Source: Rebecca billardiae RCC1528 (Eukaryota > Protista > Haptophyta). From it: a DNA stretch of 64,000 bases. The stretch spans positions 62,001 through 126,000 of the forward strand of contig OZ251230.1 of assembly GCA_965240325.2 (NCBI GenBank), read 5' to 3'. Both the position numbers and the translations under genes were made by a program. Position 1 is the stretch's first letter, and every line of letters begins with the position of its first letter. Shown here piece by piece: positions 1 through 64,000 of this stretch. The notes under the pieces were generated by a model. That model did not search any database and had not been told where the DNA came from. It was given only the letters and a program-made list of their open reading frames with translations.

Positions 1-159
1 GATGCTTACACGCGTGTGATCTGTGACTGTGAGCATCCGCGAGTACGCGCTGTACGCGCGCGATTCTGCGGACGCACCTACTCGGTCACGATCAGATGGT
101 CCCGCGCAGGTGCCGCCCGGCAGCTCCCACTCGAGCGGCACGCCACCGAGCTGCTGTGC

Positions 160-2753
160 TCACACCAGCATGCCCCCCTTGAGGCCGCCGCCGTGTGCAG
201 CGCCGCCGAGCTCGCGGTGATGCCCGCCATGGTGCCCGCCATGGTGCCCGCCACCGCTGCGCGGCTTCTTGCCCGGCAGCGCGAGCGAGCCGCGCCGCGT
301 CGGCGCCGGCGTGCGCGCCTTGCGGAGGGGCGTGGCGGCGCCGGTCGCGGCGCCCGTCCTCGCCGCCCGCCCGGGCCGCGCCGAGCTCACGTCCTCGACC
401 GCCACCTCTCCGCTGCCCGCCGCGCTCTCGGAGGCGTCCGCGTACGCCCACAGCGCCTCCGCCCCGCGCCCGGCCTTGGGCACGGCGCCCAGCACGCAGC
501 ACGCTAGCAGCAGGGCGGCTGCGCACGCGGGGTGGGGGCACGCGCGCGGGGCGGAGGGCGGCGCGTGAGGGCGCGGGCCGCCGCAGCACGCGCGGCGCCG
601 CGCCGCGCAACGCTCGCGGCGCGGCGCGCACACCTCCGCACGCGAGGTGCACCCACGCCGGCGCGCGCGCGGGCAGCACGGCCCCCTGCGCGCCCAGCGC
701 ACCGCCCAGCGCCACGCGCCCGGCCGCGCAGCACAGCCGCAGCGCGCGGCCGACGGGGGCGCGCACAAACGCCAGCAGGCCTGCGCGCGGCGCGCGGCAC
801 GCAGCGGTGGCGCGGTGGGGCGGCGGTGGCAGCGGCGCGCGGCGTGAGGCGCGAGCAGCACGCACGGCGCGCGAGCGCGCGCGTGCGCGGGCCGTGGGGT
901 GCGCGCACACACCCGCGTGTGCCGCCTCCAGCGCGAGCAGCAGCAGCGACACAGACCCCAGGCACACGCCGAGCAGAAGAGCCACGCACGCCGAGGGCGG
1001 CGCGGCGGGCGCGCCGACGAGCGTCTTGAGAGCGGCGGCCAGGCCTGCGCGCACACGCGCACACACACGCGCGCACACACGCGCGCACACGCACACGCAC
1101 ACGCACACGCACACGCGCACGCGCACGCGCACGCGCACGCGCGCGCGCACACAGCGCCGTCCGCTCAGTGGCCGCGGCGCGCGCGCGCGCGCGGCGCGCG
1201 CGCGGCGCTGCGCCGCGCCCCGGCGCGCGTCGCGTGCGCGCACAGAGCAGCGCGACAACGGCCGGCCAGTGCGCGTAGCGCCACGCGAGCGCGCGCGCGC
1301 CCGACCTCCGCAGCGCGTGCCTGCGCCCGCCGGCGCCGCTGCCGGCCACAGCGTAGCCGCAGCCGAGGGCGAGCACTGCGCACAGCGCGCACGCTAAGCC
1401 GAGCGCGGCGGCAGCGGCCGGGGAGAGGGCGGGCGGGGCGGCGGAGGCGGCGGCGTGGTGCAGGGCCGCGGGCTCGGCGCGCTCGAGCAGCGCGCCCAGC
1501 GCCGCGCCGCCGCCGCCCAGCCCGCCGCCCGCCACGCTGCCGCCGGCCGCGAGCGCGGCGCCGCGCGCGGCCGCGGCCGCCGCCAGCCGCCGCCCCGCGC
1601 CCGCGGCGGCCGCGAGGGCGGCCGTGGCCGGCTCGGCCGGGAGCGCGGCGGCCGCGGGGCCTGGCGCGTGCGCAGGCGACGGCGGCGCGGCGGCAGGCGA
1701 CGGCGGCGCGGCGGCAGGCGACGGCGGCGGAGTGCTCGTCGCGTCGCTCGGCGCGGCCGCGGCGGCGGGCGCGCGCTCGACGGCCGAGCGCGCGCCCGCC
1801 GCCGCGCTAAGCGCGCTCGGCGCGGGCTCGCCCACGGCGGGGCCGTGGCCGGCGGGCGAGACCGCGGTGACGATGCTGAGCACGCACGTGCCCAGCGCGA
1901 GCATCAGCAGCTCGCCGAAGCGCCGCGCGCTGAACTCGGCGCCGGAGGCGGGAGCGGTGGAGGCGGGAGCGCGTGTGCCGGGCGCGGGCGCCGCCCCCGC
2001 CGCTGCCGCCGCCCCCGCCGCTGCCGCCGCTGCGAGCAGGAGGGGGCGGAGGGCGGAGGCGGCGAGGAGGAGGGCGGAGAAGGCGGCGTGCGAGGGGAGC
2101 GGGAGCAGCGCGGCGCAGAGCACGAGCGTGCCCGCCGCCGTGCGCAGCAGCTCCCACCGCGCCGCCCGCCTCGTGTCCCCCCGCTGGCCGTCCGCGCCCG
2201 CGCCCGCGGCCGCGGCCGCGTCCGCGCCCGCGCCCGCGCTGAGCGCCGGCTCTGCGTGTCGCAGCAGCTGCACCAGCCGGCCCGCGAGGACGGCGCCAAC
2301 GAAGGGGAGGCGGCGGTATGCGAAGAACGCGCCGGGGTCGGGGCAGATGCTCGCCGCCGCCGCCGCCGCCGCGAGCGCCTCCGCGCCATCCAGCGCGCTG
2401 TGCGCGAGCGAGCGCGCGTCGTAGTGCGCGCGGTAGCGCAGCCGCCCCGCCCAGCTGTCCAGCACACTCACGCCGAGCGCGGCGACGCCGAGCAGCCCGA
2501 GCGGGGCGCACATGGCGTGCTGCGCGAAGCGCGCCACCTGGAAGCACGCCGCGACGAGGACGAGGTCGAAGAGCAGCTCTCCGGCCTCGGGCGGCCGCGC
2601 CGTCTGCGCTGCGCCCCCGTCGAGCAGCGGGCGCGCGGGCGCGTACGGCGTGAGCACGCTCGCGTGAGCCGCGTCCTCCTCCGCCTCCGTCGTCTCGCGC
2701 CGCAGATGGATGTCCCCGCCGCCGCTGGCGCCGGCTGGCCCGGTGGGACGCAT
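160..2753 (-). CDS. LtrA (low temperature requirement A) family multi-pass membrane protein; 4 exons 2753-1244, 1044-913, 780-634, 518-160 (~715 aa)
   Basis: LtrA-type motifs GELLFDLVLVAA, RRFGELLMLALG and WRYAHWP, with many hydrophobic helices. Three GT-AG introns join the three ORF frames; the spliced length of 2148 nt is a multiple of 3. Confidence 0.75.
1050..1152. repeat. (CGCACA/CGCGCA)n compound microsatellite inside LtrA intron 1
   Basis: Directly visible tandem hexamers. Confidence 0.85.
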
Positions 2754-3971
2754 CGCGTCGCGGTCGCGGGCGGGGCTGCGCGTGTTTGTGGGCGCAACTT
2801 GGGCGGGAGCGCGCGCTGGCTCCTCACCTCGCACCAAAGTGCTTTCGCGCCTGCGAGTCGAGAGTGAGCAGCGCGACTTCTCTCAGAGCGCGGCCGTTCC
2901 AAGGGAGGTCGTTCAAGGCTTCAAGCGGGTCGATTCTCTGAGATTCCGCATGCCACCTGCCGCAGCCCGACCAAGGGCCGTCCGACGACAGCCTGAGCCT
3001 GCGAGCTCCCGGAGCACCAGTCCCGCGCCGCGCCGGCGCGAGCATGCGCGCCGCCTCGAGACCGTCGAGGCGTGCGCTGCACGTTCGCGCCCGGCGGCCA
3101 CGATGCGGGCTGCGCGTACACCGACCGCGGCAAGGGAGCGAGACACGCTCGCGCTCGGCACTGGGCCGGCCCAGGAGGTCCGCCGAGCCGCGCTCGGGGC
3201 GCGCCGCCCGGGGCGGGTCGGCTGTCGGCATCACTGGTGCCGACCGCGATCGAGCACTCCAGCGTGTTGCTTGTCGAGCAAGGCCGTGCTGCTCACGCCA
3301 CCGACGCAGCCCGCTCGCTTATGAGGACGGCGGCCTCGTGCCGAGCGAGCTTGGAGGCCGGGCGACGATCTGCTGCCAGAGGCCGGGGCTATGCCTGATC
3401 GTCCCGCGCTGTCACCCAGCCACGGCTCGCCCTCGTCCTTGTCACAACGGGCACTCACGTCGACGCGCGAGCGTGACCCCTGCTGTTGTCCGGTGGATGA
3501 GCTCCGCACGCCGCAGTGTCATCACGGGATGGCGCGGCGGCTGCCATTACAGGTGAGCTGCGCGCGTGTGTGTCAGGCGGCGGTGCTCTGCTGGGCTCGA
3601 GCGCGCCTGGCCTTTGCGAACCTACGCGAGCGATGATTGGCCGCGTGCATGGCGCGCGCACACGCAGCGGCACATCCCTGGCGTCTGGCTGTGCGTGCCG
3701 CCCACGCGCGACCCCACGCCCACGCCGCGCGCGCCCGCGGCCAAAGCCGGTGTGGCGAGTCCGGCTTGGCCGGTGGAGCCGAGGAGTTACGCCCTCGAGT
3801 CCGGGGTTTGTTTCGCAACAGACTTCCGTTCCGGCCAAAATCTCGGCAGGTGTGGCGGGCGTGAGATACGGAAGAGCTCGGCGCGGCTCCGAGTGCAGCA
3901 GCAGGGCCACTGCAGCGAGGGCGAGCAAGGGTGCTCGTCGGGGCGGCACACGCCCTTGCGCGCAGGGCACC

Positions 3972-4863
3972 ATGCAGCGCCCCCTGGTGAAGGTCGACGC
4001 GAACGGCGGGTTCGAGCACGAGCAGGCCAAGTCGCCTGGTCGCGGGCTCGCCACGCTGCAGAAGCAGCTCGAGACCCACCGCGCCTGGCTCGAGCAGGCG
4101 CGCGCGCGCACCCGACGCGCGCGCGCGCGATCGCGCGCACCCGCCGCGTCGGCGCGCGCAGGCGAGCGCGCGCGCGGCCGCGCGGGCTCGCGCGCCGCGC
4201 CGCACCCCACCGACCCGCCCGCCGCGCGCCGCGCCGCGCCGCCCCCCCTCCGCGCAGACCTCGTTCAGAGACGGCGCGGACGGCGCGCTCGGCGCGGACG
4301 GCGCCACGCCCGTGGGCGCGCGCGCGATGGCGGGCGCGGGGGCGGGCGGCGGCGCGCGCGGCGAGTCTGCGCAGAACGAGCTGCGCGAGGCCGGCCGCGC
4401 GTACGCGCAGCGGCTGCGCGGCGCCGCGCAGCGGCCCGCCGCCGCCAACGGCGGCGCCGAGGGCGGCGCGGCCGCGGAGGCGGAGGCGGAGGCGGCGGCG
4501 GCGGAGGCGGAGGCGGCGCTGCGCTCGATGGGCGGCGCGCCCGGCGAGGGCGCCGAGGCGGTGCTGACGCGGCTCTCCGCGCAGGCCGCCGCGGTGCGCG
4601 AGCGCAAGGAGCGCCGCGCCGTCGACGGCCGCCGCGCGTCCGTCGACGCGGCCGCTTCCAACGCGGCCGCGGCCGCGAGCGCGTCCAGGCGCTCGTCGCT
4701 GCTCTCCGCGTCGGTGGCGTCGGTGGAGGGGGGCGCGGAGGGCGGCGGCGCGTACTACGGCGCCGAGTACGACCCGCCCTCGCCGCCGCCGCCGCTGCTC
4801 GGCAACACGGCGCGCGTCGCCGCCGCGACCGCGCCGCGCGGCTCGCCCGGCTCGCCCGGCCGG

Positions 4864-4899
<36 letters not shown>

Positions 4900-7284
4900 T
4901 CTCGCCCTGCGGTGGTGGAGCGTCTGGAGTCGTGGGCGGCGCACCGCGCGGCGCGGCTGCAGCGCTCGGCGGCGGAGACGGCGGAGGCGGAGGCCGCGGC
5001 GCAGCCCGGCGCGCCCACGCTCACCCCGCGCTCCCTCGCCCTCGTCGGCCGCATGCGCGGGCGGCACGGCCCGATCGAGACGCAGCTGCTGCAGGAGGCG
5101 GCGCGCAGGCGGGAAGACTTTGAGGCGGCGGCGGCGGAGGCGGTGGCTAAGGCGCGGCGCGAGGCGCGGCCCGCGCTGACGGCGCGCGCGGAGGCGCTGC
5201 CGCGCGAGGGCGACGTGGCCGAGCGCCTCTACGCCTACGCGCAGGTCTACGAGGCGCGGCGCACCGAGCGCGCGCACAGACACTCGGCGGAGGCGGCGGC
5301 CGGCGGCGTGCACGCGCGCGGCGCGCAGGTGTCGGGCGCGCGCGTGAACGCCGCTTCCGCGTACGCGGCCGTGCGCACGCAGGACGTGTCCGAGCGCCTG
5401 CACGCGCTCGGCTCGGCCGAGGCGCGCGCGCTGCGCCTCGAGGCGCTCGCCACGCCGCGGCCGCACTCCTCCCACCCGCTGCGCCGCCCCTCTGCGGCCG
5501 AGCTGGAGGCCGAGCTGGCCGTGCACCCGGCGGCGGTGGGGCGGCGCGCGTCCTCGGCGGGCGGCGCGCTGGCGGAGATGGGAGGCGCGCCGGGGCACCC
5601 GCTGCTGACCGCGCGCTCGGAGAAGCTCGCGGCCAAGTCGGGCGAGGGCGCGTTCGAGCGGCTGACCAAGCCGTCCAAGCAGGCGCTGCTGCGCGCGGCA
5701 GAGGCGGAGCGCATGGCCGAGGTGCGCGCGCGCCTGCGCGGCGGCGCAGCGGCGCAGCGGCGCGCGCCCACGTGCCCGCGCCGCCCGCGCCCACGTCCCC
5801 TCCGCCCCCGCCCCCTTCCGCCCCCCAGGGCGAGGCGGAGCCCCTCCCCTCGCACGTGCGCCGCCAGCTGCTCGAGTGCACCTTCAGCCCGCACATCACG
5901 CCCAAGACAGAGGCCATCGCAGCAGCCAAGCGGATGGCGGCGGCCATGGCGACCTCGCCGCAGCCCAGGCCGGGCGGGGGCGCGCACGGCCGGCGGCGCT
6001 CGTCGTTCGCGGACATGGCGGCGGCGGCGGAGGCGGGCGCCATGCCGAGGCACCACGTGCGCGCACAGCACAGCGCTGCCCAGCCCAGCGCACCGCTGCC
6101 CAGCGCAGCACACAGCATAGCGCACCGCACGCGCTGCACAGCCCAGCGCAGCACACAGCGCACCGCGCCCGGCGCTGAGCGCACCCGCGCGCCCGCCCGC
6201 CCTGCCGCGCAGGCGCTGTACGAGGACGCGGCGCAGCGCGCGGCCGAGCTCGAGCGCCTCCGCTCCGAGTACGAGGCGCGCGAGCTGAGCGGCTGCCCGT
6301 TCGCACCCAACGCGCACGCCCAGGGCGCGCACGCGAGGGGCGGCGGCGCGGGCGCGGCCTCGCCGCGCAGCAGCACGTCTCCGGGCGCGCGGCGCGGCGG
6401 GGGCGCGGAGGGCGGCGGGGGCGGGCACAAGCGCGGCATCGTGCGCACCGCCTCGGCGGGCGCGCGCTCCGCCTCCTCCGCCACCTCGGGCCGCGCCTCC
6501 GACCCCGGCGGGCGCGGGTACAACCGCGTCGACCGCGAGGCGGAGGTGACGGCGCGGCTGGCCGAGTGGGCGCGCCGCCGGCAGCAGCGGCTGGACGCGC
6601 AGCGCGAGGCGGCCATCGAGGTGAGCGGAGGCGCGCACGCGCGCGCGCGAGAGGGGCGCGCGCGGTGCCCGCTCACGCCCCGCCCCCCGCCTGCCCCCTT
6701 CGGGCGTCCGCCGGCCCTCAGGCTGAGCTGGAGGCGTGCACGTTCAACCCCAACATGGCCGACCCCTCGACCTCCATGCTGCTGCCGCCCGCAGAGGGCG
6801 GCAGGGCGCTGCCCGAGCCCTCGCCCGACCCGGTGGACGACCTGGACAACCCGCTGCACCTGCGCAGGGCGGTCTCGCTCTCCCGCTTCGTCGCGCGCCA
6901 GCAGGCCGGCCGCATCCTCGCCGACCAGCGCCGCGCGGTGCCGCACGCGTCGGGCGAGACGTGGAGCCGCGCGCCCACGCGCACCGAGGAGTTCGCGCTC
7001 GCCACCTCGCCGGGCGCGGACGCGGAGCGCGAGCAGCTGCGCGCGTCGATTGCCGCGCTCAAGCGGGTGCGCGCGCGCCGCGCTCGCTCGGGCGCACGCA
7101 CGCGCTGCGCCGCGCCGGCCGCGCGCGCCGCCGGCGCTCCGCTCACCTCGCCGCCCCGACCGCGCGCTGCCGCGCCGCCGCGCAGCCGCTGGCCAAGGTG
7201 CGCGTGGAGACGGCGGCGGAGCCCGCCGTGGTGGTGCAGCCGCCGATGCGCGTCACCTTCGCCGAGCGCCCCGTGTCCACGTGA
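3972..7284 (+). CDS. Hypothetical Ala/Arg-rich coiled-coil protein with ECTFxP-type repeats; 6 exons 3972-4097, 4258-5721, 5829-6056, 6213-6620, 6722-7066, 7186-7284 (~889 aa)
   Basis: Five phase-0 introns (the first is GC-AG) join four ORF-track frames into one reading frame. Motifs ECTFSPHI, GCPFAPN and ACTFNPN, plus repeated ERL(Y/H/T) segments. Confidence 0.65.
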
Positions 7285-7790
7285 GTCGGGGGGCTGCGCC
7301 TGCCGGCCGGCGCGTGCCGCCGGCTGCGCGGGCGAACACCGTCGAACCCGGTGGTCCGTGTGATATGCGGCTGTCGGCGGCTGTGCCGTATCAACAGCAG
7401 ATGACCGTTACGACGTGAGAGGCAGCGATTATTGGCGCGCGTTCGTCGTTACCGCCTTAATATATATATATCATGAAGAGGCCGAGTATCTCGAGAACCG
7501 CGCGATATATCATATACCTAATCACACCCTCGAAGTAGCCAATCAGCATCGAGCCCGAACGTCCCCCATATGCACAACCCAAAATAGCCTGCCTGGCACT
7601 CCTGACGATTCGTCAGCCTCGAGATTCTCGATTACGGTTGGACACGATGAATACGTAGTGGGTAAGTCACCATCAGAACAAGCTGGCTTTGAACAATGCT
7701 CATAGGCCGCTTACAAACCGGAAACCCATTGCGGGCGAGCGGCTGACGAGACTGAAAGCGCGAAAGGTGTCGCGCGTGCCCGTCCAGAAG

Positions 7791-8442
7791 GAGGCCACTC
7801 CACCGAAATCAGCCGACGGGTAGGGGAGCCAGAAGCGTCTCGGGTAGGGGTCCCCTACCCGATCGCGCACCTCGGGTAGGGGGGGCGGAGGCTGCAGTCG
7901 CCGCGCGCCGAGGGCGTCGCTCGACGCGCACCGCGGGCGTCGCTCGAGTCTGCGCGGCCCGCGCACGCGTCCTGCGGGTGCGCCCCGGCACTGTGCCTTC
8001 GCGCGCCGCTGGCGGTGCGCCTCTCCGCCTCTCACGCCGCTCGCCAATGGCCCGCGACTGCGCGTCGGCACGTTTGTCCGCTGCGGCCGACCGCGAACGC
8101 GCACAGGCGGGCACAAGGAAGTCGGACGATGATTTGCTGTCGTGTTGTGCGCGGACCATGTGTATGCGCTCCGCCCAGCCGCGCGCGTCGGTCGCGCACG
8201 CCGACCAAGGCGAGCTCGAGCGCGCGCGCAAGCTGGCGCTCGCGCGTTTTGGACCCATGAAGGTGCCAGGGACTCGAGCGCGCCCAAGCGTCGGTAGAGC
8301 GCGCGCCGCGCTCGCGCGAGGAGCTGTGCGGTCGCAGCTCGCCCGCACGCTTGCGCCCTGGGCGATCCGCGCCCTCGCATGCGCCAGCCGCGCGAGGCAG
8401 CGGCGCGTCGCACATGCCGGCCGCGCGAGCGCGGCGCGCGCC
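7791..8442 (+). repeat. Left terminal inverted repeat (652 bp) with CGGGTAGGGG subterminal motifs
   Basis: Inverted copy of 10201-10852. Confidence 0.92.
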
Positions 8443-10200
8443 TTGCTACCTGTAGCCTACTCGATGCCATTAGACAACGGTGCTAGTCAATCTGAGTCGT
8501 AGGCTGAGACAAGGGGACAGCATGCTCGCGGGACCAAGAGCATGTCAGACGCGGGCATTGTCACTTGAATATTGGCGCAGGTACGCTAGTTTCGGCAGTA
8601 CAATGTACGCACGCGTCGCGGCTACACTTCGTTGCATCGTGGCCGCCTGCGCTGTGGTCGACAGCGCCGTTCACAGCGAGCACAATGTCACACAGCGCCG
8701 CCTCAGACGCACGCCACGCCCGAATTGACCATGTGCTGTGCCACTCACTCTGGCTGGTAAGCGCGCAAGAAGGCTGTGCGCGCAGAGTGTGTCCAGCTGC
8801 GCCGTGTTCCCGAGCACGGACAGCAGCAGCTGGGAGTTGGCGCAGGAGTCCGGACTGCGTGGCGCTGGCGCGGTGAATGCGCATCGGCGCGGCGATGGCG
8901 GTGCGTCAGGCACTGCCGATGGCTCCGCGGCGGCAAATTCGTCCGGCATAGCCATCAGCTCTGTCAGAGACACTTCAGGCGCAACGACCGCACGCGCTCG
9001 TCAAGGCATCCGCATTGGCATCCAAGGCGTCCACGGCGGGAGCCTGGCACTGACTGGGGACGACAAAGGCGCGGCGTCAGAGGCACTGAGTCGACACGAC
9101 CGTGGCCGCCCGTGCCACCTCTTGGCCGCCGACACGCCGCCAACCGAAGATGAAGGGACTGCTCGCGGCCGCCGAGGCCGCCGTTAGCCGGTCTGCCATC
9201 CTCTGCGTGCACACTGCCACGAGGATGCGTGGGCTGCGGCCTGCGAGCACCGGCCGTCAGGCGGCCAGCCACCGCGGCGGCCGCGGGCCGATGCTGCTGA
9301 TAAAAGCGCGGCGGCGCTGCGCGGCCCAGCGCAGCCCGTGTGACCTGAGCCTTGCGCGCCACCGCAGGCCGCGGCGGCGACAGGCCAAGTGGGCCGCGCG
9401 CGCGCGTCGCCGCGAGCCACCGCGGCCATCGGACTCGGTCTCATCCAGAGTCTCGCCGCAGTCAGCGGGCGGGCGCCGACGGGCCCGCCGACCGATCCCA
9501 GGGCAGGCGGCCGCGCGGCCGAGGCCGGTCCGCTGCGACGGCATGCGCCGTGCAGCCCGCACCGAGTGCGGTTCAATCACGACCACGACAGAAAGCTGCT
9601 CAGAAGCGTCACACGTCAAGCCCCGTGCTCCATGCTGAGCCGACGTCACTGCGCCTGCCATACATCAACGGCTGAGGGCCCTTGCCACTGAGTCCTCATC
9701 GCAGCATGAGTCGATCAATCAACACGCAGTCGTTGCCGCCTAGCGCCCAAGTTGCTCCTCGCCCACGCTCGCGTCTGCATCGATGCTGTGCAGAGCACTC
9801 CTTCGGGGCTATCGCTGGCGTTGATTCCGAACTGCGCACGCAGCGACTCCATTCGAGGTGAGTACGCGTGGCGCTGAACGCCCGAGTCAGTACCGGGCTG
9901 TACGCGTCCTCGTCATGACAGCCGGAGACGATGGTGGTGTCGTGTGGCGACTGGTTGCGCAACCCTCACCTGGCGACAGCAACGCAGCGCGGACTTGGGA
10001 GTCTGTCGTGACGATTCTGCTGATGTGCTATCCAAAGACGAAGCACGTGCGAGGATCAGAAGAGGCTTAGGTGCGCCACCGCGCTGGTACACAACCTACC
10101 CGTTCAAGTGTACGCCCTGCGCGCCGTCCGCATCCTCGCGCAGGCTAGCACACAGCTGAGGCTCAGAGGCACACCAGCTGCGGCCGCTGCACGCAGGCTT

Positions 10201-10852
10201 GGCGCGCGCCGCGCTCGCGCGGCCGGCATGTGCGACGCGCCGATGCCTCGCGCGGCTGGCGCATGCGAGGGCGCGGATCGCCCAGGGCGCAAGCGTGCGG
10301 GCGAGCTGCGACCACACAGCTCCTCGCGCGAGCGCGGCGCGCGCTCTACCGACGCTTGGGCGCGCTCGAGTCGCTGGCACCTTCATGGGTCCAAAACGCG
10401 CGAGCGCCAGCTTGCGCGCGCGCTCGAGCTCGCCTTGGTCGGCGTGCGCGACCGACGCGCGCGGCTGGGCGGAGCGCATACACATGGTCCGCGCACAACA
10501 CGACAGCAAATCATCGTCCGACTTCCTTGTGCCCGCCTGTGCGCGTTCGCGGTCGGCCGCAGCGGACAAACGTGCCGACGCGCAGTCGCGGGCCATTGGC
10601 GAGCGGCGTGAGAGGCGGAGAGGCGCACAGCCAGCGGCGCGCGAAGGCACAGTGCCGGGGCGCACCCGCAGGACGCGTGCGCGGGCCGCGCAGACTCGAG
10701 CGACGCCCGCGGTGCGCGTCGAGCGACGCCCTCGGCGCGCGGCGACTGCAGCCTCCGCCCCCCCTACCCGAGGTGCGCGATCGGGTAGGGGACCCCTACC
10801 CGAGACGCTTCTGGCTCCCCTACCCGTCGGCTGATTTCGGTGGAGTGGCCTC
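10201..10852 (-). repeat. Right terminal inverted repeat (652 bp)
   Basis: Inverted copy of 7791-8442. Confidence 0.92.
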
Positions 10853-11054
10853 AGAAGCGCGAGATCGCAGCTTGATAGCGGCGGAGCCTCATCGCCCGGG
10901 ACCTCGTGAAGAGCTGAGAGGCAAGCAGGCTGCGCGGGGCCCCTCTTGCCGCGCTGGGCCCACACGCCCTCGAACGGCTGCCTCCCGAGCGGAGGCCCGC
11001 GAGCAGGGCGCGCGCCCGAGCCGCGTGCTCGGCGCCTCGCCCCCGCCCCGCGCC

Positions 11055-12162
11055 ATGCGCGTTCTACTCCTCGCGCTGCTCGCGCCCCTGCTGCCCGGCC
11101 TCGCGCGCGGCTCGTACGAGGCGTGCACGGCCCACCGCACCGTGCACGTCTCCACCGACGCCGCGCTCGCGGCGGCGTTCGCCTCGCTCGAGCCGTGCGA
11201 CACGGTGGTGCTCGCGCCGCGCGAGTACGTCGTCTCGCACGTCGCGCTGTACGTGACCAAGCCGCACGTCACCATCGAGGGCGCCGGCTCGACGCTCGTG
11301 CCGGCGGACGGCATCGAGCACCGGCTGCTCGAGGTGCGCTGCACGGAGGGCGTGGTGGTGCGAGGGCTGGCGTTCAACGACGCGCGCGGGTACGGCGGCG
11401 TGTTCGTGTACTACGCCTCCGTCCGCTTCGAGGCGTGCGCCTTCGAGGGCAACCTCGGCTCCACGCTCGGCGCGGGCGCGCTCGTGTACCACTCGGCCCT
11501 GGCGCACTTTGTGCGCTGCGCCTTCACGCGCAACCAGGCGCACCACGGCGCGGGGATCTTCTGGTGGGACAGCGTCGGGCTGATGGACGAGTGCGAGTTC
11601 GACACCAACGACGCCGTGTACAAGGGCGGCGGCGTCGTCGTGCACGAGTCGAGCGTGCAGCTCACGCGCTCGCGCTTTGTGGCCGACAGCTCGCCGCAGG
11701 GCGGTGCGCTCTACGCGTACGGCGCGCACGTGCTCGCGAGCGCCGTGGCGTTCGAGCGGCCGTACTCGAGCGAGTGCGGCGGGCTGGGCTTCTTCCACGA
11801 GTGCGCCGTCACGCTCGACAACACCACCACCGTCGACGCCGAGGCCACGCTGCAGGGCGGCGCCGTCTGGGCGGGCGGCGGCTCCCTCGCCCTGCGCGAC
11901 AGCGCGTTCGTGCGCTCGGCCGTCACCGGCCCGGCCTCGGGCGGGCACGGGCTGGGCGGCGCGGTCGCGGCGCACGGCGTCGAGCTGAGCGTCTCGGCGT
12001 GCACGTTCGACGGCTCGTACGCCGCGGGCAAGGGCGGCGCCATCTACGCCGAGGACGGCTCCCTCTCCATCGAGTGCTCCAGCTTCAGCGGCAGCGCGGC
12101 GCTGGGCGGCTGCGCGGCCGTGCACGAGCGCTCCGTGGGCGCCGTGTGCGGCGTGGCGCCAC

Positions 12163-12206
<44 letters not shown>

Positions 12207-13838
12207 AGCACGCCGAGCGGGCTGGTGTGCACGGACGTGAACGCGACGGCCTTCTGCCACGCGCCGTGCTTGCCCTCGCCGCCATCGCCGCCGCCGCCGC
12301 CGCCAAGCCCGCCGCCGCCGCAGCCGCCAGCGAGCCCGCCGCCGCCCTCGCCCAGCCCGCCACCGCCGCCCTCGCCGCCGCCGAGCCCGCCGCCGCCGCC
12401 GCCGCCCTCGCCGCCGCCGCCGCCCTCGCCGAGCCCGCCGCCGCCGCCGCCGCCGCCAAGCCCGCCGCCCCCGCCGCCACCCGACCACCCGCCGCCGCCG
12501 CCCTCGCCCAGCCCGCCGCCGCCGCCCTCGCCGCCGCCGAGCCCGCCGCCGCCGCCGCCGCCCTCGCCGCTGCCGCCGCCCTCGCCGAGCCCGCCGCCGC
12601 CACCAAGCCCGCCGCCACCGCCGCCACCCGACCACCCGCCGCCGCCGCCGTCGCCGAGCCCGCCACCGCTGCCTTCGCCGCCCTCGCCACCGCCGAGCCC
12701 GCCGCCGCCGCCGCCGCCCTCCTCGCCGCCGCCGCCCTCGCCGAGCCCGCCGCCGCCACCAAGCCCGCCGCCGCCGCCGCCGCCCGACCACCCGCCGCCG
12801 CCGCCGTCGCCGAGCCCGCCGCCGCCGCCCTCGCCTCCGCCGAGCCCGCCGCCGCCGCCGCCGCCCTCGCCGCCGCCGCCGCCCTCGCCGAGCCCGCCGC
12901 CACTGCCGAGCCCTCCGCCGCCGTCGCCGAGCCCGCCGCCGCCGCCCTCGCCGCCGCCGAGCCCGCCGCCGCCGCCGCCGCCCTCGCCGCCGCCGCCGCC
13001 CTCGCCGAGCCCGCCGCCACTGCCGAGCCCTCCGCCGCCGTCGCCGAGCCCGCCGCCGCCGCCCTCGCCGCCGCCGAGCCCGCCGCCGCCGCCGCCGCCC
13101 TCGCCGCCGCCGCCGCCCTCGCCGAGCCCGCCGCCGCCACCAAGCCCGCCGCCGCCGCCGCCGCCCGACCACCCGCCGCCGCCGCCGTCGCCGAGCCCGC
13201 CACCGCTGCCTTCCCCGCCCTCGCCGCCGCCGAGCCCGGCGCCGCCGCCGCCGCCCTCCTCGCCGCCGCCGCCGTCGCCGAGCCCGCCGCCGCCGCCGCC
13301 GCCGCCGCCAAGCCCGCCGCCCCCGCCGCCACCCTCGGCGCCGCCGCCGCCGTCGCCGAGCCCGCCGCCGCCGCCTTCGCCGCCGCCGAGCCCGCCGCCA
13401 CCGCCGCCACCCTCGCCGCCGCCGCCGCCGTCGCCGAGCCCGCCGCCACTACCGAGCCCGCCACCGCCCTCGCCAAGCCCGCCGCCGCCGCCCTCGCCCC
13501 CGCCGAGCCCGCCGCCGCCGCCGCCGCCCTCGCCGCCGCCGCCGCCGTCGCCGAGCCCGCCGCCGCCCCCATCGCCGCCGCCGCCGCCGCCACCCGACCA
13601 CCCGCCGCCGCCGCCGTCGCCGAGCCCGCCGCCGCCGCCCTCGCCGCCGCCGAGCCCGCGCCCGCCGCCGCCGCCCTCGCCGCCGCCTCCGCCGCCGTCG
13701 CCGAGCCCGCCGCCACCACCGAGCCCTCCGCCGCCTTCGCCCAGCCCGCCGCCGCCGCCGTCGCCCCCGCCGCCGCCGCCGTCGCCGAGCCCCCCGCCGC
13801 CGCCGTCGCCGCCGCCGCCGCCGAGCCCGCCGCCGCCG

Positions 13839-13871
<33 letters not shown>

Positions 13872-16800
13872 CCGCCCAGCCCGCCGCCGCCGCCGCCGCC
13901 CTCGCCGCCGCCTCCGCCCACGCCGCCGCCGCCCTCCCCGCCGCCGCCCGCGGTGTGCTCGGTGTCGGGCACCGACCCGTGGCGCTGGGGCTGGCCCAAG
14001 CTGGGCTGCTGCGCGGGGCTGGAGGAGTGCCTGGGCGACTGGGACTCGGACGGCACCGCCACGTTCCTCTGCCTCGAGTGCTGCACGCAGCCGCCGCACC
14101 CGTCCATGTGCACCGCGGCCGAGGGCGACCCGTGGGCGTCGGGCGCGCACAAGCCGTGCTGCAAGGGCACCGCCGAGTGCCTCGGCAACTACGCGCCCGC
14201 GGAGGGCGCGTGGGTCTTCCGCTGCTTCGAGGGCGAGGCGTGCCCGCCCTTCCCGGAGGCGCCGTCCGCGCCGCCCGCGCCCTCCGCGCCGCCCGCGCCC
14301 TCCTCGCCGCCCGCCGTGCCCGAGGGCATCGCCGTGTGCGAGTCGATCGGCGACCCGCACTTCAGCACGTGGGGCGGCGTGCGGTACGAGTTCCAGGGGC
14401 TGGGCGCGTACGACCTGGCGGACGTGCCTGATGCGGGGCTGCGCGTGCAGACGTACCAGTGCGTGTGGGGCGCGGCCGCGTCGGTGAACGCCGCGATCGC
14501 CGTCGAGCTCGGCGCGCACACCTTCGAGCTGTACGGCGAGACGCTCCTCGTCGACGGCTCCGCGGCCACCTTCCACGCGGCGCTCGCGCACGGCGCGGGC
14601 GCGTACACGCTGCCGGACGGCACAGCGCTCACCCTCAACCTGGGGCAGGGCGTCGAGCCCAACCTCGTGCTGCAGACGGTGTTCATCGCGCTGGGGCACA
14701 CGGAGGTGCGCCTCTTCCGACGCACGGGGTACGGCGGCTCCGTCTCGCCCACCGCGCACTGGTTCGACGTGTACGTGCGCACGCCCGAGCAGCACGTGCT
14801 GCCGTCGGCACCGGAGCGGGGCACGCTGTGCGCGGCCAACGGCACCGCGGCGCGCAGGCTGGGCGACTGGGAGCTGCTCTTCACGACGGGCGCGCACGCG
14901 TTCACGCGCATGCGCGAGACGTGCGGCGACGAGGACGGCCGCCCCGAGATGCCGTGCGACCGCCCGGGCCTCGACTGCTGCCTGATGCCAATGCCGCACG
15001 CGCACGGCCTGTGCGCGCACCTGCTGTGCGACCCGCTCGCGCACGGCCGCTGCATGTACGACTGCTGCCTCGCCGGCGTGGACGAGTGCCAGGCGGCGTA
15101 CCCCGACCCGGCGGTGTGCCCGCCGCCGCCGCCGCCGCCGAGCCCGCCGCCGAGCCCGCCGCCGCCGAGCCCCCCGCCGCCGAGCTCGCCGCCGCCGCCG
15201 CCGCCGAGCCCGCCGCCACCCTCGCCGCTGCCACCGCCGCCGCCCTCGCCACCGCCGCCCTCGCCACCTCCGCCGAGCCCGCTGCCGCCGCCGCCGCCCT
15301 CGCCGCCGCCGCCGAGCCCGCCGCCACCCTCGCCGCTGCCGCCGCCACCGCCCTCGCCGCCGCCGCCGTCGCCACCTCCGCCGAGCCCGCTGCCGCCGCC
15401 GCCGCCCTCGCCGCCGCCGCCCAGCCCGCCGCCACCCTCGCCGCTGCCACCACCACCGCCCTCACCTCCGCCGCCGTCGCCGCCGCCTCCGTCGCCGCCA
15501 CCGCCTCCGCCGCCGTCGCCGCCGCCGCCGTCGCCGCCACCGCCTCCGCCGCCGTCGCCGCCGCCATCACCGCCGCCGCCGTCGTCGCCGCCGCCTCCGC
15601 CGGCCGAGCTGGTGCTGCACTTCACGCTCGACGGCCGTCTCTCGGACGAGGCGGGCGGCGCCTCGCCGCTCGCGCCGCTCGACGGCTCGGGCGGTGCGCG
15701 CGCTGGGTTTGAGGGCGCGTCTGGCGGCGTGGACGGCTGGGGCTACGAGGAGGCGGCGCGGTGCAAGGTGGGCCGGTGCGTGCGCTTCGACGGCGACCTG
15801 CAGCTGCTCGACGGCCCGCCGCCGTCGACGGGCGGCAGCTCGCGCACCGTGGCGTTCTGGTTCGAGCAGCCCGGCCCGTCGGCCGCGGACGCGGGTCTGG
15901 TGTCGTACGGCGCGGACTCCCCGGGTGGCCTCTTCGAGGTGCACACGGCGGGCGGCAGCGTGTGCGTGAGCACGGGCGCGCAGACGCTGTGCGACAGCGC
16001 GGCACACCCGCTGGGCACGCCGGTGCACGTGGTCGCGACGTACGAGTCCGGCACGGCCGAGCTCACGCTGTACGTGGACGGCAGCCCCGTCTCGACGGCG
16101 CCTGCGAGCGTGCCGCTGTCCACCGCCGGAGCGGGCTCGGTGCGTCTGGGCGCGGGCGTGCGGCCGGGCAGCGCGCCGCTGCTGGGCGCGCTGGACGACG
16201 TGGGCTTCTGGGTGCGCGCGCTCAGCCCGGCGCAGGTCGCGCAGATCTTCGCGGACGCGGACGCGGACATCAACCAGGCGGGCGTTGCGCTCTCGCCACC
16301 GCCGCCCTCGCCGCCGCCCAGCCCGCCGCCGAGCTCGCCGCCGAGCTCGCCGCCGACGCCGCCGCCGCCGTCGCCGCCGCCGCCTCCGCCACCGAGCCCA
16401 CCACCGTCGCCGCCGCCATCACCGCCGCCGCCGTCGCCGCCGCCACCACCGCCACCGAGCCCGCCGCCGTCGCCGCCGCCATCGCCGCCGCCGCCGTCGC
16501 CGCCACCGCCGCCGCCGCCGAGCCCGCCGCCGTCGCCGCCGCCATCACCGCCGCCGCCGTCGTCGCCGCCGCCTCCGCCGGCCGAGCTGGTGCTGCACTT
16601 CACGCTCGACGGCCGTCTCTCGGACGAGGCGGGTGGCGCCTCGCCGCTCGCGCCGCTCGACGGCTCCGGCGGTGCGCGCGCTGGGTTTGAGGGCGCGTCT
16701 GGCGGCGTGGACGGCTGGGGCTACGAGGAGGCGGCGCGGTGCAAGGTGGGCCGGTGCGTGCGCTTCGACGGCGACCTGCAGCTGCTCGACGGCCCGCCGC

Positions 16801-19800
16801 CCTCGACGGGCGGCAGCTCGCGCACCGTGGCGTTCTGGTTTGAGCAGCTCGGCCCGTCGGCCGCGGACGCGGGTCTGGTGTCGTACGGCGCGGACTCCCC
16901 GGGTGGCCTCTTTGAGGTGCACACGGCGGGCGGCAGCGTGTGCGTGAGCACGGGCGCGCAGACGCTGTGCGACAGCGCGGCACACCCGCTGGGCACGCCG
17001 GTGCACGTGGTCGCGACGTACGAGTCCGGCACGGCCGAGCTCACGCTGTACGTGAACGGCAGCCCCGTCTCGACGGCGCCTGCGAGCGTGCCGCTGTCCA
17101 CCGCCGGAGCGGGCTCGGTGCGTCTGGGCGCGGGCGTGCGGCCGGGCAGCGCGCCGCTGCTGGGCGCGCTGGACGACGTGGGCTTCTGGGTGCGCGCGCT
17201 CAGCCCGGCGCAGGTCGCGCAGATCTTCGCGGACGCGGACGCGGACATCAACCAGGCGGGCGTTGCGCTCTCGCCACCGCCGCCCTCGCCGCCGCCCAGC
17301 CCGCCGCCGAGCTCGCCGCCGAGCTCGCCGCCGACGCCGCCGCCGCCGTCGCCGCCGCCGCCTCCGCCACCGAGCCCACCACCGTCGCCGCCGCCATCAC
17401 CGCCGCCGCCGTCGCCGCCGCCACCACCGCCACCGAGCCCGCCGCCGTCGCCGCCGCCATCGCCGCCGCCGCCGTCGCCGCCACCGCCGCCGCCGCCGAG
17501 CCCGCCGCCGTCGCCGCCGCCATCACCGCCGCCGCCGTCGTCGCCGCCGCCTCCGCCGGCCGAGCTGGTGCTGCACTTCACGCTCGACGGCCGTCTCTCG
17601 GACGAGGCGGGTGGCGCCTCGCCGCTCGCGCCGCTCGACGGCTCCGGCGGTGCGCGCGCTGGGTTTGAGGGCGCGTCTGGCGGCGTGGACGGCTGGGGCT
17701 ACGAGGAGGCGGCGCGGTGCAAGGTGGGCCGGTGCGTGCGCTTCGACGGCGACCTGCAGCTGCTCGACGGCCCGCCGCCCTCGACGGGCGGCAGCTCGCG
17801 CACCGTGGCGTTCTGGTTTGAGCAGCTCGGCCCGTCGGCCGCGGACGCGGGTCTGGTGTCGTACGGCGCGGACTCCCCGGGTGGCCTCTTTGAGGTGCAC
17901 ACGGCGGGCGGCAGCGTGTGCGTGAGCACGGGCGCGCAGACGCTGTGCGACAGCGCGGCACACCCGCTGGGCACGCCGGTGCACGTGGTCGCGACGTACG
18001 AGTCCGGCACGGCCGAGCTCACGCTGTACGTGAACGGCAGCCCCGTCTCGACGGCGCCTGCGAGCGTGCCGCTGTCCACCGCCGGAGCGGGCTCGGTGCG
18101 TCTGGGCGCGGGCGTGCGGCCGGGCAGCGCGCCGCTGCTGGGCGCGCTGGACGACGTGGGCTTCTGGGTGCGCGCGCTCAGCCCGGCGCAGGTCGCGCAG
18201 ATCTTCGCGGACGCGGACGCGGACATCAACCAGGCGGGCGTTGCGCTCTCGCCACCGCCGCCCTCGCCGCCGCCCAGCCCGCCGCCGAGCTCGCCGCCGA
18301 GCTCGCCGCCGACGCCGCCGCCGCCGTCGCCGCCGCCGCCTCCGCCACCGAGCCCGCCACCGTCGCCGCCGCCATCGCCGCCGCCGCCGTCGCCACCACC
18401 GCCGCCGCCGCCGAGCCCGCCGCCGTCGCCGCCGCCATCACCGCCGCCGCCGTCGCCGCCGCCACCACCGCCACCGAGCCCGCCGCCGTCGCCGCCGCCA
18501 TCGCCGCCGCCGCCGTCGCCACCACCGCCGCCGCCACCGAGCCCGCCGCCGTCGCCGCCTCCGTCCTCGCCGCCGCCGCCGCCGCCCAACCCCTCGCCGC
18601 CGCCGCCCTCGCCGCCGCCGAGCCCGCCCTCGCCGCCCTCGCCCCCGCCCCCGTGCGGCGGCGGCACGGCCATCTCGACGCTGCCGTACGACAGCGGCGC
18701 GCCCGAAGGGCTCACGTGCGTGCAGGAGGGGCGCGCGGGCTCGCTGCCCGCGCCGAGCGTGCCCGCGCCGGTGGCGGGCGCGCAGGCGTGCGCGGAGGCG
18801 CTGGTGGGGTCGTGCGACACGATGGCCCTCGCCTTCTACCCCGCGGCCGGCAGCTGCCACTGCTGCCCGCCCGGCTTTGAGCGCGGCGCCGTGCGGCCGT
18901 CGCTCGACAAGGACGCGCAGCTGCTGCGCATGGCGTGGCTGTGCTCGCCGGAGCCGCCGCCGCCCGCGCCGCCGGGCGCGCCGCCGAGCCCGCCGCCGCC
19001 GCCGCCGCCCGCGCCGCCCTCGCCGCCCTCGCCGCCGCTGCCGCCCTTCCCGCCCGCCGCCAACTGCACGCTGTACGTCGTCGACGCCGAGAGCAGCGCG
19101 GCGGTCGACTGGTCGGACGGCGCGACGCGCGCGGCCGCCGAGCTCGCGCTCGCGCGCGAGCTGCGCGTGCCGCCGTCGTTTGTGAGCATCACGCTCGCGC
19201 CGCCGGGCCCGCCGAGCATCCTCTCGACCGGCGTGACGCTGCTCGTCCGCGTGTGCGGCGCCGACCTGTCCTCGCTCTCCGCGGACGACCTCGCCGACCT
19301 GCTCGGCGTGGGCGTGGACGCGCCCGCGGAGGAGGCAAACTCGGGCTGCCTCGACCCGTTCGCGCTCAACTTTGCGTCGGGCGCGGTGTTCGACGCGCCT
19401 TCGACGTGCGTGTACCCCACGTCGGAGATGCTGCTGAGCACCGCGCTGCCGCAGCTGCCCCCCGCCGTCGCGCGCCTGCTCAACGCCACCGACGCGGCGG
19501 AGAAGCTCGCCGCCGCGGCCAACATTGACGCGGTCGTGGACGAGATCGTCAAGGCGATCCAGTCGGACATCGGCGAGGGCGGCGAGGCGAGCCTGTACGT
19601 GCCGACGCAGGTGGGCGGCGTGACGTTCGTCACGAGGCGCGAGGCGCCCGCCGACCTCGCCGCCGCCGCGTCCGCGCCCGCCGGCCCGCCCGGCTCCTCG
19701 CCGCCCGCGTCGGCCGTGCCCGCCGCCAGCCCGTTCGAGGGCGCGCTCGACGAGCAGCCCTTCCCCGCGCAGCCCTTCCCCGCGCCGGCGGGCTCGGGCG

Positions 19801-21592
19801 GCGAGGAGGAGTGCGTGGTCGTGCCGGTCGCGGTGTGGAGCGGGCTGGCGGCGAAGGGGATGCTCGGCCCGGGCGGCCTCGCCGCGCCCGCCGGCCGGCT
19901 GTACGTCTCGGCCGTGTACTGGCAGACCAACTACCGCGCGCGCGCCGTGCCGTTTGGCGAGGTGGCGGCCGACGGCAGCGGCGCGCACGCGACGGGCGGG
20001 CTGGCGTCGGTGAGCCTGTGGCTGGGCGGGCCGGGCGGGAACGGCGTGCAGCTGCCCGTCGAGGGCCTCGCCCCCGACGAGTCCGTCTCGGTCTGCCTGC
20101 AGGTCAACGCGTCCGCGCCGTACGCGCTGGCGGAGGCGACCGGCTTCTCCGAGGCGAGCGGCGCGTTCGAGTGCGCGTACTGGGACGCGGCCGCGCAGGG
20201 CTGGAGCGACGACGGGCTCAGCCTGGGCGCGCAGCCCGACCCGTGGCTGGGCGAGGTGACGCTGCGCTGCGGCACGAGCCATCTCACCGAGTTCGCCCCG
20301 CTCGTGCGCGTGCTCGCCCCCGCGCCCGCTGCCGGGGGCGACGACGTGCTCGTGCTGCAGGGCCTGGCCTCCTCCATCGAGCTGCACCGCTTCAACTGGG
20401 CGGGCATCGCGACGGTGGGCGCGCTGCTGCTCTCGTACCTCGTGATGCTGTGGCTGGCGCGCGCGCACGACGAGGAGCTGCGCACCGAGCCGCGCATGCC
20501 CGTGTGGAAGCAGCTCGAGTTCGACCGCGGCGGCTGCTGCGCGCCGCTGCTCGCCGCGCTGTACGCGCACCACTCGCTCTCGTGGGCGCTCGCGAGGCTG
20601 CCGGGCGAGCGGCTGACGGCGCGGCAGCGCGCGACGATCACGTGGTCCGGGCTGTTCGCGCTGGTGGGCGCGCTCGCGCTCTCGTACGGCGCGCCCGCCG
20701 TGCGCGCCGCCGCGGGCCTGTGGGCGTGCGCGCTCTTCGCGCTCTGCTGCCTGCTGCTGGCCGTCTGGCTGCTCGTGCTGCTGTGGCGCTGGGCGAACGC
20801 GCGCGAGCAGTTTGGCGAGCTCAAGGCGCGGCTGATCCGCCAGTCGCACAAAGAGCTGCGCGCGCGGAGCAAGCGAGCGAAGAGCGCGCCGCCCGCGTCG
20901 GCGCGTCTCTCCATGCGCGCCGCCGAGCCGCGCCGCGTGCCCGCCACGCCGGACGCGCGGCTCGAGCGCCCGCCGCCGCGGCCGGACGGCACAGCGTCGG
21001 GGCGGCCGCGCTGGTCGGAGCTGACGCCGCGCACAAAGGAGGCGCGGCACGCGGCGGCGGCCAAGGCGCTGCGCCCGGCGGCGGAGGGCGCGCTCGTCGG
21101 CGTGCACCGCGCGGCGCCGCGCCGGCTGCTCTACGTCTGCCCGCCGCACGTCGGGCGCGGCGGCCCCGCGCCGCCCCTCGCCGAGCCCAAGCACGAGGCG
21201 CTCGTGCCCGCGCGCGCGCTCGTCTCGGCCGTGACGGTGCGCGGAGAGATGGTCGGCTTCTTCGTGCGCACGAGCAGGCGGCGCGTGCGCCCGCCGCTGC
21301 CGCCGCGCGCGCGCGCCGCCGCCGCGCCCGTCGCGCCGCAGAAGCTCGACTCGTGGCGCGGCGCGTACGCCGACGCCCCCGCCTCCGACTCCGAGCTCGA
21401 CGGCGGTGGCAGTCCCAAGGAGGACGAGTGGGGCGGCGCGTACGACTCGGAGGGCGGTGAGAGCGAGCGGGGCGGCGCGCGGAAGGTCGACTCGTGGCGC
21501 GGTGCGTACGCCGAGTCGGCGCCGCACTCCGCGCGCGCCGAGGGCAACGCCGAGGGCAAGGTGGACGCGGAGTGGCGCGGCGCGTACTCGGA

Positions 21593-21625
<33 letters not shown>

Positions 21626-24600
21626 CGGCGACGCCGCCGCGCGCGCGTGGCGTGCCGCCCACGGCCTGAGCGTGCAGCTGCCCACCTCGGCGCGCGGCCT
21701 GCCGCACTCCGCGCGCTCGGGCAGCGACGCGGGCTGGTCGTCGACGGACGCCGGGCTCAGTACGCTCGGCCTCTCAAAGGGCACCACGCCCAACCACAGC
21801 GCGCGGGCGCACGGCCGCGCGCGCGCCACCTCTGACGGCGAGTCTGTGGGCCTCTCGTCGGTGGCGCTCTCGCTCACGCCGCGCGAGCACGCGCACGCGC
21901 ACGCGCACGCGGCGCAGCAGCAGCAGCAGCAGCAGCAGCGCGGGAGCGGCGGCGAGTCTGCGCGCTCGGGCTCGTCGCGCGGCGGGTGCGCGGGCGCGAA
22001 GTACGCGCACTCGTCCACCACCGACTCTGTCGACTGGTCGATCGCCGACACCAACCCCACCTCCAACCCCGCCTCGGGCCGCGGCGCCGCGCGCGCGTCC
22101 GCGGCCTCCGGCCCGCTGCCGCCCGGCCGCGCGTCCGGCGCGGCCGCGCCCGACTCGTCGCGCGGCTCGGTGGAGGAGGAGGCGTCGGTCTGGTCGATCG
22201 GGATGACCACGCCCGCGATGACGCCCAACGGGTGCGGCAGCCCCGCGCGCCGCCTCGGGCGCTCGTCGCTGCGCTCGGCCACCTCTGCGTCCGAGCACGA
22301 GCTGCAGCTGCAGCCGCAGCAGCAGCAGCAGCAGCCCTCGGCGCTGCTCCCGCCCGGACTGGCGACGATCCCGTCGGAGGCGGTGCTGCCGGCCGAGGCG
22401 GCGCGCGCCGGCGGGTGCGGGCCGCACTCGGCGCGCGACTCGTCGAGGCCCGACTCGGTCGACTGGTCGATCGGCCTCTCGAGCGCACCCGGCAGCGCGC
22501 GCACCAGGCGCACGCGGCCGGCGCGCGGCTCGGCGCGCTCGGCGCACAGCGCGTCCGACGGCGGCGCGTGGGAGATCGGCGCGCCCTCCACCGTCGGCGC
22601 GTCGACGGCGCGCACGCCGCGCGCGCACCGCGCGCCGGGCGGCGCCGCCGGCGCGTCGGGCGCGTCCTCCACCGACTCGACCGAGTACGACTTCCAGATC
22701 GGCGCGCTCTCCGACACGCGGCGCAGCGGGCGCAGCGGGCGCAGCGCGGGCGGCGGCACCGAGCCCGACTCGGTCGACTGGGAGATCGGCGCGCCCGAGA
22801 CGACGCCGCGCACGGGCGGCGGGCGGCGGCGCGGCGGCGGCGCCGCCGCCGCCGACTCGCAGCGCTCCGCCGCGCCGCCGTCCGCCTCGGAGGACGAGTG
22901 GGCGATCGGCGCCGACTCGACGGCGCGCTCGGCCGCGGCTGACGAGCCCGGCGCGCCGCACGCCGCCGAAGGCGCGCGGCGCGCCGGCCGCGCTGGGCTC
23001 TTTGGCGGCGCGGGCGGCAGCTGGTCTGGCTGGCTGTCGGCGCGCGGCGCGCGGCGCGCGGAGGACGAGGCGGAGGCGGAGGCGGCCGCGGCGGCGCGCG
23101 CGGTCACGCCGCCGCCGAGCGGCGGCGGCGGCGCGGAGTCCGTGCCGCCCCCGCCCGGCCCGCCCTCGCCGCAGCCGCCGCACGCCGCCGTGCCCGGTCT
23201 CGAGCTGCCCGCGCGCGGCGGCGGCGGGCGGCGCGGCTCGCTGCCGCCGCCGCAGCCGCCGGCCGCCCCGCACCACGGCGTGGCGGACGTGGCCTCGCTC
23301 GCGCTCGCGCAGCGGCGCGGCTCGGTGCCCGCGCTGCAGCTCGGCGGCGGCAGCCGGTGCGGCAGCGGCTCGGGCGGCAGCGCCGCCGGCGGCTGGCACC
23401 TCGTGCGGCGCGCGTCTCTCGGCAAGCGGCCGCCGCTGCCGCCCGAGCACGCGCCGCGCCACTCCGCGCGCGCCGAGCACCGCGTCGAGAGCTTCGTCGA
23501 GGCATACGAACAGACGGCGGCGGTGGGCGAGCCCGGGCTGCTCGACCCGGGCCTGTTCACGCGGCGCGAGGGCGACGAGGGCGACGTGTTGTCCGTGCGC
23601 GCGGCCTCGCTCTGCTCGGGCACGGACGGCGCGGGCTCGTGCGCCGCCCCGCCGCACCGCTTCACGCGCGCGGGCTCGGGCGCGTCGTACGCGCTCTCGC
23701 TCGGCTCGCGCAGCAGCAGCTTGGGCGGCTCGGAGCTGGACTCGGCGCTGCGGGAGGGCGCGGTGCGGCCGCAGAGCGCGCGCTCCGCCGCCGCCTCGTC
23801 CGCCGCCTCGCGCGCGCGCGCGGCCAACGAGCAGCGCCGCGCCGCCGCGCCGCCGCCGCCGCCGCCGCCCGAAGCCGCGGCCGCGCCGCTGCCGCCGCCG
23901 CGCGTGCCGCCGCTGCCGCCCTTCTCGCGCGAGGCCGACTCCGCGCTACCCTCGACCGCTCGCACGGGCACGCACCGCTCTGCCTCCTCGACTGACAGCT
24001 GCAGCTACGACGAGTGCGGCAGCGGCAGCTACTCGTGGCGCTCGTCCAAGTCGGGCAGCTGCTCGTCCGCGACCGCCTCCGGCCGGCGCGGCGCGGACAG
24101 CTGGCGCTCCGACATGTCCAAGCCAGGCGGCGGCGGCGGCGGCGGCGGCGCGGCGCCCATCGTGCAGCCGCGGCCGGCGCGCAAGAGCGGGATGGCGCGG
24201 CTGGCGGCGGCGGTGCGCGGCGGCATCGCGCCCGCGCACCCGCCGCCGCGCGCCGCCAAGGACGGCGGCGTCGAGCGCCCCGCCGCGTGCCCGCCGTACG
24301 TGTTCGTGCAGGCGCGGCTGGTGTACGCGGCCGGCAGCGTGCCCGCCGAGCTGAGCGCGAGCGCGTACAAGCACCTGAGCGGCGACGCGGCGCGGCGGCT
24401 GGCGGGGGGCTCGGAGGCGCTCGTGCTTGTGCGGCCGGTCGGCGGCTCGCCGCTGCCTGGCGGGCGCGTGATCGAGGTGGCCGACGTGATGGCCGAGCCC
24501 GACGTCGCGCGCGCGCACATCCTGCGCGCGTACGAGGCGCGGCCCGAGGAGCTCGGCCGCGCGGGCGCGGTGCGCGCGTACACGCGCGTCTCGCGCCGCA

Positions 24601-25031
24601 CGCTGCTGCACGCCGAGCTGTGGTGGTCCAAGCCGGCGGCCTGGCGCATCGCCCTCGCGTACGGCCTCTGCTTTGCGCTCTGGGCGCTGTGCGCCGCGTG
24701 GGTGATCTACGAGTCGCTCACGGACGACCTGCGCTACCTGGGCAGCGCGCACACGTGGATGCGCACGTTCGGGCTCGGCTCGGTGTGCGCGTGGCTGCTG
24801 CTCGCGCTGCTGCTCGAGCCCGCGTACGCGGCGGCGCGCCGGTTCCTGCCCTCGCGCTGGGACGCGGAGCCCGAGGCCGCGGTGGCCGAGTGGGAGGTGC
24901 ACGACGGCGCGCGCTTCGAGGTGAGCGCCGCCGCGCCGACCTCGGCGCGCACGCCGGTCGCGCTCGTGCGGCCGTCCGACGAGCCGCACGCCGACGGCGC
25001 CGGCGGCGGCGCCGTCTCGCAGCGGCTCTGA
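11055..25031 (+). CDS. Giant single-exon polycystin-1-like (GAIN/GPS) adhesion receptor, 4658 aa: signal peptide, beta-helix repeats, extensin-like SPn tracts, Cys-rich repeats, VWD, 3x LamG, GAIN/GPS, 5 TM
   Basis: Signal peptide MRVLLLALLAPLLPGLARG; GGA(I/V/L) beta-helix repeats; VWD start CESIGDPHFSTWGGVRYEFQG; LamG motif GALDDVGFWVRALSPAQV; GPS CAYWD..GWSDDG..LRCGTSHL|TEF; PKD1-type HH..LARLPGERLTARQRATI motif before TM2. The ORF-track start at 10230 lies in the transposon TIR. Confidence 0.85.
12272..13950 (+). repeat. Extensin-like Ser-Pro(n) coding repeat tract; further tracts at 15121-15602 and between and after the LamG copies
   Basis: (CCG)n-rich DNA encoding SPPPP/SPSPPPP units with periodic PDH. 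Confidence 0.9.
15603..18536 (+). repeat. Three tandem 978-bp units (LamG domain plus Pro linker)
   Basis: The unit start GCCGAGCTGGTGCTGCAC recurs at 15603, 16581 and 17559. The LamG parts of copies 2 and 3 look identical; copy 1 differs at a few sites (EQPG/EQLG, YVDG/YVNG). Confidence 0.93.
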
Positions 25032-25475
25032 GCCCTCCGGACGCTGGAGGCAGGCAGACGTCTGGCAGTCTGGAGACGCAGGAGAGGCGGCGGCGCACGC
25101 GGCCGCGCCCTCACGCGGACTGCGCGCGCTGCACGCAGCACGCACACAGCTGCCAGCGCGCGCCGCGTGCGCGCGCGGCATTACGAGTGAGTCTTCTTTC
25201 CGCATGTCGCCTGAGCACTGCGCATGCCATGTCCGAACTGCACACGCTCGTCACTCGTCAGTGTTTCCCGCGGCACGAAAATAATAAATAATTAACCGCC
25301 TCAATACCCCCATACCGCGCGGGTTTTCATTTTTCATCATCGCATACGTTCAACGTAGTCGTATCCGCCCGCGCAATTTATTTAGTTTTCAGAGTTTTCT
25401 TTCGGTACGCGGGTAGTCGTCGATTTTCTGTGCTTGCAAGCGCGCCACGCGGCTGACGCGGCCGAGCCGACGACG

Positions 25476-26175
25476 ATGGCGCTCGCTCATCTGATGCTCG
25501 GCGCCAGGCGAGCCGCGCTCGCGGCGCGCATCCCCGCGCCTGCACTCGCCGCGTGCGTGCGTGCGCGCGGGGCGCACTCTCGCGATGAGCCCCCGGCATC
25601 GGCCGAGCCGCTCTCCCTCGCGGACCTGCCCTGGGCCTCGGAGGACGACGAGCTGATTGACGTGGACGCCGCGCACGCCGCCGAGCTCTCCATCGAGCAG
25701 CTCGTCGAGCTGGCGGACGCGCAGGCGAGCGGAGGCGCGCCGCCTGGTGGCAGCGCGGCGGGCTCGCCCGCCGAGGCCTTGGAGAGCGCCTCCCTCGACG
25801 AGCTCGCGCGGCTCGTCGAGGACGTGCAGGAGGACGCGCACATCTCGCTCGACGGCGCGCCCGCAGACGCGGAGGACGCGACGTGGGACTACCGCATCCG
25901 CACGCCGCCGTGGGCGCAAGTGCGCGCGCGCGCGCGCGCGCGCGCGCTGGGACGCGTGCCGCGCACCACGCGCCTGACGCGCCGCGCGCGCGCGCCCCGC
26001 GCCCCGCCGCTGGCAGGTCAACCTGCAGACGTGCACCGCGGTCTTCCTGCTGCAGCCGCCCGCGCGCAAGGAGACGGCGCTGCCGCTCTCGGTGCACGGC
26101 AAGGAGCCGCTCTCCGCGCCGCGCGACCTCGAGCTGCAGCTGCTCTCCAAGCTCGTGCGTCGGCACGGCAAGTGA
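25476..26175 (+). CDS. Hypothetical acidic protein with mitochondrial-type presequence; exons 25476-25919 and 26017-26175 (~200 aa)
   Basis: Arg/Ala/Leu-rich, acid-free N-terminus. A GT-AG intron with CTGAC branch point restores the frame to TGA at 26173. Confidence 0.6.
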
Positions 26176-26651
26176 TTGGCCCGGCCGGCGCGGTGCGTGA
26201 CGGGCTGCGCGCTCTCTGCTTGAGCACCGCGGGCAGACGCCACACGCCACACACACGGTCACGTGGCCGGGCGGGCGTCAGGCGCCGGGCAGGTCTGAGG
26301 CATGCATGCGGGTGCGATGAAGAGTGTGGTTGCTAAGCCTGGCAATGTTGGCGTCGTCAACATCACGTCGTCGAACCAACGGCGCCAGTGTCGCGGGCAA
26401 CGCGCGCCGGGTGCGGTGTGGCGAGTGCACGGCGCAGCCGCGCGCGCAGAGGCAGCACGGGCCCTCTGCCCCTCAGCCAGTGCCAAGTGGCGCGACTGCA
26501 GTCTTACATGGTCAGCACTCAGCTACTGTAGGACCCTGATGCGGATACGTGCGCGTCGTATATCGCGCGTACCGGTAGTCGTCGTCGTCCGATCGAGTCG
26601 TTCAGAATCAGAGCAGCGCGCGTACTTATATATGTACTTATTTACTACTGG

Positions 26652-27186
26652 CAATCGCGGGCAATAAGAAGTCAGAGATCTGACACGGCTAGCCTCGGCG
26701 GTTTCTTAGCTGTTCGGTAGCCCGAGCGCCTACGGAGTCTCAGTTTCTTAGCTACGGGTCCGCCCGCCGCGCAGGCGCGGGGGGCGCAGGGGGGCAGAGC
26801 CCCCTGACGCTGAGTCTTTACTCTTATTACTCTTTAGGCCCGGCCGGCGAGCAGGGGCGAAGAAAATTTTGGGCGCCTGTTTGGAGCAATAAATCTGGCA
26901 CGATGTTGCATGGCGGATGCTGCGGCGCACTGGCCAGGAGTCAGTCATCAGGAGAAGTCGGGACTTGGCCTGTACTCGTAGTTGGGCCGCGCGCCGCGTC
27001 CCCGACGGACCGACTGCGCCTCGCCCTCGGCGGACCACTCGTCAGCCGGGACAGACGTAGTCCCGGTTTCTTAGTGTGACTATGCGTATCAGCGAACCAG
27101 CCAATCGCTAGTCTCAGTTTCTAGGCCAGATCCGCAGTAGCAAGCCCCAGTTTCTTAACGTGACAGCTCCTTATTGCCCGCGATTG
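26652..27186. mobile_element. MITE-like element (~535 bp) with 17-bp TIRs and internal GTTTCTTAG repeats
   Basis: CAATCGCGGGCAATAAG (26652-26668) is a perfect inverted match to 27170-27186. Non-coding; no clear TSD. Confidence 0.6.
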
Positions 27187-27420
27187 TCTATGTAAGTATC
27201 GTAGCAGCAGTCATATATATCGCGGCATCATCCGAGTCATAAGTCGCAGTCACATGGCAATGACCGCGGGCCGACTCGCATTCGGGGCGCCATTGGCATT
27301 CGTCCGCCACGAAGGCCGATGCGCCTGCACTCATCAGCCGGACTCTGCTGCAGCAGTCAGTCACTCAGTCAGTACGTCCTACTACGTACGAGTTACTGAT
27401 TACGCGCCTTCGGATAGTCC

Positions 27421-27422
<2 letters not shown>

Positions 27423-27482
<60 letters not shown>

Positions 27483-27490
27483 GTATGTAT
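27423..27490. repeat. (AT)24 + (GTAT)5 microsatellite
   Basis: Directly visible. Confidence 0.95.
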
Positions 27491-28059
27491 ATAATATATA
27501 TATATTCATTATTTCTATACGTATCGAAATCATTCGCACACTTCCGCAAGATCTCTCACATACATCCAAGCTCGTCGTATAGTGCACTGATCTCACTCAC
27601 AGATCTCCGGACGTCAGGACGAGTCAGGACTCTTGAGACTGAGTCTGGGGCCGGGCGGCGGCGCCCCGGTCCGCGCCTCCGCGGCGGCCCCGTCGCCACC
27701 GGTACGTCATCGTCGCCGGCCAAATTGAAGTGGATGGTCGTAGCTCGGCGAGAAGACTGCGCATGCACCGCACGTGCAGTCCTCCCATGCGCATGACAGT
27801 GTGCCGTGCATGACCCCGCCATCGCGGCGGCCCAGCCGTTTCCGCACTCCCGCAGGCTGGCAGAGTGTCAGACGGTGCCAGTCGCGGCTGTCGCTCCCGG
27901 CATTGCACCTGGCAGCCGCGCCAGCAGCATGCCGTGTGCAGAGAGAAAGAAATGAGCACAATGTCGCGCGGCCGCTGCTGGTCCGTGGGTAGGTACGATG
28001 GGATCGGCCAACGCGCACCGCGCGCGGCAGGGCTCGCTGCGCTCGCTCGTGGCCGCCAC

Positions 28060-28407
28060 TCAGCCAGTCCTGATGTACCCATTGAGGGCGGCGAACGCGA
28101 GCGAGCCGACCAGGCCGAGGATGAGCCCAGCGCCGACGATCTTGCCGGCCGTGCGGTCCGCAGGCTCGCGCAGAGCCTGCTCCTCCATCTGCTCAAACCT
28201 GCGCTTGGACGCAGAGGAGAATTTGCGCCGGCTCGTCACGGTCTCCTCCGCCTCGCCGCCGTAGTTGTTCGAGGCGATGATGGCGGCGCGGCGCAGCGGC
28301 GAGCGCAGGGGCGCTCGGGGCAGCACGAGCGCGCTGGCCGCAGGGCGCAGCCAGCACGCCGCCGCAACGACAGCGAGCAGCATGCCGAGGCGCGCTCCGT
28401 GTGCCAT
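28060..28407 (-). CDS. Small probable plastid-targeted membrane protein with one C-terminal TM
   Basis: Signal peptide ending ASA|L, a basic transit-like segment, and a C-terminal hydrophobic helix (IVGAGLILGLVGSLAFAAL). Confidence 0.65.
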   Translation of the reverse strand: MAHGARLGMLLAVVAAACWLRPAASALVLPRAPLRSPLRRAAIIASNNYGGEAEETVTSRRKFSSASKRRFEQMEEQALREPADRTAGKIVGAGLILGLVGSLAFAALNGYIRTG

Positions 28408-28577
28408 GACGCGGCCGGGGGCGGGCGGGCCCGAATTAACGAGACGGAGCTACCAGCGACCGGACGACATTTGCCGGCGGCGTCTGCCCATCGGGCATCG
28501 ACCAACTGGCGAGCCGGTGGAGCAGGACACTAATTCGTCTTGAATATTTCTTGATGATATCAGCACAAGTACTGAGC

Positions 28578-29498
28578 ATGGGCGGCACCCAAGCTGCCTG
28601 TGTCTCCGAGTCGATGGCGGCGGACGCGCCGCCAGCTGCCGCGGTGGAGCGGGTCTCGAAGGAGCAGTGCATTGAGGCTGTCCAGACGCTCGTCGCGTGT
28701 GAGTTCGACCCGGAGCGCTCGCGCTGGAAGGAGCCCGTGAGCCGTGAGGAGGGCAAGGCTGCGCACGCGATCAGGTGGCGCGTGAACACATCGCTCTTCT
28801 TCGGCGCCACGGTACGCGAGTTCGGGGCGGACAAGGTTTGGAACGAGGCGAAGAAGAGAGACGAGATCCCCGCCAGGCTGTGGAACCCCGCGGAGCAGCG
28901 CCACCAGGACGAGGCCCTCCGCGGCGACGACGTGTACACTGGGATCGTCCTGCGCGGTGAGGGCGAGGGCGCATACGGCTTCGCGACCAGCGACTTTGCG
29001 AAGCTGCCGAAGACGGTGTTCCAGCTCTCGACCGACGCCGTCGCCGTGACCGAGCAGGACGTGCCGACGCTCGTGCCCAAGCTCGCCAAGGCGCTGCGCG
29101 ACGAGCTCGACCGCAGCGAGGGCGCGCACATCGGCCCGTCGCACCGCGCGCAGCTCGAGGCAATCGCGGCGGGCGCTGAGGGGGGCTCGGAGGGCGAGCG
29201 CGTGGTGCAGGCGGTGCAGAGCCTCGTGCAAGCGGGCAAGGCGAGCCAGCTGGCGCTGTGCGCCCGCGCGTACGGCGGCGGCGTGTGGCGCGTGGCCGTG
29301 AGCCTGCGCACCCTGGGCAGCGCCCTCGGCCGTACCTCCGTGGCCGTACCTGAGATGTTCGGGGCGGACCAATGGACCGAGTACGCGCACGCAGACGTCG
29401 ACGAGCTGCTCGTCGGATTCGAGCTGCGGGACGACGGCAAGCCGTCGTACGTGCGGTTGACGCGAGCCGACCTCGCACTGGACCACGTGAGCTTCTGA
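28578..29498 (+). CDS. Hypothetical globular protein (start ATG 28578 or 28614)
   Basis: Normal-complexity ~300-aa ORF with strong third-position G/C bias; no recognised family. Confidence 0.7.
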   Translation: MGGTQAACVSESMAADAPPAAAVERVSKEQCIEAVQTLVACEFDPERSRWKEPVSREEGKAAHAIRWRVNTSLFFGATVREFGADKVWNEAKKRDEIPARLWNPAEQRHQDEALRGDDVYTGIVLRGEGEGAYGFATSDFAKLPKTVFQLSTDAVAVTEQDVPTLVPKLAKALRDELDRSEGAHIGPSHRAQLEAIAAGAEGGSEGERVVQAVQSLVQAGKASQLALCARAYGGGVWRVAVSLRTLGSALGRTSVAVPEMFGADQWTEYAHADVDELLVGFELRDDGKPSYVRLTRADLALDHVSF

Positions 29499-29865
29499 CC
29501 CGCGCCCACCAGCACGGCGTGCGCGAAGCCCGGGCGCCCTCACGTAATTCCGCATGTAACGGCTCAGACCCGGTCCAGGCACGCGGTGCGGCGCCGAGCA
29601 CCGTCGGGCGTTGGGCAATGGGCCGCACGACCTGCAGGCTGGCTGCCTGCACAGATGGCATAGCAGTAGGCGCGGACCGTCGCCGACGTCCGCTGCCAGT
29701 TGTCCCGCGCGAGCAGAGAGCATCGACAGACTCTCACAGTCCATTAGCTGACGACAGCTACTGGGATCACATTGGATCGGCGGTCCGGCGCCGTCGTCTT
29801 GGCCGTTTGCGAGTTGCGACTTTGTTTGCGTGCGGTTTGGTCCTCAGCGCCCATCACGAATCAGG

Positions 29866-30549
29866 ATGGCGGCCGTCAGGACGTCATCGATCCATCGCCC
29901 GCTGATCGCCTCCGTCGTGCTCCTCGCCATCTGCGAGCGTGGGGATGCCGCCGCGCGCCTCTTCTTCGACGTTTCAGCGGGAGACCGCACGCTTGGTCGC
30001 ATCGTCGTCCGTCTGGACGAGGCGACAGCCATCGCGCTCCCACGGATGTCTGAGAACGTGCGCCAGCTTGCAGCTGCCGAGCGCGCGCCGGTGGACGCCC
30101 GCCTCACCTACCGCGGCTGCGCGTTCGAGTACTCGCCGTCATACGTCGAAGGGCCACAGTACAAGTGGGCGCATGTTCTGAAGGGCAATGGCCTCCCGGC
30201 CCTCCCCCCAACACCCGAAGAGCGCGCTGCGCTGCTTGCATGCACTCGCGACTGTTTTGGCGGCTCCTACTACGGCATGCGCGTGGAGGACGACGACGGT
30301 GCGGGCGCGTCGGTGCTGGCCATGCCGGTCTCGGGGCCTGGCGCGGGCAAGTCGCGCATCGCGTTCGTGCGCGTCGGCGCCAGCCCCCGCGAGTGGCGCC
30401 AGCGGCTGCTGCTCAACCTGGCCGTGCTCGGCGCTGTCGAGGGCAGCGCCTCCGAGGCGACGCTGAGGGCGATCGCAACGGCCCCGTGTCCACCCGTCGT
30501 GGAGGATTGTGGCGAGCTGCCCCGCGATGATGATGGGGCGGACGCGTAA
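29866..30549 (+). CDS. Divergent cyclophilin-like protein, probably catalytically inactive
   Basis: LFFDVSAG..LGRIVVRL..PRMSENVRQL..LTYRGCAF and C-terminal VVEDCGEL follow the cyclophilin fold. FHR, QGGD and HxVFG motifs are missing. Confidence 0.7.
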   Translation: MAAVRTSSIHRPLIASVVLLAICERGDAAARLFFDVSAGDRTLGRIVVRLDEATAIALPRMSENVRQLAAAERAPVDARLTYRGCAFEYSPSYVEGPQYKWAHVLKGNGLPALPPTPEERAALLACTRDCFGGSYYGMRVEDDDGAGASVLAMPVSGPGAGKSRIAFVRVGASPREWRQRLLLNLAVLGAVEGSASEATLRAIATAPCPPVVEDCGELPRDDDGADA

Positions 30550-30741
30550 GCTGCTGCATCACGCAGCGACGGACCAGCACCGTCGACGTCCCAGACCGGA
30601 TGAGAGTCTGCCTGATCAGAAGTTCGCTCATCGCTCAGCGCTTGCTTATCAGCCTGCGTCACCGTCAGCGCTCATGGATGGTGTTTACCCAAATGAGTAA
30701 TGACCGATTGACCGCGCCAGCCACCCCCGAACCCGTCCACA

Positions 30742-31674
30742 ATGCGCGGGTCGCTCCTCGGCGCTGCATGCGCGGTGTGGGCGTGGGCTCGCCCTGGGGC
30801 CGCGCGGCCGATGTCCGACGTCGTCGCGGATTGCCTCAAGGCCGACTGCACCAACATCGCCATCATGCAGGAGGGCATCACCGGCACGATCCCGACCGAG
30901 ATCGGCCTGCTCTCGCGGCTGAATGACCTGTACGTCATCAACTACAAGCTGCCCACGCCCGGGCTGACGGGCACGCTGCCCACGGAGCTCGCCCTTCTCA
31001 CGGCGCTGAAGGACTTCAATTGCTTCGGCAACCAGCTCGCGGGCCCCGTGCCTGCGTTCCTTGCCCGCATGGACGCCCTGCAGACGCTCAACCTCAACCA
31101 CAACCACCTGAGCGGCACGCTGCCCACCGAGCTGGCGGAGGCGAAGAGTCTGTGGCACGTGGAGCTCACGGCGAACTGGCTGACGGGCGCCGTCCCGTTT
31201 GAGCTCGCCTCCTCGCCGAAGATCCGGATTGGCACGGTCGCCTTCAACGCCATCACCACCGTGGGGTACTGGGACGTGAAGCAGAATGTGGCGCAGCCGC
31301 AGCCGAGCGCGCAGCAACAGCCCGCTGCGGAGGCGGCCGAGGAGGAGGAGGATGACGAGGATCGCGCAGCTACGCTGGAGGAGCTCTTCACCAAGATCGC
31401 AAAGATGCAGGCAGAGGCCTCTATGGATGATGCCTCCGCCAAGGCGCCACTCGCCAGCGAGTCGCTCCGCGCTGCACACTCCCCAAAGCCCCTGGCAGCC
31501 GCCCAGGGCGTGGGCAGCTTGGGCCTCGGCCTGAGCGTGGGCGTGGGACTGCTTCTGGCACAGCTGATGCTGCTCGGCGTGGCATTTGGGCTGGGCATGC
31601 GAGCTGGACGCAGTGACGCCCCCGCGCAGGGCGTCTGCGCGGACGGGCCCACGCAGCGGCGGACGATGCTCTGA
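30742..31674 (+). CDS. LRR receptor-like protein (signal peptide, plant-type LRRs, C-terminal TM, short tail)
   Basis: Repeats TGTIPTEIGLL, TGTLPTELALL, NQLAGPVP, NHLSGTLPTELA, NWLTGAVP; hydrophobic GLGLSVGVGLLLAQLMLLGVAF. Confidence 0.85.
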   Translation: MRGSLLGAACAVWAWARPGAARPMSDVVADCLKADCTNIAIMQEGITGTIPTEIGLLSRLNDLYVINYKLPTPGLTGTLPTELALLTALKDFNCFGNQLAGPVPAFLARMDALQTLNLNHNHLSGTLPTELAEAKSLWHVELTANWLTGAVPFELASSPKIRIGTVAFNAITTVGYWDVKQNVAQPQPSAQQQPAAEAAEEEEDDEDRAATLEELFTKIAKMQAEASMDDASAKAPLASESLRAAHSPKPLAAAQGVGSLGLGLSVGVGLLLAQLMLLGVAFGLGMRAGRSDAPAQGVCADGPTQRRTML

Positions 31675-32358
31675 AGACTGTGATGCGTGCAGCCGGAGTC
31701 CGCGCTGCCGCGAACCGCTGATGATCAATCGCAAGCTGCTCATCAACATGCTTTGTGCGCACCGCAGCTCTGCCGCCACGGGCCTGCCTGCGCGCGATGC
31801 GTCGTCCGCCGGTGGCGGCTCTGGTAACCAGCGCACTCGCCGGGCACCTGCCGCCGGGCACGGCGGGCCGCGCAGCGCGGCGCCGCCAGCGGGCGCGGCG
31901 CAGCAAAAATTAATGTTGTATAGCAGTGGACGATGATATTGCGTCGTCATCATTGATGACGATGATGATGACGACGCGATATATATGGCGCCCGCAGTAG
32001 CGCGCGTGCATGATATGGCAGTAGCAGCAGATATCGTGGCGCGGTACTGCGCGCTGCCAATTATGAATTAAGAATTATTATTATAGCGCCCGCGGCAGTG
32101 CGGCGTACTTATATCCGACGAGAGCGGGACGCGACAATTGAACGCCGCGGGCGTCAGTGCGCCGCTCATCAGGCTCTCCTAGCAGCTACGACCACAGCCT
32201 CAAAGGGCTAGCTGCTCCCGGACGAATGGTCCGCATCGTCGCCACGGCGCCGGTCCGCAGCCGGCCCAAGCTACGACTGCTCGGATGATGCCGGCGGTCC
32301 GGCAGCTGTCCCCTGCTCGATGCCACTGTGGCATCAGCTGTGCCCCACGCCGCGTGCG

Positions 32359-33660
32359 CTAGCGCCCCACCTCGATACCGACGACGCGCTCGCGATCGGC
32401 CGCGTCGTAGAGCAGTCGCACCGCCGCGCCGTCCGCGTCGAGGCTGCGCCGGCCCGCCTCGAGGATGGCGGTCGCCTGCGCGGTCGTGCCCAGCGTCGCG
32501 AGCCGGCCGTCGTCGAAGGCGTCGGGCGCGCACTCGCCGCGCCGCACGGCGGCCACGGCGTCGACGAACGCCTCGAACGAGCGGTACCCGTACCCACCCT
32601 GCCCGGCGAACCGCCCGTCGGAGGGCGTGTACTTCATGAAGAGCGGGTTGACGCTCTGGAAGCCGCCGCTGTCGTCCGCCTGCGTGTACCCGCGGTGCGC
32701 CTGGTCCACGCTCAGCTCGCCGCGCCGCCCGAGGTAGAAGAAGCGCTGCTGCGAGTGCACGTCGGCGCGCGGCGCGGCCCACGACGCCGTGTACGTCGCG
32801 TGCCCCGCGCTCCCGTCCGCGAGGTCCTCCCAGTCCACCGCCAGCGTGATCGTGTCCTCGCACGAGTCCGGCAGCTCGGGCCGCGCGCTCGCGAGCCCGG
32901 TGGACGCGCGACCGACCACGCGCGTCGGCCGGCTGAGGCCGCGCGCGGCCCAGACGTGGAAGTCGACGTGGTGCGCGTTGAGGTAGTACGAGATGTCCGA
33001 CGAGCGGCCGGCCCACCCCTTGAACGTCTCGAGCTGGTGCTTGGGCTGGCTCATGTACGCGCACGCAAAGCTGAGCGGCCCAAAGCCGCGCAGCCGGTCG
33101 CGCGCGTCCGCGTACATCGGGTCGAGGCGCTTGTGCACCTCGACGGCGGCGAGCACGCCGCGCGACGCGGCGAGCTGGGCGAGCTCGATGTGCTTCGCCA
33201 GCGTCTTCGTCGCCGGCTTCGTCACGAGCACGTGCACGCCGCGCTCGATGCACGCCTTGGCGATCGCGTAGTGCGTGTCGTCGGGCGTGAAGATCACGCC
33301 GATGTCGCCCGGCCGGGCGAAGTCGCGCAGCGCGCGGCGGTACGCGAGCGGGTCGGGGGCGCTCGAGTCCTCGGGCGGGTACGCGACGAAGTCCAAGTCG
33401 CGCTCCGGCTCGGTGAACGTGCGCGGGTACGCGGCGGCGACGTGCGCGGCCAGGTGCGCGCGGATGCCGGCAAACTTGGCGCCCTGCGTGCCGCACATGG
33501 CGAGCTTGCCCACCTTGCCGCGCTTGCGCAGGTCGAACATGGTGAGCGCCACGACGCCCGCGCCCTTGTCCGAGTCGGAGCGCTCGCCGTGCACGTAGCC
33601 CGTCGTGTACTCGCCCGTGCCGAACATGAGCACGTTCGGCGGGCGCGGCGGCGACGCCAT
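32359..33660 (-). CDS. gaaA: Gfo/Idh/MocA oxidoreductase closely resembling fungal D-galacturonate reductase GaaA (433 aa, no introns)
   Basis: [74 protein letters not shown] and GYGYRSFE match GaaA as I recall it. Confidence 0.85.
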
Positions 33661-33760
33661 GGCCGCTACCAGTACGGCTACACGGATGGTATCGCCCCTT
33701 TCCCGGACCGCCCACCGCCGAGCGCCAGGACCGAACGGCACGCCGAGGTTGTGCGGATTC

Positions 33761-35331
33761 ATGGCTGCTCGCGCGCCGGCACAACAACAGTTGAGTCCGA
33801 TCAAGGAGGGCGGCCACGACAAGTCGGAGCTGGAGGGGCTGCGCGCGGACAAGGAGGGCGAGAGCAAGCGCGAGTCGAAGCCGCGCGGCCGCGCCATGTT
33901 CCCCTTCGCCTCCTCCCTGCTGCAGTGCCTGCTCATGCGCGTTCGTCTCTTCTTCTCCTTCTTCAAGCCAGGTGCGCACACTCGCGCGCGCGCGCGCGCG
34001 TGCACGCTCGTGCCGTGCAGGCGGCGGCGCGCGCGCGCGGCGGCGGCGCGCGACGCCGAGCACGCCGCCTCCCTCCGCGCCCTCCTCGCCCGCGCGCAGG
34101 CCGCGACATGAGCGTGGGCGAGCGCCGTCTCAAGGTGGTGCGGCTGCTCGCGGAGGGCGGCTTCTCCTTCGTCTACCTCGTCGAGAACGCGGCGACGGGC
34201 GAGCGGCACGCGCTGAAGAAGGTGCTCGCGGCGGAGGCCGACCAGGTGCGCGCGCGCGCGCGGTGTGCGCTGCGCCCGTCGCCGCCGCCGCCCGTCGCCG
34301 CCGCGCGCGCCGCTCGGCCGCCTGAGCGGTGCGCCGCGCCGCGCGCACGTCGCCTCTCGCCCTCGGCGCTCTGGCGGCGCTCTGGCGTCGCGCAGGTGAA
34401 GGAGACGAAGTGGGAGATCGAGGTGCACAGCGCGTTCAGCCACCCGCACCTCATGCCGCTCATCGACCACTGCAACGTGCGCACGCCCGCGGGCACCACG
34501 GAGTTCCGGCTGCTGATGCCGCTGTACGGCCTGTCGCTGCAGGACCGCATCATGGCGCTGCTGGACGGCGGGCGCAGCATGGAGGAGGCGGACATCCTCG
34601 CGGTGTTCGCCGCGGTGTGCGAGGGCGTGCGCCAGTTCCACGAGCACTCGCCGCCGTGGGCGCACCGCGACATCAAGCCGGCCAACGTGCTGCTCGGCGC
34701 GGACGACTCTCCGGTGCTGATGGACTTTGGCTCCACGCAGCTCGCGCGCGTGACGATCGAGTCGCGCACGGCGGCGCTGCTGCTGCAGGAGGACGCGGCG
34801 CAGCACTGCAGCATGGCGTACCGCGCGCCCGAGCTGTGGGACGTGCCGAGCGCGTGCGAGATCGACGAGCGCACCGACGTCTGGTCCCTCGGCTGCACGC
34901 TGTACGCCATGGCGTTCTACTTCTCGCCGTTCGAGTGCACGATCGGAGAGGACGGCGTGCCGCGCGTGTGCGACTGCTCCTACCTGCGCGTGATCGGCGG
35001 GCTGCAGTTCCCGCGCAGCACGCCGTACTCGGCGCCGTTCCTCGAGCTGATCAAGTGGATGCTCACGGTGGACAAGGACAGGCGGCCCTTCGTGCACGAG
35101 GTCGAGGCGCGCATCCGCGAGATGCGCGCCTCGCGCGGCGCGGGCGCGCGCGCGCGCAAGCCGGCCAAGGTGGTGGCCGCGCCGCCGCCCGCCGACCGGC
35201 CGGTCGACATCCCCGCCTCGCCGCGCGGCGCGGCGACGGACGGCGAGGGCGCGGCCGCCAAGCTGTCCAGCCCCGGCGGCGGCGCGGCGCACCGCGCGAG
35301 CGCGCACGGCGGCGACTGGTCCGCCGCGTAG
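33761..35331 (+). CDS. NAK-family Ser/Thr kinase, STK16/MPSK1-like; exons 33761-33971, 34100-34245, 34396-35331 (alternative start 33896)
   Basis: [37 protein letters not shown] activation segment [21 protein letters not shown], and DVWSLGC. Confidence 0.88.
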
Positions 35332-35722
35332 CGCAGCCGACCGCGAGGCGACGCCGCGGGCGCGAGGCCGGCGCGGCCGCCGCGGCCGGCGCGCGCGCCG
35401 ACGGTCGAGCGGGCGGTAGTTGGCGGCGCGGCCTCGGCGCGACAGCCGCCGGGCCGGGCACCGCCTCGGCGCACGCGTGGCCCGTGCGCCTTGCGACGGC
35501 TTTGGCTCCGCCGCACCGCCAGCTGCCAGCAGCTCCAGGATCGCCGCCGATGATGCTTCACCCACTAACTAGGCACTACTGTTACTGTACCAATTACCTC
35601 CCGGTACGGTACAGTAAAGTACTTTACCGTACTGTATACAGTTTACTGCTATGTTTTAACGTGCACACTTGGTTAAGGCGTGATTGACGCCATCCATCAA
35701 CACTGCACAAAGACACCGCCAC

Positions 35723-36348
35723 AAAACAGACCGGCGCAGGCAGGTGAGGGGCGCGTTGCCGCACCTCATCGAGGCGGCCATTGCAGCAAGCGGCCGCCCC
35801 GCGCTCGGAGGCACGCGTTCGGGAGCCGCGCTCTGACACCACACGGGGAGGGTGCTGCACCTGGATGTTGTATCCCAGCCACCTCGAGAGTGCAGCCGCG
35901 CCAAACACCTGCCTGCGCTGTGAGCGACGCCACGTCGACTGATCGAGCCCCAGCCGAAGGGAAGAACTGGAAGATGAAGGGTGGGCAGGTCCACATGCCC
36001 GGCGTAAACTGCGCGCTGCTCGCCTGCGGAGGCAAGCAGCGCACCCCCGCCGCCTTCGCAGCAGCGGGGGCGGGGGAAAGCGGCCCCTCTCGGCTGCCGC
36101 CAGCCCCTGTCTGCCCACCTACCCCGGTTGTGGCACAGAGCCTTCGCCTGCCCCGAACACAAACACCTTGTGAACAGGGCCAGGCGCGGCCCCACGCCCC
36201 ATCGGGACGAGTGGGCCCGCGAAGAGCAGTGTACCCAGCGGCTGGTGAGCCAGGCTGCTCGTCGCAGGAGTGCGGCCGAAGACCGTTGGAACCTCCTTCA
36301 CTGTAGAACTTTTCGGCGAATTCGGCCTCGCAGTCCGCAAGGCGCAAC
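35723..36348 (-). ncRNA. Candidate large structured ncRNA of unknown family
   Basis: At least 8 nested helices, a long rod and a 9-bp pseudoknot-type pairing. Non-Watson-Crick positions are mostly G.U on the minus strand. A U4 run lies at the 3' end. Boundaries are approximate. Confidence 0.5.
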
Positions 36349-36405
36349 GGCGCGAGCGGCGACCATCCTCGGCACGCCCACGGCCGGCGGCGCCCGCGCG
36401 GCCGC

Positions 36406-37353
36406 ATGCTCAAGGGGCTCTTCGGCGCGCGTCGCTCGGCCGGCGGCGCGGCGTCGGACACGACCGTGCGCGTGCTCGAGGCCACCACCCCGCCGATGCG
36501 CACCGAGGGCGGCGGCGCGCTCGTGATCCGCGACTGCCTCGCGGGCTTCTCGGACGAGGCGGCAGACCCGTTCTTGCTGCTGCACGAGTTCGGGCCGATG
36601 GAGGTGACGCGCGAGACGGCGCCGCGGCTGGGGATGCACCCGCACCGGGGGTTCAACGAGGTGCCGTACTGCAAGCAGGGCGCCCTCGCGATGGCGGACC
36701 ACTGGGGCCACGTCGCGCATCTGGAGGCGGGCGGCTTGCAGTGGGGCAAGGTGGGCAGCGGGATCGAGCACGGCTCCGCGGACGGCGCCGAGTTCGAGGG
36801 CACGCTCCACGGGTTCCAGCTGTGGGTGAACCTGCCGGCCGCCAGCAAGATGGACCCACCCGCCTTCCAGGACGTCTCGCGCGCCGCCATGCCCGAGCTC
36901 GAGCCCGCGCCGGGCGTGCGCGTCAAGGTGCTCGTGGGCGCGCTCGGCGGCGCGCGCTCGCCCGTGCACACAGACGTGCGCGTGCAGTACCTCGACGTCG
37001 AGCTGCAGCCGGGCGCGACGTATGCGCACACGTACGACGAGCCCGCGATGAGCGCGCGCTTCGCGCTGTGCTACGACGGCGCGGGCATGGTCGACACCGA
37101 GCCGGCGGCGCCGCTCTCGGACGGCAAGTGCGTGCGGCTGAGCGCGGGCGGCGCGCCCGCCGAGTGCCTGCGGCTGGTGGCCTCTGAGCGGTTCCCGCTG
37201 CGGCTGCTGCTCCTGGCGGGCGAGCCGATCGGGGAGCCGATCGTGAGGTACGGCCCGTTCGTGATGAGCACGCAGCAGGAGATCGCGGCCGCGTTCGCCG
37301 CGTATCAGCAGGGGCAGCTGTGCCTGCCCACGCCTGAGTACCGCAAGCTGTAG
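36406..37353 (+). CDS. Pirin family bicupin
   Basis: DPFLLLHEF, HPHRGF, GGLQW..GSGIEH, HGFQLWVNLP and GEPIGEPIVRYGPFVM. Confidence 0.92.
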   Translation: MLKGLFGARRSAGGAASDTTVRVLEATTPPMRTEGGGALVIRDCLAGFSDEAADPFLLLHEFGPMEVTRETAPRLGMHPHRGFNEVPYCKQGALAMADHWGHVAHLEAGGLQWGKVGSGIEHGSADGAEFEGTLHGFQLWVNLPAASKMDPPAFQDVSRAAMPELEPAPGVRVKVLVGALGGARSPVHTDVRVQYLDVELQPGATYAHTYDEPAMSARFALCYDGAGMVDTEPAAPLSDGKCVRLSAGGAPAECLRLVASERFPLRLLLLAGEPIGEPIVRYGPFVMSTQQEIAAAFAAYQQGQLCLPTPEYRKL

Positions 37354-37961
37354 CCGTAGGGCCTCGAGCAGCTGTACTTTAGTAGCTAGCGCAGGTCTCT
37401 ACTACTGAGTACTGCACTGACTCGATGCGGTAATCTCAGCCGAGCCTACTAGGTTCAACTTGCGCTGGCGCGGACGTGCCGACTGCTGAACGGAACGATC
37501 GCCGGATCGATGACTCGACCGGCGTCGACCGGGTGTGGTTGAATGCATGGGAGGGTGGCCCAAGTAACTGCATGGCCGCCGAACGGATTCGCGCCATCAA
37601 CGATCAAGTCTTCCGCCGACAGAAGCAGCCAACAGCGTTGCAGCGCGCGTCTAGCTGACCATGCGCATGCCGACAGCGCGGGTCCGTGCGCTGCCTACCG
37701 GCCGGACCAAGACGGGCGCAGACTGAGACCGTGAGAGACCGCTTTGCCGAGGCCGCCCGATACGTGCGGCTGCGGGGCGGAACCGGGTCGGACCGTGCGG
37801 CGGCGCAGACTCCGCCGAAACCTGCTAGCGCGCGGCTCCGCCCGCGAGAGCCGCTCCGCGACCGATGCCTCGAGCGGCGTGCTCATCGGGCGGTTGCGCA
37901 CGAGCACGAGCTGTGGTGTGGGGCAAGGAGCGAGAGTCACAGCGACGCCGGGGCGGCCGCC

Positions 37962-40900
37962 ATGCTGGCGCTGTCTGGGACAGCAAACCTGCGCTGGCCG
38001 CCTGGCGCCTGGGGAGCGGCTGGCGGGGAGGAAGTGGGCACCGGCGGCGCCCGGCCCAAGGAGCGGCGCACCGCGCGGCGGAGGCGCGGCGCGGGCCCGA
38101 TGCTCCGCCTCGGGCGGCCGGGGCCGGGCGCGCCCCGCCGCTTCGTGGACGACGACGTCGACGAGTACAGCAGCGACGCCGAGCGCTCGGACGACGACGC
38201 CGAGGGCGACGAGCGAGCGTCGCCCGCGCCCGGCGCGCCGCCGGCGGGCGGCGCCGCCCACCCGCCGCCGCCGGGCGCGCTGAGCCGGTTCAGCGGCGCG
38301 AAGCGGAACTTCGCGGCGCCGTCGCGCATGCGCCTCTCCCTCACCATGCCCAGCCGCATGAGCGCCGGCCGCCGCCTCTCCGGCGGCTCGAGCGCGCCCT
38401 CGCACGAGCTGGACGAGTCGCCCGCGAGCGTGGCCGCGGCGGTCGCCGCGTCGGGGCGGCGCGAGTGGAAGCGCGCGAGCGCGGGCACGGTGCGCCGGTG
38501 GATCATCAAGGCCACCTCGAGCGAGCCCGGCGCGCCCAAGCCCAAGTACGTGCGCAAGCTCATCGTCGAGACGTGGGAGTGCGCGCGGCTGTCGGGGCCT
38601 CTGGAGCCGCTCACGCGCGCGTGCGTCACGCGGCTCGTGGCGCGCGCGGGCGCGGCGGAGCCGGCGGTGGCGTTCAAGGCGCTGGTGGCGCTGCACCGGC
38701 TCATGTCGCAGGGCCCGCAGGAGGCCGTGCCCACGCACACGCGCATGCTGCCCGAGCTGCGCGCCGCGCTGAGCCGGCACGGCGCGGGCGCGTGCGCGCG
38801 CGACGGCGCCGCCACCGTCGCGGTCTCCGCGGCCGCGGCGGCGTCGGCGGCGGTGCCGGCGCGCGCGCGCAGCGCGTCGCCCCGCTCGGCGTGGGGCGGC
38901 ATGCTCCAGGCGTACGCCGCGCACCTCCTCCTCCGCACCGCCTTCTTCTCGCGCGCGCACCGCGCGCTCTTCTACGAGCCCAACCTCTCGCTGCACGCGT
39001 GGTGCGTCGCGCAGCCGCCCGGCGCGATGAAGGCGGGGCTGGCGACGCGCGTGGAGGAGGGGTGCGCGGCGGAGCTGCTCGCGCTGCTGCGCTCGGCGCT
39101 CGCGCTGCTCGACCTGCTCTTCGCCGTCGCCGGCCTCGGCGCCGACGCGGCGGGCGCGGGCGCGGCGGCGGGCGGCAACGGCGGCGCGGCCGGCGCGGCC
39201 GGCGCGAACGGCGCGGCCGACGCGGCCGCCGCCGCCGCGGCCGCCGACGGCGACGCGGCGGGCGGCGGCGGCCCCGCGGCGCAAGCTGGCGGGCAGCCCG
39301 CCGCGCACGCGCTCTGCGCGATGGGCGCGCTGTACACCGCGGGCGTCGACGCCGCCGACGTGTTCGCCGCGCTGCTGTTTGCGCTGCGCGTCGTGGACGC
39401 GAGGCGCGCGGCCGCGGCGGCGGAGGCGCGCGGCGCCGGCGGCGGCGGCGGCGGCGCGGAGGGGGAGGGCGGGCGGCACGCGTGCGCGCACGAGGCCGGC
39501 GCGGACGCGGCGGCGGACGCGGCCGGCGCGGCCGGCGGCGCGGCCGACGTCGAGTCGCTGCGCGCGGCCGCGCGCGCGCACCACGGCGCGCTGTGCGCCT
39601 CCGCGCGCCTCATCTGCGCGCACGGCGCCCAGCTGCAGGTCGCGCTGCCGCTGGGGCTGCTGCAGCTCGCGGCGGGCGAGCGGCCGGCGGAGCTGGCGCC
39701 GGGGGGCGCGCGCGCCGCCGCCGCGGCGAGGGGCGCGCAGCAGCAGCACCCGCCGCAGCGGCAGCGCGCGCACTCGCTCACAGGCACGCCGCCGGCCTCG
39801 CCGCGCGCCGAGCCGGCGCCCGAGCCGGAGCCCGCCCAGCCCGAGCCTCTGATCGGGCTGAGCGGCGCGGGCGGCGGCGCGGGCGGCGCGGGCGGCGGCG
39901 CGGTCGCGCAGCGGCGCGCGCACGCCTTCGCCGCCGCCGCCGCCTCCGCGCCGCTGCTCGGCGCCGCGGCGGACGTCGGCGCCCCGCTGCCGGCCGAGTG
40001 GCCGGACTCGGGCTGCCGGGGCGACGCGCTGGGGGGCGCGCCGCGCACGCCGTCGGGCGGCGCGGGCGCGGCGGCGCACGTGGGCGCGCACGCGCCCGCG
40101 TCGCCGCGCACGCCGGCCACGCCGCGCGGCCCCGCGCCCCACGGCCCCGCCGTCTCGCTCCTCGACCTCGGCGTCGAGGACTTTGCCCTCGGCGCGGACG
40201 GCTCGGCCGGCTGGTTCGGTCCTCAGTCGCTCACGGCGCAGATCAGCGCGCTGCTGCTGCACGAGCAGCCGCGCTCGCCGAGGGCGGCGGGGGCGGTGCA
40301 GCCGCACGCGGGCGGCGGCGGCGGGGCTGGCGGGGGCGGCGCGGCGGCGGAGGCGCTGCCGCCGCTGCCGGCCGCGGCGCACGCGCAGCGCCAGCCCGCG
40401 GCCGCGGCCGCCCCGTGGGCAGCGGCGCGCGCGGGGCAGCAGGGACCGGCGCCGTGCGCGCCGCACCCGCCGGGCGCGTCCGCCGCGCTGTGCGCGGACG
40501 GCGGCGGCGCCGCCGGCGGCGCCGGCGCGAGCGGCGCGCCCGGCTGCTGCGCGCCCGGCCCCGCCCCCGGCACCGCGGGCGTCGACCTGTGGACGCGCCC
40601 CAGCTGGGCGTCGGAGCGAGACGGCTCGGGCAGCAGCGAGGAGGAGGAGGGCGGCGGGGACGAGGATGAGCTGAGCGCGCCCCCGCTGCCGCCGCGCGCG
40701 TTCGACGCGCTCGGGCTGCCCGCGGAGGAGCGGGGCGGCGCGCCGGGCGCGCGCCCGCCGCAGCACCACCGCGCCGCCAGCGGCTTCGACTGCGCGCCGC
40801 GCGCGTGCGCTGGTTGCGTGAGCGCGTACGCGTGCGGGCACGCGGGCGCGCTCGTGCGGCGCTGGACCGAGCCCGAGCCGCAGCACCACGGGCCGCCGAG

Positions 40901-42063
40901 CGCGCATGCCGGCCGCGCCGCGCTCGGCGCGTGCGGCAGCCAGGCCGACGGCTGCGGCGGCGGCGCGTGCGTGCAGCGCTCGAGCACGGCCGCCAGCCTG
41001 CCCGCACACGGCCGCGCGGAGGGCGGGGCCGCACCCGCGCCCGACGGCCGCCGGTTCAGCGGCAGCTTGAGCGGGTGCTGCGCGTCGAGCGCGCAGCACC
41101 CGCCGCGCGCGCGGCACGCCTCGCCGCCCGGCTCCGCGCCGCGAACCGCCGCCGCGGGCGGAGGCGCGTGCTCGCCGCACACGCCGTGCACGCCCGCGCG
41201 CGGCGGCGCGGAGCCGGGCGCGCGCTGGCCCGCGGACGTGGGCGCGCTGCCGTCCTCGCTGCTCGACGAGCGGCTCCCGGGCGCGCAGGAGCTGCTCCTG
41301 GCCGCGCCGCTCGGCGCGTGCGTGGGCGACGCGCGCGCCGAGGCCGGTGGGGCGGCGCCGCCCGCGTGCGCGCGCGTGCTCGCGCCCGCGGCGCGCGGCG
41401 GCGACGGCGGCGCGAGCGCGCCGCCGCAGCCGGCAGCAGCGGCGCCGCAGCAGCAGCCGCAGCAGCACGCGCAGCCGGCGCCGACGCCGCCGCAGCGCCC
41501 CGGCCGCACGCGCCCCGGGACGATGGCGGCACGCGCGCCGCCGCCGCCGCCGCCCGCGCAGCAGCAGTTGCCGCCGAGCGCGGGCTGCGGCGCGGCCGAG
41601 GGCGGCGCAGGCGGCGCGGCGGCTGCATACCGCGCGGCGTCGGCCGCCGCGGCGGGCACCTGCGCGGGACCGGACGCGCCCGCGCAGCAGCACCCGCCGC
41701 CCGCCGCCGCCGCCGCCGCCGGGCGCTCTCGGCCGACGCACCGGCGCTCGCCCTCGGTCGACTTGAACGCGCTGCGCTCGCGGCAGCAGGCGGCGGGCGG
41801 CGCGCCGGGCGCGGTGATGGCGTCGCTCGCGGCGGCGGCGGCGGCGCAGCACGCACACGCGGCGTGCGCGCCCGGCGGCGCCGGCGCCGCGGCGGGCGGG
41901 AGCGCGGCGGCGCACCTCGCGCTGCCGCCCGCCGCGGGCGGCGCGCTCGGCAGCGGCAGCGGCGGCGGCGCGTGCTGCGGGCTGCGCGCGCACGCGCTGC
42001 GCAGGCTCGAGCACGCGTCGCAGCAGCAGCAGCGGCAGCAGCAGCTGCCGCCGGGCTGCGGCT

Positions 42064-42097
<34 letters not shown>

Positions 42098-44300
42098 GGG
42101 CAGCGGCGCCGGCATCGCGCCGCCGCCGTGGGCCGCGCGCGTGGGCGGCGCGCGCGCCGAGGGCGCCGAGGGCGGCGAGGACCTGTGGGCGCACTCGCCG
42201 TGCTCGGGCGTGCTGCCCGCCGAGTGCGCCGCGCCGCCGCCCTCGGCGTGCGCCGCGCCGTGCGCCGGCGCGGGCGCCGTGTGCTCGCAGCTCTCGACAG
42301 AGCTGCCGCTGATTGCCGGAGCGGTGCGCGGCGCGGGCGGGGCGTGCGCGCGCGGGCTGCCCGCCTGCGGCTGCTGCGGCGCGGGCAGCGACGCGTCGAG
42401 CGTCGGCGCGGGTGCGCGGAGCAGCGGCGGCGCGCCCCACGCCGCAGCAGGCCCCTTCCTCTCGTGCACCGCGGCCAACGTCGCCGCCGCCGCCGCCGCC
42501 GCCGCCGCCGTCGCGGGCGCGAGCGCGGACGGCTCGGGCGGCGGGTGCGGCCGCGCGGCCGCGTGCGCCGAGCGCGCGGACGCGTCCTCCTCGCAGCAGC
42601 CCTCGCCCACGGGCACGTTCATCTGCCACTCGGACGGGGAGGAGGAGGCCGAGGAGGCGGGGCCGGGCGGCGGCGGCGGCGCGTGCGAGCGGCGCGCCGC
42701 CTCGGCCGTCCCCGCAATCTCGATCGGCGAGATCGGCGAGGCCCCGCGCGAGGAGGAGGAGGAGGAGGAGGCGGAGGAGGCGGGCGGCGCGGCGGCGCCC
42801 GCGGGCGCGGCGGCGGCGGCGTCCGCGGCGAGCAGCGCGGCGTGCAGCCTCTGCCACCCGCCCTCCGGCCCCTCCACCTTTGTCGTGCACGCCAGCGACA
42901 CCTCCGCCTCCGCCTCGCGCTCACACGGCTCACACGGCTCCCACGCGCCACACAGCTCACACGCGTCGGCGCTCGGCTCGGCCGCGGCGCTTGCGGCGGC
43001 CGCGGCCGCGGCCGAGTCGGGCGGCGGCGCGGCCGCGGGCGCGCGCGGCGGCGCGGGCGGCGCGCCGCGCGCGCGGCACTCGCACTCGCGCTCGGTCGAC
43101 GCGCGGCGCGCGCCCTCGATCGAGGCGCTCTCCGCCTCCGCCGCCATCCCGATGCGCGAGATCTGGCTCGACCGGCTTGTGGGGCGCGGCTCCTTTGCCG
43201 AGGTGTACAGGGCGGAGTGGCGGGGCACGCCCGTGGCGGTGAAGCGGATGCTGGGCAACCCGCTGGCGGACGCGCGCGCGCTGCACGACTTTTTGGTGGA
43301 GGCGTCGATGCTGCAGTCGCTGCGCCACCCCAACATCGTTCTGTTCATGGGCGTGTGCGTGCGCGCGCCGCACCTCTGCATCGTGACCGAGTACGTCAAC
43401 AACGGCAACCTCTTCGGGCTGCTGCGCGACACGGCGCGCAGGCCGAGGCTGCCGCTCGCGCTCAAGCTGAGGATGGCGCTCGACGTGGCGCGCGGGATGT
43501 GCGCGCGCGGCGTGCACGCGCACAGCCGCCGCCGCCCGTCCCTGTCGGCGCGCCCGTCCGGCCGGCCTGACACGCGCGCGCGTGCCACACGCGCGCGTGC
43601 GCACGCGCATCAGGAACTTTTTGCACCTCAAGGCGCCGCCCGTGCTGCACCGCGACCTCAAGTCGCTCAACCTGCTCGTGGACGAGGTGGGCCGCGTCAA
43701 GATCACCGACTTTGGCCTCGCGCGCGCCAAGGCGATGGCGGGCGCCAACATGACGGCGCAGTGCGGCACCTGGCAGTGGATGGCGCCGGAGGTGCGCACA
43801 GCGCGCGCGCAACAGCGCGCGCGCACAGCGCGCGCGGGAGGGTGGAGCGGGTGGCCGCCCACCGCCCCGCCCGCTCCCGCCCCCCCGCCCCCCCCTCCCC
43901 GCAGGTGCTCCAGTCGCAGCTCTACTCCGAGTCCGCGGACGTGTACTCGTACGGCATCGTGCTGTGGGAGCTGGTCACGCGCAGCCTGCCGTACGAGGGG
44001 CTGAGCGCGCCGCAGGTGGCGATGGAGGTGTCGCGCGGGGGCAGGCCGGAGGTGCCGCCCGCCTCGGCGGACGCGCCCGAGCGCTGGCTGCAGCTGATGG
44101 TGCAGTGCTGGCACACGGAGCCGAGCGCGCGGCCGGTGTTCAGCGAGGTGCTGCGCGTGCTGCTGCTCATGCAGAGGGAGGTCGCCGCGCAGCAGCAGCA
44201 GGCGCAGCAGCAGGCGCAGCAGCAGCAGCAGGTACTGCAGCAGCAGCACCAGCAGCCGCCACCGCCGCAGCATCAGACATCGCAGCCCTTGGCGTCGTAG
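37962..44300 (+). CDS. ANTH-domain + low-complexity linker + C-terminal TKL (Raf-like) kinase; exons 37962-43498, 43614-43791, 43905-44300 (~2036 aa)
   Basis: ANTH-like [35 protein letters not shown]. Kinase motifs [42 protein letters not shown] and [11 protein letters not shown]. The two introns total 228 nt, which is why the ORF track reads through. Confidence 0.85.
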
Positions 44301-44560
44301 CGGCCAGCAGGAGCTCGTCACCGCCGTCGTGGGCAGCTGGTCCAACACGTCGGAGGCGGGGACGAACGTACTCAACAGCACTGCTTCTGCAGAGAAAAGG
44401 TCCGGCGGAACTGTATGACGATACAGTCGTAGTCGTATCTTTTCACTACTGTCGTCCGGGTATACAGTCGTAACATCAGTAGCTATTGTACAGCACTGCT
44501 GATGCTGGCCGTTTGCTGCGATGCGGCTTTGCGCGGCGGCGGACTGATATGCTGCGCACG

Positions 44561-45649
44561 ATGGGTGCCGCGTGCTGCTGCGCGCGTGCCGAAGAGGCGG
44601 CTCCGCGAGGCCCCGCGGCATCCGCCGACGCCCTGGTGCCCGTCGTGCCCACGGCAGAGCCCAAACCCGCCGCCGAGCCGCCACCCGCGAGCGGCCCAGC
44701 CCCGGCCTCCGCCGCCGAGCCGCCGCTCGCGTTTGACGCCGTGCACGCGGCCGTCGTGGCCGAGATCGAGGCGCACGCGGACGTGTGGGTGCGCGAGCGC
44801 AAGGACCTCGAGGCCGTGGTCGCGCGGTTCCGCGCGCTCCGCGGGCGCGTGCCGATGATGCGCCTCGTGCACGGCAGCACGCTCGCCCAGCTCGGCCGCA
44901 TCCCGCGCTCGGACGAGCTCGGCGCGGACGGCGCGCCGTACTGGCGGCCCCTCGACGAGGTGCACGCGGCGTGGGAGGCGCGGCCGATCGAGGGCGACGC
45001 GGCCGGGCGGCGGTACGCGCGGCTCAACGTCGCCTTCCTCAGCCACCGCTGGACGCGCCCGGCGGAGGGCCGCCCGGACGACGCGTCGGGCTCGAAGGCG
45101 CAGATCGTGCGCGCGCTCACGCAGTACGGCCGCAGCGTGTACGCGCACGACAGCTGGTGGTGGATCGACTGGACGTGCGCGGACCAGCAGCACACGGCCG
45201 GGCACATCGCCGCGCTGCCGCTCTACATCGCCGCCTCCACCGAGCTCGTCTCCGTCTACCCGCCCGGCACCGACTACGACCGGCGCGGCTGGATCCGGTG
45301 CGAGCGCGCGCTCGGCGCCGCGCTCAACTCGCCGCGCGCGTGGAAGATGGTGCCGCCCGAGGAGTTCGCGCGGCTGCGCGCGGTGGGCGCGGCGCCGGCG
45401 CAGACGGAGTGGTGGACGCTCGACGACCCGGCGCTCGGCGAGGCGAGCGTCGAGGCGGACCGCGCGTACCTCGCCGCCCTCTCCGCGCTCGCGCTCAGGC
45501 TGTGGCCGGTCGGGTACGCGGCCAACTGGCACGCGGAGAGCAACCAGTACGCGGACTGGGGGTACGAGCCGAGGCTCGAGTACGGCAAGACGCGCATCTT
45601 CACGTGGTGCATGAACTACTACTCGGGGCTGGGCGCGGAGGAAGCGTAG
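44561..45649 (+). CDS. HET (heterokaryon-incompatibility/TIR-like) domain protein with N-terminal MGAACCC acylation motif (alternative ATG 44549)
   Basis: Motifs FLSHRW, WIDWTCADQ, LPLYI and YDRRGWIRCE; Gly2 followed by three Cys. Confidence 0.7.
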   Translation: MGAACCCARAEEAAPRGPAASADALVPVVPTAEPKPAAEPPPASGPAPASAAEPPLAFDAVHAAVVAEIEAHADVWVRERKDLEAVVARFRALRGRVPMMRLVHGSTLAQLGRIPRSDELGADGAPYWRPLDEVHAAWEARPIEGDAAGRRYARLNVAFLSHRWTRPAEGRPDDASGSKAQIVRALTQYGRSVYAHDSWWWIDWTCADQQHTAGHIAALPLYIAASTELVSVYPPGTDYDRRGWIRCERALGAALNSPRAWKMVPPEEFARLRAVGAAPAQTEWWTLDDPALGEASVEADRAYLAALSALALRLWPVGYAANWHAESNQYADWGYEPRLEYGKTRIFTWCMNYYSGLGAEEA

Positions 45650-45973
45650 CCCCCGGCACGCGTACACCAACAGATTCTACTCACATCGTTCCGTCACCCC
45701 ATATGAATGATACGAGGCAATCGGACGTTTTCGCGCTCGTCTTTCTAACAAAACGACAATGGACCGGCGCGCGGTACTTGTCCGGCGGATCGCGCCGCTT
45801 TTGTAGGAGTGTTCCCATGAGATTGCGATCTTACTTCTCGCCGCGCGCGCGCGCAACCAGCGACTCTGAGTGAGCAAGCAGCTCGTCATTCATCGCCGAG
45901 CACACAGCGCCGACCCGACGTCGTGCTCGAAAAGCCCACCGCGGGCGGCAGCACCAGCAGCGGGCGCGGCGCG

Positions 45974-47231
45974 ATGGCGAATGACGGCCTCTGGCGCGTG
46001 GTGGGCTACAGCCCGAGCATCATCGGCGACTCGCCCTCCGTCGACGTGTACAGCCCCGCGCGCGCCAACATCCACGAGCGCGACCTGCCGCTGATCCGCG
46101 CGATGGGCGCGACGCACATCCGGCTGTGGTCGTGGAGCCTCGAGCGCGACTACCGCGGCTTCCTCGACGCGTGCCAGGCGCACGGGCTGCGCGTGCTCAT
46201 CTCCTTCCCGCTCCGCTCCGAGTGGTACGAGGACATCGTCTCGCGGCGCGCGCTCGAGCTGATCGAGCGAGACTTCCGCACGTTTGTGCAGACGCACGCG
46301 GGGCACGAGGCGGTGGCGATGTGGCTGCTGGGCAACGAGCCGAACGTGGACGCGGCGTACAACGACAACCCGCTCACGTTCTACGACGCGGTCCGCCGCC
46401 TCCTGCGCGTGCTCGACGAGCTGGACGCGACGCACAAGCGGCCGTCGTGCGTGCCGCTCGGCGACGTGCAGATCCGCGCGTGGGTCGAGGCGTACGAGCG
46501 CGAGCCGCTGGGGCTGGACATGTGGTGCCTCCAGGTGTACCGCGGGCGCACGTTCGGCGGGCTCTTCACCGACTACTTCGAGCACAGCACGCTGCCGCTG
46601 CTCATCACCGAGTTTGGGTACGACGCGTGGAACCTGCGGAACGGCACGGTGCGCGCGTGGCCGCAGGCGGACGCGGTGCACGCGCTCTGGAAGGAGATCG
46701 AGGCGGCGGCGCGGCTGCGGCCGTGCCGGGGCTCGCGGCCGAAGGGGTGCGTGCGCGGCGGCGCCGTCTTCGAGTGGAGCGACGAGTGGTGGAAGGGCGC
46801 GGGCGACAGCGCGCGCGCGATCATCGGCTGCCCCGACCGCGACGCTTCCCGGCAGCGGCCGTGCGGCCACGACTCGGACGGCTTCGACGACGGCCACCTG
46901 TCGGAGGAGTACATGGGGCTGGGCGAGATCTTCGACTCGCACGGGCAGCACTGCCTGCGCCTGCGCCCCGCGTACTACCGCCTCGCCGACGCGTGGGGCT
47001 CGCTCGGCCCCGCCAAGGCGGCGGCTGGCGGCGGCGTGCACTGCGCGGGCGGCCTCCCGGTCTCCACGCTGCTGCCGTGGGCGGCGCTGTTCGGCGCGCT
47101 GCTGCTGGGCGCGCTGCTCGCGCTGTGCGTGGCGGGCGGCGTGCTGCGCCGCTGCGTGGGCGCGCCGGCTGACGACGTCGAGGCCAACCCGGGGCGCCAC
47201 CGCACACGACCGATGGGGCGGCTGAGCACGA

Positions 47232-47282
<51 letters not shown>

Positions 47283-49415
47283 GCGCGGCTGCGCCCGCCA
47301 AGGGCGGCGGCAAGGCCGAGGGCGGCGGCAAGGGCGAGGGCGGCGCCGCAGCGCCCAAGCCGGCCGCCGCCGCCGAGCCGGCGGCGGAGGCGGCGCCGCT
47401 GCGCAAGGCGCTGCGCGAGGCCGCGCTCGCGTGCCTGCCGCCGCCCACCGAGCGCGCCGACGACGGGCGCGCGCGCCGCACCAAGTCGCGCGTCAAGTCG
47501 GTCTCCGAGAAGCTGGGCTCTGTGCACGTGCACGCGGACGAGGCCGAGAGCGGCCCGTTCTGCGCGCACCTGCTCAACGCGTTCCGCACGTACGCGGTGC
47601 CGGCGTGCTCGGGCGAGCTGCTGTACGACGCGCGCGGCGACGACTCGCACGACAACTACTGGCCGTGCTCGCGCGAGCCCGCGCTGCTCGAGTGCCCAAA
47701 GGTGATGCGCGACGCGTGGCGCGTCGCCCTCGCGACGCTCTTCCTCGCGCTGCGCTCCGACTCGGACCTGGTGTTCCACGCGCCGCAGAGGCTGCGCCGC
47801 GTGTTCGAGGCGTGCGTCAAGATCCGCGCGGCGGGCGCGAGTGTGCACGTCACGCTGCACCTGCGCGCCGCGCTGCGCCAGCTCGACGCGGACGTCTCGC
47901 TGCTGCAGGGCGACCTCGGCCCCGCGGCGCGCGCGGGGCCGGGGCGCAGCCGACCGCGCGAGGCGGAGTCGGTGGACAACCTGAACGCGCTGCTGAGCGT
48001 GCACGAGGCGAAGGCGCAGGTGGCGCTGGACGAGGGCGCCGCGCCGCCGCGCCGGCCGTCGCTCTTCTCGGCGAGCGCGCTCTCGCGCGCGCTCGGCGCG
48101 CCCGAGCTCGGCTTCAAGGCGTTCCGCACGCACTGGTCCGCGCCCGCCACGTGGCTGGTGCTGCCGCTGATCGCGGGCAACTTCCTGCCGATCGTGCGCT
48201 TCAAGGTGTTCGCGCTCGGGCTGGGGCTGTTCGTGCTGCAGTCGTGGCCGTGGCTGCAGCGCCGCATGTACGCGATCCCGCTGGCGGCGCGCACGCAGGA
48301 GCTCTCCTTCTGGCAGCTCGCCCTCGCCGAGGCGTCCATGTGCGTGTTCGAGGGCTGCGTCGACCTGGTCATCTTCACGAGGCACGACGCGTGGCCCGCG
48401 CTCAGCGCGCTGCGCGAGCGCGGGCTGTGCGCCACGCTGCGCGCCGCGACGGGGCGCGACGCGGTGCTGGCGTTCACGATCGCGGCGCTGCGCGCGGCCA
48501 ACCAGCTGCTCGCGCTCGCCTTCATCCTCGCCGTCTGGCCCGCCGGGCTGCACGACGAGGGCCCGCTCCGGCCGTTTGGCGCGCTCGCGACCGACGAGCC
48601 CGCCGCGGTGGGCGCGCCGCGCGTCTCGCGCGGCTCGGCCGTGTTCGTCGCGCTCGGCGGGCTGCGCGCGCTGCTGAACGTGGCCAAGCTCGTGCTGCAG
48701 CGCATGCGGCTCAACCAGCTCGCGCAGTCCGGCTGGCAGAACGCCGCGTCCTTCCTCTTCTTCTCCGCGTTCACCGTGCTGTCGGTGCTGTGGGAGGCGT
48801 GGGTGATCGTGCCGCTCGCGCTCTCCTTCTCCGTCTCGCAGACGTGCGGCTGCAAGGACTTCCGCGGCGAGGAGAGCGGCGCGCTGCCGTGGTGCACCGC
48901 GTCGCAGGGGCTGATGGCGTGCGGCCTCGCGGTGTACTCCGCGTGGATGCTCATCCTGATCACCTTCCTCATCACCTCGCAGTACATCTTCGTGCTCGTG
49001 CTGTGCGTGTTCGGCTACTTTGAAGGCACGCGCCGCTCGGTCGGCTCGGTCAAGCCCAAGCGCGTGCTCTTCTCGGCGGGCCGGCGGCTCTTTGGGCTGG
49101 CCGAGCTCACGCGCCGGGGCGAGGAGTCGCACGCGCGGCTGAGCGACGGCGACGCGATCTGGCAGCGGATGGTCGCGCACATGCGCGAGTCCGACCTCCT
49201 CTCCGACGCCGAGGCGGACGAGCTCGGCGGCCACACGCGCGCGATGCGGCGCGCGCTCGACGCGCTCGGCGCGGACGGCGCGCGCGCCGAGCGCGCCGTC
49301 GAGGGCGCGCGCCCGTGGCTGGGCGCGCTGGGCGTGGAGACGCTGCTCGGGCTGGCGCAGGCGAGGATGGTGGGCGTGGACGAGGCCGAGCCCGCCCTCG
49401 ACGCGCTGCTCCAGC

Positions 49416-49446
<31 letters not shown>

Positions 49447-52400
49447 CGGGCCGCCGAGCGCGCCGCCCGGCGCGCCGCCGCCGCCCGCCGCCGCCGCCGG
49501 CTCGGGCGGCGAGGACGTGCTCGGCCACTTCCGCGCGCTGCGCGACGCGTTCCGCTCGTGGCACGTGGTGCGGCTGCGCGTGGACAGCGCGCAGGACTAC
49601 CTCGCCTTCTTCCTCGGCTCGCTCGACGCGCTGGGCCTCGTCGGGCGCGCGAAGCTCAACTGGTCGGCGCACACGCGCCCGCCGCTGACCACGCTCATCC
49701 CCGCGTACGGCGAGACCGTGCTGCTGTCCGAGGAGGACCTGCGCGGCGCGGACGAGATCGGGATGAGCAAGCTGGAGGTGCTCGCCGAGATGTACCCCAT
49801 CGAGTGGTGCAACTTCGCCGAGCGCGTCGCGCGCGAGTGGGGCGCGAGCGCGGCCGCGGCCGCCGCGGCCGCGGACCGCCGGCAGCGCGCGTCGCAAAAG
49901 AAGCTGAGCGCGCCGCAGCTCGCGCACGCGGCGAGCGAAGCGGCGCGCGCGAGCGCGCTGGGCAACGGCACGTTCGCCTCGGTGCTGCTGCGCGAGTTCG
50001 TCGCGGGTGGCGGCCCCACGCTCACCGCCCTCGCCGACGGCCGCCCCGCCGCCTCGCTCGGCCTGTCCATCCGGCTGTGGGCGTCGTACCGCCAGCAGAC
50101 GGTCGCGCGCACCGTGCGCGGCGCGGTGCTGTACCGCCAGGTGCTCGCCGACGTCTTCGCGCTGGACGCGGGGGCGGGCGGCGGGTGGGAGGGCGAGGAG
50201 GCGGGCTCCGCCGCCGCCGCCGCCGCCGCCGCCGCGCGCGCGCACGCCGCCTCCAAGACGCAGGTGCTCCTCGCGCACCAGCGCTACTCGGTGGACGGCC
50301 GCGTGCGGCAGGACGTCGACCTGCTGCTGCGCTCGCACGCGGGGCTCGAGATCGTGTACGACCTCGCGCTCCCCGAGGGCGGCGAGGCGCGCGGCGGGGT
50401 GAACGCGCTGCTGCGCTCGACGCTCAGCCAGATCGCCGAGCGCCTCGGCGGCGCCGCGCCCGGCGCGGACAGCGCGGACGGCGCGCCGCCGCCCGCCAGC
50501 GCGCCGCCCGCCAACGCGGCGCACGAGGACGTGGTCGCGTACGCGCGCGCGCACCCGGCCGCCGGGCTGCTCGTCGACGGGGGCTCGCGGCTGCGCGGCG
50601 GCGTGGCGGTGCAGCACGCGTCGGTGTGCGTGCGCTTCGGCCCCGACGGCCGGCGCGAGGTCCTCGCCGTCCTCCCCCGCCGCCGCGCCCTCGTGCCCAA
50701 CGCGCGCTACGTGCGCGACTGGACGAGCGCGCGCTTCTCGGGCAAGGCGTGCAACCTGCGCAACGGCGCCTACTTCGTGCGCGGGCAGGTGGTGCAGGTG
50801 ATGGACGCGAACATGGACTGCAAGTACGGCGAGTACCTCAAGATGTCGTGGCTCCTCGAGAAGTTCGGCGAGCGCGGCACCCGCCTCGTCGGCTGCCGCG
50901 AGGCCATCTTCACGCGGTACGACGGCGCGGTCGGCCGGCACGCCGCCAACGCCGAGTGGACGTTTGGCACCATCTTCCAGCGCGTGCTCGCCACGCCGCT
51001 CAACATCCGGCTGCACTACGGCCACCCGGACTTCTTCGACGCGGACTGGCTCCGCCGCGCGGGCATCCTCGCCAAGGCCTCCCCCGTCGTGCACCTCAAC
51101 GAGGACGTGTTCGCCGGGTACGAGCTGCTGCGCTCCGCCGCAAAGTCGGAGCACCGCGACTTTGTGCAGTTTGAGAAGGGGCGCGAGGTCAACTTCGTCG
51201 GGATGAACGCGTTCGAGGGGAAGCTCGCGCTCGGCGCGATCGCGCAGTGCCGCACGGCGGACGTGTACAAGCTCAACCGCGAGCTGGACATCTGGCGCCA
51301 GGCGATGCTCTTCCACTCCTCGCTCGGCTTCTACCTGACGCAGGCGCTGTCCGCCTTCTCGGTGTACCTGTTCGTGGTCGTGTACGTGCTGCTGGCGCTG
51401 GCGCACATCTCGCTCGACGAGCTGCGCCAGCTCGAGATCGCGCTGGGCACGGAGTGGTGCGCGCGCGCGCGCGCGCGGCGGCGGCGGGCGCCACCGCCAC
51501 CGCCACTGCCACCGCCACCGCCACCGCCGCCACCGCGCGGCACGCTCTCTCTTGCCTCGCGCGCGCGCGCCCGCTGCTGAGCGCGCCGCCTGCGCCCTCC
51601 CTGCGCGCCCTCCGTGCGCGCGCGCGCGCGCGCCTGCCGTGCGCAGGGTGCTCAACATCGGCTTCTCGCTCGTGCTGCCGCTGTTCACCGAGCTCGCCCT
51701 CGAGCGCGGCGCTCTGCCCGCCCTCTCCGAGGTGCTCTTCCACCTGCCCGTCTCCACGTGCCTCTTCGTGTTCCACCTGCAGACGCGGCTGCACACGATG
51801 GCGATGGGCAGCGCCACCGGCAAGGCCGACTACGCCAACACGGGGCGCGCGGGGCCCGAGACGCGCAAGACGCTGCTCGAGCTGTACACGCTGTACTCGC
51901 GCTCGCACTACCACCCGGCCGCGTTCCTGCTCGTCCTGCTCGTGCTGCACCGCGTCCTCGTCGCCGACGCCGCGACCGAGTCTCTGCCGCTCGCGTTCAT
52001 GTGGTTTGCCGCGTGCGACTGGCTGCTGGCGCCCGTGCTCTTCTCGCCGATGCCCACCTCCACGTCGGTGATCCGCGACTGCAAGGAGCTGGCGCTCTTC
52101 ATCTCGCGCGGCTTCACGCCGCTCTCCGTCGACGGCTGGTGGGACCTGAGCAAGCCCGAGGTGCGCGACGCCGTCGAGTACCTCCGCGCGCCCGACGCGG
52201 CGGGCCTCGCGCCGGCCGAGCGCGCGGCGCTGCGGGGCGCGGCCGCCAAGCTGAGCGCCGCCGCGCTGTCCGAGCACAAGATGCAGAGCCTCTCGCAGTG
52301 GGTGACGCACGAGCTGCGCGACGAGCTCGAGCACCTGTACCGCCTCTCGCCGCGCGACGCGTACGTCGAGATCATCCGCCGGCTCTGCCTCTCCGCCCTC

Positions 52401-53407
52401 TCCCTCGCCGTGATCGTGCTCGTCCTGCCGCCCGCCGCGATCGCGGTGGCAGTGCACTCGCTGCTGGGGTGGGCGGCGCACCAGGGCTGGGCGCACGTCG
52501 CGGGGTACCTGCTCGACTCGGCGGACTCGAAGCTCACGGCGCGCGAGCGGCGCGGCGCGCGCGGCTCCGCGGCGCGCGGCCTCCTCGCCCCCGCCATCCG
52601 GCACACGCCCTCCGTGCTCGCGCTGGGCGTGTACGTGGCCGTCCTCGGCTGGTCGCTGCCCACGCCTGCGGTCGCGCCCAGCGTGAGCGCGGCGCTGCTG
52701 TCGTTGCTCTGCGTGCTCGCGCTCGCGTACCAGATCGAGCAGGTGCGCGGCGCGCGGGCGCACGCCCTCCCCCGCCCCGCGCGCGCGCCGCCTGCACGCC
52801 CTGGCGTCACGCGCTCCCCGTGCCCCCTCCTCCGTGCGCGTGCTCAGGTGAACCTGATCCTGGCCTTCCGCGCACACCGCGCGGCGCCGGCACACACGCC
52901 CGCGCCGGGCGAGATGCCGGTGGTCTCCGCGTTCGAGGACGTGAACGTGCTGCACAAGGTGCGGCGGCGCTACCCGCAGCACTACGTGATGCGCATGGTC
53001 GGCGGCTTCATCCTCGGCGTGCAGGTGTGCGCCCACCGCGCCGCGCGCGCGCCCGCCCGGCCGCGCCGCCCGCCACGCGCCCGCGCCGCGCGCTCAGCTG
53101 CGGCGCCCGGCGCGCGCGCGCGCGCCCGTGCGCGCAGGGCGCCCTCGCCTTCTTCCTCGTCGTGTTCGAGCGCGTGCACACGAGCGTGCTGCTCACCAGC
53201 ATGGTGGCGGAGGCGCGCTCGCAGCAGCGCGTCGGCCGCGGCCACGTGCTCGACCGCGCGTGGCTGCAGCACGTGGAGCGCGAGAAGGCGCGCGCAAAGG
53301 CGCGCGCCATCGTGCCCGCACGGCCCGTGCCGCCCGCGGCAGAGGCGCCGCGGGCGAGCTACCTGTACAGCCGCAAGCCCGCGCAGTCATCCGGCGCGCG
53401 CGCATGA
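45974..53407 (+). CDS. Clan GH-A glycoside hydrolase fused to GT48 (FKS-type) 1,3-beta-glucan synthase; exons 45974-51456, 51647-52742, 52848-53024, 53138-53407 (~2341 aa)
   Basis: GH motifs RDLPLIRAMGATHIRL, WLLGNEPN, LLITEFG and GGAVFEWSDEWWK. GT48 motifs LIPAYGE, YPIEWCNFAER, RLWASYRQQTVARTVRG, REAIFT, RLHYGHPDFFD, HLNEDVFAG, KGRE and FEGKLA. Both domains are in one exon. Confidence 0.88.
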
Positions 53408-53784
53408 CCTCGCGCTGCGCGCACGCACGATTTGCTCGACGGTATTAGAACCCTAACTCAGGCAGGCGACATTAGTCTCAATTGACGATGACAATCAGTC
53501 AATCTGCTGATGCCGACGACTTCATTCGTTCAATCATCAATTGTCATTCGTCGTCGACATCGCGCAACAAAGTCCTGCTGCCGACCTGGCGCGTTCGGCG
53601 GGCGGGTCACTTGCTGGCTTGCTCGCGCGACACTGGCCAGTCGCCCGCCAACCGGCGGCGGCGGGGCGTGCGACCGCGTGCACATCGCGCGCGCGTCGTC
53701 GGCGCGCAGCTGGCCGGCCGCGCCGCGTGCGCTGAGCGCGTGCGACGGGGCGTGGCCGCGTGTTTCGTGTCGACCCGCGGCCCG

Positions 53785-55769
53785 ATGCAGCCCGCGTCCG
53801 CCGAGGCCGTCGCCACGGCGGCGCTGCGCGCGCTGCTGCGCGGCGAAGTGCAGGCGGAGGCCGTGTGCGCGTGGCTGCATGGCGCGCACGCGCCGGCGCC
53901 GTTCGACGGCTGCGGCGACGCGGAGCGCGTCGCGTTCGCGAGGCGCATCGTCTCCTTCGTCGACGAGGAGTCCGCGCGCTTCGCCGCCGCTGCGCCGCCG
54001 CCGCCGCCGTCGCAGCCGCCGGCCGCGGTCGCGCAGTCGAGCGCGCCGCGTCAGCCCGCGCCGCCCGCCGCGGCGTGTGCGCCGCGCGCCCCGCAGCGCG
54101 TGTACGAGGACGAGTTCCCCACGCTCGGCGCCGCGCCGGACCAGCCGCCGCGTCGGAGCAAGCCCGCCGGCCCCAAGGCGGCCGGGCCGAAGCGCAAGCT
54201 CAGGCCGACGCCGCTCGAGCCGGCACCGCAGCCGCCGCAGCCGCAGCAGCCAGGCGGCGCGCCCAAGCCGGCAGCGCCACGGCAGCAGGCTGCGCTCGTG
54301 CGGGTGGCGGCCGACGGCGCCGCCGAGCGCGCGGGCGCCGGGCGGCCGTGCGCCGTGGGTGCCGGCGCACCGCATGCCTGCTGTGCCCCGGGCGCAAAGG
54401 CCGCAGCCGCGCCGCCTGAGCTGCGCGCGCAGCCGGCGCCGGCCGGCGCGCACGGCGGCGATGCTCCTGCGCCCCGCGCGTGCAGCCCGCCAGGCGCCGC
54501 GCGCACGCGCGCGGATGCGCCCCCGCCGCCGCGCGCCGCCGGGCCCTCGGCGTCCCTCGGCGCGCGCGCGGACGCGAGCGCCGCACAGCGCGCCGCCCCG
54601 CGCCCAGACGAGCCTGCGAACGTGCCGGACGCGCGCCCGGCGGCGGCGGCGGCGGCGGCCGTCGAGGCGGAGTGGCCCGCGCTGGGCGGCGCGGCGGGGC
54701 CAGTGCACGGCCGCCGCCGCCGCCTCGACCTCTCGGACGCGCGCACGCAGCAGGTGGCGGGCAGCGCGGGCGGGCAGCCAGGCGCGGTCGGTGCGAGCGC
54801 ATGCGGCGCGGCCGCATGCGCGCCCGCGGCCGACGCGCCCGCGGCCGGCGACGGCGACGGCGCTGCGCAGTGCGCGCGAGCAGGCGGCGCGGGAGCGGTG
54901 GCGGCGACAGCCGGGACCGCCACCGGCGGCGACGACGCGCTCAGCGGCGGCACGGGCGCGGGGCCAGCCAGCTCAGCGGGCGTGGGCGCGAGTGCGGGCG
55001 GCGGCCGCGCAACCGGCGCCGGTGGCGGCGGGAGCGGCGGTGGCGGCCGCGTGGCGGACGTCGCGCCGGACGCGGAGCACGACGAGCCGCTGAGCCGCGT
55101 GCCGCGCGCGGCCGAGCTCTCTCGCCTCGCGCTCGCGCACGCGGCCGCGCTGCAATCGGCGCGCGCGTGCGCGCCCCTGCTGCCCGCGCTCGCGTCGGCC
55201 GCGCGGCTGCTGCGCGCGGCGCAGGAGCCGCACGCACACGCCGACGGCGCGGCGGCGGCGGCGGCGGCGGCAGGCGACGGCGCGGTTGGCGCGCGCGGCG
55301 AGGCGCTGGGCGGCGCGCCGGCGGGCGCCGCCGCGTGCGCGCCGGACGCGCGGCGCCGCGCCCTCTTCGTGAGCGCGCGCGCGTGCCGCGCGTACGGCGC
55401 CGCTGTGCTGTGTGCATGCGAGCACCTCGCGCTCGCGCTGCCCGCGCGGCTGCTGTCGAGGCTCGCGGCGGAGGGCGCGCTGCGCGCGGCGGAGGGCGGC
55501 GCAGAGGCGTGCGCGCGCTTCGCCGCCGCCGCGCGCGAGGCGCACGCCGCCGCGCGCGCGCACGCGCACGCGCACACGCTGAGCGTCGGCGGGTCTGGCG
55601 GCTTCAGCCGAGCGGCGCCGCGCGCGGCCGCGCGCGCGCACGAGCACGACGCAGCCGCGGCGCGCGCGCTCGCCGCGCCGGGGAGCGCGGAGGCGCTGCT
55701 GGCGCAGGGGCGCGAGGAGCTGCGCGACGCGTTCCTCAACCTCGCGCGTGACTTTGTGGCCGGCGCGCT

Positions 55770-55811
<42 letters not shown>

Positions 55812-56019
55812 GCGCGCGCGCGCGGGCGGCCGCGGCGCGCGCGGCGCCGCGGCGGACGGCGGCGCGCACGCGCTGCGCGCGCGCTCGCACGAGCTGCTCG
55901 CGCGGCTGCACGAGATCGCCGCGGACGTGGGCAACCGCGCGATGGCGCAGGCATCGCGTGCGTCCGCCGCCGATGGCGCCGGCGCCGGCGGCGACGCCGG
56001 CGCGGGGCCCGGCACGGGC

Positions 56020-56057
<38 letters not shown>

Positions 56058-59000
56058 TGACGTGTCGCGCGCGCTCGAGGGGCGCGTGTGCGACGCGCGC
56101 GCGGCGCTGCTGCACTGGCTATGCGCCTCGCTGCTCGAGACCGAGTACGTCGCGGCCGCGCTGCAGGCCGCCGACGCCTCCGCGCCCGCCGACGGCCGCC
56201 CCGGCGCGCGCGAGCGACGGCTCGAGGCGCGGCTGGCCGGGCGCGCGCCGCGCGAGCTCGGAGGCCTCGCGCTGCCGCCGTGCGCGTCGCGCGCCGAGGC
56301 GTTTTTCTTCTGCTTCGTCGGGCTGAGCGACTCGCACGCGCTGCTGCGCGCGCTGCTGCACACGGGGCGCGAGGCGCTGCGCGACTGCCTCGCCGCGGGC
56401 GCGCGCGCGCCGCCGAGGGCGCGCGCGGACGCCGAGCGCGGCGGCGCGGCCGGCGCGGCCGCGGACGGCGGCGCGGCCGCGGCCGGCGCGGCCGGCGGCG
56501 CGCCGCCCGAGTACGGCGCCGAGCGCGAGCTGCCGCTGGCCAAGTGGTCGGCCGAGGCCGAGGCGCTCGCGCGGCTCGTCGCGTTCGTCACGAGCTGCCT
56601 CGAGCAGAACTGCATGCCGTGGGCGGACGCGCCGCCGCCGGCGCACGCCGCCGCGGGCGCCGACGGGCGCGCGGCGCGCGGGTGCGGGTGCGGACCCGCC
56701 GAGGGCGAGGCCGGAGCGGGCGCGGCCGAGGAGGCGCGCCCGGCGGCGCGCGCGCGCGGCGCCGACGCCGAGGCGGCCGACGGCGGCGGCGGCGCCGAGG
56801 CCGAGGGCGCGGCGGCGGAGGCGGGCGCGGCGGGCAGCTGGCTCGCGCGGCCCCCGAGCCTGCGCGCCGCGCACAGCGCGGGCGGGCACAGCTTTGGTTC
56901 GGCCGCGCCCGCCGGCGCCGGCCCGCTGTGCTGGTGGCGGCCTTGGGAGCACCTGGCGCACCACGCGCGCCAGGCGCGGGCGCAGCAGCACACAGGCGCA
57001 GCGGGCGCGGCGCCGGACGCGTGGCTGGGCGCGCACCTGCTCGTCGCCGCGGGCGCCACCGCGCGGTACGCGCAGACGGCGCACGGCGCCTCCGCGGCGC
57101 TGCGGCGCGAGCTGGACGGCGGCGGCGGCGGCGGCGCGGCGCACGCCGGGCCGTTGGGGCGCGCGCTGTGCGAGGCGTGGGCGCTGCTCGCCTCGGCGCT
57201 GCCCGAGGGCGCGGCGGCGGCGGCGCGGTGCGCGCACACCCCGCCGCTGCTGCTGCTCCGCGCACACATCGACGCGGCCGCCGCGGCGCTCGGCGCGCGG
57301 TTGCCACCGCCGCCGCCGCGCGAGGCAGGCGGCGGCGCGGCGGCTGCGCACGACCGGGCGGACGCGCGCGCCGCGCCGCCGCCGCCCGCGACGCTGCTGC
57401 TGCGCGCGCAGGCGGCGGACGTTCTGCTCGGCTGCGCCCCGCTGCGCGACGCGCTGTCCGCGCTCGAGGCGCGCACCAACCCGAGCGCTCAGCACAGGCC
57501 GCACAGGCCGCAGCCGAGGCGCGTGGCCGCACTCTGCGTCGAGAGCGCGGCGAGCGCGCCCGCCGCAGCCAGTGGCGCGCCCGCGGCGCGCGACGCGGCC
57601 GCGGCTCCGCCCGGCGGCGGTGCGCTTGGCGCCGAGGCGGCGGGCGCGAGGCCGGTGGACACGCCGAGCGCGCTGCCGCCGCGCCACGCTGCGCTCGGGA
57701 GCGCGCGCGCCACGCCCTCGCCCGTGAGCGCGGCGGCGGCACCCGGCGCGTGCGCGCTGGGCGTGGGCGGCGGCGCGCGCGCGCTGCTCACGCCCTGCCT
57801 GGGCTCGCCGCTCGCCTCGCCGCTGCCGGAGCGCGCCGGGCTCGGGCTGCACACGCCCTCGCCCGAGCCACTGCGCGCGGGCTGCGCGGCGAGCGCGGCG
57901 GCGCAGCAGCAGCAGCAGCAGCAGCAGCGGCTGCAGCAGCAGCTGCTCACGCGGTGCGCGGCGCGCGCCTTCGTGCGCACCGCACCGCACCGCACCGCAC
58001 CGCACCGCACCGCAGCACCGCAGCACCTCCTCGGCCGCGCGCGCGCATCGGCTGACGCGTGCCCTCCGCGCCCCCGCCGCCCCTGCCCCGCAGCTACCCC
58101 GCCCTGGCCAAGCTCGCGGACGACGTGCTCGCCCTGGTCGCGCCCGACGCGCTGCAGTCCGCCCTCGATGCGCTGGGCGCGCACGCGCCGCCGCACGCGT
58201 CGCACGCGCCGCTCGGCGGCGGCGGCGGCGGCGGCGGCGCGGCGGCCGACGGCTGCCGCGCGGGCGGCGGCGCGGGCGGCGCGGCCGCCGCCACGGGCGG
58301 GCCCGAGTGCGGCGCGCGCGCGCAGCCCGGCGCGAGCGGCGCGGGCGGCGGCGGGAGCGGCGCGCAGGCGCTCGCGGCGCGCTTCGCGCGGGAGAGCGCC
58401 GCCGCGATGGCGCTGAGCGCCACGCCCACCGCCGCGGACGTGGCGGCCGTCGGCGAGCGCGCGCTCGCGGCGGCGGTGGCGGAGGCGTCGGCGCGCGCGT
58501 ACGCTGACGCGTGCGCGCGCGTGCGCGCCGGCATCGAGGCGCTCGCCCCGCGCTGCGCGCTGCACCGCGAGGTGGTGGCGCAGGTGGTCGCGGTCGCGTG
58601 CGAGCGCGCGCGCGCGTGGCTGGGCGCGCGCGCCGCCGAGTGCGTCGACGGCCGCCTCGGCGCTCACATGCCCAGGGCGGCCGCGGCCGCGGCGCGCGAG
58701 GCGCGCGCGCGCGCGGAGGCGCGCGGCGCCGCCGAGCGCGGCGCCGCCGAGCGCGGCGCCGCCGAGGGCGCGCGCGCGCTGGGCGCCGTGCGCCGCGCCG
58801 CGTCGCTCGACGCGGCCGCGGCCCTCTTCGCGGACAGCGCCGACGGCGCGCACGCGCCCGCAGCCGCCGACGGCGACGCGCCGCGCGACGAGCGCGCGTG
58901 CGCGAGCGCCCGGCCACCCCTGTCCGCGCGCCGCGCGAGCTGCGCGTGCGCCGGCGGCGGCGGGAGCGGCGGCGCGGCGTGGCGCGCGCCGCCGCCGCCG

Positions 59001-60419
59001 TCGCCGCCGCCGCTCCCGCCGCCGCCGCCGCCCGCCATGCGCACGCGGCTCCTCGACGATTCGTGGCGGCTGCTCCTCGCCACGGCCGAGCTCGCGCGCA
59101 CCGCCGCGCGCGCCGCTGAGCACGGCGACGGCGGGCGCAGCGGCGGCCAGCTCGGCCGCGCGGCGGAGGAGAGCAAGGCGCGCGCGCGCACGGAGGCGCT
59201 GCTGCGCGGGCTCGAGGCGGCGGCGCTCGAGGCGGCGCGCGGCTCGGGCGCGGGCGCGGCGGCGGAGGCGCTCGCGCCGTGGGCACTCGCGTGGGACGCG
59301 CACGGCGCCCCCACCGCCGCTGCCGCCGCCTCGCCGCACACGCCGGGCGCGCTCGGCGCGGCCGCGGCCGCGGCGGGGCCGGCCTGCCCCGCGTCGCCGC
59401 TCGGCGGCGGCAGCGGGCGCGGCGGCGGCGGCGGCGGCGGCGCCATGGGCTCGCCCGCGCCGGCCGGCGCGTGCGCGGACGCGGAGGGCGGCGGCGCGGA
59501 CGCGTGCGCGCCGCCGCTGCCCTCGCCCGCGCGCTCCGCAGGCAGCGGCGGCGCCGATCGGCCGAGGCCGACGCCGCCGCCGCCGCTGCCGCAGCGCGTG
59601 GCCACCCTCGGCCTGCTGAGCGCGTGCGCGCTGCGGCAGCACTACGCGCCGCGCGCGCCCGCGCCCGGCCGCGCGGCCGGCTCGCCGCCCGCGGCCTCGC
59701 CGACGACCGCCGCCGCCGCCGACGCCGCGCCTGTCGCGCGCCCGCCGAGCGTGGGCGCCGCGCTCGCGCGCGTGTGCGCGCTGCTGCCGCTCGCGCTCGG
59801 CGGGCGCGCGGCCGAGCCGTGCGCGCTCGTGCTGCTGCTGCTGCGCGCCGCCGACAGCGCGGCGCACGCGCTCGGCGCAGCACACCCACCCGACGGCCGC
59901 GCCGAGCGTGGCGGCTGCGGGCCCGTGTGCTCCGCGTCGTCGGGCAGCTCGGCCGACTCCGACGCGGAGGCCGGGCCCGTGGCGGCGGAGGGGCGCGCCG
60001 GGCCGTGCGCGCAGAGCGGCGGCAGCCCTGCGCTCGGTGCCGCCGAGTGCGCGACGCCGCTGCCGCGCGCGCACGGCGCGCACGGCGCGGCGCACGCCCC
60101 GCGAGCCCGACGCCGCCGCCACAGGCCGCCTTTGCGCCGCGCGCTCGGCGCGGTGCTGGTGTCGCTGGCCTCGGGCCCGGCGCCGCTGCTGCCCGCTCCG
60201 CTGCTCGCGCACGTGTGCGCTGAGTACGTGCGGGGCGCGTGCGCAGCCCCGCCGGGCGCTGGCGCGGGGCGCGGCGCGGCGGGCACGCGCGCACACCCCT
60301 TGCTGCTGCGCGCGCTCGCCGACGCGGCGCGCGCGCACACGCGCGCGCTGCGCGGGCAGCCAGGGCGCCTGCTCGAGTGGGGCGCCCTCGTGGCCGCGCT
60401 CGCGGCCGCGGATGAGTAG
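53785..60419 (+). CDS. Codanin-1 (CDAN1/Discs lost)-like protein, heavily expanded with Ala/Gly; exons 53785-57953 and 58094-60419 (~2164 aa)
   Basis: Colinear matches to remembered codanin-1 blocks: LRALLRGEV..AVCAW, EDEFPTLG, KRKLRPTPL (B-domain-like), RDAFLNLARDF, RRLEARL, FFFCFVGLSDSH, LARLVAFV and YPALAKLADDV. Confidence 0.6.
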
Positions 60420-60982
60420 CACTGATATGACTGCGCGCCGGGGCCGCGGCGGCGCTGCCGAGTAAGCCGCTGCCGGAGCTGGCGGTGCCGCAGTGCCCGG
60501 CTGAGCAGCTAGCGGTGCGCTCGGCCGGCGGCGCGCAGTGTGGCCGCAGCAACTATACTGCTGTACCGCCGCTCGCCTTGATGTCTGTCCGACGGTCACT
60601 ATACTACATATATATATTATGGCCCGCGGTGTAGGGCGGAGCGCGTAGCGTGGAGCCCCGCCGGGGGCCCTCACTACGTTGTCAAAAAGATCTTTTGATC
60701 AAAGAAAAGGGGACGGGGGACGATTTTGAGGGGTGTTGGAGGGTGAGTTTTCGCTTTTTCGAGGGGTACGTTGGCCCATAGTGCTCTGCATTAGCAACTA
60801 CGTACGCGCTTGACGAAATAAGCGCGCCCACGCCATTCCGCATAAGTCGATGGACGGACGTGGGATCAGATACCCCGGGGGTGAAACAAGTGAGTATTTT
60901 TGTCATTCTTGTATGCTGGAGTACGAGTTTGCCGAGCGACGTTTGATTGTTTTGGGTCGAAAACAGCTATGAGGCCAGATGC

Positions 60983-61194
60983 TTCTGAATAGCGCTCGCT
61001 TTGTTTAAACACCTACCCGCCTGTCTCGATGGATGAACCGCCCTATAATATTAAAAGAGATTCTTTTGAATAGCGCTTGTTCAACCACATTACCCGCCTG
61101 CCTCGATGGATGAACCGCCTGTGCACTAATGTTAAACGAGATTCTTTGAATGGCGCCTATGGCGGCTTGTTAAAACGTAACAAGTTACCCGCCT
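60983..61194. repeat. About 2.5 imperfect ~80-bp tandem repeats in a lower-GC segment
   Basis: TGAATRGCGC at 60986, 61067 and 61147; TACCCGCCT at 61014, 61091 and 61186; CTCGATGGATGAACCGCC at 61025 and 61102. Confidence 0.8.
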
Positions 61195-61725
61195 ACAAAC
61201 CGGGCCTAAGCGCAACCTTTTGAAAGTGCATGTTGATGTGCATGGTCAGGGTCCTCCTCAACTACTGCATGTCGGCGTACTGCGTGCGCGCGCGGCGCGC
61301 TGTTATTTACCGATGCATCACTTGGTGCTGGAAACATAGGCCATACACGGGCACTTGGAAGTGATCAAGTTTTGCTACCTATTCGCAATAAGTTGGATAC
61401 TGGGAGCCGCCAGGCGCGCGCGGGGCGCCCTACGCTCACTTATTCGACCGAGCACGGACGGCCCTCGACTCTCGAGCTGCTCGCTCGCTCGTTCGCGTTC
61501 GCTTCGTCGCTGCGGCGCCCTGACCGGGGACGTGCGTGTCGGCGCCGCGTACGCCGCGGTGCGCGCGCGGTGGCGGGAGCCGGCCGGCCGCTGGTCTCCC
61601 CCTCGCGCTCTGCTCTCGCCCTCGCGCTCCGCTCCGGCTCTCCCCGAGGCGTCGCGCGCGTCTCGCTCGGTCCGGTCCGTCGCCAGGCCGTGCCGACGGC
61701 GCGCCCACAGCGCCCCGCTGCAAAG

Positions 61726-62810
61726 CATGCGCGACGAGATCGCGGCGGCGGGGGCGGCGAGATCGCGGCGGAGGCGGCGGGCAACAGCCTGCCCGCGGGC
61801 GTGTTCGTCGCTCGAGGAGGAGCGCGCAAGGGCGAGCCGAGTCCGGAGCACGCTCACGAGCTTGTCGCTCGGACGCTTCGAGGATGAGTGAGCGCGCCGA
61901 GCACGCAGCGGAGATGAGCCGGATGCGCCCGGAGTTCGCGCAGCTGAAGGGCGAGCTCGAGCACGCGAGCTCGCTCCTCGACGCCGAGCGCGAGCTCCTC
62001 CTCAACTCGGTCGACGGCGGCGCTGAGGTGCAGCAGCGTGAGGACGAGCAGCCAGCCAGTCCCGAACGCTCGCAAGACACTGCTGCACGCAAGCGGCGGC
62101 CACGTAGCGCGAGGAGCTGCGCTGGGAATGCGCCGCGCGCGTCGACGCGGCGATCACCGGGCTGCAGGCCTCGGCCGTCGACGCGTTGCGCACCCTCGCC
62201 GCCAGCCGCGACGAGTCCGCCGTCGAGCTGCAGCCGAGCTGCAGCCGAGCTGCGCGCGCAGATGGGCGGCGTCACAGGCACACAGACACTGACAGACAGG
62301 CCGTGCATGCCAGCACGTGCGCGCGGAGGCGCTGTGCGCCGAGCTGGCGAAGCGCGACGCCGAGCGCGACGCGCTGCGCGACGCGGCGACGGACGCGCTG
62401 GGCGCGCGCGGCGCCCTCGTCGCGACGCCCCGTGCAGCAGCTCGAGCAGCCAGCTGTGCGGAGTAGACGGCCGTCGAGGCGATCGGCGCCGGTTCAGGAG
62501 CGCGCACAGGCTCCGAGCCTGCCGTTGGCTGGCCGCCGCCGTCTTCGAGGCCGCCGACGCGGCGGAGGAGGCGGCGGGCGAGCACGGCGGCGCGGTGGAG
62601 CAGGCGCGCACGCGCCGCGGCAGGCGCGACGCGCCGCTCGCCTCGTTCCACCCCGAGCTCCGCTCGCTCGGTCTCGGTGCGCGGCTGCGCAGCGGCAGGC
62701 CGGGGCAGCCGAGTGGCGCGCGCTCTCGCTCTGCCGGCACGAGGCGCGCCGGCTGAGCGACCAGCGGCCCGTCGTCGAGCGCATGGCGCAGCGCGAGCAC
62801 CTCAAGCAGG
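61726..62810 (+). pseudogene. Frameshifted coiled-coil protein gene remnant
   Basis: Coding-like E/A/L/R segments hop among all three frames (FAQLKGELEHASSLLDAERELLL; EELRWECAARVDAAI; ELAKRDAERDALRD; ERMAQREHLKQ) and end at a typical CAG|GTGCGC donor with no good downstream exon. Confidence 0.55.
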
Positions 62811-63297
62811 TGCGCCCGCACGCGCGCACGCGCCGGCCCGCGCCGCGCGCCGCCTCTCGCCCTGCGCGCGCGCGCCGCCCCAGCGGCCGCTTCCCCGCGC
62901 GCGGCCCGCGCGGCGACAGTCCTCAGGCGAACTGTTACACATGTCAGACTGACAGTGACAGCCGACGGCCGACGGAGGGTGCACCGCGGGCCTCTAACTG
63001 CGTTGGTTCTACGGAAGGACCGCGGAACGCGGTCATACTACGTCATCACGGAGCAGTGCCCCGGAGTCGTCGTTATCGGGCGGCGGCTCAGCCGGCAATC
63101 GCCAATCCCGAACTCCGCCGCCGCAACGACAGTTCTAGCTGCCAGCTCGGCAGAATAGGGCGCTCGGATGGATAGTGATGCGCCACTGCTCGCTGCTGCT
63201 CGTAGTCTGATGGCGCGCGCGTCATCCCGACGATATGATGACGACGACATCTATCTGCTTCATGTCCGCGCGCGATGAGGCTCCACGCGTCGCGGCC

Positions 63298-63951
63298 TCA
63301 CGCGACCCAGTCGCGCGCGCTCGCGCCGCCGCGCACGGCAATCTCCGCGATTGAGGGCGGCCGTGGTGGCTTGCCGGCGTGCGAGCTCTGGCCCTCGACG
63401 GGCCAGTATTTTTCGAAGGCCCAGTCGATCGCGTGCTCGCACGGCTCGTCGAGCAGCGTGGGCAGGAATGGGATCAGCGCGAGCCCCGTGACGGTCGGGC
63501 CCCACTTTGTGAACCGGCCCGCGCGCTTGAACATTGTGCCCGCGACGTGCACGGTCTGGTGGATCATCACGGCGGGGAGCACGAGCGATGCGCTCAGCTG
63601 GAAGAGCGTCGCGTGCGCCGCCGCGCGCGGCACGTTGGGCTCCGGCTTCTGCGCCTCCTTGTACGCCGTGTACCCGATGTCGCCCGTGATGTACGCGATC
63701 GCGAGGCCGTACGTCGCGTTCACCGCCCAGCGCGGCACGATGGGGCGGAAGGCCTCGCCCACGTCGCTCGCGTACGCGGTGTACCGCACGTTCATAAGCG
63801 CCGCGCGGCCCACCGTCGCCATCTTCACGTTGAACAGCTGCCGGATGCGCAGGCCGAACGCGGCGTAGCGTTCGGCCGACTCGTCGAGCTGCTCCGCCTC
63901 CTCCGCCTGCCCCTGCGCGTGCGCGAGCCCCATGTTCGTGTCCACGCCCAT
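63298..63951 (-). CDS. MTFP1: Mitochondrial fission process protein 1 (MTP18 family); may have an upstream exon beyond the window
   Basis: RYTAYASDVGEAFRPIV..YGLAIAYITGD..FQLSASLVLPAVMIH..WGPTVTGLALIPFL..D. A possible CCCGCAG acceptor sits 2 nt before the ATG. Confidence 0.85.
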   Translation of the reverse strand: MGVDTNMGLAHAQGQAEEAEQLDESAERYAAFGLRIRQLFNVKMATVGRAALMNVRYTAYASDVGEAFRPIVPRWAVNATYGLAIAYITGDIGYTAYKEAQKPEPNVPRAAAHATLFQLSASLVLPAVMIHQTVHVAGTMFKRAGRFTKWGPTVTGLALIPFLPTLLDEPCEHAIDWAFEKYWPVEGQSSHAGKPPRPPSIAEIAVRGGASARDWVA

Positions 63952-64000
63952 GCCTGCGGGCGCGGGCGCGGGCGGCGCGCGCCGAAGTGGGAGGTTGAGC

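Follow-up and report, generated by a model that had tools for sequence, protein, structure and literature searches.

At one locus in the 64,000-nucleotide stretch of Rebecca billardiae DNA analyzed here (the window), a glucan hydrolase domain appears to precede a GT48 glucan synthase in the same protein. Are the two domains really parts of one gene, what is the hydrolase domain, and where and on what would it act? We conclude that the locus very probably holds a real and conserved GH157-like::GT48 fusion. Judged by its sequence, the gene belongs to an old GT48 subfamily that carries an N-terminal GH157-like barrel of clan GH-A.

Translations, the GC3 profile, and the splice borders gave a four-exon gene running from ATG to TGA and encoding about 2,341 aa. 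From the N to the C terminus, the product consists of the GH-A barrel, one transmembrane (TM) helix, a linker of about 330 aa, six TM segments, the GT48 domain, and more TM segments. The gene model is as follows.

45974 to 53407, + strand: whole gene (translations, GC3 profile, splice borders read off the sequence)
45974 to 51456, + strand: exon 1, with the barrel, TM0, linker, six TM segments, GT48 catalytic domain, and first C-terminal TM segment (unbroken frame, donor TG/GTGCGC at 51457)
51457 to 51646, + strand: intron 1, 190 bp, GT-AG, rich in CG repeats (splice TG/.../G restores the frame shift, +2 to +0)
51647 to 52742, + strand: exon 2, with the remaining GT48 family region and C-terminal TM segments (PF02364 profile positions 560 to 717; hydropathy)
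52743 to 52847, + strand: intron 2, 105 bp, GT-AG (CAG/GTGCGC ... CTCAG/GTG)
52848 to 53024, + strand: exon 3 (frame and borders)
53025 to 53137, + strand: intron 3, 113 bp, GT-AG (CAG/GTGTGC ... GCGCAG/GGC)
53138 to 53407, + strand: exon 4, with stop codon TGA at 53405 to 53407 (translation; GC3 0.96 in frame)

The three introns are short and very GC rich, and all lie 3' of the catalytic core. The frame of exon 1 meets no stop codon before 51578, and between 45974 and about 51456 one frame keeps a GC3 of 0.94 to 1.00, even where it encodes the TM helix and the low-complexity linker. The 324 bp 5' of the ATG at 45974 are noncoding (GC3 0.48 to 0.66), and the stop codon of a separate upstream gene lies at 45647 to 45649. 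The sequence-only reading had placed the barrel, the TM helix, a membrane region, and the FKS catalytic loop in one exon. Exon 1 does hold all of these, but the gene has four exons. The same reading had argued that a fusion within one exon could not be a splicing artifact; the fusion stands, but the argument is weak in this genome. The antisense strand over the same stretch has an open reading frame of 1,977 aa. Because of this frame and the GC content of 75%, an open frame alone proves little, and the case for the gene was therefore built on stronger evidence, namely, GC3 periodicity, a collinear paralogue, and homologous fusions (discussed below).

The protein is laid out as follows.

45974 to 47008, + strand: clan GH-A (beta/alpha)8 barrel, GH157-like, aa 1 to 345 (AF2 model, Foldseek, VIA, family profile versus PDB)
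47066 to 47152, + strand: TM0, aa 365 to 393, a single helix behind the barrel, followed by RR and more basic residues (hydropathy peak 2.42; one TM helix at the same place in homologues)
47153 to 48154, + strand: linker, aa 394 to 727, Gly/Ala/Pro rich and then with blocks conserved in the paralogue, predicted to be cytosolic (GC3 0.94 to 0.98)
48155 to 49024, + strand: first TM bundle, six hydrophobic segments, aa 728 to 1017 (hydropathy; homologue P0170 also has six there)
49025 to 51322, + strand: GT48 cytosolic catalytic domain, aa 1018 to 1783, best Pfam stretch at 50741 to 51397 (PF02364; FKS1/GSC2 chains, E 4e-35)

The GT48 region was confirmed by matches to PF02364 (cutoff, 37.2 bits) in both exon 1 (236 bits; E 1.1e-69) and exon 2 (62.8 bits; E 2.5e-17). 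By hydropathy, the large catalytic domain lies between two TM bundles, the six segments ahead of it and more from aa 1784 onward and in exon 2; the TM helix noted earlier behind the barrel was located by the same means.

In the AF2 model of the N-terminal domain (pLDDT, 90.1; pTM, 0.91), strands and helices alternate, and the top structural matches in Foldseek and VIA were clan GH-A barrels without exception. LaGH157 was the best match in both (Foldseek E 4.5e-13; VIA Z 28.8, rmsd 2.7 over 289 aa; GH1 and GH2 barrels scored about 25.5). When a profile of the barrel family was compared with the PDB, GH157 (3.2e-26) came ahead of GH158 (1.6e-21) and GH72 (Gel4, 3.9e-21; Gas2, 4.7e-17), and BuGH158 was the best match in a single-sequence PDB search (E 6e-4). 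GH157 is thus the nearest family by both sequence profile and structure, followed by GH158 and GH72. GH157 (BcellWH2_01931; PMC10229575) and GH158 (PMC13195107) are both beta-1,3-glucanase families. The likeness to GH158/GH2-type beta-1,3-glucanases that had been noted earlier agrees with these results, the nearest solved relative being a GH157 endo-beta-1,3-glucanase, LaGH157, with bound laminari-oligosaccharides.

Like the window barrel, LaGH157 (Labilibaculum antarcticum; PDB 9fz9/9g4n/9g5g) is a GH-A protein with an NE acid/base, a TEFG nucleophile, and the motifs D(E/G)WWKG and EEW(W/F)G. However, it is a soluble bacterial protein of about 530 aa with about 200 extra C-terminal residues, whereas the window barrel has a TM helix and a synthase directly behind it. 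GH158 enzymes (BuGH158, 6pal; GH158(Pro), 9oro; PMC13195107) are likewise retaining clan GH-A laminarinases, but they are bacterial and soluble, have an Ig-like C-terminal domain, and gave a structural score below that of GH157. The barrel is only about 19 to 20% identical to LaGH157, and the scores for GH158 and GH72 come close to those for GH157; the barrel may therefore form a separate family.

The window barrel reached no Pfam GH threshold. A GH2 assignment was rejected: GH2_C (PF02836) gave 12 bits (E 0.11) versus a cutoff of 21, and the N-terminal sugar-binding and Ig domains are absent, the barrel beginning at residue 5. Membership in the GH72 Pfam family was also rejected, there being no match to PF03198 at E values up to 1.

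The predicted catalytic residues and other conserved residues of the barrel are at the following positions.

46337 to 46339, + strand: Glu122, GNE motif, predicted acid/base, just past the beta-strand at aa 114 to 119 (aligned to the NE motif of GH158/GH157; motif table; model DSSP)
46610 to 46612, + strand: Glu213, TEFG motif, predicted nucleophile, inside the beta-strand at aa 209 to 214 (aligned with the Glu of the LaGH157 E224A mutant)
46781 to 46798, + strand: DEWWKG motif, aa 270 to 275, family signature, DGWWKG in LaGH157 (alignment to 9fz9)
46829 to 46864, + strand: Cys286-Cys297 pair, probable disulfide (conservation in the family)

The counterpart of Glu213 in LaGH157 lies in TEFG in structure 9fz9 and in TAFG in 9g4n (E224A), and the residue is at least 90% conserved across the barrel family. 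As in clan GH-A generally, the acid/base Glu follows strand 4 (N121-E122) and the nucleophile Glu is on strand 7 (E213). Columns D270, E271, W272, W273, and K274 are invariant or nearly so in the family, and both cysteines are kept in 26 of 36 members, secreted bacterial ones included. The model, the structural matches, and the motif alignment bear out the earlier claim that this domain is a barrel of clan GH-A and keeps its two catalytic glutamates, the pair of a retaining glycosidase.

What would such a barrel do on a synthase? The best explanation as a whole, which we hold to be probable, is a fused synthase with an exoplasmic barrel acting in cis on the nascent glucan. The synthase half would polymerize UDP-glucose and thread the chain through a TM channel, and the tethered barrel would act on the beta-1,3-glucan as it emerges. 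Its most likely activity would be endo-cleavage, releasing the chain and limiting its length; transglycosylation, in which the chain would be transferred to another glucan as in GH72, is a close alternative. The synthesize-and-trim or transglycosylate role proposed earlier is therefore plausible, and our tentative preference, slightly short of probable, is for a barrel that mainly trims or releases the chain.

The alternative that survives best is that the barrel is mainly a transglycosylase like the GH72 Gas/Gel enzymes, joining or branching new chains without releasing them. GH72 enzymes (Gas2, 2w62; Gel4, 8pe1) share the clan and remodel new beta-1,3-glucan outside the membrane, but these fungal proteins are GPI anchored, stand apart from the synthase, and carry a tail that is Cys-rich or a CBM43. 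A retaining mechanism permits transfer, and the Gel4 and Gas2 entries matched by the family profile are titled 1,3-beta-glucanosyltransferase. In addition, the fused homologues P0078, P0170, and P0099 and the Cymbomonas homologue P0024 pass the PF03198 cutoff of 25.9 bits (29.5 to 51.5 bits), and eight other GT48 loci of this genome adjoin KRE6-type GH16 remodelers. However, the hydrolase families GH157 and GH158 lie nearest in both sequence and structure, the window barrel itself has no GH72 match, and the Cys-rich C-terminal module of GH72 is absent. A predominantly transferring barrel is possible but, on this evidence, unlikely.

The barrel is predicted to lie on the noncytosolic side, facing a vacuole lumen, a vesicle lumen, or the cell exterior. 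We consider this location likely. TM0 would hold the barrel a few residues above the bilayer, and the linker and GT48 catalytic domain would face the cytosol. As had been noticed, there is no signal peptide at the ATG at 45974, and no exon that could encode one was found within 45650 to 45973. The paralogue on contig C19 of the same genome likewise lacks both a signal peptide and an upstream exon for one. With no signal peptide in either algal copy, the topology predicted for them depends on their homologues and on the positive-inside rule. The euglenozoan homologues have an N-terminal signal peptide, then the barrel, then one TM helix, followed in P0170 by six more. For a reverse signal-anchor to move a folded N-terminal domain of 360 aa across a membrane would be unusual, and the barrel could therefore be cytosolic in the alga, with another role: primer processing, breakdown of glucan in cytosol-facing granules, or regulation of the synthase. 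Both fused algal copies begin five to eight residues ahead of beta-strand 1 with no hydrophobic leader, whereas a homologue that stands alone on contig C7 does carry one, so that apparently only the fused copies have lost it. Yet the homologous fusions combine signal peptides with the same TM0/six-TM arrangement, the basic residues lie behind TM0 and not ahead of it, and the conserved Cys pair fits an oxidizing compartment. Moreover, we know of no cytosolic beta-1,3-glucan substrate. A cytosolic barrel is, in our judgment, improbable.

Still less probable is that the barrel has little or no catalytic activity and instead guides the nascent chain by binding glucan. Noncatalytic versions do exist, the fused Papus protein P0173 having lost both catalytic glutamates, but the window copy and its C19 paralogue each keep both glutamates and all 24 of the 24 near-invariant family positions.

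This gene is not alone in its fusion architecture, which another gene of the genome and euglenozoan proteins share. The C19 paralogue gave one collinear BLASTP match over aa 8 to 1818, with identities of 53% (barrel), 31 to 34% (linker), and 68% (GT core). Both domains were also found in one protein in Apiculatamorpha, Flectonema, "Hpha" (which we take to be Hemistasia), Papus, and two metagenome proteins; the design occurs in diplonemid and kinetoplastid protists. The fusion is intact in five of these euglenozoan transcriptome and metagenome proteins and degenerate in Papus; four of the six non-algal proteins derive from single transcriptome contigs. We defined a GH-A::GT48 fusion subfamily as proteins with a GH-A barrel, one TM helix, a linker, and GT48 in one chain, both halves of which group with those of other fused proteins. 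The window protein has this architecture. In the GT48 tree it joins the other fused proteins in a single clade (100/100) that excludes callose synthases, oomycete and Chlamydomonas proteins, and the KRE6/GH16-linked GT48s of the same genome; in the GH tree a branch (92/71; present in 90% of bootstrap trees) has all eight fused barrels on the same side. The continuity of GC3 across the junction, the collinear paralogue, and the homologous fused proteins together strongly support the fusion gene. That two adjacent genes were joined in one frame merely through high GC is extremely unlikely: long spurious frames such as the antisense one do occur here and the linker contains a Met, but no stop codon follows the barrel, GC3 at the junction is at least 0.94 throughout, the C19 paralogue is collinear through the linker, and homologues derived from transcripts are fused.

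Synthases fused to GH-type domains that transfer, cyclize, or size their own product are known from bacteria, in which NdvB combines GH17 with GT2 and the cyclic beta-1,2-glucan synthase Cgs combines GT84 with GH94; those GT and GH families are unrelated to the ones described here. The oomycete GH16-GT48 fusion proteins (Judelson 2017 and Morris 2009, as cited in PMC13612389) and the GT48 loci of this genome that are linked to KRE6/GH16 resemble the window protein in having a glucan-remodeling GH and GT48 in one polypeptide. In both of these the GH is a GH16 beta-jelly roll instead of a GH-A barrel, and the GT48 belongs to another clade. According to PMC13612389, synthase-GH fusions are restricted to oomycetes, and the GH16-GT48 type was the sole one on record in the literature that we searched, in which we found no description of a GH157-like::GT48 family. 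The present proteins appear to be a second kind, with a GH157-like domain instead of GH16, conserved over distant protist lineages. In fungi, coupling of a synthase to a remodeler was shown recently for the Schizosaccharomyces pombe pair Ghs2-Bgs3 (PMC13612389), in which a GT48 synthase is also tightly coupled to a GH-domain partner, but this partner belongs to GH16 and is not part of the synthase chain.

GH-linked GT48 loci make up 10 of the 11 found in this genome. Together with the conserved GH157-like fusion, this supports physical coupling of synthesis and remodeling as a general design. The fusion bears on the control of chain length by beta-1,3-glucan synthases and on the transfer of chains to remodeling enzymes, and it offers a single-chain system in which coupling could be tested by mutating the two glutamates. 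Because marine algae hold much carbon as storage beta-glucans, a large pool, enzymes that fix glucan size and solubility are of wider interest. Euglenozoa and pavlovophyte haptophytes both have paramylon-like granules. A speculative and rather unlikely reading is that GH157-like::GT48 proteins are a distinct, ancient class of storage-glucan synthase, shared by Euglenozoa and the alga, in which the barrel, as a glucanase or transglycosylase tethered at the channel exit, sets chain length or the packing of granules of linear beta-1,3-glucan. If so, the algal barrel either crosses the membrane without a signal peptide or has moved to the cytosolic face, each of which would be an unusual solution.

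The synthase half is divergent, scoring 236 bits against PF02364 versus more than 500 for other paralogues, but it appears to retain most GT48 core motifs. Of the near-invariant GT48 positions, 35 of 41 are kept, a count that leaves aside two alignment columns falling in intron read-through; the six substitutions include NQ to NL and RG to SA. The four motifs that we inspected by eye are altered in the C19 paralogue as well.

At 60 to 88% GC in the window, stop codons are rare, and a 1,977-amino-acid (aa) open frame runs antisense to the gene at 45974-53407. This antisense frame results from 75% GC together with near-100% GC3, and because of it, open reading frame length is uninformative about coding in the Rebecca billardiae genome. 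An open frame is thus poor evidence by itself, and we sought independent signs of coding. In the frame of the ATG at 45974, GC3 is 0.48 to 0.66 in the 300 bp upstream, leaps to 0.98 at 45974, and stays at 0.94 to 1.00 up to about 51456, spanning the N-terminal barrel, the transmembrane (TM) helix that follows it (TM0), and a Gly/Ala-rich linker. The frame then shifts at three short GT-AG introns, all 3' of the catalytic core.

45890-51823, reverse strand: antisense open frame of 1,977 aa, overlapping the whole gene
51457-51646, forward strand: intron 1, GT-AG, frame change
52743-52847, forward strand: intron 2, GT-AG, frame change
53025-53137, forward strand: intron 3, GT-AG, frame change
53405-53407, forward strand: stop codon TGA

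The gene model has four exons and encodes about 2,341 aa. Its introns match the exons in GC content, abound in CG repeats, and are recognizable only because GC3 periodicity lapses and the frame shifts; the donors are GTGCGC or GTGTGC, and the acceptors are GCAG or TCAG. The sequence-only reading had placed the barrel, a TM helix, a membrane region, and the FKS catalytic loop in one exon. A single frame does run from the barrel to about 51456, but the gene as a whole is split by the three introns beyond the catalytic core.

Pfam matched PF02364 (GT48) to exon 1 (E 1.1e-69) and to exon 2 (E 2.5e-17), and the yeast FKS1 and GSC2 chains matched the synthase half at E 4e-35. Exons were searched separately, not as a joined spliced protein, and the trees described below were built from the exon 1 part only. 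Compared with a sample of GT48 enzymes, the protein retains 35 of 41 near-invariant positions (two further alignment columns, located in intron read-through, were excluded). The four substituted motifs that we inspected in the alignment are substituted likewise in the C19 paralogue, the second barrel-GT48 gene of this genome. No homology between the linker and the cytosolic N-terminus of FKS1 was detectable by sequence.

Searched alone against Pfam, the N-terminal 345 aa gave only a GH2_C match, below threshold. An exhaustive search, in contrast, recovered a large family, with 1,443 cluster representatives at E ≤1e-3. The representatives inspected were mostly bacterial, several of them secreted proteins of about 400 aa with 32 to 37% identity. 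In a 36-member family alignment, the barrel keeps every invariant or near-invariant position, and the conserved motifs GNE (E122), TEFG (E213), DEWWKG, and EEYxG are present. With this alignment as input, AlphaFold2 gave a confident (beta/alpha)8 model (pLDDT 90.1, pTM 0.91), with E122 directly after strand 114-119 and E213 on strand 209-214; the model thus agrees with the proposed glycoside hydrolase (GH) fold with both catalytic glutamates in place. The closest solved structure is LaGH157, the endo-beta-1,3-glucanase of Labilibaculum antarcticum, crystallized with laminari-oligosaccharides (Foldseek E 4.5e-13). Structural comparison with it by VIA gave a Z of 28.8 and an rmsd of 2.7 A over 289 residues; GH1 and GH2 barrels scored a Z near 25.5. 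E213 aligned with the Glu mutated in the LaGH157 E224A crystal. A likeness to GH158/GH2-like beta-1,3-glucanases had been suggested, and it was borne out when the family profile was searched against PDB sequences.

Matches of the barrel-family profile to PDB sequences
GH157, LaGH157: E 3.2e-26
GH158, GH158(Pro): E 1.6e-21
GH72, Gel4: E 3.9e-21
GH72, Gas2: E 4.7e-17
GH2 barrels: weaker than GH157, GH158, and GH72

The nearest families are thus GH157, GH158, and GH72, all of which act on beta-1,3-glucan, the product of GT48. GH158 is a retaining laminarinase with the catalytic pair Glu143 and Glu229 (PMC13195107). The top-scoring relative of the barrel (E 5e-57) is a 986-aa protein of the prasinophyte green alga Cymbomonas tetramitiformis (KAK3271990.1), which scores above the Pfam GH72 cut-off and whose gene model lacks a GT48 part.

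The hydrolase-synthase fusion itself is upheld by the continuous GC3, by the paralogue, and by fused proteins in other organisms. The C19 paralogue is a 2,423-aa open frame holding both barrel and GT48 matches, and BLASTP aligned it to our protein in a single collinear match (aa 8 to 1818). Identity is highest in the GT core (68%), followed by the barrel (about 52 to 53%), the TM bundle (42%), and the linker (31 to 34%). Outside this genome, six long proteins among the best 150 of the 1,443 representatives carry the barrel and also match the GT48 half.

Fused homologues outside R. billardiae
Apiculatamorpha spiralis, prokinetoplastid
Papus ankaliazontas, prokinetoplastid
Flectonema neradi, which we take to be a diplonemid; its cluster has a 2,843-aa member
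A sequence labelled "Hpha," presumably Hemistasia, likewise a diplonemid
Two metagenome proteins

For three of these six proteins, Pfam confirmed GT48 and GH72-type matches. Four of the six are each encoded by a single transcriptome contig, and both halves therefore lie on one mRNA in those species. The fusions surfaced only in the exhaustive search of representatives; a word-index search for long barrel proteins returned bacterial multidomain proteins only. In the Papus protein (2,959 aa), the barrel lies mid-protein (aa 982 to 1303) behind about 970 extra residues and has lost both catalytic glutamates; one TM segment and then GT48 still follow.

In the GT48 tree, a clade with 100/100 support unites our protein and the C19 paralogue with the fusions from euglenozoans and metagenomes, as well as with a Physarum transcript and an unnamed fragment (the last two have incomplete N-termini). 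This clade is separate from a callose synthase, from the oomycete and Chlamydomonas enzymes, and from the other GT48 loci of the genome. In the GH tree, all eight fused barrels fall on the same side of one branch (92/71; 90% of bootstrap trees). Together the two trees favor a single old fusion, within limited rooting and sampling.

The euglenozoan fused homologues have a clear N-terminal signal peptide, then the barrel, then one TM segment; one fused homologue (P0170) has six further TM segments ahead of the GT domain. This layout implies a noncytosolic barrel, with the GT domain and the linker in the cytosol. Our protein is laid out similarly, with TM0 and six hydrophobic segments; basic residues lie on the C-terminal side of TM0, not on its N-terminal side. 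The Cys286/Cys297 pair is kept in 26 of 36 family members, secreted ones included. By homology, the algal barrel is probably noncytosolic. A cytosolic barrel in the alga is possible because both algal copies lack a signal peptide. As had been observed for the ATG at 45974, a leader is absent there, and a three-frame read with a donor/acceptor scan revealed no signal-peptide exon in 45650-45973 or in the matching region upstream of the C19 paralogue. In the 324-bp gap between the upstream stop codon and the synthase ATG, there is neither a hydrophobic exon led by an ATG nor a donor of the GTGCGC kind seen locally. Like our protein, the C19 paralogue begins only a few residues ahead of strand 1; about 490 bp of AT-richer noncoding DNA precede it. 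If the barrel is noncytosolic, a tethered retaining enzyme would meet the beta-1,3-glucan chain at the synthase channel exit and could cut it, giving release and length control, or could transfer it instead.

The neighboring gene, on the same strand, is not part of the fusion: it has its own stop and N-terminus, and its product has no Pfam match.

44549-45649, forward strand: upstream gene for a 366-aa protein, stop codon at 45647-45649

The start of this protein, MLRTMGAACCC, resembles an N-terminal acylation site; a first impression of a HET-like motif was unsupported by Pfam. The proteins upstream of the two fused genes are dissimilar (E 1.6), and a segmental duplication that included a shared neighbor was rejected. 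Farther upstream, a long open frame (37686-44300, forward strand) contains an ANTH domain (aa 272 to 348) and a protein kinase domain (aa ~1828 to 1938) and may represent a single large gene or more than one.

Coupling of a synthase to a GH is known from bacterial NdvB (GH17 with GT2) and Cgs (GT84 with GH94), and from the oomycete GH16-GT48 fusion. The fission yeast Ghs2-Bgs3 pair is another case (PMC13612389), and the fusion architecture has been called restricted to oomycetes (PMC13612389). In the open-access literature we found no report of a GT48 enzyme fused to a barrel resembling GH157, GH158, or GH72, and nothing relevant on GT48 with GH72, on a diplonemid glucan synthase, or on LaGH157. 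Because the fusion is real and conserved and no report matches it, the gene is a genuine member of an apparently undescribed but widespread variant of a known design.

The R. billardiae genome has at least 11 GT48 loci, two of which carry the GH-A barrel. Eight others (on C3, C8, C11, C13 at ~1.71 Mb, C19 at ~0.42 Mb, C20, C24, and C30) are preceded, at a distance of a few kilobases, by a KRE6/SKN1-type GH16 match, which shares the open frame in five of the eight; the locus on C34 has neither. A third barrel-family gene has two exons.

C7:1102761-1105438: stand-alone barrel gene

Both catalytic motifs are present in its product, along with a signal peptide, a Cys-rich EGF-like stretch, and a TM segment at the C-terminus; GT48 is absent, and the protein is a stand-alone, membrane-anchored form of the barrel.
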